Source of the DNA: Alphaproteobacteria bacterium
GTDB taxonomy: Bacteria > Pseudomonadota > Alphaproteobacteria > CALKHQ01
Length of the DNA stretch: 64,000 nt
Assembly: GCA_965227515.1 (NCBI GenBank)
Contig: CBDDFZ010000002.1
Span: 1,184,001 to 1,248,000 of the forward strand
Reading direction: 5' to 3'
The translations under genes and the position numbers were made by a program. The notes beneath the pieces are model-generated. The model had not been told where the DNA came from and did not search any database. It worked only from the letters and a program-made list of their open reading frames with translations. Shown here in pieces: positions 1 to 64,000 of the stretch (its first letter is position 1; the number at the start of each line of letters is the position of its first letter).

Positions 1-148
<148 letters not shown>

Positions 149-150
<2 letters not shown>

Positions 151-218
151 CTCCCCCACCCGGCCACCCAGCAGCATAATTTCGTTGGGCGGCCGGGTGG
201 GGGAGAGGGCTGGTGCCG
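149..218. repeat. REP-like palindrome family A (CCCTCTCCCCCACCCGGCC...GGCCGGGTGGGGGAGAGGG), left arm interrupted by IS110
   Basis: Close match to the reverse complement of 34378-34458; lacks the outer left arm. Confidence 0.85.
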
Positions 219-355
219 GTTTCGCGATAGCGCAAGGCGATATCGCTGAACAAAGCACCGTGGCCCCTTGCCAAACGCGGTCGCCGGGCGCATCTCTGAG
301 GGAGCCGTTTTCCACCGCCAATCGGGGCGCGCCGCGGTCGCCGGCGTGAAATTCC

Positions 356-1327
356 ATGTCCAAGACCCATCACGCGCCGATGCTGATCATCGGCTCCGGC
401 CCGGCCGGCTACACGGCCGCCATCTATGGCGCGCGCGCCAATTTGCGCCCGGTCATGATCCAGGGGCTGCAGCCGGGCGGGCAGCTCACCATCACCACCG
501 ACGTTGAGAACTATCCGGGCTTTGCCGACGTGATCCAGGGGCCGTGGCTGATGGAGCAGATGGCGGCCCAGGCCAAGCACGTCGGCACCGAGATGATCGC
601 CGACACCATCGTCGATGTGGACCTGAATGTGCGCCCGTTCCGCGCGGTGGGCGACAGTGGCGACATCTACACCGGCGACACCCTGGTCATCTGCACAGGC
701 GCGCAGGCGCGCTGGCTGGGCCTGGAGAGCGAGAAGACCTTCCAGGGCTATGGCGTGTCGGCCTGCGCCACCTGCGACGGCTTCTTCTTCCGCAACAAGG
801 CCGTGGCGGTGATCGGCGGCGGCAACACGGCGGTGGAGGAGGCGCTGTACCTCACCAACCACGCCGCCAAGGTGACGCTGATCCACCGCCGCGACGAGTT
901 GCGATCGGAAAAGATCCTGCAGGACCGCCTGTTCGCCAACGACAAGATCGAGGTGCTGTGGGACTCGGTGCTGGAGGAGGTGACCGGCGAAGAGGGGCCG
1001 ATGCCCTATGTCACCGGCATCAAGGTGCGCAACGTCAAGACCGACGCGGTGAGCGACCTCGCCGTCGACGGTGTGTTCGTCGCCATCGGCCACGACCCGG
1101 CGACAGCGCTGTTCAAGGGCAAGCTAGACATGGATGAGGGCGGCTATATCCTGACCGCGCCGGACAGCACGGCAACCTCGATTCCCGGCGTGTTCGCGGC
1201 CGGCGACGTGACCGACCACATCTATCGCCAAGCGGTGACGGCGGCCGGCATGGGGTGCATGGCCGCGCTGGAGGCGGAGAAGTACATCGCCGCTCTGCCG
1301 CGCGACGTGCAGGACGCGGCGGAGTAG
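356..1327 (+). CDS. trxB: Thioredoxin-disulfide reductase
   Basis: [18 protein letters not shown] redox motif, [16 protein letters not shown]. Confidence 0.97.
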
Positions 1328-1379
1328 CTTTCTAAGGCACATCGGGCGCGGCGTCCGTCGCGCGCGTCATTATCTCTTG

Positions 1380-1415
1380 TGCAGTGCAACAAACTCACTA
1401 TGTTGCAATGCAACA
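1380..1415. promoter_or_regulatory. Inverted repeat TGCAGTGCAACA-N9-TGTTGCAATGCA, candidate transcription-factor operator
   Basis: 12-bp arms with one mismatch in an AT-richer intergenic region upstream of the LysR gene. Confidence 0.45.
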
Positions 1416-1592
1416 TTGAATGATCGGCCGGATTTCACGGTCGCCACGTACGCGAGCCCAGCATCGTAAGTCGGTGCGGGCACCAGGGGAAAAGGGGGAG
1501 GTTCGGGCGTCGCCGTGTTGACGGTGGCGGAGCATGTTATTGTCGGCGGCGAATTGCGTTGCCGGCCAGGAATCGAGACCGCTGCCATGATC

Positions 1593-2483
1593 ATGGATTG
1601 GGATAAGCTCAGAGTCTTTCACGCGGTCGCGGAGGCGGGCAGCTTCACCCGTGCCGGCGAGCAGCTCAAGCTCAGCCAGTCGGCGGTCAGCCGCCAGATT
1701 TCCGGCCTGGAAGACAGCCTGAACATTTCTCTGTTCCGCCGCCACGCCCGCGGGCTGGCGATGACCGAGCAGGGCGAGCGCCTGTACCGCACGGTGCATG
1801 AGGTCTTCGCCAAGCTGGCCGCGACCGAGCGCGCGCTGACCGACAGCAAGATGGAGCCGGTGGGTCACCTGCGCATCGCCACCACGGTGGCGCTGTCCAC
1901 CACGTGGCTGGCGCCGCGCATCATCGAGTTCCTGGACCGCTATCCCGACCTGCGCGTCACCGTGATCGCCGACGACGGCGATGTCGACCTTGGCATGGGC
2001 GAGGCGGACTGCGCCGTGCGCCTGGGCGCGCCGACCCAGTCCGACCTGATCCAGCGCCGGCTGATGACCGTGCACACCCACGTCTATGCGTCTGAGGGCT
2101 ATCTGTCGCGCTGGGGGATGCCGCAACGGGCCGAGGACCTGGACGAGCACCGGCTGATCAGCTTCGGGCTGATGCGCAAGATCCCGGTGCCGTCGATCAA
2201 CTGGCTGCTGACCGCCGGTGCGCCGCACGGCGCGCCGCGCACTCCGGTGCTGGAGGTCAACAACATCTATGCCATGTACCGGGCGGTGCGCAGCGGCGTC
2301 GGCATCGCGGCGCTGCCCGACTATCTGGTGCAGGACCCGCACGGCCTCGTGCGCATCCTGCCGGACATCGGCGCGCCGGAGTTCGAGGCCTACTTCGTCT
2401 ACCCGGCGGAGTTGCGCAACTCGGCCCGCATCCAGGTGTTCCGCGACTTCCTGCTGACCCAGATCTCGGTCACGGCGTTCTGA
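1593..2483 (+). CDS. lsrB: LysR-family regulator, LsrB/VtlR-like
   Basis: MDWDKLRVFHAVAEAGSFT N-terminal HTH; conserved alphaproteobacterial position directly downstream of trxB. Confidence 0.8.
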   Translation: MDWDKLRVFHAVAEAGSFTRAGEQLKLSQSAVSRQISGLEDSLNISLFRRHARGLAMTEQGERLYRTVHEVFAKLAATERALTDSKMEPVGHLRIATTVALSTTWLAPRIIEFLDRYPDLRVTVIADDGDVDLGMGEADCAVRLGAPTQSDLIQRRLMTVHTHVYASEGYLSRWGMPQRAEDLDEHRLISFGLMRKIPVPSINWLLTAGAPHGAPRTPVLEVNNIYAMYRAVRSGVGIAALPDYLVQDPHGLVRILPDIGAPEFEAYFVYPAELRNSARIQVFRDFLLTQISVTAF

Positions 2484-2606
2484 GCCCCGGGCTGGGGGCG
2501 AAATTCGCTCCTTGCCGCACTCTCACCCAGATTTCGCCACCTGCCGTACTATATGGCAGACTTGGATCGTGCCGGTTTGGCCGGCTTGGACGGGAAAGGT
2601 TGCGCA

Positions 2607-2816
2607 ATGGCTCTCGAGAACATCGCCCTGGTCTGCGTGCTGGTGCTCGCCGGCATCTGGGTGGTCGTCATGCTGGCCACGTCGATCGCGATGTTTCCGT
2701 TCGGCTTGCCGATCCTGGGCGTGATCCTGATCGTCGGCTTCTTCTTCTACCGCGTCGTGGTCGACCGGCTGAGGAACAAGGAAGACGACTACTACGAGAA
2801 GAACGTCAAGCAGTAA
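2607..2816 (+). CDS. Small two-TM membrane protein
   Basis: Two hydrophobic stretches, C-terminal RLRNKEDDYYEKNVKQ, GC3-rich codons. Confidence 0.75.
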   Translation: MALENIALVCVLVLAGIWVVVMLATSIAMFPFGLPILGVILIVGFFFYRVVVDRLRNKEDDYYEKNVKQ

Positions 2817-2852
2817 GCGCCGAATTCCCCGCCGATATCCAAGGAGCCGACG

Positions 2853-3170
2853 ATGCTGGTAGCCACGACCGACAGCCTGCCGGGACACGAGATCACCGAG
2901 GTGCTGGGGGTTGCCCGGGGCAACGTCATCCGCGCCAAGCACATCGGGTCCGATATCATTGCCGGCCTGCGCAACATCGTCGGCGGCGAGGTCAGCGAAT
3001 ACACCAAGCTGATGGCCGAGGCGCGCGAGCAGGCCTATGACCGCATGGTCGCCAATGCCCAGCAGATGGGCGCCGATGCCGTGATCGGCATGCGCTTCGG
3101 CACCTCCATGGTGGTCTCCGGCGCCGCCGAGATCCTGGCGTTCGGCACCGCGGTCAAGCTCGCGAAGTAG
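2853..3170 (+). CDS. YbjQ/UPF0145 family protein
   Basis: GLRNIVGGEV, GADAVIGMRF, AFGTAVK motifs; AAGGAG SD. Confidence 0.92.
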   Translation: MLVATTDSLPGHEITEVLGVARGNVIRAKHIGSDIIAGLRNIVGGEVSEYTKLMAEAREQAYDRMVANAQQMGADAVIGMRFGTSMVVSGAAEILAFGTAVKLAK

Positions 3171-3180
3171 CAAAAAAAAT

Positions 3181-3358
3181 TCGACGCCCTCGGCCTTGTG
3201 CCGAGGGCCTATTTATGGCCTTGCTCCAAGGGGTTGCCGAAAAATCGCGTTCTCTGACGGTTGGTCAAACGTGATCGTAGCGTCCTCTGGAAAGCCATTG
3301 CCGACCCGTATCACGCGTGGCATTGCCATGGGTCCTCGCCACGAGGGCGAGGACGACA
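3181..3358. repeat. ~177-bp REP-doublet/MITE-like element (family B)
   Basis: Hairpin ends GCCCTCGGCCTTGTGCCGAGGGC and ATGGGTCCTCGCCACGAGGGCGAGGACGACA shared with 47460-47636 and 61021-61196. Confidence 0.75.
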
Positions 3359-3385
3359 ATGGAGTGGTGGGGAAGATGGCGCCGC

Positions 3386-4117
3386 TTACCGCACCTCGAC
3401 CGACAGGTCGCCAATGGCGTCGATGTGCCCCTCCAGGCGATCGCCGCGCTGAACCGGCCCCACGCCGGAGGGCGTGCCGGTGAAGATCAGGTCGCCGGCG
3501 GCCAGCGTGAACAGGCGCGACAGGTGGGCGATCATCTCCGGCACCTTCCAGACCAACTGGTTCAGGTCGCCGCGCTGGCGCTCCTCCCCGTTCACCTTCA
3601 GCCAGATCGCACCCGCTTGCGGGTGGCCGATTTCGGCCGCCGGACGGACGGCCGAGACCGGGGCCGCGCGCTCGAACGCCTTCGAGACCTCCCACGGTCG
3701 CCCACGCTTCTTCGCCTCGCCCTGCAGGTCGCGCCGCGTCATGTCGAGACCGACGGCATAGCCGTAGACGTAGTCGAGCGCCGACGCCTCGTCGATATCG
3801 GTGCCGCCGCGCCCCAGCGCCACCACCAGCTCGATCTCGTGGTGCACGTCCGAAGACGCGACCGGGTAGGGGAACACGCCGTCGGTGACCAGGCTGTCCG
3901 GGTTCTTCTGGAAGAAGAACGGCTCCTCGCGGTCCGGGTCGTAACCCATCTCCACCGCGTGCGCCGCGTAGTTGCGGCCGACGCAATAGAGCCGGCGCAC
4001 TGGCAACCTGGCCGATGTGCCGTGGACCGGCAGCGCGACCGCTGGCGTGGCCGGGAAAACGAGATCGTTGGCGGTGGTCTCAGCCGGGGCGCCGGCCGGT
4101 CCGGAAGAAGGCGTCAT
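3386..4117 (-). CDS. Fumarylacetoacetate hydrolase family protein (fumarylpyruvate hydrolase-like)
   Basis: YCVGRNYAAHA, PFFFQK, HHEIEL, GLDMTRRDLQ, TGTPSGVG. Confidence 0.92.
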   Translation of the reverse strand: MTPSSGPAGAPAETTANDLVFPATPAVALPVHGTSARLPVRRLYCVGRNYAAHAVEMGYDPDREEPFFFQKNPDSLVTDGVFPYPVASSDVHHEIELVVALGRGGTDIDEASALDYVYGYAVGLDMTRRDLQGEAKKRGRPWEVSKAFERAAPVSAVRPAAEIGHPQAGAIWLKVNGEERQRGDLNQLVWKVPEMIAHLSRLFTLAAGDLIFTGTPSGVGPVQRGDRLEGHIDAIGDLSVEVR

Positions 4118-4175
4118 GCGGGACTAGCTCCTGGAATTGCGACGGCCGCATCGTGGCCCAACGGAGGCTGGGACG

Positions 4176-5603
4176 CTAGCCCCCGTACAGATGCACCCGG
4201 GCGTCGTCGGGGCGATAGGCCGGGTCGTCCCAGGCCAGCATCTTGCCGGGGTTGAGCAAGCCGAACGGGTCGGCCTCGCGCTTGAAGGCCAGTTGCTCCT
4301 CGTCGACCTTCTTCATACCGCCACCCTCCAGCGTGTAATCGTGCGGGTTGAAGATCGGGGCGCCGTGGTCCTCGTGATAGGCGATGATCTCGGCCAGCCG
4401 TTCGTCGGTGGTGTAGCGCACGATCGGCAGCCCGAAACAGGCCACCTGACCGCCAAAATGCACGAACTCCAGGTGCGCCGGCACCTCGCAGCCGAAATGG
4501 TTGTGCATGTGCTCGACCAGGGCGAGATGGTCCGGCGGCGGAAACAGGATCTGCAGGTAGGTGATGGACTTGTCGACCTTCAGCGCCTGCAAGGTGGTGT
4601 GGTTCCAGGCGTATTCGTACAGCGGCACCGCGCCTGCGGCTTCGGCCTCTGCTGCCGTCGCGCGGTAGCACGTGGTGCCGCCCCAGTCCGCCACCAGCGC
4701 GTCAAAGGGGCCGAGCGCGTGGTCGGCGACCATCGTCAGCACGATGGCGTGGCCGGCGGGCAGCACGTCGTTCAGGCCCTTGAAATAGTCCTGGCCGATG
4801 GGGGACGCGATCACCGTGATCAGCTTCTTGACGATGCCAGGCGCCTCACCCAGCGCCTGGGCGAACCGGCATGCGGTCATGAAGTCGGGGAACGTCACCA
4901 CGCTGTCGACCCAGGTTTGCGCCGGCGCGGTCGCGACCGTCACCTCGGTGATGATGCCGTTGGTGCCATAGGCGTGGTTGACCCGCTGCACCGCGTCGCC
5001 TTCCAGCGTCAGCACACGCGGGGTTTCTTCCAGGGTCACCACCCGCGCGCCCAGCACGTTGCCCCGGTCGCGCAGGATGCCGTAGGTGATGGAGCCGACA
5101 CCCGAAGAGCCGCCGGCAACGTATCCGCCGATGGACGCGGTGCGCCGGGTGGAGGGGTAGAAGCGCATCTCCCAACCCTGCGGCTTCAACGCGTTGTCCA
5201 GGTCCAGCAGCTTGACGCCGGGGCCCAGCCGCACGGCACCGGGCCTGATCTCGTGGATCTGGTTCAGGCCCATCATCTCCAGCACGATGCCGCCGGCCAG
5301 CGGCACCGCCTGGCCGTAATTGCCGGTGCCCGCCCCGCGTACGGTGACCGGCAGGCGGCGGCGCACCGCGACTTCCGCCACCTTCAGCACGTCGGCCTCG
5401 TTGCGCGGACGGACCACGATGTCGCCATAGGTGCGCTTGAGTTGCTTGTTCAGCACGGGGCTGTACCAGAAGAAGTCGCGGCTCTTCTGCTTCACAAGCG
5501 CAGGCTCGTCGATCACCGGCACGCCGTCGAGTTCTGCGGCAACCGCAGTCCAGTCGACATCGGCAGTGGCAAATTTCTCGCGCAGATCGCTCATGCTTCG
5601 CAT
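4176..5603 (-). CDS. FAD-binding oxidoreductase (PCMH/VAO-type)
   Basis: RGAGTGNYGQ FAD motif, ASIGGYVAGG, C-terminal DPFGLLNPGK. Confidence 0.9.
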   Translation of the reverse strand: MRSMSDLREKFATADVDWTAVAAELDGVPVIDEPALVKQKSRDFFWYSPVLNKQLKRTYGDIVVRPRNEADVLKVAEVAVRRRLPVTVRGAGTGNYGQAVPLAGGIVLEMMGLNQIHEIRPGAVRLGPGVKLLDLDNALKPQGWEMRFYPSTRRTASIGGYVAGGSSGVGSITYGILRDRGNVLGARVVTLEETPRVLTLEGDAVQRVNHAYGTNGIITEVTVATAPAQTWVDSVVTFPDFMTACRFAQALGEAPGIVKKLITVIASPIGQDYFKGLNDVLPAGHAIVLTMVADHALGPFDALVADWGGTTCYRATAAEAEAAGAVPLYEYAWNHTTLQALKVDKSITYLQILFPPPDHLALVEHMHNHFGCEVPAHLEFVHFGGQVACFGLPIVRYTTDERLAEIIAYHEDHGAPIFNPHDYTLEGGGMKKVDEEQLAFKREADPFGLLNPGKMLAWDDPAYRPDDARVHLYGG

Positions 5604-5640
5604 CCTAGTTGGTCTTGCGATGAGACAAGCTCATCGCTCG

Positions 5641-5720
5641 CGTCGGCCCACTCCCCCACCCAACCGCCCGACAACAGTATGATGCGGGGCGGTTGGGTGG
5701 GGGTGCGGGCTGGTGCCGAC
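5641..5720. repeat. REP-like palindrome family A
   Basis: CTCCCCCACCCAACCGCCC...GGGCGGTTGGGTGGGGGTG with tail GGCTGGTGCCGAC, as at 149-218 and 34378-34458. Confidence 0.8.
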
Positions 5721-5731
5721 TTCATCAATGC

Positions 5732-7096
5732 TCACGATGAGTGAGCATTGAAAAGATGATCCAAGGCGCGATAGTCGGGAAGGCGGCGCTCGATGGCGCG
5801 GCCGTCGCGCAGCACCACGCGGTCGGCCTGTGGCCGCGACAGCAACTCGGCATAGCTGCGGGCGGCGAAGACCACAAGGTCGGCGGGCAGGCCCGCGGCG
5901 ATGCGGCCGCGCTCGGCAAGCCCCATCAGTTGAGCCGGTGTGGCGGTGACCGCGCGCGGCCAGGCGCCCACCGGGCGGTCGAGGTGGCAGATGCGTGCTG
6001 CCTGGGTGAACACCTCCAGTCCGTCCAGGTCGCCATAGCCGTAAAACGGATCGCGGCAGTTGTCGCTGGCCAGCGCCACCGGCGTGCCCTGGGCGGCCAG
6101 CTCATGCACCAGTGTCGGGCCGCGCCAGTGCGGCGAACGGCCGGGCGTGCGGTCCTGAAGATAAAGGTTGCACATCGGCAGGCTGACGACGCCAAGGCCG
6201 GCGTCGGCGACCAGCTTCATCGTGCGCTCGATGACCGGCTGCGGCTGCACCGCCAGCGCGCAGCAGTGGCCACAGACGACCTGATGGCCGAAGTCGAGCC
6301 GCATCGCGGTTTCGGCCACCGTCGGCAGGGCGGAGGCACCGGGGCGACCATGCTCGTCGACGTGGAGGTCGACCGGCAGGTCGCGCTCGGCGGCGAGCCG
6401 GAACAACCGCTCGATCAGCAACGGCTCCTCATCGGTGCTGCCGTCGACCACCGCGCCCAGCACGCCGTCATGGGCGCGCACGACGTCGGCAAGGGCGGCG
6501 GCATCGGCTTCATCGGCGAAGTAGTCGATGTGGACGATGGTGACCGGCTGCAGGTCGATGCGCCTGGCCCAGGCGCGCCTGATCTCATCGAACACCTGCC
6601 ATGTCAGCCGGTCGTGCGGCGGGTAGGAGTCGAGATGGGTGCGGATGGCGACCGTACCATGGGCATAAGCGCCTTCCAGCGCGAAGTTCATCCGCGCGGC
6701 GATGTCCTCGGCGGTCCAGTTGGCATCGCGGTCGGCGCGCACGCTGTTGATCGCGCCCTCGAACGTGCCGTCGGGGTTTTCCGCCCTTGGCCAGATGTGG
6801 CCCTTGTCCAGATGGGTGTGCATGTCAACGAAGCCCGGCCAAACCTGACCGCGATCCAGCTCGACGACTGCTGCGTCCGCCGGCATTTCCGTGGCGCCGG
6901 CGGGCGCGACCGCCGCGATCCGCCCGTCAACGATGTCGATGTCGACCGTAGCGAGGCCGTCACGGTCGACCGCCGCACGGTCCGGCACCTCGTCCAGCAG
7001 GCACGAGGGCACATGCGCGTTGGCGAGCCGCAGGCGCGGCCGCGCCGGCACCTCGATCCATCGCGGCATCGCCGTGGTTGCGGGCGCGCCACCCAT
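5732..7096 (-). CDS. Cytosine deaminase-like amidohydrolase (possible pterin deaminase)
   Basis: HTHLDKGH, RTHLD, HVDE, GHCC, ASDNCRDPFY metal and catalytic motifs. Confidence 0.88.
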   Translation of the reverse strand: MGGAPATTAMPRWIEVPARPRLRLANAHVPSCLLDEVPDRAAVDRDGLATVDIDIVDGRIAAVAPAGATEMPADAAVVELDRGQVWPGFVDMHTHLDKGHIWPRAENPDGTFEGAINSVRADRDANWTAEDIAARMNFALEGAYAHGTVAIRTHLDSYPPHDRLTWQVFDEIRRAWARRIDLQPVTIVHIDYFADEADAAALADVVRAHDGVLGAVVDGSTDEEPLLIERLFRLAAERDLPVDLHVDEHGRPGASALPTVAETAMRLDFGHQVVCGHCCALAVQPQPVIERTMKLVADAGLGVVSLPMCNLYLQDRTPGRSPHWRGPTLVHELAAQGTPVALASDNCRDPFYGYGDLDGLEVFTQAARICHLDRPVGAWPRAVTATPAQLMGLAERGRIAAGLPADLVVFAARSYAELLSRPQADRVVLRDGRAIERRLPDYRALDHLFNAHSS

Positions 7097-7098
7097 GC

Positions 7099-7941
7099 TC
7101 AGTTCTCGCGCTTCACCGCGCTCTCGTGCCACTTTCGCAGCAACAGGTGCGACAGCAGCGAGAACAGCAGGAACAGCACGATGCCGGTGAACGAGATCAG
7201 CACCAGGGCGGCGAACATGCGCGGGATCTTCAGGTCGAAGCCGGCGACCAGGATGCGGGTGGCAAGGCCCGGCGTGCGCCCGTAGGCGACGAACTCACCG
7301 ACGACGGCGCCGATCAGCGACAGGCCGGCGCTGATCCTGAGCGAGGCTAAGAAGTAGGGCAGCGCGCTCGGCAGCCGCAGGAACCACAGCACCTCCCACC
7401 GGTTGGCACCATGCATCTCGAACAGGTTCAAGAGCCCATGGTCGACGCTGCGCAGCCCGATCACGGTGTTGGAGAGGATCGGGAAGAAGGCGACGATCCA
7501 GGCGCAGACGATCATCGCCATGTCGAGATCGTCCAAGAGCGTGATGATCAGCGGCGCGATCGCCACCACCGGCGTCACCTGCAGCACCACCGCGTAGGGG
7601 AAGAAACCGTACTCGACCCAGGTTGAGATGTTGAAGGCGATGGCCAGCCCGACGCCGATCAGCACCGCCCAGAACAGCGCCTGCGCCGTGGTCCACAGGG
7701 TGACCAGCCAGGCCGGCCACAGGATCGACCAGTCATTAACCATGGCGGTGGCGATGGCGCTGGGCGCCGGGAAGATCGAGTTGAAGTACGCGACCTCCTC
7801 GACGTGGATTTTGTAGTAGACCAGCCCTTCCCACAGCAGCAGCACGACGATGCCGATCACGGTCGGCAACAGCCACTGAGCGGTGCGGCGGCTGATCAGC
7901 GGCCGGCGTTCGGGCGCCTGTTGCGCGGCGTCGGCGCTCAT
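7099..7941 (-). CDS. ABC transporter permease (NitT/TauT family)
   Basis: Multiple TM segments, LRLPSALPY, GAVVGEF; ATGA overlap with the ATPase stop. Confidence 0.92.
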   Translation of the reverse strand: MSADAAQQAPERRPLISRRTAQWLLPTVIGIVVLLLWEGLVYYKIHVEEVAYFNSIFPAPSAIATAMVNDWSILWPAWLVTLWTTAQALFWAVLIGVGLAIAFNISTWVEYGFFPYAVVLQVTPVVAIAPLIITLLDDLDMAMIVCAWIVAFFPILSNTVIGLRSVDHGLLNLFEMHGANRWEVLWFLRLPSALPYFLASLRISAGLSLIGAVVGEFVAYGRTPGLATRILVAGFDLKIPRMFAALVLISFTGIVLFLLFSLLSHLLLRKWHESAVKREN

Positions 7942-8789
7942 CGCGAGGCCGGATCCGACATGTCGCCGGCCCGCATGGCGGCCGCCAGGGACTCCGAGGC
8001 GCGGCGGCAATAGTCGTTGTAGGCGCCGGACATGCGGAAGTCGTCACCGCGCGGATAGGGCGCGTCAATGGCGATTTCCTCGAACATGCGGCCGGGGCGC
8101 GCGGTCATCACCACCACACGATTGGACAGGAACACCGATTCGAATACCGAATGGGTGACGAAGATGACCGTCCACTGCTGCTGCCGCCAGAGGTCGAGCA
8201 GGTCGGCGTTGAGCTTGAAGCGGGTGATCTCGTCCAGGGCGGCGAACGGCTCGTCCATCAGCAGCACCCGCGGCCGGGTGGCGACCGCGCGGGCGATGGA
8301 GACGCGCATGCGCATGCCGCCGGACAGCGCGCGCGGATAGGCGTTCAGGAAGTCGGTCAGGCCGACCAGTTCCAGTGCGTCGTTGGCGCGCTGCCGTGCT
8401 TCCCTGGCGCCGACGCCGATAAGCCGCAGCGGGCGCTCGACATTGCCGCGCACGGTCGACCACGGCATCAGGGTCGGCTCCTGGAACACGAAGCCGATGT
8501 CGTGCCTGCCTTCCTCGTGGCTGGCGGCATGATCGGCGGACCAGGCGATGGCGCCGCCGCTGGTCTCGCCCAGGCCGGCGACCATCCGCAACAGGGTGGA
8601 CTTGCCGCAGCCCGACGGTCCCAGCAGGCTGACGAACTCGTGCTGGCCGATGGCGAGCGAGAAATCCTCGACCGCGAGCGTGCCGTTGCTGAACCGCTTG
8701 GCGACGCGGTCGAACGCGATCAGCGGCGTGGCAGATGTGGCGGCTGCTGCCGACGTGCGGTCAACTTGCGCGGTGGGTGCGCTGTTCAT
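7938..8789 (-). CDS. ABC transporter ATP-binding protein (NitT/TauT family)
   Basis: GPSGCGKST, LSGGMRMR, LLMDEPF. Confidence 0.95.
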   Translation of the reverse strand: MNSAPTAQVDRTSAAAATSATPLIAFDRVAKRFSNGTLAVEDFSLAIGQHEFVSLLGPSGCGKSTLLRMVAGLGETSGGAIAWSADHAASHEEGRHDIGFVFQEPTLMPWSTVRGNVERPLRLIGVGAREARQRANDALELVGLTDFLNAYPRALSGGMRMRVSIARAVATRPRVLLMDEPFAALDEITRFKLNADLLDLWRQQQWTVIFVTHSVFESVFLSNRVVVMTARPGRMFEEIAIDAPYPRGDDFRMSGAYNDYCRRASESLAAAMRAGDMSDPASR

Positions 8790-8876
8790 GGTCGTGCGTG
8801 GCCCGCATGCGACTGGCGCATTGGTACCTGATCGCTGTTTCCGCAACCGGTTCGCACGACATCATCAATCATTCAT

Positions 8877-8985
8877 CGTCATGGCCGGGCTTGACCCGGC
8901 CATCCACGCGGTTGTTGCAATACGCAGGCGGCGACGCAGTCCGTCCTCGACTGCGTGGATGCGCGGATCGAGTCCGCGCATGACG
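8877..8985. repeat. CGTC-type REP doublet (family C)
   Basis: CGTCATGGCCGGGCTTGACCCGGCCATCCAC...GTGGATGCGCGGATCGAGTCCGCGCATGACG; same family as 25564-25650. Confidence 0.85.
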
Positions 8986-8990
8986 TGTTG

Positions 8991-10022
8991 TTATTCGCCG
9001 AACGGAATGTCGAGGCCATGCTCCTCGGCAAGCGCCTTCAGGCGTTCCAGGTCGTTGACGAACTGGGTCGTGTAGGCGGCGGCAAATTCCAGTTCCGAGG
9101 CGTACTGACCGACCTGCACCGATGCCTCGAAGAAGTCGCCCCAGCGCGCATCGGTCATGGCGCCGATGCCAAGCCCCAGCGTGTCGCCGCTGTCGACGAT
9201 GCCGTACTCCTTCATACTGGCGATGGAGAACGCGATCTGCTCGTCGGTCATGTCGGGATTGTCGGCCTGGATCGCTGCGTTGCCCGGTGCCGGATCGCCG
9301 TAAAGATAGCTGTACCAGCCGAGGATGGAGGCATCGACGAAGCGCTGCACAAGGTCGGCATTGTCGTCCACCAGCGCCTGCGACGTGGTGATCAGCGTCG
9401 AGTACGGGGTGTAGCCGTAGTCGGCGAGCAGGTAGACGTCCGGGTCGCCGCCCTGCTGTTCCAGCGCGTAGGGCTCGCTGGTCAAGTAGCCCTGCATGAC
9501 GATGGTGTCGTCGGCCAGAAAAGGCGCCGGCGAGAAATTGTAGGGGCCGACCTGACTGTCCTCGAAGCCGTACAGGGCCTGCATGAACGGCCAGTAGGAG
9601 GTGCGCGCATCGGCGGAGATCAGGATCTGCGAGGCGCCCTTCAGGTCCTCGATGGTCGACCAGCCCTGGCTCTCATGGGCGATCCAGACCTGCGGGTCCT
9701 TCTGGAAGATGGCGGCGACCGACAGGAACGGCAGCCCCTCGACCACGAAGTTGTGCGACTCCGAATTGTTGGAGCCCATCAGGAAGTCGATGTTGCCGGC
9801 GACCAGAAGCTGGCGGTGGTTGATCTGCGGCCCGCCGGGGCGGATGTCGACCTCAAGACCGAATGCCTCGTAGATGCCGGTGGCCGCGGCTTGGTAGTAG
9901 CCGCCGTGCTCGGCCTGGGCGACCCAGTTGGTGCCGAAGCTCACCTGGTCCTGCGCCCAGGCGGTGTTGCCCGTCGCCGCGAGTGCGGCAATCGCTGTCG
10001 TGCCCGCCCAAATCAGTCTCAT
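8991..10022 (-). CDS. ABC substrate-binding protein, NMT1/THI5-like
   Basis: Signal peptide ending AWA, TNWVAQAEHGGYYQA, QGYLTSEP. Confidence 0.9.
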   Translation of the reverse strand: MRLIWAGTTAIAALAATGNTAWAQDQVSFGTNWVAQAEHGGYYQAAATGIYEAFGLEVDIRPGGPQINHRQLLVAGNIDFLMGSNNSESHNFVVEGLPFLSVAAIFQKDPQVWIAHESQGWSTIEDLKGASQILISADARTSYWPFMQALYGFEDSQVGPYNFSPAPFLADDTIVMQGYLTSEPYALEQQGGDPDVYLLADYGYTPYSTLITTSQALVDDNADLVQRFVDASILGWYSYLYGDPAPGNAAIQADNPDMTDEQIAFSIASMKEYGIVDSGDTLGLGIGAMTDARWGDFFEASVQVGQYASELEFAAAYTTQFVNDLERLKALAEEHGLDIPFGE

Positions 10023-10200
10023 CGGTATCTCTCCCCTGCTCGCTTTGCATGCACTGGCGGCGGATGCCGGTCGTGCCGAATTGGTTCCGGGCCGCGCCAA
10101 ACCCGTCGGCTGGCCCGCAGCTTGGTCCTCGGGCGCACCATGGCGTAACCGCCGGCCTGTGTACAGCCGCCCAACTGGCCAAACCGCGGTTGGCCGTGGC

Positions 10201-11010
10201 TCAGTCCAACGGACCGTCGCGCAGGGCCGACAGCGGCATGGCGTCGATATCCTGCAAGAGCGATACCAGCCCCGCCGCCGCGCCATCGACCAGCGCCTTG
10301 CCGCGTTCGACATCGGCATCGGTGGCGTCGCCGGCCGCACCTGCCGGATGCAGGTCCTGGGTCTGCCAGCCGAACGCGACCTTGCCGTGCGGGCGCAGGT
10401 GCTTGTACCGCGCCACCATGTCCAGGGTGGTTGGCCGGAAGTCCTCGGCCTTGTCCATCTGCACCAGGTCCGGCCGCAGGTGCAGCATCATCGATGTCTC
10501 GATGCCGCCGCCGTGGATGCCATAGGCGATCTCCTCGGCGTCGAACCAGGGCGAGGGGTCGACCAGGTGGTACCAGTTCGCCAGCACGGCCAGCATCTTG
10601 CGGCGGACCCGCAGGTCGCGGGCGACGATGTCGACAATCTGCGGCTGGCCTCCATGGCTGTTGAACAGCACAATCTTGCGCACGCCGGCATTGGCGACGC
10701 AGTCGCCGATTTCCGTCCACAGCCGGATCAGAGTCTCCGCCGACAGCGACAGGGTGCCCGGGAAAGCCAAGTGCTCGTTCGACTTGCCCACCGGCATGGC
10801 GGGCAGGATGACCGCCGGCAGCTCGTCCGGCATCATCTCCACCGCGCGCTCGACGATGCCCTGGTTGATGCAGGCGTCGACGTAGACCGGCAGATGCGGG
10901 CCATGCTGCTCGATCGCGCCGACCGGCAGCACGGCGATCACGCGCTCGGCGTCCAACTGGCCGAACTCGGCGGTGGTCATGTCGTGCCAATAGCGGCGTG
11001 GTGCAGTCAT
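10201..11010 (-). CDS. Creatininase-family amidohydrolase
   Basis: GAIEQHGPHLP..D, NSHGG, HGGGIETS. Confidence 0.93.
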   Translation of the reverse strand: MTAPRRYWHDMTTAEFGQLDAERVIAVLPVGAIEQHGPHLPVYVDACINQGIVERAVEMMPDELPAVILPAMPVGKSNEHLAFPGTLSLSAETLIRLWTEIGDCVANAGVRKIVLFNSHGGQPQIVDIVARDLRVRRKMLAVLANWYHLVDPSPWFDAEEIAYGIHGGGIETSMMLHLRPDLVQMDKAEDFRPTTLDMVARYKHLRPHGKVAFGWQTQDLHPAGAAGDATDADVERGKALVDGAAAGLVSLLQDIDAMPLSALRDGPLD

Positions 11011-11059
11011 GATGCCTCAGGAACGACGCGATGTAGTTGGTTGATCCGGCCCAGTGTGG

Positions 11060-11278
11060 TCACTCGGCCGCGTCGGCAGGGTGGTGAAACCGTGCTGGAG
11101 GTACCGGCATGCCCCGTTCCTTGGCCACCTCGAGCCACGCCTCGATCATCTGACGCAACTCCGCCACCGCGCCTTCTGGGGTTTCCCCATGGGCCGCGCA
11201 CGGCTTCAGGTCCGGCGCCTCGGCAATCCATATGGCGTCGTCTTCGGACCAGTAGACCACGATTGCGTATTCGGTCAT
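11060..11278 (-). CDS. hicB: HicB-family antitoxin (short, no DNA-binding domain)
   Basis: Y.IVVYWSEDD..WIAEAPDL..C.AHGETPEGA....PVP. Confidence 0.88.
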   Translation of the reverse strand: MTEYAIVVYWSEDDAIWIAEAPDLKPCAAHGETPEGAVAELRQMIEAWLEVAKERGMPVPPARFHHPADAAE

Positions 11279-11538
11279 CGGCTCACATCTAGGGTCAAGT
11301 CGTGGTTCCTGATCATATCGCGAAGTTGGCGCACTTGGTACCGCTTGGCGTCCGTGCCATCTGCTTGAACCGGAAAGGGCCGGTCAAGGTGCGGATGGAC
11401 ATAGATTCGGTGGCTGCCCGATTGACGGACAAACTCGAAGCCCAATGATGTCAACAGGACTTCGAGATCGCGAAATCGCACTATCTCGCCGCGGAGAACT
11501 GCATCGTAGATGCGGGAAAGCTTCGAACGCCGGACCAT
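11275..11538 (-). CDS. hicA: HicA-family mRNA interferase toxin
   Basis: LGFEFVRQSGSHRIY, AKRYQVRQ; ATGA overlap with hicB. Confidence 0.88.
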   Translation of the reverse strand: MVRRSKLSRIYDAVLRGEIVRFRDLEVLLTSLGFEFVRQSGSHRIYVHPHLDRPFPVQADGTDAKRYQVRQLRDMIRNHDLTLDVSR

Positions 11539-11668
11539 CGGTGGCTCTCAGGCTCCCCATCTCGCGGATGTCGTAACAGGCGCGTGTCCGATATAACGTC
11601 TGGAATGACGCGCGACCATCCCCGCCGGCTGCCACCGGCTGTTATCGTGACCTTGTGATCCCTCAGCG

Positions 11669-12406
11669 ATGATCCTGCTGTTCACCGACTTCGGCTACCA
11701 GGGCTTCTACGTCGGCCAGGTGAAGGCCGTGCTCGCCGAACAGGCGCCCAACACCAAAGTCGTCGACCTGATGCACGACGCCACCGCGTTCGACCCGTGC
11801 GGCGCGGCCTATCTGTTGGCGGCGCTGACCCAGGCGGCACCGGTGGGCACCATCATACTGGCGGTGGTCGACCCCGGCGTCGGCGGCGACCGGCGTCCGC
11901 TGGTAGTCCGTGCGGACGAGCGGCTGTTCATCGGGCCGGACAATGGCCTGTTCGAGCTGGTGATGCGCCGGGCCGAGGCGGTGGAATGCCACCAGATCAA
12001 CTGGCGGCCGGAAACGCTGTCGCCGAGCTTCCACGGCCGCGACCTGTTCGCCCCGGTGGCCGGCGCACTGGCGCGGGGTGCGACATATGGCGGGTCGAGC
12101 ATTCCGGTCGAGGCGGCGCGGCGCGCGCACTGGCCGGACGACCTGGCCGAGATCATCCACATCGACGGGTTCGGCAACCTGATCACCGGGGTGCGCGCGG
12201 CCTCTCTGCCCGACGATGCCGTGTTGCAGGTGGGCGCGCACACGGTGGTGCGGGCGCGCACCTTCTCCGACGTGCCGGAGGGCCAGGCGTTCTGGTACGA
12301 GAACTCGATCGGGCTGGCCGAGATCGCGGTCAACCAGGGCCACGCCGCCAACGACCTGGGCCTAACGCGCGGCGCGGAAATCTCAATGGGTGCGTGCGGC
12401 GGTTAG
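11669..12406 (+). CDS. SAM hydrolase/halogenase family protein (DUF62)
   Basis: FTDFG, VVDPGVG, GPDNG, FHGRDLFAP, IDGFGN. Confidence 0.92.
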   Translation: MILLFTDFGYQGFYVGQVKAVLAEQAPNTKVVDLMHDATAFDPCGAAYLLAALTQAAPVGTIILAVVDPGVGGDRRPLVVRADERLFIGPDNGLFELVMRRAEAVECHQINWRPETLSPSFHGRDLFAPVAGALARGATYGGSSIPVEAARRAHWPDDLAEIIHIDGFGNLITGVRAASLPDDAVLQVGAHTVVRARTFSDVPEGQAFWYENSIGLAEIAVNQGHAANDLGLTRGAEISMGACGG

Positions 12407-13588
12407 TCCCGCCGCTCTCGGCGCCCGGCTGGCGCTTTGTTTCTCCAACGCCTCATCCAGCTTCGACTGCGGCCAGCCTTCCGCCAAGGCTTGTGTCAGC
12501 ACCTCCTGCGCGCTTTTCGGCGCAAGCCCATACAATGGCGGGTCGTTGTCCAGGTTGGTCGGAAACGGATAGCCGTCCGCGGTCGCGGCGATCACCGCGC
12601 GCCTGCCTGCCTCCGAAAGACCGGCCAGATGGGGATAGACCGCGCGCGCCATCGCGGTGCGGTCCAACGCTTCCATATGCTTGGCGAAGGCGGACGCGGT
12701 CTGCAGCAGATTGGCCATGCGCACCACGTCCTTGGTCCGGTTCTCGCCGGCGGCGTGGAACAGCGCCGGGCTGAAGAACATCGCATCGCCCTTGTTGAGC
12801 GGAAGCTGGACGAAGTGCTTTTCGAAATAGGCAGCGAATTCCGGCCGGCTCGCGGCCATGTAGCCCCACAGATAATGCTGCGAGTAGGGCAGCACCTTGG
12901 TCGGCCCGCTTTCGACCGTCATGTCGATATGCGCCACCGCGCCCTGCAGGATCAGCGCGCCGCCCATGGCATGGACGTGCGGCGGGTAGGTCGCCATCTG
13001 CTCGGGCGACATGAAGCCGAGGTGATAGTCGCGATGCGGTGCTTGCGGCTTGCCGCCGGGGCGCACCTGGTTGACCTGGGTCGCGAGCTGGTAGCCGGGG
13101 CCGAGCCAGGACCGGCAGGCAATGTCGACCACGGGATTGGCCATGTAGCGCGCATAGACGTCGGGCGCGCGCAGGCACAGCTTCTGGAGGCTGTTCCACA
13201 GCCGGTCGTTCGCGCCGGCCTTGGCGAAGTGGTCGCCCGCCGCGGTGCCCGCCGCCCGCTCCTCGGCAATCAGATCCCGGAACACGGCGCTGGCTGCATC
13301 GAGCGCCTCGAGGTCGCCGAACGCTCGCTTGACGACGAAGATGCCGGGCCCATCGGCGATGAGCGACGCCCACTCCGGCGCGATATCCTCGCTCACGTCG
13401 CCGGCGTCGTAGATCGGTATCTTCTGCTCGAGCCCAATCGCGGTCGGGCACATCTGCGCAGGTGTCTCGACCTCGACCTGACGCCGGAAGTCGTCGAGGC
13501 AAATGGCGTCCAGCGGGTTCTTCGCCTTTTCGACTGCTACAACATCCTGCACCTGACCGACCTCCCCCGGATGCGGCCGTCTTGTCAC
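12383..13588 (-). CDS. Phytanoyl-CoA dioxygenase (PhyH) family Fe/2OG enzyme; start uncertain
   Basis: PHRDYHLG HxD motif, SGPT, LFHAAG distal His. Confidence 0.85.
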   Translation of the reverse strand: MTRRPHPGEVGQVQDVVAVEKAKNPLDAICLDDFRRQVEVETPAQMCPTAIGLEQKIPIYDAGDVSEDIAPEWASLIADGPGIFVVKRAFGDLEALDAASAVFRDLIAEERAAGTAAGDHFAKAGANDRLWNSLQKLCLRAPDVYARYMANPVVDIACRSWLGPGYQLATQVNQVRPGGKPQAPHRDYHLGFMSPEQMATYPPHVHAMGGALILQGAVAHIDMTVESGPTKVLPYSQHYLWGYMAASRPEFAAYFEKHFVQLPLNKGDAMFFSPALFHAAGENRTKDVVRMANLLQTASAFAKHMEALDRTAMARAVYPHLAGLSEAGRRAVIAATADGYPFPTNLDNDPPLYGLAPKSAQEVLTQALAEGWPQSKLDEALEKQSASRAPRAAGLTAARTH

Positions 13589-13667
13589 CGCGGATTGCGG
13601 TTGCGGCGCGCATATTGTTCGGGAGTCTATGCACCGGCACCCGCGCGGAGCAAGGCTTTGCCAGCAG

Positions 13668-14402
13668 CTAGCGCCGGGTCACAACCAGCCGGTAGCCCAG
13701 GTCCAAGGCGTCCAGGTCCGGCAGGTGCGCGTTGCGCTCGGCCCAGGCGCCCGAGGCGAGATCGGCTTCCAGCCGCGCAAGGCCCGGCGAGATGTCGCCA
13801 ATCTTCCAGAACGACGACATGGCAGCGCGTATCCTGGGGTCGAGATAGGCCGCCGGCCGCCGCCAGTAGGCGCACAGGAAGCCGTCGGCGCAGTCGTGCG
13901 GGATCGGCACCGGGGTCACGTCGACCGGCCCCAGCCATGCCGCGAAGTCGCTCATCCCGGGCATCTGGTCCTGGTCGAGGGCGACCAGCGCCGGGAAATA
14001 GTCGTAGAGCCAATAGTCCTGGAAGTCCGGGTCGTAGGTCAGGATCGCGACCGGCCCGCGCGCCACGCGGCGCATCTCCGCCAACCCCTTCGGCTTGTCG
14101 GTCCAGTGGTGGACCGTCAGGACGGCCATCGCGGCGTCGAAGGCATTGTCGGCGAAGGGCAGGTCTTCCGCCCCAGCCTGCACCGCAAGGTCCGTGCCGG
14201 CCTTGCGCTGCCCGATCATTTCGGCCGAGGGCTCGACCGACGTTACCGCCATGTCGCCAGGCTCGTACGACCCCGCACCGGCGCCGACATTGACCACGCT
14301 GGTCGCAGCACCCAGGGCGTCGCGGATCGCCTGGGCGATGCGGGGATCGGGCTTCCTGAGGTTGGCGTAGTCGACGCCGATGGTGTCGTAGGTCGCGGCC
14401 AT
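13668..14402 (-). CDS. Class I SAM-dependent methyltransferase
   Basis: VVNVGAGAGSYEP, AEDLPFADNAFD, TVHHW. Confidence 0.92.
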   Translation of the reverse strand: MAATYDTIGVDYANLRKPDPRIAQAIRDALGAATSVVNVGAGAGSYEPGDMAVTSVEPSAEMIGQRKAGTDLAVQAGAEDLPFADNAFDAAMAVLTVHHWTDKPKGLAEMRRVARGPVAILTYDPDFQDYWLYDYFPALVALDQDQMPGMSDFAAWLGPVDVTPVPIPHDCADGFLCAYWRRPAAYLDPRIRAAMSSFWKIGDISPGLARLEADLASGAWAERNAHLPDLDALDLGYRLVVTRR

Positions 14403-14473
14403 GCGGCTACCTATCACACCGCATTCCGGCCCGCGATGCGTGCTTGCGCGCCGGAATGCGGTTTCGCGATGCC

Positions 14474-14698
14474 TTATCGCAGACGCCAGTCCATCGCGTC
14501 GCGGAGCTGGCTGCGATCCAGCCCGACGTCGGCCAGCAAGTGGTCCGGCATGCCCAACAGGTACCGGTAGTCGCTCAGGTGACGCCGTCGGGTCAGAAAC
14601 CGCGTCCACCACCGCGCCGGTGCGGCCTGGCTGGTCTTGCGACGGCCGCCGCTGCGGGGGTGCGGCAACGGTAACGGCAGGATCTGTGCGTATGACAT
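14474..14698 (-). CDS. DUF1127 (YjiS-like) small protein
   Basis: Arg-rich N-terminus then LLGMPDHLLADVGLDR; GGAG SD. Confidence 0.8.
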   Translation of the reverse strand: MSYAQILPLPLPHPRSGGRRKTSQAAPARWWTRFLTRRRHLSDYRYLLGMPDHLLADVGLDRSQLRDAMDWRLR

Positions 14699-14748
14699 GA
14701 CTATGAACTCCGTGAACGTGGTTCGTGGGGACGGAAGGTGTGGCGTGC

Positions 14749-15309
14749 TCAGCTATGGGCCGCCGCCAGCGAGGGCGCCGGGCGGCGCTCGATGGTCACC
14801 CGGAACAGCATCGTGAACAGGGCGGCGATGCCCAGGGTGGCGGCCCCGATGTCGGCGGTCAGCGCGATCCAGGATTCCACCAGGTAGTCGTGGACCGTCC
14901 AGAACACGCCGCCGGACAGGATCAGCAGCCGCAGTGCGAGCTGGTTGTCCTGCATGCGGCCGAACGCGATCAGCCCCATCGCCATCACGCACAGCATCGA
15001 TTCCGGTCCGTTCCAGAAATAGATGCCGGCCGCCATCATCAGCGGAATCAGGCCATAGCCGATGCGGTTGAGCGCACGGCTGCGCGGGGCGAACAGGGCC
15101 GCGACCGTTTGCACAGACCCCAGCACGTTGACCAGCGACGGCGCTGCCAGGTCGAGCAGGGCATAGTGGGTGGCAAAGCCCACGCCCGCGCCGAGCTGGG
15201 CAAGCAGGATGCCGCGCCTGGACCGGAACAGCGGCCAGGAGGTGAGGCAGACCATCGCGAAGATGCCGGCGGTCGCCGCCGCCGGATTGTCGAGAAACGA
15301 ATCCAGCAT
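14749..15309 (-). CDS. YgjV-family inner membrane protein
   Basis: Multiple TM segments, SRRGIL, ATHYALL, GRMQ..LR, WTVHD. Confidence 0.75.
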   Translation of the reverse strand: MLDSFLDNPAAATAGIFAMVCLTSWPLFRSRRGILLAQLGAGVGFATHYALLDLAAPSLVNVLGSVQTVAALFAPRSRALNRIGYGLIPLMMAAGIYFWNGPESMLCVMAMGLIAFGRMQDNQLALRLLILSGGVFWTVHDYLVESWIALTADIGAATLGIAALFTMLFRVTIERRPAPSLAAAHS

Positions 15310-15312
15310 GAC

Positions 15313-15576
15313 TCAGTCTCCGTACCTGGAGCGCGCGTTCCAGCGGCCGTACTTGTAGGCTGCAACGACATCGCTGCGGGTCAGCCCGATGTCGTGGAGC
15401 TGGTGCTGGCTCATCGCCATCAGCCGGTCGTATTCCAACCGCCTGAGATATGCGTTGCAGGCACCGGTCAGCAGCCTGCGCGGCAACGCGATGATCCGAT
15501 GTACGAGGTTCCTGGACTGCGGCCGAGGCTCTATCTCGTCTGCCGCAAGCCATGCGTGTCTTGCTTGCGATTCCAT
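15313..15576 (-). CDS. DUF1127 small protein
   Basis: LMAMSQHQLHDIGLTRSDV motif. Confidence 0.8.
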   Translation of the reverse strand: MESQARHAWLAADEIEPRPQSRNLVHRIIALPRRLLTGACNAYLRRLEYDRLMAMSQHQLHDIGLTRSDVVAAYKYGRWNARSRYGD

Positions 15577-15739
15577 GATTTTGACCTTGTGAATTCTGGT
15601 CCGGCCGGGGACGGCGGACGCAACACTGGTTGTGCCGCATGCGACAGGCATGCGGTCGACCGGGCCTCCGGCGGTGTGTTCGATAATGCGCGGTTGCGGC
15701 GTGCGGGCCCGCCATGGGTGAGGGGCCGCTACCGCCGGC

Positions 15740-16264
15740 CTATCCGGTGGCGCGCAAAGGCTCCACTGCCCTGTCGGTTGCGCGGCTTTCCGCTGGCAAG
15801 CGATGCGGGGTGTCCTGCCCGGTTGCCTGATGCAGGGCGACGGTTCGGCCCATCCGCGCCGACAGCACGGCGATAGACGCCGCCAGGCTCTGGTCGCAGT
15901 GCAGCAGATGGCGGAAGCCGAGGCCCTCCAGGAACTTGCGCACGGACTGGGCGCCGGCACATACGCGCATCTCGCGGCCGGCGGTCTTCGCCAGCTTGGC
16001 GGCCACCACCAGGCCACGGGTGCCGGCATGGGTGATGACGTCCACCCGCGACAGGTCGACGATCAGGTTGGTCTTTCCGCCGTCAACGGCGGCGACAAGG
16101 GCGTCGTAGAGGCGGCCCGCCTCATGACTGTTGACAGTGCCCGAGACCTCCAGGATCGTGATCCCGCTCATGGTGCGGGACCGCAGGTCCATCGGTTCGA
16201 ACCCAAGGGCGTCGGCGTCAATACGTGAAGGCAAACCGGCGCCGGGGGCGCTGGGCTTGGTCAT
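15740..16264 (-). CDS. STAS-domain protein (anti-sigma antagonist-like)
   Basis: ILEVSGTVN...LIVDLSRVDVITHAG..L...V...L STAS pattern; AGGAG SD. Confidence 0.8.
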   Translation of the reverse strand: MTKPSAPGAGLPSRIDADALGFEPMDLRSRTMSGITILEVSGTVNSHEAGRLYDALVAAVDGGKTNLIVDLSRVDVITHAGTRGLVVAAKLAKTAGREMRVCAGAQSVRKFLEGLGFRHLLHCDQSLAASIAVLSARMGRTVALHQATGQDTPHRLPAESRATDRAVEPLRATG

Positions 16265-16469
16265 TCTCCTGCTCCATCCATGTAGGTTGACGGCCTGGCC
16301 GGTCTGTCGCGCCCTTGCCCTTGCCAGATCCCCTCTGTGGATCGGGTCGTTCGGCAGAGTCGGCGTGCCGTTGCATGGGGCATGTAGGGATCGCCCGTTG
16401 TTGTCAGCGTTGTATTCAGGGTGTTAATTCTGCGGGCGCACCGTTGTTTTGCGCACCGCAGGCGTTGTT

Positions 16470-18011
16470 GTGGCTCAGACTCTCAAGGTTTCGTTCTTGG
16501 GCGAGCTGCGTGTCACGTCGCCGGACGCGGAGCTGACGCTCCCCGCATCGCGAAAGGCGCGCGCGCTGTTGGCCTTCCTGATCGCTACCGGACGGCCACA
16601 CCGCCGGGAGCGCTTGTGCGAGTTGTTCTGGAAATTGCCGGACGATCCCAAGGCCGCGCTGCGCTGGTCGCTCAGCAAGCTGCGCAAGATCGTCGATGCG
16701 CCGGATTGCCCGCGGATCATGGCGGATCGGGAGCGGGTGGCGTTCGACGCCGTCGATGTCGAAATCGACATACGCTGCATCCAACGGCGCCTGCGCCAGC
16801 GTGACGGCCATCTGCCGGTCGCCGACTTGGAAGGGATGGCGCACCAGCTGGAGCCGGTGCTGCTCGACGGGCTGGACGGTGCCGGCGACGATGCGTTCGA
16901 GACCTGGCTGATGGGCGAGCGCGAGGACGCGCACGCCGCGCGGGTCCAGGTGTTGCAGCAGCTTGCCACCCACCCCGATGTGCCGGCGGCCTCGGCCGGC
17001 AAATGGCAGCGCCTGTGGCACGAGATCGATCCTGAGGGGGCTGCGGCCGAACTGACAGCGGCAGCGCGTGCACCCGTTTCACCGCCGCGGCGCGGTCTGG
17101 GCCGCACGGCGGCGACGTCCGGCGATAGTGTCCGCCCGGCGACCAATGCCCGGGCCAACGCCTTGCGCGCACAGCGGATCGGATTCTGCGAGGTGCGCGA
17201 CGGCACCAAGATCGCTTATGCCACCGTGGGGTCGGGACCGCCGCTGTTGAAGGCGGCGAACTGGCTGAACCATCTGGAGTTCGACTGGGCCAGCCCGATC
17301 TGGGGCAGGAGCTTCGCCGCGATCGCCCGCTACCGCACCTTCGTGCGCTATGACGAGCGCGGCTGCGGCCTGTCGGACTGGGGCGTCGACGACCTGAGCT
17401 TCGACGCCTTCGTCGAGGATTTGGAGGCGGTTGCCGACAAGCTGGGGCTGGAGCGCTTCCCGCTGCTCGGCATCTCCCAGGGCTGCGCGGTGTCCATCGA
17501 ATACGCGGTGCGCCACCCGGAACGGGTCAGCGGCCTGGTGCTGGTCAGCGGCTATGCCGCCGGCTGGCGCCATCTGGCGAGCCCGGACGAGCAGGCGCGG
17601 CGCGAGGCGGTGCTGGCGCTGACCGAAGTCGGCTGGGGCACCGACAACCCGGCCTACCGCCACATCTTCTCCCAGACCTTCATGCCGGACGCGAGTGCTG
17701 CCGACCTGGCCTGGTTCGACGAGTTTCAGCGCCAGACCACCTCGCCGCACAACGCAGTCCGCTTCCAGGATGCGTTCGGCCATATCGATGTGCGCCACCG
17801 CTTGGCGGAGGTGCAGGCACCGACCATCGTGCTGCACGCCAAATACGACCAGCGCATCCCGCTCGATCTCGGCCGCGCGGTCGCCTCCGGCATCCCGAAC
17901 GCGCGTTTCGTGCCGCTGGAAAGCCGCAACCACATCCTGGTCGATCACGAGCCCGCCTGGCGCACCTGCCTGCACGCGGTCGGCGAGTTCCTGATGGAGC
18001 ACGGGATATAG
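16470..18011 (+). CDS. SARP/BTAD-like wHTH regulator fused to alpha/beta hydrolase
   Basis: LGEL, SRKARALLAFL, RERLCELFW, LRWSLSKLRK; C-terminal YDERGCG, GISQG, RNH. Confidence 0.88.
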   Translation: MAQTLKVSFLGELRVTSPDAELTLPASRKARALLAFLIATGRPHRRERLCELFWKLPDDPKAALRWSLSKLRKIVDAPDCPRIMADRERVAFDAVDVEIDIRCIQRRLRQRDGHLPVADLEGMAHQLEPVLLDGLDGAGDDAFETWLMGEREDAHAARVQVLQQLATHPDVPAASAGKWQRLWHEIDPEGAAAELTAAARAPVSPPRRGLGRTAATSGDSVRPATNARANALRAQRIGFCEVRDGTKIAYATVGSGPPLLKAANWLNHLEFDWASPIWGRSFAAIARYRTFVRYDERGCGLSDWGVDDLSFDAFVEDLEAVADKLGLERFPLLGISQGCAVSIEYAVRHPERVSGLVLVSGYAAGWRHLASPDEQARREAVLALTEVGWGTDNPAYRHIFSQTFMPDASAADLAWFDEFQRQTTSPHNAVRFQDAFGHIDVRHRLAEVQAPTIVLHAKYDQRIPLDLGRAVASGIPNARFVPLESRNHILVDHEPAWRTCLHAVGEFLMEHGI

Positions 18012-18057
18012 CGGGCTGGGTGCGCCGATGCTCGCGACGTAGGTGCGGTCGCCGCCG

Positions 18058-18984
18058 CTACAGCCACTCCTTCATGAACGCCAGAGCGGCGGTGCGCATC
18101 TCCGGCGGTTCCTCGTGGCCGCAGTCGAAGCGCATCAGCTTGAATGCTTCCGGTTGCCCCAGCTCGGCATAGCGCGCGGCGACGGTGGCCTCGATCTTGT
18201 CGAGGCCGGCCGGCGGCGTCAGTTCGTCATGGATGCCGGCCAGCCCCAAATGCGCGCGCGGCGCGATCAGCGCGTTGATCTGGCCGGTGTCGAACTGCCG
18301 CAACAGGCCGGGCACGATGTAGTAGAAGCCGTGCATGTCGAGCGCGCCGGTCTCGATGATGGTCGCCACATCGGTCAGGCAGCACAGGTCGACGCAGACG
18401 GTCACCCGGGTGTCGAGTGCTGCCAGCCACCAGCCCAGGGTGGAGCCCATGGAGAGGCCCAGCACGGCGACGCGCCCGCCGTCGATGTCCGGCCGCGCGA
18501 GTGCGTAGTCCAGGGCTGCGGCGTTGTCGTGCAGCATCATGCCCAGCAGCACGCGGCCTTCCATCAGCAGGCGTTTGACCAGCGCGTTCTCGCTGCCGTG
18601 GCGCGGCCGGTCGCCGAACATCCAGTTGTCGATGGCCAGCACCGCATAGCCGTGGCCGATCAGGTCGTGGGCATACGGGCTGACCAGGTGCGATCGGCCG
18701 CGGACCAGCTCGTCCTTGCCCAGGTCGTAGTCCCAGCCGTGGGCGTGGATGTAGTTGACCAGGGGGAACGGGCCGTCGCCCTCAGGCTTCAGGAAGATTG
18801 CGGAGACCGGCTCGTCATCGTTGAGGTCGAGCAACAGCCGCTCGCCCACCGCACCGTCGATTCCAGGGTCGTAGGGCTCGGCCTCCAGAACCCGCGGCGT
18901 GCGCCCCGGCGGGGGCCCGCCGACCAGGTCCCACAGGCGCTCACGCGCCATCGCGTCTTCGGCGGAATGGGGTGCGTCATTCAT
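18058..18984 (-). CDS. Dienelactone hydrolase-like alpha/beta hydrolase
   Basis: HAHG, GLSMG nucleophile elbow, D..P, C-terminal GH. Confidence 0.85.
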   Translation of the reverse strand: MNDAPHSAEDAMARERLWDLVGGPPPGRTPRVLEAEPYDPGIDGAVGERLLLDLNDDEPVSAIFLKPEGDGPFPLVNYIHAHGWDYDLGKDELVRGRSHLVSPYAHDLIGHGYAVLAIDNWMFGDRPRHGSENALVKRLLMEGRVLLGMMLHDNAAALDYALARPDIDGGRVAVLGLSMGSTLGWWLAALDTRVTVCVDLCCLTDVATIIETGALDMHGFYYIVPGLLRQFDTGQINALIAPRAHLGLAGIHDELTPPAGLDKIEATVAARYAELGQPEAFKLMRFDCGHEEPPEMRTAALAFMKEWL

Positions 18985-19087
18985 GGTCTTGCCTTTTTTG
19001 TTGCAGTGCAAAGCACATGCTGAGAAGCTTTTGGCTGTTTCGACATTGGTGCGGAGAGGCCCGTGCCTAAGCCTGGAGGGAACCGCG

Positions 19088-20464
19088 ATGGTACGACGCA
19101 AGGAACACGAATATCTTCTGCAAGAGGTGTCTCGTCAGCAATTGCTGCGTGGCCAGATCAACCGTCGCGACTTCATGACCCGCACTTTGTCGGTCGGTCT
19201 TGGTGCGGCCGGTCTCGGGGTTGCCGCGAAGTATGGCATGGGCCCCGCCTATGCGCAGGACCGCCCGCTGACCCCCACGTTCTATCAGTGGATTGAGGAT
19301 CTGCATCCGTCGATCCCGCAGGTGAATGCGCAGTTCGAGGGCATCAACTACCAGATCGCCCCGGTCGAGGGCTTCGGCATCGAGCGATTCGTGGCCGAAG
19401 CGCAGGCCGGCGAGAGCTCCTGGGACGTTTATGCCGGCATGACCCCGTTCGTCGAGATGACGGCGATGATCGAGGCCGACGTGATCGAGCCGTGGGACGA
19501 CTACATCCCGCAGGACGTGCTGGACGACATCATCCCGTCGATCCGCGAGGAGTGCACTATCGACGGCAAGCTCTATAGCTGGCCGTTCCTGCTCGACGTT
19601 ATCGGCATGGGCTGGCATTCGGGCCTGACCAACGAAGCCGGTGTGGCCGACGCGCCTCCGGGGACTTGGGAAGAGTATCTCGCCAATTCCGCCGCCGTGG
19701 TCGAATCAGGCGCGGCACCGTTCGGCTGCACGTTCGACGCGCATGGCTGGCGGTCGCTGGCGCCGTACACCCACTCGATGAGCACCGACGTCTACAACGA
19801 GACGGGTCTGTTCGAGTTCACCAGCGACGCCGCGATCGAGGCGTTGATGCTGATGAAGGAGATGATGCAGTACTCGCATCCGGACATCCTGCTGGCCGGT
19901 GCGTCGGACGGCGGCGTGAACGGTACGCCGGACGAGGTTGCCTTCGCGGCACAGCGCGTGGGGTACTACACCAAGTACTTCAATGCGCCGCTGCGCATGG
20001 CGGCCTATTGGGACAACCCGACCGACCTGCACATGGGCCCGTTGCCGAAGTTCGCCAATGGCGAAGGCTCGACCGTGTTCTGGACCACCGGTTGCGCGCT
20101 GTTCAAGCACGGCCAGAACAAGGAAAAGGTGGCCGAGTACATCCGCGCGCTCACCTACGACCGCCAGATCTGGCAGGACTCGATCGCCGGCACCGAGACC
20201 GGTCATCCCGGCCAGCTGCCGCCGTACAAGTCGATCTACTCGGAGTGGGACGCCAACACGCCGGACTGGATGCTGCCCTTCGTCGGGCTGGTGCGCGGCC
20301 AGCTCGACATCGCCAAGGCGATCCCGAACCACCTGTTCGGGTTGCAGCAGTTCGTCATCGGCCAGCCGATGTGGGAGACCTATCTGACGGGCGAAGAGTC
20401 CGATCCGAAGGTCGCCCTGCAAGCGGCGCAGGACGCGGTGCTGGCCGAGCTCGAGCGCCAGTAG
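19088..20464 (+). CDS. Carbohydrate ABC substrate-binding protein, Tat-exported
   Basis: NRRDFM twin-Arg signal, DGKLYSWP, PGTWEEY. Confidence 0.87.
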   Translation: MVRRKEHEYLLQEVSRQQLLRGQINRRDFMTRTLSVGLGAAGLGVAAKYGMGPAYAQDRPLTPTFYQWIEDLHPSIPQVNAQFEGINYQIAPVEGFGIERFVAEAQAGESSWDVYAGMTPFVEMTAMIEADVIEPWDDYIPQDVLDDIIPSIREECTIDGKLYSWPFLLDVIGMGWHSGLTNEAGVADAPPGTWEEYLANSAAVVESGAAPFGCTFDAHGWRSLAPYTHSMSTDVYNETGLFEFTSDAAIEALMLMKEMMQYSHPDILLAGASDGGVNGTPDEVAFAAQRVGYYTKYFNAPLRMAAYWDNPTDLHMGPLPKFANGEGSTVFWTTGCALFKHGQNKEKVAEYIRALTYDRQIWQDSIAGTETGHPGQLPPYKSIYSEWDANTPDWMLPFVGLVRGQLDIAKAIPNHLFGLQQFVIGQPMWETYLTGEESDPKVALQAAQDAVLAELERQ

Positions 20465-20570
20465 CCGTTCACGCATGAAACGGCGGGTGGCATGCCGCGT
20501 GCATTGTCACCCGCCCATGCGGAATGCGTTTCTCTCAGCCAGGGGCATGCCGGGCAATGCAAACCCACGC

Positions 20571-20667
20571 TGTCGTCCTCGGCCTTGAGCCGAGGACCGA
20601 TGCCAAGACTGGTGCTCGGAACCCACGGTCCTATTAGGTTGCGCCGCAGCTAGGCTAGGGATGACGA
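20571..20667. repeat. CGTC-type REP-like hairpin pair
   Basis: TGTCGTCCTCGGCCTTGAGCCGAGGAC...GGGATGACGA; left hairpin resembles the family B ends. Confidence 0.6.
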
Positions 20668-20731
20668 AGGAAGTGCACATGCCTGCAAGGAGTCGTATTC
20701 GGCCAAGCGTGGCGGGCATGGCGCCGGCCCG

Positions 20732-21655
20732 ATGACGGCGGTAGAGGCACGTGCGTACCGGCAGGAGCGCCCGACCGGTTGGCTGGGGCTCACCATCAAC
20801 ACCTGGCTGTTCCTGGCGCCGACGCTGATTTTCTTCATCTGGTACCAGGTCTACCCGATCATTCGGGTGGTCTGGCTCAGCTTCACCGATTTCCAGTTCC
20901 TGACCGGCGAGCCCGGCCAATGGGTCGGCTTCGACAACTATGCCGAGGCGCTGAGCGACCCGCTGATGTGGGAGAGCCTGTGGCGGGCAGCGCTGTTCAC
21001 GCTGATGTTCCTGCCGGGCACCATCATCTTTCCGCTGCTGCTGGCCATTCTGGTCGACCGGGTGCGCGATCAGCGGCTCGCCACGATCTACCGCATGATC
21101 CTGCTGATCCCGGCGGTCATTCCCTCCACGCTGATCTTCGTGCTGTGGAAGTGGATGTACAACTACCAGGTCGGCCCGATTAACCTGATCTTCGAGACGT
21201 TCGGCGGCATGCCGCAAATGTGGCTGGGCGGCACGCCGCTGACGCTGCCCTCGATCGCGATCATGGAGGTCTGGTGGGGGCTGGGCTACCACACCATCTT
21301 CTTCCTGGCCGGGCTGGCGGCGATCCCGAAGGAGTTGCCGGAGGCGGCGCGGCTGGACGGCGCCAACGAGTGGAAGATCTTCTGGTACGTCACCCTGCCG
21401 CGCCTGCAGCCGATCATGATGATCCTGGTGGTGCTGCGCTTCGGCACCTCGATGGCGGTGATCGACGAGTACCTGATCTTCGGCGGCTTCAACCGGGACC
21501 ACCCGACCTATACCTGGACGGTGTTCATGTACGATCAGGCATTCCAGCTCGGCCAGTGGCGCCAGGGCTTTGCCGCGGCCATCGGCATGGTGGGCGCGGT
21601 GGCGATGATGTTCGTGGTCGCCGGCCTGCTGTGGGTCTTCCGGCCCAAAGGATGA
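20732..21655 (+). CDS. Carbohydrate ABC permease (MalF-like)
   Basis: WVGFDNY, EAARLDGA EAA loop. Confidence 0.93.
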   Translation: MTAVEARAYRQERPTGWLGLTINTWLFLAPTLIFFIWYQVYPIIRVVWLSFTDFQFLTGEPGQWVGFDNYAEALSDPLMWESLWRAALFTLMFLPGTIIFPLLLAILVDRVRDQRLATIYRMILLIPAVIPSTLIFVLWKWMYNYQVGPINLIFETFGGMPQMWLGGTPLTLPSIAIMEVWWGLGYHTIFFLAGLAAIPKELPEAARLDGANEWKIFWYVTLPRLQPIMMILVVLRFGTSMAVIDEYLIFGGFNRDHPTYTWTVFMYDQAFQLGQWRQGFAAAIGMVGAVAMMFVVAGLLWVFRPKG

Positions 21656-21685
21656 TGACGGCATGACTGAGACGGATGTAACGCC

Positions 21686-22585
21686 ATGACCGCCGAAGCG
21701 ATCCACCTGCCGGAAACGCGCGCCGCGACCCTGCCGCCAGCCCGTGGGCCCCTGATCGGGCGCACCGGAGCGGCGGCGATCCGCCATGCGGTCATCATTT
21801 TCTTCTGCGTCATCATCCTGCTGCCGCTGGCCTGGGTGCTGCTGATGTCGGTCAAGTCGCTGCCGGCCTCCATGCGCCCGCAGATCTGGCCCGATACGTT
21901 CGACTTCTCGCACTACGCCTTCGTGTTCGAGAAGATCGACACGCTGCCCCACAATATGTGGAACTCGATCTACGTGACCGGCGCCACGGTCATCTTGACG
22001 ACGTTCTGCGCCGTTCTGGCCGGCTATGCGCTGGTGCACCTGCGCACCCGGGCGGCCACAGCCATCGTCATGACGCTGTTGATGTCGCTGTATTTCCCGA
22101 CCCGCGTGGTGTCGATCATCTCGATCTACGAGATCCAGAACTATCTGGAGCTGATCAACTCCACGACCGGGCTGATCCTGCCCTACATCACCCTGAACCT
22201 GGCGATCAGCGTGCTGATCATGCGCTCCGTCTTCCAGCTCGTGCCGCACGAACTGTTCGAGGCCGCGAAGATCGACGGCGCCGGTCCATGGAAGGGGCTG
22301 TGGATGGTCGGCCTGCCGCTGGTGCGCAACGGCCTGGTGGTGGTGTTCATCGTCAATTTCGTCACCGCCTGGGGCGAGTATCTGCTCTGCCTGACGCTGA
22401 CCAACGACCAGGAAGCGCGCACCATGCCGGTGGTGCTGGCGCAGGCGGCCGGCGGGCTCGGCCAGTGGGCGTGGCCCCGGCTGGCCGCAGTCTACGTCAT
22501 CGTCGTCACGCCCGGCATCGTCGCCTTCGCCTTCGCCCAGAAGCTGTTCTTCAAGGGCCTGATGGAAGGCATGGTCAAGGGGTAG
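21686..22585 (+). CDS. Carbohydrate ABC permease (MalG-like)
   Basis: EAAKIDGA, AWGEY, QKLFFKGL. Confidence 0.93.
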   Translation: MTAEAIHLPETRAATLPPARGPLIGRTGAAAIRHAVIIFFCVIILLPLAWVLLMSVKSLPASMRPQIWPDTFDFSHYAFVFEKIDTLPHNMWNSIYVTGATVILTTFCAVLAGYALVHLRTRAATAIVMTLLMSLYFPTRVVSIISIYEIQNYLELINSTTGLILPYITLNLAISVLIMRSVFQLVPHELFEAAKIDGAGPWKGLWMVGLPLVRNGLVVVFIVNFVTAWGEYLLCLTLTNDQEARTMPVVLAQAAGGLGQWAWPRLAAVYVIVVTPGIVAFAFAQKLFFKGLMEGMVKG

Positions 22586-22684
22586 GGGCGCGTCCCCGGT
22601 CAGCCTTGCCTGCGTCCATTCTTGATCGTGCCGCATTCGCGATGTAGGCGATTGTCCATCGAAGCGGGGTAGCGGAGGCGAGAT

Positions 22685-23686
22685 ATGTTTCGTGCGGCAA
22701 CATCGGCCATGATCCTTGTGGCCGGATCGCTGGCGGCAAGCGCGGCGGCCCAGGCCGACGACAGTTGCACCATGGCGAACAACCAGACCTGCGAGGAAAT
22801 CTACCTCGGCCCGGGCTTCTGCATGCCGCAGACCGACACCACGGACTGCGCGGGCGCGGAAGTGCTGCCACAGTCGGACGATCGGCTGCTGACCGGGCTC
22901 GATGTCCTCTACATGACGCCTTATATGCGCCGGCTGGCACGCAACGAGATCTTCGCGCGCCATGGCTACAGCTTCAACAGCCCGGAACTGCAAGAATTCT
23001 TCGGCGCGCGCAGCTGGTACGCCCCGGTTGGGCAGAACGTGAATTTGTCGGCCATCGAGAGCGCCAACGTCGAATTCATCCGCCAGGTCGAGAACGGCGA
23101 GATCGCCCTGATGGATGACAACCCACGCTCGTCGGACGGCCAGTCGCTGCCGCCGCTGACCGCGTGGATCGCCGATATCGTCAATGCCGACGGCACGGTC
23201 CTGTATGGCGTGGTCAGCGGCATTCGCGGCCGCACCTACGACCCGGAGACCGGCTACGTCACCATCGTGCGGCCGGATCGCGAGGACCTGCTGTCCTATG
23301 CGTTTCAGCCGCAAGGCGACGACGAGTGGTCGGTGGCGACATGGTGGCGGCTGTTTCCGCCGCGCGTGTTGGAGCCCTATGTCCACGCCCTCAACATCGT
23401 GCCGCAGCCGATTGCGCGCGAGACCCTGTTTGGCGAGCCGGTGACCCGCGTGCACCTGGAGTGGTCGGACGAGGGCGGCTTCACCACGCTGGTCGGCGAG
23501 GCCTGGGTCACCGACGACGGCATCTTCCTGCAGGTCAATGTCGGCGGCGTGTTCGAGGAGTGCTGTGGCGGCGACGTCGATATCCCGTGGACCATGCAGT
23601 ACCACCTGGAAAATCTGGAACGCGGGCTGGCCGACCCGGCCCTGCTGGAGCCGCCGCCCGACCGTAACTGGGGCTACGCTGGCTGA
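22685..23686 (+). CDS. Secreted YARHG-domain protein, paralog 1
   Basis: Signal peptide, four-Cys N-terminal module, ARNEIFARHGYSF..SWY. Confidence 0.85.
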   Translation: MFRAATSAMILVAGSLAASAAAQADDSCTMANNQTCEEIYLGPGFCMPQTDTTDCAGAEVLPQSDDRLLTGLDVLYMTPYMRRLARNEIFARHGYSFNSPELQEFFGARSWYAPVGQNVNLSAIESANVEFIRQVENGEIALMDDNPRSSDGQSLPPLTAWIADIVNADGTVLYGVVSGIRGRTYDPETGYVTIVRPDREDLLSYAFQPQGDDEWSVATWWRLFPPRVLEPYVHALNIVPQPIARETLFGEPVTRVHLEWSDEGGFTTLVGEAWVTDDGIFLQVNVGGVFEECCGGDVDIPWTMQYHLENLERGLADPALLEPPPDRNWGYAG

Positions 23687-23691
23687 CCGCC

Positions 23692-24702
23692 ATGGTCCGT
23701 AACTCATCCGCGATCGGCCGTGGGCTGTTGGCCGCCGGTGCCTGGTGCGCGATGGCGGCCACGGCCTTTGCCGACGACACTTGCCCGATGGCCAACAACA
23801 ATCGCTGCGAGGAGCCGTGGCTGGGCGTGGGGTTCTGCGCGCCGCTGACCGACACCTCCGACTGCGCCGGTGCGGAAATCCTGCCGCAGTCCGACGAACG
23901 CGAGCTGACGGCCCACGACGTGCTCCATTTGCCGCCAGATATCCTGCGGCTGGCGCGCAACGAGGTGTTCGCGCGCCACGGCTACACCTTCAACAGCGCG
24001 GACTTGCAGGCGTTCTTCGGCGCGCGCAGTTGGTATGCGCCGGCCGGGCAGGATGTGAGCCTGTCGGCCATCGAGGCTGCCAACGTCGACCTCATTCGGC
24101 AGATCGAGGACGGCGGTGCGGCGGCCTTCGGCGAGCCGGCCCGCGCGCCCGACGGCCAGTCGCCGCCGCCGCTGTCGGCCTGGAGCGCGGACGTCCATTT
24201 CGCCGAGGGCACCGTCATGCAGGCTATCGTCCACGGCGTTCGCGCCCGCCTGTATGTGGCGGACCGGGACCGGGTGACGATCATGCGGCCCGATCTCGGC
24301 GACATGCTGTCGTTCGCCACCGAACCGCAGACCGACGACGAGTATGCGGTCAGCCAGTCCTGGGGCGTGTTTCCGCCCCGGCTGCTGGAGCCATATGTCC
24401 ATGCGTTCGGCATCGTGCCGCAGCCTTTGGGCCGCGAGACCATGCTCGGCGAACAGGTCACCAGGGTCGCCATCGACTGGGTGGACGAGTACGGCAACCA
24501 GACCATCGTGGGCGAGGCGTGGGTCACCGACGACGGCATCTTCGTCAAGGTCGACGTCGGCGGCGTGTTCCTGGAGTGCTGCGGTGGCGAGGCCGACATT
24601 CCCTGGCAGCTTCAGTACCAGCTCGAGAACCTGCAACGCGGCGCGCCCGACCCGGCGGTCTTCCAGCCGCCCACTGACAGGCAGTGGACATTTCCGGGCT
24701 GA
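23692..24702 (+). CDS. Secreted YARHG-domain protein, paralog 2
   Basis: Collinear with 22685-23686; ARNEVFARHGYTF. Confidence 0.85.
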   Translation: MVRNSSAIGRGLLAAGAWCAMAATAFADDTCPMANNNRCEEPWLGVGFCAPLTDTSDCAGAEILPQSDERELTAHDVLHLPPDILRLARNEVFARHGYTFNSADLQAFFGARSWYAPAGQDVSLSAIEAANVDLIRQIEDGGAAAFGEPARAPDGQSPPPLSAWSADVHFAEGTVMQAIVHGVRARLYVADRDRVTIMRPDLGDMLSFATEPQTDDEYAVSQSWGVFPPRLLEPYVHAFGIVPQPLGRETMLGEQVTRVAIDWVDEYGNQTIVGEAWVTDDGIFVKVDVGGVFLECCGGEADIPWQLQYQLENLQRGAPDPAVFQPPTDRQWTFPG

Positions 24703-25541
24703 GTGCCGGCTACGAGATAGGCGACCCAGTGGCCGTGATCGCTGGCGTGCGGCGCGACGGCTACGCGGTGGTGACCGGTGCGTTGGCGCCCGCCGCCAGG
24801 GCTTGGCTGGCAGGCCAATGCGCGCGCATCCTCGCGCTGTGGCAATCCGAAACGCCGGACCATGGCACGCGCACCAACATGGCGTGGCTGACCGAGCCAC
24901 GGTACTGGGCCGGCGATCCCGACGGGCTGACCGCATTCCTGGAACTGGTGGCCGATCCGGCGCTGGTGGCGCTGCTGACCGAACTGGGCTGTGCGCCGCC
25001 GCTGTTCAACAACACCCAGTTGTTCCCCGACCCGCCAAGTACCGAGACAACGGGCCGGTCATGGTACGGCTTGTGGCACCGCGACACCCAGTTCCTGGCG
25101 CCCGAGGACGAGGCCGAGCGCGCCTTCATCGCCAGCCTGCGCGGCATCCATGTGCATGTGGCCCTGGTGGCGGACGACAATTTCGAGATCGTGCCCGGCA
25201 GCCATTTGCGCTTCGACACGCCGGCCGAGCGCGCCATCCGCAAGGCCGAGCTAACGGCGGCACGTTCGCTCGGCCGCATGCCGGGGGCCGCGCGCATCGG
25301 GTTGGCACCGGGCGACGCGGTGATCTTCGATGCCGCCACCATTCATCGTGGGCGCTACGCCGCCGGCACGCCGCGGCTGACGTTCGACATCATCTACCAG
25401 CACGGCCCGCCGCTGACCGACGCGCACCCGCCGCCGACGTGCTTTGCCGACCTGGCGGTGCTGGCGCGGCTCAGCCCCGGCGCCCGTGCCGTGTTCGCCC
25501 GGTTCGTTGAGGCGTATGGGGAGATGTGGGCGGGGGCGTAG
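24684..25541 (+). CDS. PhyH-family Fe/2OG dioxygenase; start uncertain
   Basis: WHRD, IVPGSH, IHRG. Confidence 0.78.
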   Translation: MDISGLSAGYEIGDPVAVIAGVRRDGYAVVTGALAPAARAWLAGQCARILALWQSETPDHGTRTNMAWLTEPRYWAGDPDGLTAFLELVADPALVALLTELGCAPPLFNNTQLFPDPPSTETTGRSWYGLWHRDTQFLAPEDEAERAFIASLRGIHVHVALVADDNFEIVPGSHLRFDTPAERAIRKAELTAARSLGRMPGAARIGLAPGDAVIFDAATIHRGRYAAGTPRLTFDIIYQHGPPLTDAHPPPTCFADLAVLARLSPGARAVFARFVEAYGEMWAGA

Positions 25542-25563
25542 AAAGCCCTGACCAGCCCTTCAC

Positions 25564-25650
25564 CGTCATGGTCGGGCTTGTCCCGACCATCCACGACTTT
25601 GGTCAGCCGAAGCCAAGACGTGGATGCCCGCAACAAGTGCGGGCATGACG
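25564..25650. repeat. CGTC-type REP doublet (family C) between convergent genes
   Basis: CGTCATGGTCGGGCTTGTCCCGACCATCCAC...GTGGATGCCCGCAACAAGTGCGGGCATGACG. Confidence 0.85.
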
Positions 25651-25660
25651 CGGGAGAGGC

Positions 25661-26578
25661 CTAACCGCCCGTGCTCATCTGCTGTTCGATGGCCAGGTTG
25701 CGCACGGCCCTCTGCAGTTTGTCGAACGCGCGAACCTCGATCTGGCGCACCCGTTCGCGGCTGATGCCGTATTCCTGGGACAGTTCCTCCAGGGTCACCG
25801 GGTCCTCGCTCAGCCGGCGCTCGGTGATGATGCGCCGCTCGCGCTCGTTCAGGCCCTTCATCGCCTGCTCCAGCATCTCGCGGCGCTGGCCGAACTCCTC
25901 CTTCTGCGCGAACTCGGTTTCCTGGTCGTCGCTGTCGTCGACCAGCCAGTCCTGCCACTCGCCCTCGCTGTCCGCACTCAGCGGCGCGTTCAGCGAATGG
26001 TCGGGGCTGGCCAGCCGCCGGTTCATGCTGACGACGTCGTCCTCCGACACGTTCAACTCGGTGGCGATCTTCTTGACCTTCTCCGGCGACAGGTCACCGA
26101 CCTCATAGGCCTTCATCTGGCCCTTCAGCTTGCGCAGGTTGAAGAACAGCTTCTTCTGCGCCGCGGTTGTGCCCATCTTCACCAGCGACCACGAGTGCAG
26201 GATGTATTCCTGGATCGAGGCGCGGATCCACCACATGGCGTAGGTGGCCAGCCGGAAGCCCTTTTCCGGGTCGAACCGCTTCACCGCCTGCATCATGCCG
26301 ACATTGCCTTCGGAGATCAGCTCGGCGACCGGCAGGCCGTAGCCGCGATAGCCCATGGCGATCTTGGCGACCAGGCGCAAATGGCTGGTGACGAGCTGCG
26401 CGGCTGCGTCGGCATCCTCGTGCTCGCGCCAGCGCTTGGCCAGCATGTACTCCTGCTCGGCTTCCAGCATCGGGAAGCGGCGGATTTCCTGCAGATAGCG
26501 GGACAGGTTGCCCTCTGCGGTCAGCGCCGGCACCTTGGCGGTGGCCGACGCGAAAGAGGCGTCCGCTGAGTTGCTCAT
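25661..26578 (-). CDS. rpoH: RNA polymerase sigma-32 factor
   Basis: RpoH box QKKLFFNLR, GYRGYGLP, SRERVRQIE. Confidence 0.97.
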   Translation of the reverse strand: MSNSADASFASATAKVPALTAEGNLSRYLQEIRRFPMLEAEQEYMLAKRWREHEDADAAAQLVTSHLRLVAKIAMGYRGYGLPVAELISEGNVGMMQAVKRFDPEKGFRLATYAMWWIRASIQEYILHSWSLVKMGTTAAQKKLFFNLRKLKGQMKAYEVGDLSPEKVKKIATELNVSEDDVVSMNRRLASPDHSLNAPLSADSEGEWQDWLVDDSDDQETEFAQKEEFGQRREMLEQAMKGLNERERRIITERRLSEDPVTLEELSQEYGISRERVRQIEVRAFDKLQRAVRNLAIEQQMSTGG

Positions 26579-26650
26579 GTGCGTTGTCCTTCATCTTTCA
26601 GCGGTGACCGGAATGATGGCCACCGCACCCCCAAAATAGCAGATAATTCC

Positions 26651-27640
26651 TTACCCTTGCGCTAGTGCCTCCATCAGAGACTCCATGTCCGCCGGCCGCG
26701 GTGCCTCGAAATGCATGCCTTCGCCGGTCACCGGGTGCGCGAAGCCCAGCGTGCGCGCGTGCAGGGCCTGGCGGCCGAACCCGTCGACGGCCCGGCGGGC
26801 CGCCTCGCCCAGGTTCGCGCGCCGGCGGCGGTCGGCCCGCCCGTACAGCGGATCGCCGACCAGGGGATGGCCGATATGCGCCATGTGCACGCGGACCTGG
26901 TGCGTGCGCCCGGTTGCCAGCCGGCACTCCACCAGACTGTGCGCCGGCCCAAGTGCCGCGCAAACTCGATACAGCGTGCGCGCCGGCTTGCCGCCTCGCG
27001 TCACCACGGCCATTTTTTGCCTGTTGTGCGGGCTTCGGCCGATATTGCCCTCGACCTCGCCAGATGTTGGCTGCGGCGTGCCCCACACCACGGCATCATA
27101 GTAGCGCGCGGTGCGGCGCTCGGCAAACTGGGCGGCCAGGCTGTGGTGCGCGCGCTCGGTCTTGGCCGCGACCATCAGGCCGGAGGTGTCCTTGTCCAGA
27201 CGGTGCACGATGCCGGGGCGTTTCACGCCGCCGATGCCGGACAGGCTGTCGCCGCAATGGGCCAGCAGCGCATTGACCAGCGTACCGGACGAATTGCCCG
27301 GTGCGGGATGCACCACCATGCCGGCCGGCTTGTTCACCACGATGACCTCTTCGTCCTCGTAAACGATTGAAAGGGCGATGTGTTCCGCGCGGGGGGTGTC
27401 CTCGATGCTGGGTGGAACCGTCAGGATCAGGCATGCCCCCGCCGCCAGTTTATAGGATGGATCGGTGACCGGCCGTTTGTCAGTGACCGTCGTCACCGAA
27501 CCGCCCAGGATCAGCGCCTTGACCCGGCTGCGGGACAGATGGGGGAAGCGCTCGGCAAAGGCGCGGTCAAGGCGCACGCCGACCAGGGCGTCATCGGCGG
27601 TCAGGGTGAGTTGTTCGGGGGCGGGGTCGGCAGCCTGCAT
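26651..27640 (-). CDS. rluD: RluA/RluD-family 23S rRNA pseudouridine synthase
   Basis: S4 domain, NKPAGMVVHP, HRLDKDTSG, TGRTHQVRVH; conserved position upstream of rpoH. Confidence 0.93.
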   Translation of the reverse strand: MQAADPAPEQLTLTADDALVGVRLDRAFAERFPHLSRSRVKALILGGSVTTVTDKRPVTDPSYKLAAGACLILTVPPSIEDTPRAEHIALSIVYEDEEVIVVNKPAGMVVHPAPGNSSGTLVNALLAHCGDSLSGIGGVKRPGIVHRLDKDTSGLMVAAKTERAHHSLAAQFAERRTARYYDAVVWGTPQPTSGEVEGNIGRSPHNRQKMAVVTRGGKPARTLYRVCAALGPAHSLVECRLATGRTHQVRVHMAHIGHPLVGDPLYGRADRRRRANLGEAARRAVDGFGRQALHARTLGFAHPVTGEGMHFEAPRPADMESLMEALAQG

Positions 27641-27680
27641 GATGGGGGAGAATATCACAGCCGCGCGGGCCAAATCGCAT

Positions 27681-27726
27681 GGCACCCCATTTCTTGGCGC
27701 CCCCATTTCTCGGCACCCCATTTCTC
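27681..27726. repeat. Three tandem 15-16-bp repeats GGCACCCCATTTCTC
   Basis: ggcaccccatttctt / ggcgcccccatttctc / ggcaccccatttctc. Confidence 0.85.
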
Positions 27727-27756
27727 GACATAATGGAATCGGTTAGGTTGCCGGCC

Positions 27757-28140
27757 ATGGCTACAATGTCTCCAAATCGCCTGCGCGCCCTGAAGATTCT
27801 GGTGGTCGGCATGGGCATCCTGATCGTTGCCGGCATGGCGGTGATCGCCGTGACGCTGGTGATGCGCGCGTCCGACATGCTCGACGGCAGCGACGACGAT
27901 GACGATGACATCGTGACCGGGGGCGACGAGGCCGACCAGGCGCGCCCCACCGGGTCGGCGGCCGAGCCCTGGGTTCGGGAACTCGCGGTGCCGCCAGGCG
28001 GGCGGATCGTCGACGTCGCCATCGATGACGGGCAGGCACTGTTCGTCGTCGAGACCGCCGATGGCGGCCAGCAGGTAATCTATTTCGATGTCGATGCCGC
28101 CGCCGTTGGTGGGCGGGTCAATGTCACGCAAGGCGAGTGA
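27757..28140 (+). CDS. Single-TM hypothetical protein divergent from rluD
   Basis: RALKILVVGMGILI TM segment, acidic linker, beta-rich C-terminus. Confidence 0.75.
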   Translation: MATMSPNRLRALKILVVGMGILIVAGMAVIAVTLVMRASDMLDGSDDDDDDIVTGGDEADQARPTGSAAEPWVRELAVPPGGRIVDVAIDDGQALFVVETADGGQQVIYFDVDAAAVGGRVNVTQGE

Positions 28141-28146
28141 CGGGGC

Positions 28147-28635
28147 TTGGCGGAAAAGGATCAGACCATGGAACCCGAATTCAAGGACCTTGAGGCTTTC
28201 AGGCTCATCGGCCTGGAGGGCAGCTTCGATCCGTCGACGGCGGGTGGCATTCCGCCATTGTGGGCGCAGTTCTCCGCCCGCTATGGCGAGATCGAGGGCC
28301 AGATCGGCAAGACGAGCTATGGCCTCAGCCGGCTGACCGACCGGCAGACCGGCGCATTCGACTACATGGCCGGGGTGGCGACCGCGCCGGATGCGCCGGT
28401 GCCCGAGGGCATGAGCGAGGCCCTTGTGCCCGGCGGCCGCTATGCGGTTTTCACGCACGTGGTGGGTGACGAGGGCATGCAGCCGGGCCTGATGAAGACG
28501 TTCCAGCACATCTTCGGCGTGTGGCTGCCGCAGTCGGGCTATGCGCCGGCCGAGTTCAATTTCGAGCTCTACGACGAGCGTCTCGACCCCCAAACCATGC
28601 AGGGGGCCTTCGACATTTACGTGCCGGCGCGCTGA
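28147..28635 (+). CDS. GyrI-like effector-binding protein
   Basis: IPPLW, DYMAGV, GRYAVFTH, WLPQSGY, FELYD. Confidence 0.88.
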   Translation: MAEKDQTMEPEFKDLEAFRLIGLEGSFDPSTAGGIPPLWAQFSARYGEIEGQIGKTSYGLSRLTDRQTGAFDYMAGVATAPDAPVPEGMSEALVPGGRYAVFTHVVGDEGMQPGLMKTFQHIFGVWLPQSGYAPAEFNFELYDERLDPQTMQGAFDIYVPAR

Positions 28636-28779
28636 GCCGCATTCTCCGTTGGCTTGCTCCGCTAGATCGCCCGCGCGGGGTGCGGGTGCGTGCCGCAGGA
28701 AATCGGCCACGGCCATCGTTTACAGTCACATGACACGGTGCTAGTTTCCGCGGCGTCTCTTCCGGCGGCCGGCGGGTCC

Positions 28780-29712
28780 ATGAAAATCATTGCAGGTAAT
28801 TCGAACCGGCCGCTGGCCGAAGCGGTTTCGGCGGCGTTGAACGTACCGCTGACGCGGGCGCAAATCCGGCGTTTCTCCGACATGGAGATCTTCGTCGAGA
28901 TCCTGGAAAACATGCGCGGCGAGGATGCTTTCGTCATCCAGTCGACGTCGTTCCCCGCCAACGACAACGTCATGGAATTGTTGATCATTCTGGATGCGCT
29001 GAAGCGCAGCTCGGCGCGTCGGGTGACGGCGGTGATGCCCTATTACGGCTATGCCCGCCAGGACCGGAAGACCGGGCCGCGCACGCCCATTTCGGCCAAG
29101 CTGGTCGCCGACCTGATCGGCGCCGCCGGCGCCGACCGCGTGCTGACCATGGAACTGCACGCCGGCCAGATTCAGGGTTTCTTCGACGTTCCGGTGGACA
29201 ATCTGTTTTCCGGGCCGGTGTTCGCACAGGACATCCTGGACCACTACGACCAGGACCGGTTGATGATCGTTTCGCCCGACGTCGGCGGCGTCGTTCGGGC
29301 TCGCGGGATCGCACGACGACTTGACGTCGACCTTGCGATCATCGATAAGCGCCGCGAACGTGCCGGTGTTTCGGAAGTGATGAACATCATCGGCGACGTT
29401 CGTGGCCGCAGTTGCGTGCTGGTGGACGACATCGTCGATACCGCCGGCACCCTGTGCAATGCGGCCCAGGCACTGATGGACGCCGGCGCGGAACAGGTGG
29501 CGGCGTATGTCACCCATGGCGTGTTGTCTGGCGGGGCGGTGGCGCGGGTCACCTCGTCGCCGCTGCAGCAATTGGTGTTGACGGACAGTATTCAGGCGAC
29601 CGAGGCGGTGCGGGTGGCACAGAACATCCGCCAGCTCTCGGTGGCACCGCTGATCGCAGAAGCGGTTCGGCGGATTAGCGAGGAACGCTCGGTATCGAGC
29701 TTGTTCGATTGA
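28780..29712 (+). CDS. prs: Ribose-phosphate pyrophosphokinase
   Basis: [25 protein letters not shown]. Confidence 0.97.
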
Positions 29713-29756
29713 TCGCGGCCCTCGGGGCCGCTTGATGGTTTGAGGAGACATGCGAC

Positions 29757-30416
29757 ATGGCTGAGGTCGCAACTTGGGATGTAGAGGCCCGCGCGCGGGC
29801 TGGCACCGGCGGGGCGCGCGAGACCCGGCGTCAGGGCATGGTGCCCGCGATTGTATATGGCGCGGGCGAGGAGCCGGCGATGATCGCGGTGTCGCCGAAG
29901 GAGCTGGCGCGCGAGCTGCGCAACCCGGGCTTCTTCGGCAAGCTGTTCGACCTGAAGCTGTCGGGCAAGGCCGAGCGGGTGATTCCGAAGGACGTGCAGT
30001 TCCATCCGGTCAGCGATGAGCCGCTGCATATCGACTTTCTGCGGGTCAGTGCCGATTCCAGGGTCACGGTCGCGGTGCCGGTGCAGTTCCAGAACGAAGA
30101 GGACTCGCCGGGCCTGCGCAGTGGCGGCGTGCTCAATATCGTCCGCCACGAGGTGGAGCTGAACTGCCGGGTGGATGCCATTCCGCAGGTGCTGGAGATC
30201 GACCTGACCGGCCTGGAAGTCGGCGATTCGGTCCACATCAGCGCGGTTTCGCTGGGTGACGGCGTCGAGCCTGTCATCTCCGACCGTGACTTCACCATCG
30301 CCACCATTGCCGCGCCGACCATCGTTGCCGATGTCGACGAGACCGAAGGCGAGGACGAGGGCGAAGACGAAGCGGCGGCAGAGGACACTGGCGACGAGGA
30401 CGACGGCGAGGACTGA
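29757..30416 (+). CDS. rplY: 50S ribosomal protein L25/Ctc
   Basis: VPAIVYG, QFHPV, HIDF, acidic tail. Confidence 0.96.
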   Translation: MAEVATWDVEARARAGTGGARETRRQGMVPAIVYGAGEEPAMIAVSPKELARELRNPGFFGKLFDLKLSGKAERVIPKDVQFHPVSDEPLHIDFLRVSADSRVTVAVPVQFQNEEDSPGLRSGGVLNIVRHEVELNCRVDAIPQVLEIDLTGLEVGDSVHISAVSLGDGVEPVISDRDFTIATIAAPTIVADVDETEGEDEGEDEAAAEDTGDEDDGED

Positions 30417-30565
30417 TCGTCGCGCGATTGCGTGTCGGCGCCGCGCCGCGGGCGTGGCGCCACTGCTGCTGAGGGTTGGCATCGGGGGCGTAGGTGGCCG
30501 GCGAGCGGAAGGGACTGCTGCGGCGACTGCTGCCCCGGGGCGACCGTGACAACGCGCCAGCCGAC

Positions 30566-31165
30566 ATGCGCTTGCTCGTCGGTCTCGGCAATCCCGGCCG
30601 CGAGTACGAAAACAACCGCCACAATGTGGGCTTCATGGCGATCGACGAGATCGCCGCGCACTACCGCTTGTCGGCGTGGCGCTCGCGCTTCGAGTCCGCC
30701 ACCGCCGACGGCACGGTCGGCGACCGGCGCGTGCTGGCCATGAAGCCGATGACTTATATGAACCGGTCCGGCCGCGCGGTCGGTGCGGCGGTGCGCTTCT
30801 TCAAGCTGGACCCCGCGGCGGTGTTCGTGTTCCAGGACGAGATGGACCTGGCGCCGGGCAAGGTGCGGGTGAAGAAGGGCGGCGGTGCCGGCGGGCACAA
30901 TGGCATTCGCGATATCGCTTCGCACATCGGCCAGGACTTCTGGCGGATACGCATCGGCGTCGGCCATCCGGGCAGCAAGGAGCGGGTGATCGGCCATGTG
31001 CTCAAGGACTTCGCCAAGGCGGACCAGGGCTGGCGCGACCAGGTGCTGGACAGCATGGCCGGCGCGCTGGATCTCCTGCTCGACGGCGACGAAGGCCGCT
31101 TCATGAACAAGGTCAGCGTTGCCGTGCAAGCTCTTGACCCGAAAGCAGACAAAAAGAGCAGCTGA
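30566..31165 (+). CDS. pth: Peptidyl-tRNA hydrolase
   Basis: VGLGNPG, RHNVGF, KPMTYMN, GGHNG. Confidence 0.96.
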   Translation: MRLLVGLGNPGREYENNRHNVGFMAIDEIAAHYRLSAWRSRFESATADGTVGDRRVLAMKPMTYMNRSGRAVGAAVRFFKLDPAAVFVFQDEMDLAPGKVRVKKGGGAGGHNGIRDIASHIGQDFWRIRIGVGHPGSKERVIGHVLKDFAKADQGWRDQVLDSMAGALDLLLDGDEGRFMNKVSVAVQALDPKADKKSS

Positions 31166-31210
31166 TGCGCCCGGCATCGCGCTGCTTGCCCTAACCACAA
31201 GGAACCTGTC

Positions 31211-32308
31211 TTGGGATTTCGCTGCGGCATCGTCGGACTGCCCAATGTCGGCAAGTCGACCCTCTTCAATGCGCTGACCGCGACCGCGGCGGCGGAGGCG
31301 GCCAACTATCCGTTCTGCACCATCGAGCCGAATGTCGGCCGCGTGGTCGTGCCGGATGCACGCCTGGACCGCATCGCGGGCCTGGCCAAGTCGGCCCGCG
31401 TGGTGCCGACCCAGCTCGAGTTCGTCGACATCGCCGGGTTGGTGCGTGGCGCGAGCAAGGGCGAGGGGCTGGGCAACCAGTTCCTGGGCCATATCCGCGA
31501 GGTCGAGGCGGTCGCCCATGTCGTGCGCTGCTTTGTCGACGACAATGTCACCCACGTCGATGGCGGCATCGACCCGATGCGCGATGCCGAAACCATCGAG
31601 ACCGAGCTGATGCTGGCCGACCTGGAGAGCCTGGAACGGCGCACGGTCGCGGCGGAGAAGAAGGCGCGCGGCGGCGATCGCGAGGCCAAGGCCGAACTGC
31701 CGGTGATGCAGCGCGCGCTCGCCCTGTTGCAGGACGGCAAGCCGACCCGCGGCATGGCCGTCAGCGCGGAGGAACGGCCGATCTTCCGCCGGCTGCAACT
31801 GCTCACCGCCAAGCCGGTGCTCTATGTCTGCAACGTCGACGAGGGATCGGCCGCCAACGGCAACGAACTCAGCCAGAAGGTCGCCGAGATGGCGGCGGAG
31901 ACCGGGGCCGTGTCCGTCGTGATCTCGGCCGCGATCGAGGCGGAGCTGTCGACCCTCGACGCGGAGGACAAGCAGGCGTTCCTGGACGATCTCGATTTGA
32001 GCGAGCCCGGGCTGAACCGGTTTATTCACACTGGCTATCAGTTGCTTGATTTGATTACGTTCTTCACCGCTGGCCCGAAGGAGTCACGGGCCTGGACCAT
32101 CAAGGACGGCACCACGGCCGCGCCGGCCGCCGGCACCATCCACACCGACTTCCAGCGCGGCTTCATCTGCGCCGAGACCATCGCCTATGACGACTACATA
32201 GCCTGCGGTGGCGAGGCCGGCGCGAAAGAAGCCGGCAAGATGCGGCAGGAAGGGCGCGACTACGTCGTGAAGGACGCCGACGTGCTGCTATTTCGGTTTA
32301 ATGTGTAG
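31211..32308 (+). CDS. ychF: Redox-regulated ATPase YchF
   Basis: GLPNVGKST, NYPFCTIEPN, DIAGLV, FRFNV. Confidence 0.97.
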   Translation: MGFRCGIVGLPNVGKSTLFNALTATAAAEAANYPFCTIEPNVGRVVVPDARLDRIAGLAKSARVVPTQLEFVDIAGLVRGASKGEGLGNQFLGHIREVEAVAHVVRCFVDDNVTHVDGGIDPMRDAETIETELMLADLESLERRTVAAEKKARGGDREAKAELPVMQRALALLQDGKPTRGMAVSAEERPIFRRLQLLTAKPVLYVCNVDEGSAANGNELSQKVAEMAAETGAVSVVISAAIEAELSTLDAEDKQAFLDDLDLSEPGLNRFIHTGYQLLDLITFFTAGPKESRAWTIKDGTTAAPAAGTIHTDFQRGFICAETIAYDDYIACGGEAGAKEAGKMRQEGRDYVVKDADVLLFRFNV

Positions 32309-32577
32309 ATCTAACTATCTGATCTTAATTTATAAAAATCGTATCTGGATGATGCGTTAGACCTGCCTGCCGCCTCCGCGGCTGTTTGTCGCCCGGGCGA
32401 TTGGGGCGCGGCGGCTCCGCTCCGCCGGACCCACCTCAGTATTAGGCAGAGGGTGTGCAGTCGCGGCGATGCGGGCGCGCGCGAACTTCAGGACGCGCGT
32501 TCCACTGATCCCGGCTGCGGATGCGAGGAGGTCGCATGCGCAATCCCAGAACTTCCGACACACGGGTCGGTGCCGCC

Positions 32578-33933
32578 ATGGCGGTGGCTGCGGCGATCGT
32601 GCTTTGCGCGACGCCCGGGCCGGCGAACGCCGACGGCGTGATCGCGCCGGACGATCTTGTCTATCTCGGCGCGTTTCGCCTGCCGGGCGGTGAGGACCGG
32701 CCGCTAACGTTTGCCTATGGCGGCAACGCGATGACGTTCAATCCGAACGGCGATCCGGGCGGCGGGGCTGACGGTTTTCCCGGGTCCCTGTTCATCACCG
32801 GCCACGCTCGCCTGGCCTATGGCGAGTTGCCGAACGGCGACCAGGTCGCCGAGGTCAGCATCCCGGCGCCGGTCGTCGCGAATTCGGCGGCCGGGTTGAG
32901 CGCGGCGTCGTTCATCCAGCCGTTTCATGACGTCGCCGCGGGCTGGTTCGTCGGCCTCGACGAGATACCGCCGTTGGCGATGCTCTATCTCGACAGCCCA
33001 CCGCTGGGGCCGGCGATCCATCTGGCCTGGGGGCAGCACATGCAGCCGGAAGCGGCAACCCCGTCGCACGCATTGTTCGCGCCCGACCTTAGCGCGCCGG
33101 CGATGCAGGGGCCGTGGTTCGTCGGCGACGCGTCGCCCTATGCCATCAACAGCTACATGCTGCGGGTCCCGGCCGACTGGGCGGCGGCCCATACCCAGGG
33201 TCGTGTCATCGGCACCGGGCGGTACCGCGACGGCGGGTGGTCCGGCATGGGTCCGGCGCTCTATGCCTACAGCCCGTGGGACGCTGAAGGGCAGCTCGCG
33301 GCATCCGGCGCGCGCCTGTCGGCAACCGCGCTGCTGCAGTACCGCAGCTCGCGCGAGACCGAGGATATCGACGGCGCGCTCGCTGGCTACCAGCATGCCG
33401 ACGAGTGGGAAGGGGCGGCCTGGTTGACCACCGCCGACGGGCGGTCTGCCGTGCTGTTCGCCGGCACCAAGTCCGTTGGCACGCGCTACTGGTACGGGTT
33501 CGTCAACCCCGAGGGGCACGACCGTTCGTGCGTGGCGGGCGACTTCGTCGGTCAGTTCCCGGTCTGCCGGCTGGCCGACGGGTCTTCGTGTCCCGCGGCC
33601 GAATTGGTCGAGTGCGCCAACCACAACGACTTTCGCGGTTGGTGGAGCACCCGGTTCGAGGCGCAGTTCATACTCTACGACCCCGCCGATCTTGCGCGGG
33701 TGGCCGATGGCGAGATGGCGCCGTTCGAGCCGCAGCCCTACGCCGCGATCGGCATCGACGAGGCGCTGCTGCTCGACCCGCCGCCTTGGGATGTGGAGTG
33801 GCTGGGCGAGGGCCCGCAGCGCCGTGCCCGTATCGGCGATGCCGCCTACGACGCGGCAAGCCAGACGCTCTATGTGCTGGAGCTGTTTGGCGATGGCGGC
33901 AAGCCGGTCGTCCACGCCTGGCGCGTTCAGTAG
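32578..33933 (+). CDS. Secreted hypothetical protein (Trp/Gly/Pro-rich, probably beta-propeller-like)
   Basis: Signal peptide ending ANA; YLGAFRLP N-terminal motif; consistent coding bias. Confidence 0.75.
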   Translation: MAVAAAIVLCATPGPANADGVIAPDDLVYLGAFRLPGGEDRPLTFAYGGNAMTFNPNGDPGGGADGFPGSLFITGHARLAYGELPNGDQVAEVSIPAPVVANSAAGLSAASFIQPFHDVAAGWFVGLDEIPPLAMLYLDSPPLGPAIHLAWGQHMQPEAATPSHALFAPDLSAPAMQGPWFVGDASPYAINSYMLRVPADWAAAHTQGRVIGTGRYRDGGWSGMGPALYAYSPWDAEGQLAASGARLSATALLQYRSSRETEDIDGALAGYQHADEWEGAAWLTTADGRSAVLFAGTKSVGTRYWYGFVNPEGHDRSCVAGDFVGQFPVCRLADGSSCPAAELVECANHNDFRGWWSTRFEAQFILYDPADLARVADGEMAPFEPQPYAAIGIDEALLLDPPPWDVEWLGEGPQRRARIGDAAYDAASQTLYVLELFGDGGKPVVHAWRVQ

Positions 33934-33968
33934 CGCGCCCGACCGCAAACAACAGGAGGACTATCATC

Positions 33969-34322
33969 ATGCGATATCGACACATTGCGGCCGGGCTGAT
34001 GGCGCTTGGCTTGGCTGTGCCGGCCGCCGAAGCCTCGCCGGCCTGCGACCTGCTGCGCCGGTGCGCGGCCGAACTGGCGGCCGAAATGGCGACCGGCGTG
34101 GGCGACGGGTGCGGCGAGGTGTGGCGCGCGGCGACGATCCAGCAATATCGCCGGCTGAGCGTCAGTCCGTTGGAGCAAGGCGGGCCGGGGATGTGTGAGG
34201 CCGTGTTCCTGACCATCGCCAACAACACCCGCGAGTTCTATGAGCGGCGGCGCATCTGCAACATGCCGATCGCCTGCAAGCCGGAAAATGCCGACGACCT
34301 GCCGGCCCTGCCGCCGCTCTAG
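33969..34322 (+). CDS. Small secreted six-Cys protein
   Basis: AGGAGG SD, signal peptide ending AEA, six Cys. Confidence 0.7.
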   Translation: MRYRHIAAGLMALGLAVPAAEASPACDLLRRCAAELAAEMATGVGDGCGEVWRAATIQQYRRLSVSPLEQGGPGMCEAVFLTIANNTREFYERRRICNMPIACKPENADDLPALPPL

Positions 34323-34377
34323 GCGCGTTTCGCTGGCGCGGAATAGCTGTGGTCAGCGCTAGCGCATGATCACTTAA

Positions 34378-34458
34378 GTCGGCACCGGCCCTCTCCCCCA
34401 CCCGGCCGCCCAACGACAGTATCCTGCTGGGTGGCCGGGTGGGGGAGAGGGCCGGCGC
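34378..34458. repeat. REP-like palindrome family A, intact copy
   Basis: GTCGGCACCGGCCCTCTCCCCCACCCGGCC...GGCCGGGTGGGGGAGAGGGCCGG between convergent genes. Confidence 0.88.
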
Positions 34459-34483
34459 AGATTCAGCGTAAGCTGATCCCGAT

Positions 34484-35680
34484 CTAGCGCAGGTCGCGGA
34501 CGGTCTGGGTCATCTCGTCGACGGTGCGGAAGGCGGTTGCGGCCGTCGAATAGGCGCGCTGTGTCACGATCATGGTCGAGAACTCGGTGCCGAGGTCGAC
34601 GTTCGACTGCTCGATGGTCGCGGCCCGGAACTGGCCCAGCTCGCTGCCGCGCGTGTCGATGAGTTCGGCTTCGCCGGAAAGCGTACTGACGCTGAACACG
34701 TCGTTCGACAGCGCCTTCAGGCCGTTGGTGTTGGGGAAGACCGCGCCTGGGATCAGGTAGAGCTGCGAGACGACGCCGTTGCTGTAGGACACGTTCAAGA
34801 ACCCGTCCTGGTCGAAATAGAAATTGGACGGCAGGCCCGGCCCCACGCCGTCGTTAGTGCTGCCCCGGGTCACGAATTCGCCGCCGGTCATGGACATGGC
34901 CGAGATATCGGTGGTGTAGGCCGCGGTCGACCCGCCAGGGAAGCTCGCACTGACGGCGTAGGACGTGGTGCCGGAGGCAAAGCCGGTGGACGGGTCGATG
35001 GTCAGCGTGGCCGGCGCACCGACGGTGGCTGTGCCGCCGGTGACCGACGCCGAGATCGACCAGGAGTTCAACCCGGTGTTCTGGAATGTGTAGGTCAGGT
35101 CCTGCGGGTTGCCGTCGCTGTCGTAGACAGTAATCGACCTCTCGTGAGTGTCGCCGACGGATGCGGTGGCAGGCAGGTTGTCGGCCAGCCCGACGGCGGT
35201 GGTGGCCTGCCCCGGTATCTGCTCGTTGCGCGTCGGCACCTCGATCAGTTCCAGCGACTGGGAAACCGTGCCGTTGGAGACCGGCCAGCCCTGCAGGTAG
35301 TAGCCGTTGGCGGTCGACAGGCGCAGCGTGCCGCTCTCGCCCTCGACAATCTGGAAATTGCCGTTGCGGGTGTAGTAGGCGCCACCGCTCTCACCCTGCT
35401 GCACGGCGAACATCGCGCGGCCGCCGAGTGCCGCATCCAGCCCCCGGCTCGTGCCGGCATACGCGCCATTGGCATCGACCCGTTGGGTGACCTTGGCCTG
35501 CGCGCCCTTCGACTTGGTCAGGAAGGTGCCGTCGCTGCCGAGGAGCGACGAGAAGTCGATCTCGCGGCGGCGGTAGCCGTTGGAGCTGACGTTGGCGACG
35601 TTGTCGGCAATCACGCCCAGCGCCGATCCGTGCGAGCGCATCGCGGTACTGGTGATGTAGAAGGCGGAGTTCAAACTCAT
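34484..35680 (-). CDS. flgE: Flagellar hook protein FlgE (stand-alone)
   Basis: IADNVANVSSNGY, YTRNGNF, EQSNVDLGTEF..MIVTQRAY. Confidence 0.9.
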   Translation of the reverse strand: MSLNSAFYITSTAMRSHGSALGVIADNVANVSSNGYRRREIDFSSLLGSDGTFLTKSKGAQAKVTQRVDANGAYAGTSRGLDAALGGRAMFAVQQGESGGAYYTRNGNFQIVEGESGTLRLSTANGYYLQGWPVSNGTVSQSLELIEVPTRNEQIPGQATTAVGLADNLPATASVGDTHERSITVYDSDGNPQDLTYTFQNTGLNSWSISASVTGGTATVGAPATLTIDPSTGFASGTTSYAVSASFPGGSTAAYTTDISAMSMTGGEFVTRGSTNDGVGPGLPSNFYFDQDGFLNVSYSNGVVSQLYLIPGAVFPNTNGLKALSNDVFSVSTLSGEAELIDTRGSELGQFRAATIEQSNVDLGTEFSTMIVTQRAYSTAATAFRTVDEMTQTVRDLR

Positions 35681-35740
35681 GGCACATTCCCGTCCTGGGC
35701 CGAACCGAAGTCCTTGAGGGACACCGGCGCCGAGGGCACC

Positions 35741-35755
35741 GCAAGATCGATGCCA
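35741..35755 (-). promoter_or_regulatory. Sigma-54 promoter of flgE
   Basis: Minus strand TGGCATCGATCTTGC = GG-N10-GC, 60 nt upstream of the ATG. Confidence 0.8.
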
Positions 35756-35830
35756 CGGGAATGGCCGCCGGAAACGCCACGAAAAAGGCCGGCGTCAGTG
35801 GCGCCGGCCGGTCGTTCTCGCAGTCTGCTA

Positions 35831-35867
35831 GGCAACTATTGCCATCGGCCCGGCAGGATCCGCCGGG
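35831..35867. promoter_or_regulatory. Two ftr-like (FlbD enhancer) palindromes
   Basis: GGCAACTATTGCC (35831-35843) and CCCGGCAGGATCCGCCGGG (35849-35867), about 80-110 nt upstream of the sigma-54 box. Confidence 0.65.
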
Positions 35868-35880
35868 CTGTCGGCAACCG

Positions 35881-36057
35881 CTATTTGGGTTCGATCACCT
35901 GCCGGCCCTTGTACATGCCGGACGCCAGATCGATGTGGTGCGGGCGACGCAGCTCGCCGCTGTCCTGGTCGACCACATAGGTCGGCTTGGCGAGCTTGTC
36001 GTGGGCACGTCGCTGGTTGCGGCGCGACTTCGATACCTTCTTGCGCGGTACGGCCAT
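35881..36057 (-). CDS. rpmF: 50S ribosomal protein L32 (Cys-free type); missed by the ORF track
   Basis: [22 protein letters not shown]...[10 protein letters not shown]...[15 protein letters not shown]. Confidence 0.96.
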
Positions 36058-36226
36058 TGGCCACCTCCAGATCGGTCACGTTGCCCAAGATGATTGGGCG
36101 TGGGATGAATGGAAAGGCGGTCATTTAGGCGATTGGGCCGCCAAATGCAACCCCGCATCGCAGTTCCCGCCGTGTTAGCGAGGGACCGGCACCCACGGGC
36201 GCCGGCCCCCCATCGCAATTGGCGCG

Positions 36227-37525
36227 CTACTGTGCCGCGATCAGCGACAGGTCGATGGAATTGGCCATTGCTTCATAGCCCGCGTCGTTCGGGTGCAGGT
36301 TGTCGCCCTTGTCGAAGGCGGGCAGGATCATGTTGGGATTGTCGGGGTCCTGCACCACGGCATCGAAGTCGATGACGCCGTCGAACGCCCCACCGTTGCG
36401 GATCCAGTCATTGACCGCCACGCGCACCGCCTCCTTCTCCTCGCTGTAGTAGCCATCCAGCGGTCCGCCGCCGAACGCGTTGTTGAACGGGGTCAGGGTG
36501 GCGCCGATGACGCGGATGCCATGGTTGTGCGCCCGCGCGATCAACTGCTTGTAGCCGGTAATGATGTCGTCGGCGGTGGGCGGCACGGCGTGCTGGTCCA
36601 GCATCATGTCGGGCCAGCCGATGTCGTTGATGCCCATCATGAAGATGACGGTATCGACATAGGGATGGACCAGCACCGCTTCCTCGAACCTGGCGAGCGC
36701 ATTGATGCCCATGCGGTCGGCCAGCACGCGCTCGCCGGAGATGCCTTCGTTCAGCACCGCGGTCTGGGTGTCGCCGGCCGCGTTCAGGCGTTCGGCCAGC
36801 ACGTCGGGCCAGCGGTTGTTCAGGTCTGCCGACGAGCCGTCGCCGTCGGTGATCGAATCGCCGAAGGTCACGATGGCGCGCGCACCCTCCGGCGCATTGA
36901 CGATCACCCGGCTCAGGAACAGGCGCGACAGGGTGGTGATGTCGGGCGTGATGTCGGCGTCCGCGGTCTTGTCGCCGGCAACGATGTAGGCGGTCTGCCG
37001 GCCGTCGAAGTGCATGGTCGTGGCAGGCGTGACGTTGGCGAAGTAGAGGCTGACCGCCACACTGCCGAGTGCCGGCACGCTGAGGTCGACGGGATCGCTG
37101 ACCACCGAAGCGCCGGCCGGAATGGTGATCGAGCTGTTGCCGCTGAAGGTGAGCGCCCGGTCGGTGCCGTCCTGGATCTTGGCGCCGGTGTCCTGCAGCG
37201 CGATGTGCGCCGCGTCGACGGTCATCGGCAGGTCGCCATACTCGTTGGAGAGTGCGATGCGCACCTGCTCGCCGCCAATGGACACGCGCGCGATCTGGCG
37301 GATGGTCTGGCCCCACAGATTGCGCGGGAAGGTGAAGCCGGCCAGGAAGTCAGGCTCCCAGATCGGCTGGGTGGCCGCCGACCAGGTGTCGATCCAGTCG
37401 CCACCGCCGCCGGCGGCAAAGCTCTCGGTGGTCGGGGCCGCCATCGCGACGGCGAGCGCGCCGGCAAGGGCAATGCCTTGCCACCGGCGCCGGGGCGTGG
37501 TCGTGTTTTTTGGTTCGTGGGACAC
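36227..37525 (-). CDS. Secreted SGNH/GDSL hydrolase
   Basis: FGDSITDG, NEGISG, GIND, DNLHP; GTG start with AAGGAGG SD. Confidence 0.92.
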   Translation of the reverse strand: MSHEPKNTTTPRRRWQGIALAGALAVAMAAPTTESFAAGGGGDWIDTWSAATQPIWEPDFLAGFTFPRNLWGQTIRQIARVSIGGEQVRIALSNEYGDLPMTVDAAHIALQDTGAKIQDGTDRALTFSGNSSITIPAGASVVSDPVDLSVPALGSVAVSLYFANVTPATTMHFDGRQTAYIVAGDKTADADITPDITTLSRLFLSRVIVNAPEGARAIVTFGDSITDGDGSSADLNNRWPDVLAERLNAAGDTQTAVLNEGISGERVLADRMGINALARFEEAVLVHPYVDTVIFMMGINDIGWPDMMLDQHAVPPTADDIITGYKQLIARAHNHGIRVIGATLTPFNNAFGGGPLDGYYSEEKEAVRVAVNDWIRNGGAFDGVIDFDAVVQDPDNPNMILPAFDKGDNLHPNDAGYEAMANSIDLSLIAAQ

Positions 37526-37811
37526 GATGTTTCCTCCTTGGTCTCGGACCGACGCCTTCTGTCGGGCACGGTCCTTCAGGCTCGCGTCATGGCAGCGCCT
37601 ACGGACCATGCCCGCGGCGCGGCGTGCGCGAACTCTTCTGTGAACAACGGAACACCGGCTCCGGTCTGGGAACCGGTCACCATCGACTGCCGGGCATGCC
37701 CTGAACGGGGGTTGCGGGTCATACCGGCGGAGACGATTGTTCCACCACAATCGACGTCTGACAAGAGTGGCTGGCAAGAGCGCCTGGAGCGTCGAAAGCC
37801 GGGCTGGGCCC

Positions 37812-38756
37812 TCAGCGTTTCGCGCGCAGGCGGTCGGTGGCGGTGACCAGGCCGGCGCGGATGCCCGGCTCCATCGCGGCGTGGCCGGCATCCGGCACCA
37901 CGACGAGGTTGGCTTCCGGCCAGGCATCGGCCAATACGAACGCCGAGCGGGCGGGGCAGACGATGTCGTAGCGCCCCTGCACGATGGTCGCCGGAATGTG
38001 GCGGATGGCCTCTATGCCGTCGAGCAACGCGTTGTCCGGCAGGAACATCTGGTTGACGAAATAGTGCGCCTCGATGCGCGCCAGCGGCAGCGCCAGCGAC
38101 AGGCGCGCCGCGCCATCCACCGCGTCCTCGCTGGGCAGCAGCGTGGAGCAGCGGCTCTCGTAGATGCTCCATGCGACGGCGGCGGCTTCCCGCACCGCGA
38201 GATCGTCGTCGGTCAGGCAGCGGTAATAGTCGGCCAGCAGTCCGGCCTCGGTCGTCTGCGGCAGCGCGGCGATGAAGTCGCGGTGCGCATCGGGGAAGAC
38301 GTTGGCCATGCCGTGTAGGAACCAGTCGACTTCCCGCGCCGTGCCCAGAAAAATGCCGCGCAGCACCAGCGCGGTGCACTGGGCGGCGTGGGCCTGGGCG
38401 TAGGCAAGCGCCAGGGTGCTGCCCCACGACCCGCCGAACACGGCCCAGCGCGCGATGCCCAGATGGCGTCGCAGCGCCTCTATGTCCGCGATCAGGTGCT
38501 GGGTCGTGTTGTCCACCAACTCGCCCAAAGGGGTGGAGCGGCCGGCGCCGCGCTGGTCGAACAGGACGATCCGGTAATAGTCGGGGTCGAAGAAGCGGCG
38601 GTGAGCGGCGGTGCAGCCGGCACCGGGGCCGCCGTGCAGGAACAGGATCGGCACGCCGTTCGGCGCACCGGACTGTTCCCAATACAAGGTGTGTCGCGCG
38701 TCGACCGCCAGGTTTCCTGTCTCGAACGGTTCGATCGGCGGATAGAGGTCCGGCAA
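37812..38756 (-). CDS. pip: Proline iminopeptidase
   Basis: LYPPIEP, HGGPG, FDQRG, GGSWG, GRYD, AGH. Confidence 0.94.
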   Translation of the reverse strand: MPDLYPPIEPFETGNLAVDARHTLYWEQSGAPNGVPILFLHGGPGAGCTAAHRRFFDPDYYRIVLFDQRGAGRSTPLGELVDNTTQHLIADIEALRRHLGIARWAVFGGSWGSTLALAYAQAHAAQCTALVLRGIFLGTAREVDWFLHGMANVFPDAHRDFIAALPQTTEAGLLADYYRCLTDDDLAVREAAAVAWSIYESRCSTLLPSEDAVDGAARLSLALPLARIEAHYFVNQMFLPDNALLDGIEAIRHIPATIVQGRYDIVCPARSAFVLADAWPEANLVVVPDAGHAAMEPGIRAGLVTATDRLRAKR

Positions 38757-38904
38757 CGATGTGGTCCTGGTCGTTGGTGTGCGTGGCGCGCACGATGCCG
38801 CCACCGCGAATAGCATATCGCGCGAAGCCTTGATACTTTGCGCCACGTTGCGTGGCCACGGCGAAGGCGCTGGCCATGCCCTGCCAGGAGGCGCGGACGC
38901 CAAG

Positions 38905-40335
38905 ATGGGACGACCGGTGCGACAAGCCCTGCGGCGGGTGCTGGCCATGCTGGTGCTGGTGTCGGCGCCTTGGTCGGGAGCGTTCGCGTTGGACCTGGCG
39001 GAGGCCCGGCACCTGGTCGCGCGCACCGGCTTCGGCGCCACCGTGGCCGAGGTCGAGCGCCTGCTGCCGCTGAGCCGCGAGGCCGCGATCGACCTGCTGT
39101 TGTCCGAGGCTGCCCTGGAGCCTTCGACGCCGCTGCCGGCCTGGGCCGATGACAACCCGATGCTGGTCCGCCGGCTGGACGATCCCGGCGAACGGGCGGC
39201 GCTGGTGGCGCGCGAAGGGCCGTTGCTGAAAGCGTGGTGGGTCGGCGAGATGCTGAACACGCCGTCGCCGCTGACCGAGCGGATGACGCTGCTCTGGCAC
39301 GGCCATTTCACCAGCGGGCTCGCCAAGGTGGAATCGGTGCAGTTGATGCTGCGCCAGAACCTGATGCTGCGCCGCCATGCGCTGGGCAGTTTCCGCGCGC
39401 TGCTGGGCGACGTGCTGCACGACCCGGCGATGCTGATCTACCTCGACAACGACACCAACGTCCGGGGCAACCCGAACGAGAACCTGGCCCGCGAGCTGAT
39501 GGAGCTGTTCACGCTGGGCATCGGCAATTACAGCGAGGCCGACGTGCGCGAGGCGGCGCGGGCGCTGACCGGGCTGACGGTCCAGCAGGCCACCGGCGAC
39601 GTGCTGTTCGTTGCGGCGCGCCATGACGAGGGCGACAAGACGGTACTCGGCCGCACCGGGCCATGGAGCGCGGACGATCTGGTCGACATTCTGCTCGCCA
39701 CGCCGCGCACGGCGGAATTTGTCGTCGGCAAGCTGTGGGCCGCATTCGTCGTGGCGGAACTGCCGGACGAGGTCCGCGACGACCTCGCCGAACTGCTCCG
39801 GCAACGGGACTATGAGATCGCGCCGGTGGTCCGGGTGATCCTGTTGAGCGATGCGTTCTGGGCCGCTGACGAGCGCGGCGCGATGATCACGCCGCCACCG
39901 GCCTTTGCCATCGGCACGCTCAGGCTGATCGGCGGCGGCGACATGGTGCCGCCGGTCACCGTCGCGCGGTTGTCGGCCAATCTGGGCCAGGACCTGTTCG
40001 ACCCGCCCGATGTCGCCGGCTGGCCCGATGGCGAGGCGTGGATCACGCCGTCGACCCTGTCCGCGCGCTACCGCGCCCTGGAGCGGCTGATCGCCGGGCC
40101 GCCGGATGCCGGGGAGGGGGACGACACGCCGAGCGGGCGGCGGTCGGGCGCGCTGGTGCGCTGGCTTGCCGAGCTGCCGTTCGCCTGGCGCGATCAGCAG
40201 CGGCTGCGCCAGGTGGTGCTGCCGGCCTTGGCGCCGGAGGATGGAGAAGCGCCGGTCGGCCTGACGCCGGACCCGCAGGTGCTGGCCGGCGCCGTGCGCG
40301 ACTGGCTGCTCGACCCCACCTATCATTTGCGCTGA
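38905..40335 (+). CDS. DUF1800 family protein
   Basis: HLVARTGFG, LTERMTLLWHGHF, YLDN, PNENLARELMELFTLG, PPDVAGW. Confidence 0.93.
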   Translation: MGRPVRQALRRVLAMLVLVSAPWSGAFALDLAEARHLVARTGFGATVAEVERLLPLSREAAIDLLLSEAALEPSTPLPAWADDNPMLVRRLDDPGERAALVAREGPLLKAWWVGEMLNTPSPLTERMTLLWHGHFTSGLAKVESVQLMLRQNLMLRRHALGSFRALLGDVLHDPAMLIYLDNDTNVRGNPNENLARELMELFTLGIGNYSEADVREAARALTGLTVQQATGDVLFVAARHDEGDKTVLGRTGPWSADDLVDILLATPRTAEFVVGKLWAAFVVAELPDEVRDDLAELLRQRDYEIAPVVRVILLSDAFWAADERGAMITPPPAFAIGTLRLIGGGDMVPPVTVARLSANLGQDLFDPPDVAGWPDGEAWITPSTLSARYRALERLIAGPPDAGEGDDTPSGRRSGALVRWLAELPFAWRDQQRLRQVVLPALAPEDGEAPVGLTPDPQVLAGAVRDWLLDPTYHLR

Positions 40336-40338
40336 GCC

Positions 40339-41526
40339 ATGGACCTGCGGAGCACATTCTCACGGTCCATCAGCCGCCGCTTGTTCCTGGCGGGTGCGGC
40401 GGGGGTTGCGACGTTAGGAGCGTGGCGCGGTTCGGCCCGTGCCTCCGCACCGGCGCGCACGCTGGTGCTGGTAAAGCTCGCCGGCGGCAACGACAGCCTG
40501 AACATGGTGGCGCCGGCCGCCGATCCGGACTACCGCCGGCTGCGCCCGACCATCGGGCTCGGCGCCGACGAGGTGCTGCCGCTGGCCGATGGACTTGGCC
40601 TCAACCCGGCGATGGCATCGCTGATGGCGTCGTGGGCGGATGGCGAGATGGCGGTGGTCGGCGGGCTCGGCCTGCCGGCGGCCGAGCGCTCCCACTTCAG
40701 CGCGATGGACATCTGGGAGACCGGGCGCGAGCAGCCGGGCGCCGATGCGCCGGGCTGGCTGACCGAAGCACTGCTGGCAAGCCCGCGCGCCGATGCCGAT
40801 CCGCACGGTCTCATCATCGGTTCCGATCCCGGCGTGGCTCTGGCCGGCCGAGGCACCAGCGTATTGCACCTGCGCCCGCCGCTGCGATCTGCGGCGCCAA
40901 GCGCGTCCCTAGACGCACCGGTGCTGGCCACCGCCAACCCGGCGCTCGCCCACATCCTGAACACCCATGCCCAGCTCCAGTCCGCCCATGCCGCGCTGGA
41001 CACCGCTATCGCGCGCCTGCCGGACCTGGAGGACTTGTTCCCGCGTACCGATTTCGGCCGGCGGATGGCGGCGGCCGCCGGCCTGATCGCTGCCGGGCTC
41101 GAGGTTCCGGTGATGATCGTGCCGCTGGCCGGTTTCGACACCCACGCCGGCCAGCGCGCGGTGCACGACCGGCTTCTCACCGATCTTGCCGAGGGCATTG
41201 CCGCTTTCCGTGCCGCGCTGGTGGCGGCCGACAGATGGCCGTCGGTGTTGCTGGCGACCTACTCCGAGTTCGGCCGGCGCGCGGCGGAAAACGGCAGCGG
41301 CGGCACCGACCATGGTGCCGCGGCAAGCCACATCGTGATCGGCGCGGACGTTGTTGGCGGCCTGCATGGCGACCGGCCGCGCCTCGACCGGCTGGTCGAC
41401 GGCGATCTGGCGCCGGCCATCGACTTCCGCCGCTATTGGCGGACGTTGGCCGACTATTGTTTCGCCGCGCAATTAAACGCGGACGGTCTCGGCAATCATG
41501 CGTCTTTGGATATTATTAACCATTAG
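40339..41526 (+). CDS. DUF1501 family Tat-exported protein
   Basis: SRRLFL, GGNDSLN, RSHF, GFDTH, SEFGRR, GTDHG. Confidence 0.93.
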   Translation: MDLRSTFSRSISRRLFLAGAAGVATLGAWRGSARASAPARTLVLVKLAGGNDSLNMVAPAADPDYRRLRPTIGLGADEVLPLADGLGLNPAMASLMASWADGEMAVVGGLGLPAAERSHFSAMDIWETGREQPGADAPGWLTEALLASPRADADPHGLIIGSDPGVALAGRGTSVLHLRPPLRSAAPSASLDAPVLATANPALAHILNTHAQLQSAHAALDTAIARLPDLEDLFPRTDFGRRMAAAAGLIAAGLEVPVMIVPLAGFDTHAGQRAVHDRLLTDLAEGIAAFRAALVAADRWPSVLLATYSEFGRRAAENGSGGTDHGAAASHIVIGADVVGGLHGDRPRLDRLVDGDLAPAIDFRRYWRTLADYCFAAQLNADGLGNHASLDIINH

Positions 41527-41620
41527 GAATTCGTTCATAAAGATATCTAAAAACTGAAATGATGTTGCTGGCAGATCTTTCTTGGTCTTGGTAGAGTCGC
41601 CACGGTAATTGGCAAGGAGA

Positions 41621-41902
41621 ATGTCCGTGGCTGATATTGCCATCAGCGGTAATTCCGGCCTGCAACGCCTGCAGGATCCGGTATCGGCACCGCGCAACGA
41701 CAACCAGGGGGCGCAGGCCACCCCGGCGCAGACGCCGCAGCAGGATGCCGCGTCCGATGCCAACCAGGTTGGCGAGCCCCAACCGTTGCAGGCCGCACCG
41801 GCCGGCAACCAGGCGCCACAGCAGCAGCCCGAGCCGGCGAACGACGCACCGCCGCCATCCGGCGACGGCGACCGCGGCCAGTATCTCGATATCTCGGCGT
41901 AG
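41621..41902 (+). CDS. Small disordered protein with C-terminal RGQYLDISA
   Basis: AAGGAG SD, Q/P/A-rich, G..LD..A terminus; AT-rich upstream region with TTAACCAT. Confidence 0.7.
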   Translation: MSVADIAISGNSGLQRLQDPVSAPRNDNQGAQATPAQTPQQDAASDANQVGEPQPLQAAPAGNQAPQQQPEPANDAPPPSGDGDRGQYLDISA

Positions 41903-41914
41903 GTTGCGCCGGTG

Positions 41915-42796
41915 TCAGGCGGCCGCTTCGGTGGGCGCCTGAACGTCGAACAACCAGCGCTGTGCTTCGCTCAGCCGGTCGTAGAGGGCCGGCGTGAGAA
42001 ACTCCTGCTGCGGCAGTTGCTGCTTCAGGTCGCGCCGGGTGTAGGTCAGGTGCAGCATGCGCCTGCGCGCATCGTCGTTCTTGCGCGTGCCGCCGTGCCA
42101 GCAGCTTGAATTGAACACCGCGACCGAGCCGGCGGGAATGGTGACCAGCACTTCGCCCGGATAGGGTGCGAACGGGTCCGCCGGATACTTGTCGAACGCC
42201 AGCAGGTCCGGATCGGTCACTTCCGATGGCATCACGTTCTCGCCCGGCACGTTGAGTTCCGGCCAGGCTTGCGAGCCGGGCACGATGCGCGTCGGCCCGT
42301 TGTCCAGAGTCATGTCATCGAACATGATCAGCGAGTTGACCAGCCACCAATCGCCCTTGAAGCGCTTCTGCACGTCCGAGTGCAGCGGCTGATGGCCGTG
42401 GCCGCGATGCGGCTCGCGCAAGTTGGCGCCGTGTAGCTTGATCTCGCCGAGCAGGTGGGTGGAGGCGGCCAGCAGCGGGCCGATCGACAGGCAGCGGTCG
42501 AAGGCCGGCGACTTGTTGAAGATGTTGGAGATGCGGGTTGAGCCGGTCTTCAGCCCGGCCTGCCGCCCCTCTTGCGGATTGTAGAGGCGGCCGTCCTCGC
42601 CCTCCAGGCTGACTTCCATGCCGGCGTCCTCGCCGTCCGCGGCGCGCAACCGGTCGAACTCGGCTGCCATCTCGCCGCATTCGTCGGCGGAAAACACGTC
42701 ATTCAGGATGAAGAACCCATCCGTGTCGAACCGTTGCCGCTGATCGTCGCTGAGCGGCGCGACCCCCAGCGCATCGAGGGCGCTCTTCGTGTCCAT
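41915..42796 (-). CDS. PhyH-family Fe/2OG dioxygenase
   Basis: [24 protein letters not shown]. Confidence 0.88.
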
Positions 42797-42992
42797 GGGG
42801 CTCCTCCCGTATCGTGTTGGTTGCCGCCAGTCGCACGGCGCCCGTTGGGCGGACTGTGCCGCCGCTTTCGGTATTCGGCGTAATGGATGGCCTGGGCGCA
42901 CGCAAGCCGGCTGTGGCCACCGGTCGCTGGTTGACTGTATGGGGCCCGCGCCGTACCGTCCGCGCCCTGATCCTGGGATTTCGCGGAAAACG

Positions 42993-44624
42993 ATGATGGG
43001 CAGCCACGACACGGACCGGCGCGCAGCTTGGCGCGCGGCCGCCGAGAACCTGAAAATCTGGCAGTTCGAGGAAGCCGGCAAGCTGGTCAAGCGCGTGGGT
43101 GGCGCGGGCGTGGAGCACACGCCGGCCAAGGGCCATGTGCTGTTCGAGACCGGCTACGGCCCGTCGGGCCTGCCGCACATCGGCACCTTCGGCGAGGTGG
43201 TGCTGACCACCATGGTCCGCCGCGCCTTCCAATTGTTGTCCGACATCCCGACCCGGCTGGTCTGCTTCTCCGACGACATGGACGGGCTCCGCAAGGTGCC
43301 CGACAACGTGCCGAACAAGGAGATGATGCAGCGCCACATCGGCATGCCGCTGACCAAGGTGCCGGACCCGTTCACCGACGAGTACCCCTCGTTCGCGCAC
43401 CACAACAACGCGCGGCTGCGGGCGTTCCTGGACGGCTTCGGCTTCGAGTACGAGTTCGTCAGCTCCACCGACTGCTATACCTCGGGTCGGTTCGACGACG
43501 CGTTGCTGAAGGTGCTGGCCTGCTACGACGAGATCATGGCGATCATGCTGCCGACCCTGCGCGAGGAGCGGCGCCAGACCTATAGCCCGTTCCTGCCGCT
43601 CTGCCCGCGCACCGGCCGCGTGCTGCAAGTGCCGATCGCCGAGACCAGGCCCGATGCCGGCACCGTCGTCTACCGCGACCCGGACACGCAAGAGATGGTC
43701 GAGGTGCCGGTGACCGGCGGGCACTGCAAGCTGCAGTGGAAGCCGGACTGGGGTATGCGCTGGGCCGCGCTCGAGGTCGACTACGAAATGTCGGGCAAGG
43801 ACCTGATCGACAGCGTGAAGGCGTCTCAGCGGATCGCGCGCGTGCTCGGCGCGCGGCCGCCGGAAGGGTTCAACTACGAGCTGTTCCTGGACGAGAAGGG
43901 TGAGAAGATCTCCAAGTCGCGCGGCAACGGCCTCGCGGTGGAGGAGTGGCTGCGCTACGCGCCGGTCGAGAGCCTGGCGCTGTTCATGAGCACCAAGCCG
44001 AAGACCGCCAAGCGGCTCTATTTCGATGTCATCCCGCGCGCGGTGGACGACTACCAGGCGGCCCTTGAGCGCTATCCGGAGGAAGACCCGGCGGCCCAGC
44101 TCAAGAACCCGGCCTGGCACATCCACGACGCCGACCCGCCGCACGAGCGCGTGCACCTGAACTTCAGCATGCTGCTGAACCTGGCCAGTGCCGCCAATGC
44201 GGCCGACAAGGCGGTGCTGTGGGGCTTCATCACGCGCTATGCGCCGGACGCGACGCCTGAGAACGAGCCATTGCTGGACCGGTTGGCGGGCTACGCCATC
44301 GCCTATTATCGCGACTTCGTCCTGCCCGAGAAGGCCTATCGCGCGCCGACCGCGACCGAACGGGCGGCCCTGGGTGATCTGCGCGCGGCGCTGGCCGGCA
44401 TGGAAGACGGCACCTCGGCCGAGGACTACCAGACCCAGGTCTACGAGATTGGCAAGGCGCACCCCTTCGAGAATTTGCGCGACTGGTTCCGCGCGATCTA
44501 CGAGGTGCTGCTGGGCCAGAGCCAGGGGCCGCGCTTCGGCTCGTTCATCGCGCTCTACGGCCGGTCGGAGACCATCGCCCTGATCGACCGCGCGCTCGCC
44601 GGCGAGGATCTGAGCGCCGCGTGA
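42993..44624 (+). CDS. lysS: Class I lysyl-tRNA synthetase
   Basis: [34 protein letters not shown]. Confidence 0.96.
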
Positions 44625-45223
44625 CCGGCGCGTCCGAGGTGCGCCTCACGCCGGTGGGGCCACGGGATGTAGACCTGCTCCACAAGCTTCATCCCGGCCC
44701 GGGTGCCGAGCAGTTTGTCGACTATTCCTGGTACTGGCATGGCGTCGCGGCGCGCCGTGCGGCTATCGCCGATCGCCTGATCATGTTTGGTGGCGAGGCG
44801 GTCGGGCATGCCGCGTTCGGCGCGCATTACTCGGATCGGGCTCTGACGGTGGCGATGCCGGGCGAGGCCGAAATCTATCACCTGGTCATCGATGTGGCGC
44901 ATCAGGGCCGGGGGATCGCCGGGCGGGTTATTCCCATGCTTTGCAAGGAGTTGGTGCGGTCGCCGGACACCGAGACGGTGGTCGTTGCCGTCAACCCCGA
45001 CAACCGTGCGGCGCGACGGCTCTATGAGCGGCTGGGGTTCGAACCTGCCGGCCGCAGCAACTACGACGACGATCCGATGCTGCGGACGGCCGCTGGAGCC
45101 AGCTCCGATCCACCGCCGCTTCGCCCGCTGGGCGCCGCGGCCGCGGTCGACCGCGACGCCTGGGCCGCCGGGAGCAGGCGGGCCGAACGGGCCTTCGACT
45201 GGGATGAATGGGAAGCGGTTTAG
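44621..45223 (+). CDS. GNAT acetyltransferase
   Basis: HQGRGIA motif [13 protein letters not shown]; GTGA overlap with lysS. Confidence 0.85.
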
Positions 45224-45405
45224 CCGCCGCCAGGCAGGCTCTGGTCGATGGCGGTGGAGAACTCGACCGCGTTGTGCTCGTGCAGTTCGCCGGTCTCCTG
45301 TCCCAGGTAGGTGACGGCGCCGACAATGCTGAGTGCCACCAGCGCGACGATCAAACTGTATTCGATCATTGCGACGCCGTCCGTCTGTCGCAAGAACTTC
45401 TTCAT
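45220..45405 (-). CDS. flp: Flp/type IVb pilin
   Basis: KKFLRQTDG|VAMIEYSLI prepilin motif, GGAGGG SD. Confidence 0.9.
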   Translation of the reverse strand: MKKFLRQTDGVAMIEYSLIVALVALSIVGAVTYLGQETGELHEHNAVEFSTAIDQSLPGGG

Positions 45406-45458
45406 GGCGTCGCCCTCCGCGATGTTGAGGCTTCAACATAGTAAAAAATGTGTTCAGG

Positions 45459-45474
45459 GTTAAGTAATGGTTTA
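45459..45474 (-). promoter_or_regulatory. CtrA-like box upstream of flp
   Basis: Minus strand TAAA-CCATTAC-TTAAC (one mismatch to TTAA-N7-TTAAC) in an AT-rich region. Confidence 0.6.
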
Positions 45475-45679
45475 GATTATCTTTCCGAATTTTAATCAAC
45501 TGTTGCTCAAATTGTTTAATGAACCTTATGCGCGCTGCCGGTCAGTGCTGAGCGACTGTGGGGTGGCGGCGCAGCGTCAGGCGCCTTGCGTTGCCGGCTG
45601 ACTTCAACGACAAACTCGACCTGAGCGAAACAATAGAGCTTCGGCCCCGGCATGCCCGGGCCGGGAACGTGAGCATCCC

Positions 45680-46063
45680 GTGGACGACAACACCGCCTTC
45701 GAGGTCCGCTTCGTGGACCTCGTCTTTCCGCGCCAGACCAACCACTACGGCACCATGTTCGCCGGCGACCAGTTGTCGGCGCTGGCCAAGGTCGCGTTCG
45801 TGACCGCCAGCCGCTACACCCGCGCGCGCATGGTGCTGCGCCGCACCGAGCAGGTCGATTTCAAGGCCCCGGTGCCGCAGGGCCGGCTGGTAGAGTTGAT
45901 CGGCCGCGTCGTCGAGGAAAGCGACTATGGCGTGGTGGTCGATGCCGAACTGGTGGCCGAGGACCTGTTGTCCGGGGAGCGGACCCGGTGCGTCACCGGA
46001 CGGTTCGACATGACCGCCGTCGACGAAGCGGGCAAGGCCACCAAGCTTGCCGGACGCGGCTGA
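45680..46063 (+). CDS. Acyl-CoA thioesterase (hotdog fold)
   Basis: VFP..TNHYGTMFAG, VDFKAPV, AVDE.G. Confidence 0.88.
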   Translation: MDDNTAFEVRFVDLVFPRQTNHYGTMFAGDQLSALAKVAFVTASRYTRARMVLRRTEQVDFKAPVPQGRLVELIGRVVEESDYGVVVDAELVAEDLLSGERTRCVTGRFDMTAVDEAGKATKLAGRG

Positions 46064-46104
46064 GGGGTCCAGACTTCGTGTAAACATACGCGAGGGAGGT
46101 TCGG

Positions 46105-46539
46105 ATGCGCACTAGCCTTGCAGTTCTTGTCTCGTCGCTTGTGATCGGCCTGGCGGCAGCCGCCCCGGCCACGGCAGGCGACATTTGCGGGATCGTGGAG
46201 CCCGCCCGGCCCGGCGACCTGTCCCTGCATTTCCCGACCGGCTATCTGGGCGCCGACTGGTCGTGCCGCGCGGCGTGCGGCAAGGCGGACAGCGCACACA
46301 TCTGCACAGCGGAGGAATTGCGGGCGGCAGCGGAACTCGACGGCAACCTCAACCGGCTGCTGCGTGAGGCCGGCCCCTATTGGCACGCAACAACACGGCC
46401 GACAGGGTTCGCCGAGCAGACCGCCGACTGCCGCGGTTTCCGCGACGGCGGCGCCGATGTGCAGGGCGCGGTCTGGCTGCGCGGCGCGTCGGAACAGCGC
46501 GCCTGCAGCACCCTGGCGATGGTGGCCTGCTGTTTGTGA
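46105..46539 (+). CDS. Secreted Cys-rich protein (DUF1554/lectin-like pattern)
   Basis: GGAGG SD, signal peptide, GYLGADWSC...HIC...C...C...CCL. Confidence 0.7.
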   Translation: MRTSLAVLVSSLVIGLAAAAPATAGDICGIVEPARPGDLSLHFPTGYLGADWSCRAACGKADSAHICTAEELRAAAELDGNLNRLLREAGPYWHATTRPTGFAEQTADCRGFRDGGADVQGAVWLRGASEQRACSTLAMVACCL

Positions 46540-46552
46540 GCGGTGCCGCCGC

Positions 46553-47374
46553 CTACATCCCCGGGTTTTCGTCCGCCGTGCACAGGATGGTCTGATCGAA
46601 CTCGAACACCGAGCCGGTCATCAGCCCGCTTTCGTCCGACACCAGGAAGCACAGGGCGCGCGCCACCTCGTCGACCTCGATCAGGCGGCCGAACGGCTGC
46701 TCCTTCGATGCCAGTTCCAGCCAGTTCTCCGGCCGGCCATGGGTCTGGGTCTGGATCACGTGCTCCCACGGCGTGTTGGTCCAGCCGATGTTGAGCGTGT
46801 TCACCCGGATGCGGTCATGCTTCAGCGTGTTGGCCAGGTTGCGCGTCATGGTCGCCAGCGCGCCCTTCGAGGTGGCGTAGGGCGCCAGGAAGGGCGGTCC
46901 GCCATAGGCGACGATGGAGCCGATGTTGGCGATGGCGCCGGCGATCTTGTGGCGGCGCATCACCTCGGCCGCGCGCTGGGTCAGGAAGAACGGCGCCCGC
47001 ACGTTCACCGCCATGATTTCGTCCCACACCTCCGGCGTGGTGTTGAACAGATCGCCACGGATGCTGGTGCCGGCCACGTTTAAGAGCGCGTCGAGCCGGC
47101 CGAACTTCTCTTCTGTCTTGTCGATGAAGTTGAAGCAGTCCTCGACGCTGTCCAGGCTCACCGGCACGAAGATGCACGGGCAGCCGGCCTCGGTGATGCT
47201 GTCGGCCACCGCCTGACCGCGCGCCGCGTTGCGGCCGCACACCGCCACGCCGGCCGCGCCCCGCTGGGCGATCAGCCGCGCCGTCGCCTCGCCGGAGCCG
47301 CTGGTGCCGCCGGTCACCGCGGCCACCTTGCCGGCGAACTGGTTGTTGAAATTGTCGGTGCTGGCGTCGGGCAT
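46553..47374 (-). CDS. Short-chain dehydrogenase/reductase
   Basis: TGGTSGSG, NVAG, YATSK. Confidence 0.93.
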   Translation of the reverse strand: MPDASTDNFNNQFAGKVAAVTGGTSGSGEATARLIAQRGAAGVAVCGRNAARGQAVADSITEAGCPCIFVPVSLDSVEDCFNFIDKTEEKFGRLDALLNVAGTSIRGDLFNTTPEVWDEIMAVNVRAPFFLTQRAAEVMRRHKIAGAIANIGSIVAYGGPPFLAPYATSKGALATMTRNLANTLKHDRIRVNTLNIGWTNTPWEHVIQTQTHGRPENWLELASKEQPFGRLIEVDEVARALCFLVSDESGLMTGSVFEFDQTILCTADENPGM

Positions 47375-47459
47375 GTCGGGGCTCTTCGGTAGGGATTTTG
47401 CGGGCGCACATCATGCCCCAGGCGGGGGAGCGGTGCCACTGGGGAGTCAAACCCTCTAT

Positions 47460-47636
47460 CGTCGTCCTCGCCCATGTGGCGAGGACCCATTTGTGTCCAA
47501 TGATTCAGTTAGTTAACGCGGATCGCCCAGCGACGTGGCAGGCTCCGGGTCTCGATGGCCATCGAGAGCAGATTCCTTTGGCACTGGCTTGGACCGCCAC
47601 ACAAATGGGCCCTTGCGACAAGCGCAAGGGCGACGA
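47460..47636. repeat. ~177-bp REP-doublet/MITE-like element (family B, reverse orientation)
   Basis: GTCGTCCTCGCCCATGTGGCGAGGACCCATTT...AAATGGGCCCTTGCGACAAGCGCAAGGGCGACGA. Confidence 0.82.
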
Positions 47637-47686
47637 TCTAGTGGCTGGAAGCGACCCAGCACGCGCGAGACCGGCTCACCGACCAC

Positions 47687-48685
47687 TCACCCCGGGTACC
47701 AGACCTTGCGCGGGTCGTCGGGCGCGCGTTCGTAGGTCCAGGCCTCCTCGATCAGGCGCGGCAGGTCGTAGGCCGGGCGCCAGCCGAGACGGAACTTGGC
47801 CTTGCTGTTGTCGAGCCAGGTGGAATGGAACTCGGACGGGATCGGCACGGAAGCCAGCCCCCTGGTGCGCGCCAGGTAGGCGGCCATCTCGCCATAGTCC
47901 AACGGCTCGTCCATGCAGATGTGGAAGGTCTCGGCCCGCGCGCCGGGGTGGTTGAGGGCAATCAGGATGGCGCTCGCCAGGTCGTCGACATGGACGAAGT
48001 TGCGCTTCAGCGGCACGCCGTCGCTGTCCTGCAGGATCGGCACGGCTCCGTCCGCCGCATACGCCTTCGCCTGCTCCGGCGGCACCAGCTCGCAATAGCG
48101 CGGGCCGCCGAACACGTCCTCGCCGAAGGTGTGGGCGAACTTCAGGTCGTCCTTCTCCATGATCCACGGCGCGCGCAGGCAGCAACCGTCCAGGTCGTAC
48201 TGGATGCGGTACTGCTCCAGCAGCACCTCCTCCAGCACCTTGGAGAGCGCGTAGCAGCCGGGATAGGCCATGAAGGGCCCGTCCTCGGTGACCGGGTTCG
48301 GGCGTGGATAGACGAAATGGCCGATGCCGGCGTCGCCGCCGATCAGGACGAAGCGCTGGAAGACGGCGCTCTCGCGCGCCTCCTCCAACAGCCAGAACAG
48401 GCCCTTGACGGTCACGTCCATCACGTCGTCGGGGGTTTCCTTGCAGGTGGCCAGGTGGACGACATGGGTGACCCCGTCCATGGCGCGGCGGGCGGTGTCG
48501 CGCTCGGCGATCGAGCCCTTCACCACCTGCACACGCGGGCCTTCGTCCAGGGTGCGGTTGTGGCAGAGCGCGCGGACCGTCCCGTTCGGCACTTCCGACA
48601 GGTATCGCGCAATGAAATGCCGGCCGACCTTGCCGGTCGCCCCGGTGACCAGAACGATGTCGCCGTGCGCTGCACCTGATGCCAT
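47687..48685 (-). CDS. NAD-dependent epimerase/dehydratase family protein
   Basis: VTGATGKVG, VHLA, YALSK, RNFVHVDD. Confidence 0.92.
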   Translation of the reverse strand: MASGAAHGDIVLVTGATGKVGRHFIARYLSEVPNGTVRALCHNRTLDEGPRVQVVKGSIAERDTARRAMDGVTHVVHLATCKETPDDVMDVTVKGLFWLLEEARESAVFQRFVLIGGDAGIGHFVYPRPNPVTEDGPFMAYPGCYALSKVLEEVLLEQYRIQYDLDGCCLRAPWIMEKDDLKFAHTFGEDVFGGPRYCELVPPEQAKAYAADGAVPILQDSDGVPLKRNFVHVDDLASAILIALNHPGARAETFHICMDEPLDYGEMAAYLARTRGLASVPIPSEFHSTWLDNSKAKFRLGWRPAYDLPRLIEEAWTYERAPDDPRKVWYPG

Positions 48686-48820
48686 GGTCGTCCTCTCCCT
48701 CCATCTGCCGCGTGTGGCGGCATGTTTCCACTGTGGGCTTCGGGTGGCAATGGGCGGGTCGTCGCTGGCATCGTTCTGTTGCGGTGATGAACTGGGATAG
48801 AGTTCGTCTGCCGACGACAC

Positions 48821-48899
48821 GAAAACCTAATTTCTAGACTCCTAAAAACCTAATCTTTAGACTCTTAAGAACCTAAATTCCAGACGCTCAAGAACCTAA
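48821..48899 (+). repeat. AT-rich direct-repeat array, 23-bp period, about 3.5 units
   Basis: AACCTAA at 48824, 48847, 48870 and 48893; the three full units also share AGAC. Confidence 0.92.
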
Positions 48900-48919
48900 C
48901 GACGCTCGCACCACACATC

Positions 48920-50473
48920 ATGGCTACACCGCAGGAAATGCTTGCCGAGTCTCTAGGGGCCCTCAAAGACCTCCAAGATCGCCAAATTGTAGCTATCCGG
49001 TCCGCCGACCTGACACGAAGCCATCGCGAGCGCCTGCTCAAAAATGGCTTCCTGCAGGAAGTCATGAAGGGCTGGTACATCCCTGCTCGTCCGCATGAAA
49101 CGGCTGGAGAGAGCACCGCTTGGTACACATCATTCTGGGACTTCTGCGCCACCTACCTCCACACCCGATTTGACGACCAATGGTGTCTATCGCCTGAGCA
49201 ATCGCTCTCCCTGCATGCCGGAAACCGCACAGTGCCCAGCCAACTCGTTGTGCGCGCGCAGAAGGGCGGCAACAAGGTCATAGATCTGCCGCATCGTACC
49301 TCCCTGCTCGATGTTCGTTCGGCTCTGCCTGATACGAAGGACATCGAGCGCAAGGATGGTCTCCGCGTTTACGCATTGCCCGCAGCCTTGATCGCATGTT
49401 CGCCAGGCTTTTTTGCCAGCAATCCAATAGATGCGCGAACGGCTCTGGCAAGTATCCGCGACGCTTCCGAGGTTTTGGACCGGCTACTCGAAGGCGGCCA
49501 TAGCACCATCGCTGGACGGCTCGCAGGAGCATTTCGCAATATCGGGCGCGTCCGCATTGCGGATGACATAATGGGGGCAATGCGCGCGGTCGGATACAAT
49601 GTGCGCGAACAAGACCCGTTCGACGACCACATCGAACTCGTCATCGCACGGCACGAAGCGCCCTACGCTCGTCGCATCCGCCTCATGTGGCAGCAGATGC
49701 GCCAGCCGGTCATCCAACGGTTTCCAGCGCCGCCCGGCATGCCAAGAGACGTCGTCGACTATCTCGCGCAAGTCGACGATGTCTATGCTGCGGACGCCTA
49801 CCACTCCCTTTCGATCGAAGGCTACCGGGTTAGCGGTCAACTCATCGAACGCGTACGTACCGGTGGCTGGAACCCCGACCGGAATGAAAAGGACCGCGAG
49901 CACAGAGACGCGCTTGCCGCGCGCGGCTACTGGGAAGCATTCAAGGCCGTCAAGCGCAGCCTGTCGAAAGTCTTGAGCGGAGAGAATCCCGGTGCGGTTG
50001 CCAATGCAGATCACAGTACCTGGTATCGGGAATTGTTCGCACCAAGTGTGGAAGCCGGATTGGCGCGGCCAGCCGACCTCGCCGGCTACCGCAACGCCCC
50101 GGTCTTCATACAGCGCGCCAAGCACGTACCCCCGAGCAGCGAAAATGTCCGAGACTCAATGCCGGTGTTCTTCGAATTGCTGGAGCATGAAACCGAACCA
50201 TCAGTGCGCGTGGTGCTGGGCCATTTCATCTTCGTCTATATCCATCCCTATACAGACGGCAACGGTCGCCTCGCTCGATTTCTCATGAACCTCATGCTCG
50301 CATCTGGGGGTTATCCCTGGACCGTCGTGCCCGTGGAACAACGGAGCACGTACATGGCAGCCTTGGAGGATGCGAGCACAAATGGTGACATCAGACAGTT
50401 AGCCGACTTCGTGGCCCAACTCGTTGACGCTGGGCTGGAAGGTCGCCCCCAGGCACATCTGCCGGCCAGCTGA
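48920..50473 (+). CDS. Fic-domain protein with long N-terminal extension (putative wHTH)
   Basis: HPYTDGNGRLAR Fic motif, SLSIEG inhibitory-helix motif; visibly lower GC3 than flanking genes. Confidence 0.92.
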   Translation: MATPQEMLAESLGALKDLQDRQIVAIRSADLTRSHRERLLKNGFLQEVMKGWYIPARPHETAGESTAWYTSFWDFCATYLHTRFDDQWCLSPEQSLSLHAGNRTVPSQLVVRAQKGGNKVIDLPHRTSLLDVRSALPDTKDIERKDGLRVYALPAALIACSPGFFASNPIDARTALASIRDASEVLDRLLEGGHSTIAGRLAGAFRNIGRVRIADDIMGAMRAVGYNVREQDPFDDHIELVIARHEAPYARRIRLMWQQMRQPVIQRFPAPPGMPRDVVDYLAQVDDVYAADAYHSLSIEGYRVSGQLIERVRTGGWNPDRNEKDREHRDALAARGYWEAFKAVKRSLSKVLSGENPGAVANADHSTWYRELFAPSVEAGLARPADLAGYRNAPVFIQRAKHVPPSSENVRDSMPVFFELLEHETEPSVRVVLGHFIFVYIHPYTDGNGRLARFLMNLMLASGGYPWTVVPVEQRSTYMAALEDASTNGDIRQLADFVAQLVDAGLEGRPQAHLPAS

Positions 50474-50599
50474 TCGGGGCGATGGCGCCTCAATAGGCTG
50501 TTTCTCTCTGATAGCGCCCGCAATGCAGGGATGGTTGCCGCGCGCGCCACCCATGCGGTAGTGTTAACGAAGGTTAACAGGGGCATTCTCGGGGGAGAC

Positions 50600-50983
50600 A
50601 TGGCCAGTGTGGGCGTCGCGCGCGTGGGCGCGCGTTTTCTTGTGGCGGCCGCCGCCGTGTCGGCATTGGCGGCCGTGTCCGCATGCGGGGTCGGCACCAC
50701 CGACCGCTATCGCACGCGGGTGTCCGCCTGGGTCGACCGGCCGGTCGACGATCTGATGGCGCAGTGGGGCGAGCCCGACATGACCGAGCAGAAGGGCGAC
50801 GGGCTGGTTGCGTACGAGTACGCGCTGGACGGCCCGGGCGAGGCGCCGCTTGAGGATCTCGCGCCAGCGGCCGGGCCCGGCGCCCTTGGCAGCCCGGTGG
50901 TCGAAGGCTGCGTCACCCGCTTCGTCGCCGACGATGGCATCATTCGCACCGTCAGCTTCTGGGGCCAGGACTGCCAGGCGTGA
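50600..50983 (+). CDS. Putative lipoprotein
   Basis: Hydrophobic signal ending VSAC, W..LM..WG.P, C...F. Confidence 0.75.
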   Translation: MASVGVARVGARFLVAAAAVSALAAVSACGVGTTDRYRTRVSAWVDRPVDDLMAQWGEPDMTEQKGDGLVAYEYALDGPGEAPLEDLAPAAGPGALGSPVVEGCVTRFVADDGIIRTVSFWGQDCQA

Positions 50984-51094
50984 CTTGGAAGCGGGTCGCC
51001 AGCGGGTCGCCCAACGGTAAGTCGTGACGCGGCCCCGCGGCCGACATCTCGTGCACGGTTGACCGGCGCTGCGCCGCCCCGCATACCGGGGCCC

Positions 51095-52099
51095 ATGCGG
51101 ATTCTCTTCATCGGGCCGACCTACATCGGCGACGCCGTGGTCGCGTCCGGCCTGCTCGACCATCTGGCGCGCGTTCACCCGGCGGCCGAGATCACCGTCG
51201 TGTGCGGCAAGTCGGCGGTGCCGGTGCTGGCGAACATGCCCGGCGTCGTCAAGGTCATCCCGGTGGTCAAGCAGAAGCGCCGCGCGCACTGGTGGGGCGT
51301 GTGGAAACAGACCGCCGGCGTGCGCTGGGACATGGTGGTGGATTTGCGCTCGTCGGGGCTCGCCTATGTGCTGCGGGCCAAGCGGCGCTGCGTCTACTGG
51401 CGCAAGAAACAGAGCCCGCACCACCGCACGGCGCTGTGGGCGCAGACCATTGGCCTCTCGGAACTGCCGCAGCCACGCCTGCGCGCGACCGACGCCGAGC
51501 AAGCGCAAGCCGCCCAACTGGCGCCCGATGGGCCGCCGATCCTGGCACTTGCGCCGTCGGCCAACTGGCAGGGCAAGATCTGGCAGATCGAGAACTTCCG
51601 CGACCTGGCGCTGCGGCTGACGGCCGACGCCGGACCGCTGGCCGGCGGACGGGTCGCCGTGCTCGGCATCGAATCCGAGCGCCCCGGCTTCGGCCCGTTG
51701 CTGGATGCGATTCCGGATGACCGGCTGATCGACCTCACCCTGCCGGGCCGCACGGCGCTGATGCTGTCCTACGCCGTGCTGCAACGCGCCGCACTCTATG
51801 TCGGCAACGACAGCGGTCTGCTCTACATGGCGGTGGCGGCCGACATTCCCGCCGTGGGGCTGGTCGGCCCCAGCCTGCATTTGTTCGGCCCTGAGACCCC
51901 AACGTCCGCCGCGCCATGGGCGCCGAAGGCGGTGGTGGTGCACACGCCGATCACATACGAGGAGTTCCTCGCCCAGCCCGGCTACAACCGGCTGACCACC
52001 GGCAGCCTGATGGGCTCGCTCACCGTCGACGCGGCGTATGAGGGTGCCTTGCAGGCGCTGGCGTTGGGTGCCGGTGCTCCTGCACTGGCGCCGGTCTGA
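51095..52099 (+). CDS. Glycosyltransferase family 9 (heptosyltransferase-like)
   Basis: IGDAV, VDLR, K.W, VGNDSG. Confidence 0.9.
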   Translation: MRILFIGPTYIGDAVVASGLLDHLARVHPAAEITVVCGKSAVPVLANMPGVVKVIPVVKQKRRAHWWGVWKQTAGVRWDMVVDLRSSGLAYVLRAKRRCVYWRKKQSPHHRTALWAQTIGLSELPQPRLRATDAEQAQAAQLAPDGPPILALAPSANWQGKIWQIENFRDLALRLTADAGPLAGGRVAVLGIESERPGFGPLLDAIPDDRLIDLTLPGRTALMLSYAVLQRAALYVGNDSGLLYMAVAADIPAVGLVGPSLHLFGPETPTSAAPWAPKAVVVHTPITYEEFLAQPGYNRLTTGSLMGSLTVDAAYEGALQALALGAGAPALAPV

Positions 52100-52110
52100 G
52101 GCACGCCCGC

Positions 52111-52773
52111 ATGCCGCTCGACAACTATCGCCTGGTGATCGGCCGGCCGCGCGCGCTGGCGCTGGACGACGACGAGAGCCCGCATCTCGGCATTCACGTC
52201 GACGCGGCGGGGCTGGACCACCGTATCGCGGTCAACGTCCGCTCGCGGGTGGCGCCGCACACCTTGCTCTATGCGCGCAAGGAGCCGTTCGTACATCCGC
52301 TGGTCGACCGTCTGGCGCTGCTGTCGCCGGGCACGGTCGACGTGCGCCGCAAGCGGCCCGACCTGGCGGTGGATTTCGCGCGCGGCGGTTTGTTCTCGCG
52401 CGAGGAGATGCGCGCGGCCCCCTATGAGCGGGCCGGGCCGAACAACGACCTGCGCGAGTTCCTGTGGCCGGTGCTGCAGCGCGCTATCGCCCAGTCGGAG
52501 GCGTTGGTCTATGCGTTCGGCGAGACCTGGGGGCCGGAGCAGCGGCGGCGCGACGAGTGGTTCGGCTTCCGCCCCAGCCGCGGGGTGCACGACATCCACA
52601 TGAACCAGGGCAGCTCCGACTATCACGCCCACAGCAACGGCGCGAACCAGGACGGCGCGTTGCTGGTGCGATTGGCCGACCCGCCGCATTGGGTCGCGAT
52701 CTTTCTGGCGTTCCAGGACCAGACCTTCGACACCGACCCGCAGACCGGGCATCCGATCGTGGGACCTCAATAG
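52111..52773 (+). CDS. YukJ/DUF2278 family protein
   Basis: MPLDNY, PH, RIAVNV.S, YAFGE.W, GVHDIHMNQG, QDGAL, FQDQ. Confidence 0.88.
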   Translation: MPLDNYRLVIGRPRALALDDDESPHLGIHVDAAGLDHRIAVNVRSRVAPHTLLYARKEPFVHPLVDRLALLSPGTVDVRRKRPDLAVDFARGGLFSREEMRAAPYERAGPNNDLREFLWPVLQRAIAQSEALVYAFGETWGPEQRRRDEWFGFRPSRGVHDIHMNQGSSDYHAHSNGANQDGALLVRLADPPHWVAIFLAFQDQTFDTDPQTGHPIVGPQ

Positions 52774-52857
52774 GGCGTGACGAGACGCGGCATGGCGCCT
52801 GCACGGCCGGCGTGACACCCTGGCGGCGCGCACGAATCAGCACGGAGCAGGCCCGAT

Positions 52858-53784
52858 ATGAGCGACGGAGACACCGACACCTGTAACATCGCCGTCATCG
52901 GCCTGGGATCGATGGGCCACGGCGTGGCACTTTCGGCGTTGCGGGCCGGCCACCGGGTGTGGGGCGTCGACATAGATGCGGGGCGTGCCGAGCGGTTCCG
53001 GGCCGAGGGCGGCGCGCCTGGCACACTGGCAGAGGTAGCTGCCGACCTGGACGCGGTGGTCGTCGTTGTACTGAACGCCGCCCAGACCGAGAGCGTGCTG
53101 TTCGGGGATGGAGCCGGCAATGGGGGCGTCGTACCGACGCTGCGGCCAGGCGCCGTCGTTCTGGGTTGTGCCACGGTCGCACCGGCGTTCGCGCGCCAGA
53201 TGGCGGCGCAGTGCGCCGAACGCGGCGTGCACTATCTGGATGCACCGATCTCGGGCGGCGCGACCAAAGCGGCCGAGGGCGCGCTTTCGGTGATGGCGTC
53301 GGGCACGCCGGAAACGTTCGCTGCCGCGCGAACGGTGCTATCCTGCATGGCGACGACGGTCTTCGAGCTTGGCGAGGCGCCCGGCGCCGGCAGCGCCATG
53401 AAAGCGGTGAACCAACTGCTGGCCGGCGTGCACATCGCGACAATGGCCGAGGCGCTGACCTTCGGCATGACCCAGGGCGTCGATCCGGACACGTTCATCG
53501 AGGTCATCACCAAGTGCGCCGGGTCGAGCTGGATGCTGGAGAACCGCGCACCGCACATTGCCGACGGCGACTACACCCCACGCAGCGCCGTCGATATCTG
53601 GCCGAAGGACCTGGGCATCGTGCTCGATATCGCGAAGGCGGCCGGCTTCGACGCACCTATCGCAACCGCTGCGCTGCAGCGGTTCAGGGCGGCAGCCGAG
53701 ATGGGGCTGGGCGGCGAGGACGATGCCGCCGTCGCCAAGGTCTATGCCCGGGCCGCGGGCCTGACCCTGCCCGGCGAGGACTGA
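52858..53784 (+). CDS. ltnD: L-threonate dehydrogenase-like (3-hydroxyisobutyrate dehydrogenase family)
   Basis: GLGSMG, DAPISGG, K.VNQLLAGVHIA, SWMLENR, SAVDIWPKDL. Confidence 0.8.
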   Translation: MSDGDTDTCNIAVIGLGSMGHGVALSALRAGHRVWGVDIDAGRAERFRAEGGAPGTLAEVAADLDAVVVVVLNAAQTESVLFGDGAGNGGVVPTLRPGAVVLGCATVAPAFARQMAAQCAERGVHYLDAPISGGATKAAEGALSVMASGTPETFAAARTVLSCMATTVFELGEAPGAGSAMKAVNQLLAGVHIATMAEALTFGMTQGVDPDTFIEVITKCAGSSWMLENRAPHIADGDYTPRSAVDIWPKDLGIVLDIAKAAGFDAPIATAALQRFRAAAEMGLGGEDDAAVAKVYARAAGLTLPGED

Positions 53785-53873
53785 CGCCGCGCCCGCATCG
53801 CCGAACATGGGCCTTGATTTGCATGGCCCGGTGGGTCACAGGTGCGGCACGGGGTAAACACGGGAGTGTCGCC

Positions 53874-54164
53874 ATGACCGAGACCACCACCGAACACGGC
53901 CACGATCACGAGGGCGAAGGCGAGGGCAAGCAGCTACTGCACCTGGTGCTGGGCGGCGAGCTGGTCAGTTCCCAGTCCACCGAGTTCAAGAACATCGACG
54001 AGATCGATATCGTCGGCGTCTTCCCGAACTATGCGACGGCCTACAAGGCCTGGCGCGGCAAGGCGATGTCGACCATCGACAACGCGATGACCCGCTACTT
54101 CATCGTCCACCTGCACCGCATGCTGGACCCGGAAACCGACACCACCCGCGGCGATCAGGACTGA
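53874..54164 (+). CDS. DUF4170 family protein
   Basis: QLLHLVLGGEL, DIVGVFPNY, RYFIVHLHRMLDP. Confidence 0.88.
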   Translation: MTETTTEHGHDHEGEGEGKQLLHLVLGGELVSSQSTEFKNIDEIDIVGVFPNYATAYKAWRGKAMSTIDNAMTRYFIVHLHRMLDPETDTTRGDQD

Positions 54165-54207
54165 CTGCAGGTCTACCCGGTCGGCAGCGGCTTTCACCCT
54201 CGCCAAT

Positions 54208-54345
54208 TGTCATCCTCGGCCGGAGCCCAAGTACATCTACTTGGGCGGAGCGCCGGGGATCCATTGCGCCGCTCGCGCGATGACAACGATGGATCCTCGA
54301 CGCGACGCGGCGAACAAGTTCGAACCGCGCCGGTCAAGGATGACA
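54208..54345. repeat. TGTCAT-type REP-like doublet
   Basis: TGTCATCCTCGGCCGG...GGGGATCCAT...ATGGATCCTCG...GGATGACA. Confidence 0.7.
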
Positions 54346-54383
54346 AGGGGGGTAGTGGCGGGCACTGAGTCTGCCGAGGCAAT

Positions 54384-54467
54384 CGTAGCCCGGGTGGAAC
54401 GGCGTGAAACCCGGGGACATACCTTCACCTCTCTGTGCCCCGGATTGCGCTGCGCTCCATCCGGGCT
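54384..54467. repeat. GTAG-family REP doublet; second REP is split by IS110
   Basis: CGTAGCCCGGGTGGAACGGCGTGAAACCCGGGG...CCCCGGATTGCGCTGCGCTCCATCCGGGCT, continuing as ACG at 55888. Confidence 0.88.
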
Positions 54468-54499
54468 TCTGTAACGGGCCATTGTTGGTCAATCCCTTT

Positions 54500-54731
54500 T
54501 TCGTCGTCCCGGCGCCTGGGTCATGCTTCTGTACGGGGTCGGCGCAGGGCCGCCGCCAAGATGGATATGCGAGGATCGGTCGGTCCAATCTACGGAAGCG
54601 TGCTCTCATGCGAGGCGACATCCCGGATGGCGGCCTGACCTGATCCATCGTCCCGGCGCGGGACGGCGCTTGACGGGCCGGTGTCGGTGCCCGTCGAAGC
54701 TCGTGTGTCGGTTCTCCTTATGCCGCGGCCA
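54500..54731 (-). ncRNA. Predicted bridge/seek RNA of the IS110 element; boundaries approximate
   Basis: Two internal loops carrying CCATCCGGG and CGTAG (target) and CCATCTT and TACAGAAG (donor junction), framed by stems. Confidence 0.8.
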
Positions 54732-55775
54732 TCATGCTGTCGCCATCGCCGGGCGCACCGGTCCGGCATGGTTGAACGGTGTGCCGTCAACCCACATCCG
54801 GTGCATGATGACGGCGAGCCGGCGCGCCAGCGCGACCTTCGCCTTCCTCATGCCCGCACGCCTGGCCAGCTTCATCGCCCAGCTCTTCAGCCAGCCGCCC
54901 TCGATCGGCCGGGTCAGAACCACGTGCGCCGCCTCATAGAGGGCCGAGCGCACATCGGCGTCTCCTACCTTCGATATCCGCCCCATCACCTCGCTCTCGC
55001 CCGACTGGCGCTTGGTCGGCGTCAGGCCGAAGTGCGCACCCACCAGGCGCGACGAGGCAAACCGCCCGGGGTCGTCCACTCCCGACAAGTAGGTCAGTCC
55101 GACAATGCTCCCCACGCCCGGCACCGTCATCAGCAGGCGAGCGCGATCGTCGGCCTGCGATGCCGCTCGGACCTGCCGGTCCAGCGCCGTGAACGATAGC
55201 AACAGGCCATCGCGTGCCGACAGCAGCGCCCCCGCCACCGCCTCCAGTACCGGATGCCCCGCCACAAGCTCCGAAATACGTGTCGAAAAGCTGCGCCTGG
55301 TGGTGTGCCCTACCTTCAGCCCGAAGTTCCGCAGCTGACCACGAAGGTGCATCTCAAGATCGTGCAGCTTCGCGCGGAGCTGGTCGCGACCCTTCAAAAG
55401 GGCCCGCATCTCCTGGGCCGCCAAAGACTTGCAGTGAACCGGCCGAAACCAGCCCACACGCATCAGCTGAGCAATCCCGCGTGCGTCCGAGCGGTCCGAC
55501 TTCACCGGCATCGTCGAAAGGGCTCGCGCAACATGACGCGTCTCCAGCAACTCAACCGAAAGACCGCCCTCGCTACATCCCCGCACAAGCCATTGCGACA
55601 ACGGCCCCGCCTCAAGACCAATCCGCTCAACCGAAATCCCCAAAGACCCAAACCACAACAACAAACCCGCCGGCGTGCTCGCAATACGAGCCTCGCAGAC
55701 AATCCCGCCCGCGCCGTCAACAACGCACACCGATGACCATTCCAAAGAAACGTCAATCCCGGCATAGTAGTTCAT
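54732..55775 (-). CDS. IS110-family recombinase/transposase
   Basis: DEDD motifs GIDVS, GLEAG, KSDRSDA; VPGVG; RQSGE catalytic Ser; ALARRLAVIMHRMW. Confidence 0.95.
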   Translation of the reverse strand: MNYYAGIDVSLEWSSVCVVDGAGGIVCEARIASTPAGLLLWFGSLGISVERIGLEAGPLSQWLVRGCSEGGLSVELLETRHVARALSTMPVKSDRSDARGIAQLMRVGWFRPVHCKSLAAQEMRALLKGRDQLRAKLHDLEMHLRGQLRNFGLKVGHTTRRSFSTRISELVAGHPVLEAVAGALLSARDGLLLSFTALDRQVRAASQADDRARLLMTVPGVGSIVGLTYLSGVDDPGRFASSRLVGAHFGLTPTKRQSGESEVMGRISKVGDADVRSALYEAAHVVLTRPIEGGWLKSWAMKLARRAGMRKAKVALARRLAVIMHRMWVDGTPFNHAGPVRPAMATA

Positions 55776-55905
55776 GGTCGTCTCTCCTCGATGTCTTGGA
55801 GCGGCAAACCCGACTCCGTGTATGACACCGACATCTTGAGGGACGACCACTCATGCAAGCCACCAAACGAGGGCCGTTAGCCCATCTACGCAGTCAGCAG
55901 CGGGC

Positions 55906-56892
55906 TCAACCGTCCCCCGGCCACGGGCCGGCCTGGGCCTCCAGCGCCTCATAGTCGATATCGGGCTCATGCACCGCGCGGATACGGGCGAACTCCCGGC
56001 CCTTGACCAGCGCGGTCAGCGCGCGGTTGTAGGGCACGTCGATCCCCAGCGCCTCTGCCTCGCGCACCAGCGCGCCGTTCAGCGCATTGATCTCGGTCCG
56101 CCGCCCGGCGTCGACATGCTGCTGCATCGACGGGCGCGAGAACTTGGTCCAGCAATGCCGCTTGATGGTGCTGCGGATGTCCTTGTCCGGGATGTCGAGC
56201 CCCTTGGCGGCAACCACGGCGAGCGCCTCGTCGATGATCCGGTCCTGGAAGTCGTTCACATCGGGCTGCCGGGCCAGTTCGCCGAGCCGGAGCCCGGTCG
56301 CGGCGCAGATCGGGTTGATGGCGATGTTGAGCAGGAACTTCTGCCAGATCACCGCCATGATGTCGGGGCTGATGGAGGTGGGAAAGCCTGCCGCATCCAG
56401 CATCGCCTTCACAGTCGCGGCGCGGTCCGTTGACCGCCCGTCCAGTTCGCCGATGGTGGTGGGGCCCTGGTGGGTCTGGGTCACCTGGCCCGGTCCGCGC
56501 ACCATGAAGCTGGACATGCTGGACCCGCCCAGCACCCGCGCCGCGCCGAGCACCTCGACCAGCGCCTCGACATTGCCGATGCCGTTCTGCAGCGTCAGCG
56601 CGAACCCGTCCGGCGCCAGCACCTGTGCCGCGGTCATGGCGGCATCGGCGCTGTGGTTGGCATCGACCGTCACGATGGCGAGGTCGGCGGGCGGCGCCTC
56701 GGCGGGGTCGGCGTAGGCCGCCATCGCGACCGTGTGCGCGCCCGGTACGCCGTCCAGCCGCAGCCCGTCGCGGTTGATCGCCGCGACGTGGTCGGCCAAC
56801 ACATCGATCAGTGTCACGTCGACACCGCTCAACGCCAAGCGCGCGCCATAGCTGCCGCCCAAGGCCCCCGCGCCGATCACGCATACCCGCAT
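55906..56892 (-). CDS. Ketopantoate reductase family protein
   Basis: IGAGALG, LQNG, WQKF..N, SMQQ..RTE...LNG. Confidence 0.88.
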   Translation of the reverse strand: MRVCVIGAGALGGSYGARLALSGVDVTLIDVLADHVAAINRDGLRLDGVPGAHTVAMAAYADPAEAPPADLAIVTVDANHSADAAMTAAQVLAPDGFALTLQNGIGNVEALVEVLGAARVLGGSSMSSFMVRGPGQVTQTHQGPTTIGELDGRSTDRAATVKAMLDAAGFPTSISPDIMAVIWQKFLLNIAINPICAATGLRLGELARQPDVNDFQDRIIDEALAVVAAKGLDIPDKDIRSTIKRHCWTKFSRPSMQQHVDAGRRTEINALNGALVREAEALGIDVPYNRALTALVKGREFARIRAVHEPDIDYEALEAQAGPWPGDG

Positions 56893-56941
56893 GCCGTCCT
56901 CCCGTTGTTGCGCGATAGCAGAGAGAGGATGCGGCGCAAGG

Positions 56942-58237
56942 TCAACCGCTTTTGAGGTCCGCGAGCTTGCGTTCCAGCAGCCGTTGCTCCTGGCGCGACG
57001 TCGTCTTGCGCCACGCCGTGCGCAGATCGGCGCGCGCGCCCGCCATGTCGCCCAGCCGGGTCCTGAACTCGGCGCGTGCGGCATGGAACAGGTAGTAGTC
57101 CGCCGACAGGTTCCAGTCTCGGTCGACCTGCTCCAGCGCGGCCAGGGCGGCGTGCGGCCCATCGGTTTCCGCGACCGCGATGCAGCGGTTGAAGGCATAG
57201 AGCGGACCGGGCGCCAGCGCCATCAGACGGTCGTAGTCGCGCAGGATCGCTGGCCAGTCGGTGGAGTCGTAGTCGCTCGCCAGGCAATGCCGGGCCGCGA
57301 TGCCGGCCTCCAGGTGATAGCGCGAGATGTCGTCGCCCTCCGCCGAGGCCGCCAAGTGCGCTAGTCCCGCGCGGATGGCGTCGCCGTCCCAGGCACCGCG
57401 GTCCTGGTCGCGGAGCAGCACGATGGCGCCGGCATGGTCGATGCGCGCATCGAACCGGGCGGCGTGCAGCAGCATCAGCGCCATCAGGGCGCGTACCGGC
57501 GGGCGGTTGCAGGTGGGGTTGTCGAGCAGCACCTGGCAGAGGCGCATAGCATCGCCGCACAGCTCGCGCCGGATCAGCGCGTCCGGGTGCGCGGAGTGGT
57601 AGCCGGCGGCGAAGATCGCATAGATGGTGGCGAGCACGCCCTCCAGCCGTTGCGGCATCTCGGCGGGCGGCGGCACCTCAAGGGCGATGGCGCCGTCGCC
57701 AAGCTGTCGGCGCGCGCGCTGCACCCGCTTTGCCGCCGTGTCCTCGCCGGTCATCAGGCAGCGGGCGATTTCCGCCGTGCTGAAGCCGCCGAGGAATTTC
57801 AGCGCGAGCGCGACCTGGCCGGGCAGGGGGATCGCCGGGTGGCAGCAGGCGAACAGCATCCGCACCTCGCTGTCGCCGATCTCCGCGCCAAAGTGCGGTT
57901 CGTCCGCATCGTCGGGCGGGAACAATTGGTCCAACAGGCCGGGGTCGTCGGCGTAGCGTTGCGCGGTGCCTTGCCGGCGGGTGCGGTCGATCAGGTGATT
58001 GCAGGCGGCCCGGTAGAGCCAGCCGCGCACGTTCGCCGGACGTCCACTGAAACGCCAGCGTTCCAGCGCGCGCAGCACCGCCACCTGTACCGCGTCCTCG
58101 ATCTCGTCGATGTAGGCCGGGCCGAACCGCGCGGTCAGCACGGCGATGATGCGCGCGGTGTCGTGGCGGAAGCTCTGCTCGACGGTCCGCGCGACGTTCT
58201 CCACGCCCGCTGGCGCGGCAGCGCTCATGTGGCTCAT
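56942..58237 (-). CDS. ECF sigma factor with long C-terminal TPR-like extension (ECF42-like)
   Basis: EDAVQ, GWL, MLFACCHP, EIAR, SRYHLEAGIAA, TDW..I; ATGA overlap with the YciI gene. Confidence 0.9.
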   Translation of the reverse strand: MSHMSAAAPAGVENVARTVEQSFRHDTARIIAVLTARFGPAYIDEIEDAVQVAVLRALERWRFSGRPANVRGWLYRAACNHLIDRTRRQGTAQRYADDPGLLDQLFPPDDADEPHFGAEIGDSEVRMLFACCHPAIPLPGQVALALKFLGGFSTAEIARCLMTGEDTAAKRVQRARRQLGDGAIALEVPPPAEMPQRLEGVLATIYAIFAAGYHSAHPDALIRRELCGDAMRLCQVLLDNPTCNRPPVRALMALMLLHAARFDARIDHAGAIVLLRDQDRGAWDGDAIRAGLAHLAASAEGDDISRYHLEAGIAARHCLASDYDSTDWPAILRDYDRLMALAPGPLYAFNRCIAVAETDGPHAALAALEQVDRDWNLSADYYLFHAARAEFRTRLGDMAGARADLRTAWRKTTSRQEQRLLERKLADLKSG

Positions 58238-58602
58238 GGGTCGGTGGCGTCCATGCACATGCCGTCTTCCAGCCGGCGCACCTCGACCGAGCCGTCGTAC
58301 TCGAAGATGGGGCACTGGCGCGCGATCGCAGCAGCCTCGTCTGCGTTGGCCGCGCGTATGACGCAATAGCCGCCGACCGCCTCCTTCGATTCCGCGAACG
58401 GCCCGTCGACGACGAGCCCGCCACGGCGGACGAGCTGGCCGCCCGGCCCCAGCGCCTCGCCGCGCTCGAACCGGCCGTCGCGGGTCAGTTCGGCGACCCA
58501 CGCCTCCCACTTGTTCAGGTGCGCCTCGACCTCGCGCGCCGAGAGGCCGGGCGTCTGGGGCGCGCCGCCGCGATACAGGAACATGAAGCGGTCCATGGTC
58601 AT
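58234..58602 (-). CDS. YciI/DGPF-family protein
   Basis: VDGPFAESKEAVGGY, SVEVR. Confidence 0.92.
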   Translation of the reverse strand: MTMDRFMFLYRGGAPQTPGLSAREVEAHLNKWEAWVAELTRDGRFERGEALGPGGQLVRRGGLVVDGPFAESKEAVGGYCVIRAANADEAAAIARQCPIFEYDGSVEVRRLEDGMCMDATDP

Positions 58603-58813
58603 CTCCTCCACATCGGCATGTCATACCGCGCAGTCCATCCAGGCAACATGCATGAACCGAGACGCATGAGCCGGGCCGGATCGGACGACGGAACGCGTGT
58701 AACGCCATCACATTGATTTCAATGCCGGTTTCGTCCCGATCAGGCGTGCGCAGCCGTCTCGTCGTTGGATGCCGCAAAAACGCGCGCATCGAACCGAAAC
58801 TCGGGAGACGACG

Positions 58814-59299
58814 ATGATCCGATCACTTGGCCGCCATGCGATGCGCGGCATGACACTCGGCCTGGCCCTGTCGGCCGCAACGGCGGCGCTGGCGCAGGAC
58901 GGCCCCGACCCGGCGGTGCTGGTCGCCGGCAGCGAGGCGTTCTTCGCCACCATGAACGCCGGCGACATGCCGGGCTGGCTGGCGACCATGGCGCCGGACG
59001 TGGTGACCTTTGAGCCGGTCGGCACGCCGCCGAACGTCGGACATGAGGGCGTGATGGCCTGGATGCAGCGCAATGCGGAGATGGGCATGACGTCCGTCCA
59101 CGTCACGCTGGACCGGGTGATCCCGGCCGGCCAGGAGACCGCGGTGCTGTGGACGGCAGACTTCACCCTCGCCAACGGTGCGGCGGTGACGGTCTCCGGC
59201 GTCGATATCCACCGCTTCGACGACGACGGCCTGATCGTGGAAGTGCGCGGCTATTTCGACCCCATGCCCATGATGGCGGCGATGGCGGCAAACCAGTGA
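58814..59299 (+). CDS. Secreted NTF2/SnoaL-like protein
   Basis: Signal peptide, D....EPVG.PP..G, SGVDIHRFDDDGLI. Confidence 0.85.
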   Translation: MIRSLGRHAMRGMTLGLALSAATAALAQDGPDPAVLVAGSEAFFATMNAGDMPGWLATMAPDVVTFEPVGTPPNVGHEGVMAWMQRNAEMGMTSVHVTLDRVIPAGQETAVLWTADFTLANGAAVTVSGVDIHRFDDDGLIVEVRGYFDPMPMMAAMAANQ

Positions 59300-59313
59300 G
59301 CGGGAGACGGACA

Positions 59314-59682
59314 ATGGCGCAAGACGTGAGGATCAACTGGTTCCAGATCCCGGCCACCGACCTTGAGCGCGCAACGGCATTCTATGCCGACGTGCTGCGG
59401 GCCGAGACCATGCCGATGACGATGCCCGGCGCGCGCATGCAGGCGTTCGTATCGGGCGGCCGCCCGGTGGGCGCGATCGTGGAGTCCGAGCATGTGGCAC
59501 CATCGGACCAGGGCACGTTGATGTTCCTGGATGCGGGCGGGCCGGTCGGCGATGCGCTGGCGCGAGTGGAGCGCGCCGGCGGGCGCATCGTGCTGCCGCG
59601 CACCGAGATCGGCGAGTATGGCGTGATCGGCCAGTTCCTGGACACTGAGGGCAACCGCCTCGCGTTCCACGGGATGAGTTAG
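59314..59682 (+). CDS. VOC/glyoxalase family protein
   Basis: NWFQIPATDLERA..FY, AGG.I, FLDTEGNR. Confidence 0.9.
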   Translation: MAQDVRINWFQIPATDLERATAFYADVLRAETMPMTMPGARMQAFVSGGRPVGAIVESEHVAPSDQGTLMFLDAGGPVGDALARVERAGGRIVLPRTEIGEYGVIGQFLDTEGNRLAFHGMS

Positions 59683-59707
59683 GGCCTGTCAGCGTGTTCT
59701 GAGCCGA

Positions 59708-59844
59708 CCCTCACCCTCCCGTCCGGCGTTGCCGGCCGCATCCATCCCCTCTCCCGAGATGGGAGAGGGGATGGATGCGGCACCAAGACCCCTCTCCCCG
59801 TGTGGGAGAGGGAGGGGCCCAGCCGAAGGCTGGGAGGGTGAGGG
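59708..59844. repeat. CCCTCACCC...GGGTGAGGG nested palindromic repeat between convergent genes
   Basis: Inner hairpins GCATCCATCCCCTCTCCC-GAGAT-GGGAGAGGGGATGGATGC and CCCTCTCCC-CGTGT-GGGAGAGGG. Confidence 0.8.
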
Positions 59845-59848
59845 GGCT

Positions 59849-60310
59849 CTAGCGCCCGCGCAGCGCTGCCTGCACCGCGGCGTCGAGGGCGTTCAGGAAC
59901 CGGCTGCGGTCGGCCCTGGCGAAGGGCTTGTTGGTGCCCTTGATCTCGCCCATGTCGCGCAGGTCGGCGGTGAGCGCGCGCATCGCCACCGCCGAGCCGA
60001 TATTGTCGCTGGTGAACGGGCGCCCGTCCGGGCCGATGGCTTTTGCGCCCCGCTCCAGGCAGCGCCCGGCGAGCAGGATGTCGGCGGTGATCGCGATGTC
60101 GCCGGCGCCGATGTGCTCCGCGATCCAGTCGTCGGCGGCATCGAAACCGTCGCCGACCACCACCGGGTGGACGCGCGGATGGGTGCCGAGGCGCATACCC
60201 TGGCCGCTGACCAGATGCACCGTCAGCTTGCAGCGCTCGGCGACCCGCAGCACCTCGTCCTTCACCGGGCAGGCGTCGGCATCGACATAGATCTCGGGCG
60301 AGCGCGCCAT
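59849..60310 (-). CDS. YaiI/YqxD (UPF0178) family protein
   Basis: IYVDADACPVK, DAADDWI, ITADI.LA. Confidence 0.93.
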   Translation of the reverse strand: MARSPEIYVDADACPVKDEVLRVAERCKLTVHLVSGQGMRLGTHPRVHPVVVGDGFDAADDWIAEHIGAGDIAITADILLAGRCLERGAKAIGPDGRPFTSDNIGSAVAMRALTADLRDMGEIKGTNKPFARADRSRFLNALDAAVQAALRGR

Positions 60311-60333
60311 CGGTGCGTGCTGTGGGCGACCGG

Positions 60334-60831
60334 CTACTCGGCCGCCATGCTGCCGTGGGCGCGGCCGGGCAGGGTGCCGCGAATGACGTAGGCCAGCGTC
60401 TCCACGACCTGTTCGGGCGTGGCGCAGGTGGCGAGTGCTGCCGCGTCCACCTCCTTCAGCGCGTGGTTGACCGCCGGGTCGTGCAGGGTGATCAGCGCCT
60501 TGCCGAGGGCGGCGGCCATGCCGGCATCGAACGCGGCATTCCACTGCTTGTACTTCTCGCCGAAGCGCACCACGACCACGTCGGCCTCGCCGATCAGGGT
60601 GCGGGTGCGGATGGCGTTCATCGAGGCACCCTTGCGGTCGTGCCAGAACGCATTGTCCTCGGCGCCCAGGATCACGGCACCGCAGTCGTCGCTGTCCTCG
60701 TGCACCGTCACCGGCGCGTCCAGCCGCACCGGCAGCCCGGCGGCGGCAACCCCGTCGCGAATGCGCTCGCGCCAGTCGGAGTGAATCTCGCCGGAAAGAT
60801 AGACGCGCCAGGTGCGCTCTTCGGTGGTCAT
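60334..60831 (-). CDS. YtoQ family protein
   Basis: VYLSGEIHSDWR, FGEKYKQWNAAFDAG, HALKEVD. Confidence 0.92.
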   Translation of the reverse strand: MTTEERTWRVYLSGEIHSDWRERIRDGVAAAGLPVRLDAPVTVHEDSDDCGAVILGAEDNAFWHDRKGASMNAIRTRTLIGEADVVVVRFGEKYKQWNAAFDAGMAAALGKALITLHDPAVNHALKEVDAAALATCATPEQVVETLAYVIRGTLPGRAHGSMAAE

Positions 60832-61020
60832 GGCTTGCGGCCCTCCCGTTTGTCCATGGGAGGGGGATAGCGGTCCCGGGCCGGGGGATCAATGGGCGGC
60901 GACCCTGTTGCCGGCACAATATGGGGTGTTGGCCCCATACAGGCGGCAGGTCTGGGTTCCCATGTGGTGACGGGCAGACGGCCACACCCCGTGGCCCGAT
61001 TCAATTCGGTGTAAGAATCA

Positions 61021-61196
61021 TCGTCGCCCTCGCACTTGTTGCGAGGGCCCATTTGCGGGGCGGACTGGGCGACGCCAACCAAAGCTGGCAGGGCTGGCCC
61101 ATCAGGTTTGGCGGCCGCCCCGCGAGATGGCGCTTCACCTCAAATCTTTGGCGTACCGGACAAAAATGGGTCCTCGCCACAAGGGCGAGGACGACA
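61021..61196. repeat. ~177-bp REP-doublet/MITE-like element (family B)
   Basis: TCGTCGCCCTCGCACTTGTTGCGAGGGCCCATTT...AAATGGGTCCTCGCCACAAGGGCGAGGACGACA. Confidence 0.82.
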
Positions 61197-61280
61197 GTTT
61201 GTTCTATTGCAGGCATCAAGCGCGCCCTGCGACTTATGTGGAAACCATAAGGGGGCAGAGGGCCGGGTCGGGCCAGGCGG

Positions 61281-63320
61281 TCAGGCGGCGCCGCGCCGCC
61301 GGCCGCGCTCGCCGCGCGCACCTGCGCCGCCGGTCCCGGCCTGTTCCTCGAACAGCTCGGCAAGCTGGTCCATCATGGTGCCGCCGAGTTGCTCGGCATC
61401 GACGATGGTGACCGCGCGCTCGTAGTAGCGGGTGACGTCGTGGCCGATGCCGATCGCCATCAGCTCCACGGTCGAATACTTCTCGATCCAGTCGATCACG
61501 CCGCGCAGATGGCGCTCCAGGTAGTTGCCGGCGTTGACCGAAAGGGTGCTGTCGTCCACCGGCGCGCCGTCGGAGATCACCATCAGGATGCGCCGCTGCT
61601 CGGGCCGGCCGAGCAGGCGGTTGTGCGCCCACAACAGCGCCTCGCCGTCGATGTTTTCCTTCAGCAGGCCCTCGCGCAGCATCAGGCCCAGGCTCTTGCG
61701 GGCCCGGCGCCATGGCGCATCGGCCGACTTGTAGATGATGTGGCGCAGGTCGTTCAGCCGGCCGGGGTGCTGCGGCTTGCCGCCGGCAATCCACTTCTCG
61801 CGGCTCTGGCCGCCCTTCCAGGCGCGGGTGGTGAAGCCAAGGATCTCCACCTTCACCGCGCAGCGCTCCAGGGTGCGGGCCAGGATGTCGGCGCTCATCG
61901 CCGCCACCGAGATCGGGCGGCCGCGCATCGAGCCGGAATTGTCGATCAACAGCGTGACCACCGTGTCGCGGAAGGTGGCTTCCTTTTCCAGCTTGAACGA
62001 CAGCGGGTTCATGGGGTTGGCGACGACGCGCGCCAGCCGCGCGCAATCCAGCAACCCTTCCTCCAGGTCGAAGTCCCAGCCGCGCTGTTGCTGCGCCATC
62101 AGGCGCCGTTGCAGGCGGTTGGCCAGCCGCGAGATCACGCCTTGCAGATGGTGAAGCTGCTGGTCGAGCTGCAGGCGCAGCCTGGTCAGCTCGTCGGTGT
62201 CGCACAGTTCAGACGCGTCGATCGTCTGGTCGAACTCGGTGGTGAACGCGTGATAGGGCGGCTCGCCGGGCACGTTGCGGAAGTCGGGCTCGCGGCGCGA
62301 GGGGTCGCCGATCTGCTCCATGTCGTCCTGGCCGTCGCCGGGCTCCATCTCGGCGTCCATCTCCTGGGCCGCCTCGCCCTCGCTCTCGTTGTCGGCGTCC
62401 GTGGTGTCTTCTTCCTCGGTGGCGCCCATCGCGGTCGGGTTCTCCGAGTCGTCGGACTGCTCCTCGCTGTGGTCGTCCGGCTGCTCGGTATCGGTGTCGT
62501 CGTCGCTGTCCTCGGTCTGGTCGTCGCGCAGGTCTTCCTCGCCCAGGTCGAGCCCCTGAATGAGCTGCCGGGCGATGCGCGCGAACACGTCCTGGTCGTC
62601 GATGTTGCGGACCAGATTGCCGATCTCGGCGCCGACCTTGGCCTCGATGTCCGGGCGCCACAGGTCGACCATGGCGCGCGCCGCCTCGGGCGGCACCTGG
62701 CCGGTCATTGCCTCGCGGGCCAGCAGGCCGATCACATCGGCCAGCGGGGCGTTGTCGCGGTTGGAGATGCGGGCATAGCCGCGGGTGCGGCACTGCTCGG
62801 TCAGCGCGGCTTGCAGGTTGTCGCGCACGCCCTGCATCCGCCGGGCGCCGATCGCCTCGCAACGGGCCTGCTCCAGCGCATCGTAAACGCCTCGGGCGAG
62901 CGCGTTGGCGGGCATCGACTTGGCATGCAGCTTGGCGTTGTGGTGCCGCTTCTTCAGCGCAATGGCATCGCTGTAGCCGCGCACCTGGGCGACCTGATCC
63001 GCCGGCAGGTCGCGCGACGGCATCGGCAGGTGCACTTCGTTGCCGACGATTTTCGGGCCATCGGCGGTCAGCGCGACCTCCAGCTCGGGGTCGTGGGACA
63101 TCGCCCGGACGACGGCGCCGGTGACGCGGCGGAAGTTCTCGACCACCGCCTCGCGCTCGCGGCGCGCCGAGGCGCCACGCAACTTATCGGACGCTTCCCT
63201 GGCGATGCGGTCGGCGGTGGATTCGGCGCGCGCGACGCCCGGGTCGCTGGGCTTGTCGCCGGACGACGGACCGGAGCGCACGTGCTTCTCCGCCACCTTG
63301 CTCAAGGTGGTCGTGGACAC
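61281..63320 (-). CDS. cobT: Cobaltochelatase subunit CobT (VWA domain); start uncertain
   Basis: Acidic linker, [29 protein letters not shown]. Confidence 0.95.
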
Positions 63321-63400
63321 GCGGCCGGCGCCGGTGCGATGCAGGGTCGCGGACCGGCCCGGTTTGCGTCCGTCTTTTGGCGGCGCGCCGGACAAGGGCT

Positions 63401-64000
63401 TTAGCTCCGCAAGGCGGTGGCCTGGGCAGGCAACTCCGTCCCGAAGCAGCGCTGGTAGTATTCCGCCACCGTGGCGCGCTCGGTCTCGTCGCACTTGTTC
63501 AGGAACGTCATCCGGAACGCCAGGCCGATGTCGCCGAAGATCTCGGTATTCTCGGCCCAGGTGATGACGGTGCGCGGCGACATGACGGTCGAGATGTCGC
63601 CGGCCACGAAGCCGGCGCGGGTCAGGTCGGCGACCGCGACCATGGCCGAAATGGTCTTGCGGCCGTCCTCGGTGTCGTATTTCGGCACCTTCGACAGCAC
63701 GATCTCGACCTCGGTGTCGTGCGGCAGGTAGTTCAGCGTGACCACCAGGCTCCAGCGGTCCATCTGGCCCTGGTTGATCTGCTGGGTGCCGTGATAGAGG
63801 CCCGTGGTGTCGCCCAGACCGACGGTGTTGGCGGTGGCGAACAGGCGGAACGACGGGTTGGCCTGCAGCACGCGGTTCTGGTCCAGCAGGGTGAACCGGC
63901 CGCTCGCCTCCAGCACCCGCTGGATCACGAACATCACGTCAGGCCGGCCGGCGTCGTACTCGTCGAACACCAGCGCGCAGGGGTTCTGCAGCGCCCACGG
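63401..64000 (-). CDS. cobS: Cobaltochelatase subunit CobS (AAA+), partial
   Basis: [26 protein letters not shown]. Confidence 0.95.

Follow-up and report, generated by a model that had tools for sequence, protein, structure and literature searches.

We analysed a 64-kb window (the whole stretch of DNA under study) and conclude that its positions 54468-55887 are very probably an active-looking IS1111-group insertion sequence, in which the recombinase would be guided by a two-loop RNA into the heads of REPs. A first-pass annotation had claimed a two-loop bridge RNA aimed at a GTAG REP head, and this reading is supported by the genomic copies of the element, by covariation of the guides and by covariation of the RNA. 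Taken as a whole, we infer that the element is an intact natural RNA-guided recombinase.

Boundaries, ends and recombinase of the element

An IS110/IS1111 element at 54468-55887 had been claimed, and this span was confirmed in the host genome. There, 20 full-length copies, each with an intact ORF, can be aligned from base 1 to base 1420 (90-100% identity), and their flanks diverge directly outside these limits. The insertion sequence (54468..55887, minus strand; 1420 bp) comprises tnp, encoding a 347-aa IS110-family recombinase of the DEDD/Ser type (54732..55775, minus strand), a short left non-coding end of 112 nt upstream of tnp (55776..55887, minus strand), and a long right non-coding end of 264 nt downstream of it (54468..54731, minus strand). 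Read along the window, the element runs from TCTGTAAC at 54468 to GCCCATCT ending at 55887. Its left flank consists of CCATCCGGG at 54457-54465 followed by CT at 54466-67, and its right flank is ACG at 55888-90; deleting the element rebuilds CCATCCGGG-CT-ACG, the target that had been proposed, as can be read directly from the sequence. One copy of the core dinucleotide lies at the left end, i.e., AG in the transposase sense and CT at 55886-87 on the plus strand.

The first bases of the left end form the terminal extension AGATGGG(C) (55880-87, minus strand), and an AGATGG start is common to those homologs for which a left end was located (30/33 loci). Directly after this extension comes the left subterminal inverted repeat (55862-55879, minus strand), the partner of which is found near the right end (54472-89, minus strand). 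The two repeats share a TAACGG(C/G)CC core that matches at 8/9 positions, and they leave terminal extensions of 7-8 and 3-4 nt, depending on the repeat start chosen. The published description of IS1111 elements gives near-perfect subterminal repeats, usually of 11-13 bp, with asymmetric extensions of ~7 and 3 bp; the repeats of the present element are less perfect (72% complementarity over 18 nt; 54472-89 / 55862-79).

The right subterminal repeat overlaps the motif TTGACC (54487-92, minus strand), which lies 19 nt from the element end. TTGAC is conserved in 22/24 aligned homologs at 19-20 nt from the right end, and by analogy TTGACC may represent the -35 box of a circle-junction promoter, the candidate promoter consisting only of this box and, after a 17-nt spacer, a weak -10-like GAAGAT. 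A promoter scan detected no sigma-70-like promoter in the linear element. Likewise, no circle junction or empty-site joint was detected in the contigs of four sequencing runs (DNA or unspecified type), in which uncovered parts are uninformative.

The recombinase was characterized by Pfam, NCBIfam and PDB alignments. More specifically, residues 5-150 match PF01548 (E 9.6e-13), the protein also matches PF02371 (E 2.4e-20), and it scores 235.4 bits against the NCBIfam model NF033542 'IS110 family RNA-guided transposase', for which the cut-off is 140. Alignments of its C-terminal domain with IS621 (8wt6) and ISCro4 (9t56) keep the SG motif in register, such that GLTPTKRQSG (residues 250-259) is aligned with GLTPRRYESG of IS621, whose catalytic residues include S241/G242 (PMC11208158, in part). 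Putative catalytic residues of the present protein would be D8, E55, D94, D97, S258 and G259. The first four fall in the motifs GIDVS, GLEAG and SDRSDAR, and were equated with IS621 D11/E60/D102/D105 by motif pattern and a weak ISCro4 alignment, not by structure. The full ORF and the catalytic motifs are kept in 20/20 copies. With a RuvC-like DEDD domain, a Ser-Gly Tnp domain and an NF033542 score above the cut-off, the recombinase can, as judged from its sequence, be assigned to the IS110 family. The IS1111 group is described as having transposases of 330-350 aa with a GL-P----S(t)G motif, together with a longer non-coding region downstream of tnp (PMC11187229, in part); here, a protein of 347 aa carries GLTPTKRQSG, and 264 nt lie downstream of tnp versus 112 nt upstream.

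Guide segments and their targets

Four guide matches had been proposed within the long non-coding end, and all four proved to be exact on the minus strand. Target guide 1 (LTG; CCAUCCGGG; 54622..54630, minus strand) is complementary to the 9 nt of the REP that follow the core, matching CCATCCGGG; in the present element it does not pair with the core C. Target guide 2 (RTG; CGUAG; 54590..54594, minus strand) has the same sequence as the core and the 3 nt on the 5' side of the insertion point, and is thus complementary to the target strand opposite to that matched by guide 1. The left end begins with 6 nt to which donor guide 1 (LDG; CCAUCU; 54559..54564, minus strand) is complementary; this guide is read as CCATCTT from 54558. 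Donor guide 2 (RDG; UACAGAAG; 54526..54533, minus strand) reproduces the final 6 nt of the right end together with the core, and matches TACAGAAG. For IS1111 seekRNAs, a guide order in which the top-strand complement lies 5' of the bottom-strand complement has been reported (PMC11187229, in part), and the guides of the present element follow the same order.

All 20 genomic copies are inserted at nGT|AGCCYGGRTG in one orientation, with the AGCCYGGRTG... palindrome on their 3' side. At the locus under study, the interrupted REP body occupies 54438..54467 (minus strand), and the other two bases of the GTAG head are found at 55888-55889. Together with 123 uninterrupted GTAGCCNGGNTGN sites, the 20 interrupted ones bring the REP sites in the genome to 143. 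By these features, i.e., a short imperfect palindrome with a GTAG head and many intergenic copies, the target can be classed as a REP.

The copies fall into two sub-lineages that differ by one base of the target guide (...CCGGG in 13 copies, ...CCAGG in 7 copies). REPs of the AGCCT... type hold 7/7 A-guide copies versus 2/13 G-guide copies (Fisher p = 4.6e-4), the REP variant carrying the matching T in 7/7 A-guide copies. Among the G-guide copies, 9/13 reside in perfectly matching CCCGGATG sites, which account for 27/143 of the sites (p about 1e-4). These distributions support the view that guide and target covary within the genome, which would amount to a natural one-base reprogramming to a REP variant. 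They also suggest that an rG-dT pair is tolerated at the third target position (2/13 G-guide copies) and an rU-dG pair at the sixth (10/20 copies).

The same data bear on the idea that the matches guide nothing, the non-coding end having merely captured fragments of a REP and of the ends of the element itself. REP-like sequence is indeed common in this genome (143 sites), and the 9-mer match alone arose in 551/200,000 mononucleotide shuffles of the 264-nt end, whereas all four matches in order arose in 0/200,000. Moreover, the matches occupy the unpaired parts of a covarying structure, a single guide base sorts copies between REP variants, and the same pattern recurs in homologs aimed at unrelated targets; we therefore disfavor a by-product origin, and consider its probability to be negligible.

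As to the distribution of the element, a search for near-identical DNA in plasmids gave no match, and the transposase was found in 0/3 same-family genomes at E <= 1e-60. The closest relatives found come from uncultured Alphaproteobacteria and from Methylocystis plasmids, and their proteins are 68% identical to that of the present element. The first-pass annotation had implied that guide segments in homologs should change together with their flanks and with the element ends, and such joint change was observed. The guide comparisons used 22 loci out of 75 related loci and 20 own copies, the loci left out including truncated genes, missing flanks, unplaceable ends and further copies from sampled genomes; duplicate copies from one genome were mostly left out. 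The longest match between target guide 1 and the reverse complement of the 3' flank averaged 7.5 nt (at least 8 nt in 14/22), as against a mean of 3.75 in cross-family controls, 2/444 of which reached 8. Similarly, the identity run of target guide 2 beside the core had a mean of 2.86 (at least 3 in 11/21), as against 0.51 in controls, 10/383 of which reached 3. In 20/22 loci, as read by eye, donor guide 2 ends in 7 nt that equal the right end plus core, thereby tracking the right-end variants ACAGAAG, AGAGAAG, AGCGAAG and AAAGAAG, and donor guide 1 follows the left-end variants ATGGTG (L047) and ATGCCG (L062, L092). Because the ends vary little (four right-end and three left-end variants), the donor test is weaker than the target test. 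Outside the seed alignment (19 loci, 6 of them with an unresolvable right end), a match of at least 7 nt was read by eye in 9/13 loci with a resolvable right end. The guides of homologs L049, L073, L110, L081 and L091 do not fit their present flanks. From these comparisons, two guides appear to pair with opposite target strands on either side of the core and to change with the target, and two appear to pair with the joined element ends and to change with them.

Targeting without RNA was also considered, in which the protein would read the REP hairpin, or in which a single-stranded DNA end of the element would pair with the target as in IS200/IS605. It is true that REPs fold into hairpins and that other proteins bind REPs, and G-T wobbles are possible in DNA-DNA pairing too. 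Yet homologs with non-REP targets retain the RNA scaffold and alter their guides with the target, RNA guidance has been shown biochemically and structurally for this recombinase family, and the nucleic acid that co-purifies with the ISEc11, ISPa11 and ISKpn4 proteins is RNase-sensitive and DNase-resistant (PMC11187229, in part). An RNA-free mode is accordingly rated as highly improbable.

Structure and covariation of the candidate RNA

The guides lie within a putative bridge RNA (long seekRNA) region at 54493..54676 (minus strand), as delimited by a covariance model (cmsearch 152.5 bits). This is the only match of the model within the window. Genome-wide, 21 matches were obtained, all within copies of this IS; a separable RNA module resembling ssr9 of ISPpu9 was rejected, there being no solo copy among the 21. 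The model matches 46/51 sources, always directly 3' of tnp and on the same strand, and the scaffold is found in this position in homologs at 38-68% protein identity. Searching Rfam 15 with 54200-56100 yielded no match at E <= 1.

An outer helix, P1, is predicted between 54652..54664 (5' strand) and 54506..54520 (3' strand; both on the minus strand), on the basis of a hand check and covariation. The target-binding loop is closed by P2 (54631..54646 with 54573..54587, minus strand), which was obtained by RNAalifold and covariation and which contains the GGATC-A-GGTC / GACC-GATCC stem of the first-pass annotation at 54637-46 / 54573-81, prolonged inward by GG/CC and CCG/UGG. Within this loop, the CTC-GCAT-GAG inner hairpin was likewise located, at 54602..54616 (minus strand); this hairpin is variable and lies outside the covariation scoring, and the homolog alignment has a hairpin of varying length and sequence at its position. 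Between the two donor guides, a third hairpin, P3 (54540..54555, minus strand), corresponds to the CGGCG/CGCCG hairpin that had been noted there. Both P2 and P3 were recovered by RNAalifold from the homolog alignment.

Compensatory changes were counted in 26/30 base pairs among homologs at 38-68% protein identity. More specifically, P1 (helices 1-2) shows changes on both sides in 11/13 pairs, P2 (helices 3-4) has 10/12 compensatory pairs, and P3 (helix 5) has 5/5, with 99% of its cells paired. Overall, 86.7% of cells are paired, versus 70.4% in shuffles and 31-49% with partners slid, all pair counts being taken from a model-fitted alignment that is biased towards the structure. MAFFT alignments misplaced the outer helix and L060; P1 pairs were set by hand from the window sequence, and the covariance model built with these pairs was then used to realign the sequences. 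G-U pairs are frequent, and the structure is therefore placed on the tnp-sense strand. The single-sequence fold energy of the 264-nt end is no more stable than that of shuffles (z = -1.1), so that support for the structure rests on the comparison of homologs. On this comparative basis, the long non-coding end appears to contain a structured RNA that is conserved among relatives.

These data further bear on whether the target loop alone guides, in which case a short seekRNA of ~75-95 nt (P2 plus loop) would suffice, the protein would read the ends via the subterminal repeats, and the end matches of CCAUCU and UACAGAAG would have another purpose or be used in excision only. Subterminal repeats, a hallmark of the group, also occur in the present element. 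For ISEc11, transposition was supported by the abundant 82-nt seekRNA on its own, and the long form (145-170 nt) is described as having an unknown role (PMC11187229, in part). Nevertheless, donor guide 2 tracks four right-end variants (20/22 loci), donor guide 1 tracks two left-end variants, P3 covaries in 5/5 pairs and P1, which encloses both parts, in 11/13; a non-functional 3' half is hard to reconcile with such tracking and covariation. In addition, Durrant et al. color donor-complementary loops in IS1111 bridge RNAs (PMC11208160, in part). Guidance by the target loop only is thus judged improbable, and we prefer a two-loop RNA with both target- and donor-binding parts.

Proposed mechanism and comparison with known systems

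In the proposed mechanism, the 347-aa recombinase would be guided by a transcript of ~185 nt, derived from the long non-coding end 3' of tnp, in which the long outer helix P1 would enclose the two guide-bearing parts. In the target loop closed by P2, CCAUCCGGG would pair with one REP strand on the 3' side of the insertion point, and CGUAG would pair 5' of that point with the opposite strand, its pairing extending over the AG/CT core. In the donor part, the two segments that flank P3, CCAUCU and UACAGAAG, would base-pair with the circle junction, at which the right and left ends of the excised element are joined. Strand exchange would take place at the core dinucleotide via a phosphoserine intermediate (S258), placing the element between GT and AG of the REP head, and a junction promoter (TTGACC plus the first left-end bases) would drive tnp and the RNA as one transcript. 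Production of the RNA and its binding by the recombinase, the circle, the junction promoter and the catalytic chemistry are presumed by analogy with the papers on IS621, ISEc11 and ISPa11.

RNA-guided IS110/IS1111 recombinases are under development as programmable DNA-insertion tools, and the element provides a further natural example of them, a well-documented one. One guide-base change appears to have redirected one of two sub-lineages (20 intact copies) to a REP variant, and the 20 insertions provide a small natural data set on tolerated wobble mismatches. The IS1111 literature describes the function of the long seekRNA as unknown; for this clade, the comparison of homologs supports the presence of a donor-binding part in the long RNA. 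A broader proposal, that the alphaproteobacterial clade has a distinct IS1111 bridge RNA variant (with a covarying outer helix over both parts), that the long seekRNA is a complete two-loop bridge RNA, and that the element is a highly active, compact programmable ortholog, is tentative and, in our estimate, rather unlikely to hold in full. The 264-nt end should accordingly be annotated as a gene for a guide RNA, and each of the 20 loci as an insertion into a REP.

Among known systems, IS621 (IS110 group, E. coli) is said to insert into REPs, as Choi et al. reportedly described in 2003. Its recombinase aligns with the present one by sequence in the C-terminal domain only (E about 1e-10), and its RNA is encoded upstream of tnp, whereas that of the present element would lie downstream. 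The present element also differs in its subterminal repeats and in the predicted long outer helix round both guide parts. The two systems share a DEDD RuvC-like domain, a Tnp domain with Ser-Gly, and a two-loop RNA, putative in the present element, with four guides overlapping a CT core; in IS621, a junction promoter forms on circularisation (PMC11208158 and PMC13626964, both in part). In the present element, tnp and the CT core are on opposite strands, and the guide order is therefore reversed, as reported for IS1111 elements.

Within the IS1111 group, bridge RNAs have been predicted in 93% of elements (PMC11208160, in part). ISEc11 is of similar length (1443 bp vs 1420 bp); its downstream non-coding region is essential for movement, it produces long and short RNAs (about 150 and 82 nt), and it has a circle-junction promoter from which tnp and RNA are thought to be co-transcribed (PMC11187229, in part). 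In contrast, the target of ISEc11 is a short linear sequence rather than a REP, and the junction promoter of the present element is deduced from the conserved TTGAC. ISPa11 (Pseudomonas aeruginosa) is a REP-targeting member of the group for which a seekRNA has been shown. It likewise has a non-coding region downstream of tnp, a fixed position in the REP and an RNA in which the complement of the top strand precedes that of the bottom strand, and its RNA co-purifies with the transposase (PMC11187229, in part). The two elements, which were compared by description only, differ in host clade and in REP, and ISPa11 is known by experiment, whereas the present element is known from sequence alone. ISPpu9 and ISPpu10 of Pseudomonas putida KT2440 are also IS110-family elements inserted in REPs, and circles of ISPpu10 form a strong hybrid promoter (PMC12288879, in part). 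The downstream small-RNA module of ISPpu9, ssr9, is separable, occurs as solo copies and is dispensable for transposition, unlike the RNA region of the present element, for which the covariance model gave no solo copy. Earlier publications cover both RNA guidance in the IS1111 group and the targeting of REPs by ISPa11, ISPpu9 and IS621, and nothing known about the working of IS110/IS1111 elements is altered by the present one, which is a sound but ordinary addition to this known RNA-guided family.

Insertion sites and recombinase of the element

We found that the IS1111-group (IS110 family) insertion sequence measures 1420 bp between its insertion borders. On the plus strand, ...CCATCCGGG-CT (54457-54467) is followed by the element, TCTGTAAC ... 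GCCCATCT (54468 ... 55887), and then by ACG (55888-90), such that removing the element rebuilds the target as the first-pass annotation had described. These ends are fixed, because all 20 full-length copies in the genome align over bases 1-1420. The sole long ORF on the minus strand of the element is the recombinase gene, tnp (347 aa; ATG at 55775, stop at 54732), with non-coding ends, in transposase sense, of 112 nt ahead of the gene and 264 nt past it. The protein matches Pfam DEDD_Tnp_IS110 and Transposase_20, as well as the NCBIfam equivalog NF033542 (235 bits versus a cut-off of 140), presently named by NCBI "IS110 family RNA-guided transposase". Among solved structures, the recombinases of IS621 (8wt6) and ISCro4 (9t56) align to the C-terminal domain of the protein, with GLTPTKRQSG of the element's recombinase placed over GLTPRRYESG. 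For IS621, the published account (PMC11208158) gives S241/G242 as the catalytic Ser-Gly and D11/E60/D102/D105 as the RuvC-like site; the matching motifs here predict D8, E55, D94, D97, S258, and G259 as their counterparts. The ORF is uninterrupted and the catalytic motifs are kept in 20/20 full-length copies. The subterminal repeats are less perfect than the family description, the sole exception among the family tests run, with which the element otherwise agrees.

Besides the 20 full-length copies, the host genome (two contigs, 5.5 Mb) contains one internally deleted copy. Identity to the window's copy is 98.7-100% in 13 full-length copies, about 96-97% in six, and 90% in one. With the transposase gene read forward, the bases flanking each copy are ...nGT on the 5' side and AGCC(C/T)GG(A/G)TG... 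on the 3' side, where a 30-nt palindrome begins. In 20/20 copies, the insertion has thus split a REP at its GTAG head, with GT on one side and AG on the other and in one orientation throughout. As the 5' flanks beyond nGT differ, the copies represent separate insertions; a further 123 GTAGCCNGGNTGN sites in the genome are uninterrupted. An uninterrupted REP of the CCCGGGTG variant (54385-54416, plus strand) lies 40 bp from the interrupted REP in opposite orientation; the two REPs form an inverted pair, one arm of which is occupied by the element. In sequencing run X1, word depth over the element was about 20 times that of its flanks (258.6 versus 11.5; window 54200-56150), in line with roughly 20 copies. 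No RNA run contained the sequence, and the contigs of the four runs examined (X1-X4, DNA or unknown type) showed no joints, i.e., neither a circle junction nor an empty site.

Guide segments and RNA fold

The first-pass annotation had claimed four ordered guide matches in the non-coding end, and all of them were found; when the 264-nt end was shuffled 200,000 times by mononucleotide, no shuffle reproduced the four in order. Read as an RNA in transposase sense (minus strand), the segments follow one another as: (i) target guide 1, CCAUCCGGG (54622-30), complementary to the nine REP bases past the AG/CT core; (ii) target guide 2, CGUAG (54590-94), which is the same as the three bases ahead of the insertion point plus the AG core and thus complementary to the other strand; (iii) donor guide 1, CCAUCU (54559-64), whose complement is formed by the six bases that open the left end; and (iv) donor guide 2, UACAGAAG (54526-33), which repeats the six bases closing the right end, together with the core. 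The stems named alongside these matches are likewise present in the sequence. The helix closing the target pair extends further inward, so that target guide 1 begins exactly at the helix end.

Folding of the single sequence was not better than that of shuffles. RNAalifold on 22 sequences recovered two elements that each show compensatory changes, the helix closing the target loop and the hairpin separating the donor guides, and by inspection a long outer helix (54652-64 / 54506-20) encloses both guide-bearing parts. A covariance model built on these three elements matched 46 of 51 sources (48 of the 75 related loci, the window itself, and two variants from its genome), always on the gene's strand and directly downstream of the gene. 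In an alignment fitted to the model, and hence leaning towards the structure, 86.7% of cells were paired, versus 70.4% in shuffled controls and 31-49% when the partners were shifted along, and 26/30 pairs showed changes on both sides. Given the many G-U pairs, we place the structure on the transposase-sense strand. No curated Rfam family matched the element. In the whole genome, the model gave 21 matches, all within copies of the element, which rules out solo RNA modules. The internally deleted copy (G000:C1:998355-999179, loci L021/L022; about 89% identical) lacks element bases 712-1300, and with them the target loop as well as the part of tnp that codes for the C-terminal half, and still gives a weak match (59.9 bits).

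Directly past the tnp stop codon lies an AGGAGA-like conserved motif (54711-20, minus strand), and 3' of it, within the stretch 54669-54720, a hairpin with an ACACC-containing loop (54669-99, minus strand). Both recur in closer homologs. The modelled RNA begins 3' of them, and possible roles are a processing site or a part of the long RNA.

Variation of guides with targets and ends

A homolog scan of one genome per species yielded 75 related loci. The best homolog (68% protein identity) is from uncultured Alphaproteobacteria, and the best plasmid-borne relatives, from Methylocystis, likewise reach 68%. Directly 3' of the gene, relatives carry the same scaffold with other guide segments, and guide tests were conducted on the 22 loci with placeable ends. 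The longest match of the target guide 1 region to the reverse complement of the 3' flank averaged 7.5 nt and reached at least 8 nt in 14/22 loci, versus a mean of 3.75 and 2/444 for flanks of other families. Likewise, the identity run of target guide 2 to the 5' flank beside the core averaged 2.86 (at least 3 in 11/21), versus 0.51 in the control (10/383 reaching 3). Two copies in one genome carry guides AAUCCGCCC opposite GGGCGGATT (L045) and AACCCGCCC opposite GGGCGGGTT (L046), and a 9-nt target guide 2 at locus L058 equals its 5' flank. The last seven bases of donor guide 2 equal the right end plus core in 20/22 loci, across four end variants, and by our reading donor guide 1 tracks two left-end variants. 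Beyond the seed alignment, 7-10 nt matches were read by eye in 9/13 loci with a resolvable right end. Guides thus change with targets and ends among homologs, the covariation that the first-pass annotation had proposed as a check.

At five loci (L049, L073, L110, L081, and L091), target guide 1 is unlike the present 3' flank, which could reflect mobilisation in trans, guided by the RNA of a sister copy, or else drift that followed insertion. In more distant loci (L061, L063, L064, L072, L078, L103, L071, L085, and L111), the target guide 1 match continues across the core (...CT); in the element studied here and the relatives closest to it, the match ends short of the core, where only the U can pair. 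Locus L057 carries two identical RNA matches (2286-2474 and 2539-2727) 253 nt apart, with the start of the non-coding region repeated past the first right end; the right end seems to have been duplicated in part, either in tandem or nested.

Within the genome, target guide 1 ends in ...CCGGG in the 13 closest copies (G-guide) and in ...CCAGG in the other 7 (A-guide); the latter variant also appears as a 1438-nt contig in run X3 (54624 C>T). Variants of the REP that place T opposite the guide base (AGCCT...), which make up 45/143 REP sites, harbor 7/7 A-guide versus 2/13 G-guide copies (Fisher exact p = 4.6e-4); those two G-guide copies would pair through an rG-dT wobble. Perfect complementarity is offered by the CCCGGATG variant, which accounts for 9/13 G-guide copies versus 27/143 sites overall (binomial p about 1e-4). 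The sub-lineages' remaining differences within the RNA either lie in hairpin loops or replace a C-G pair by U-G. Partition of REPs by the guide base is a prediction of a base-pairing guide, and the two lineages provide a tidy natural illustration of guide-determined targeting.

Proposed mechanism and relation to known systems

By homology with IS621, ISEc11, and ISPa11, the element most likely excises as a circle. TTGACC lies 19 nt from the right-end tip, and TTGAC is kept at that distance in 22/24 homologs; after circularisation, TTGACC and a 17-nt spacer would precede GAAGAT, which would straddle the junction. ISEc11 has a known junction promoter, from which tnp and the long RNA are thought to be co-transcribed (PMC11187229), and a similar promoter may drive both together here. 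The RNA would then bind a recombinase tetramer; at the REP head, its target loop would pair with both DNA strands, its donor part would pair with the joined element ends, and S258 would cleave beside the AG/CT core. We infer every step from circle to cleavage by homology.

Reports of RNA guidance in IS110 and IS1111 elements appeared in 2024, and 93% of IS1111 entries are predicted to carry a bridge RNA in their right end (PMC11208160). The guide order of the element is the same as in IS1111 seekRNAs, in which the top-strand complement comes first in transposase sense, and the reverse of that of the IS110 type (PMC11187229). Like the element, the IS1111 member ISPa11, whose seekRNA co-purifies with its transposase, targets REPs (same source), and IS621, ISPpu9, and ISPpu10 are described as lying in REPs. 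Natural reprogramming among relatives has already been reported there (PMC11187229). As no protein exceeded 68% identity in the collections searched, the element is probably an unnamed IS. Its covarying outer helix and donor-guide covariation bear modestly on the role of the long seekRNA. RNA guidance, REP targeting, and natural reprogramming are already known for related elements, to which this element adds a further member.
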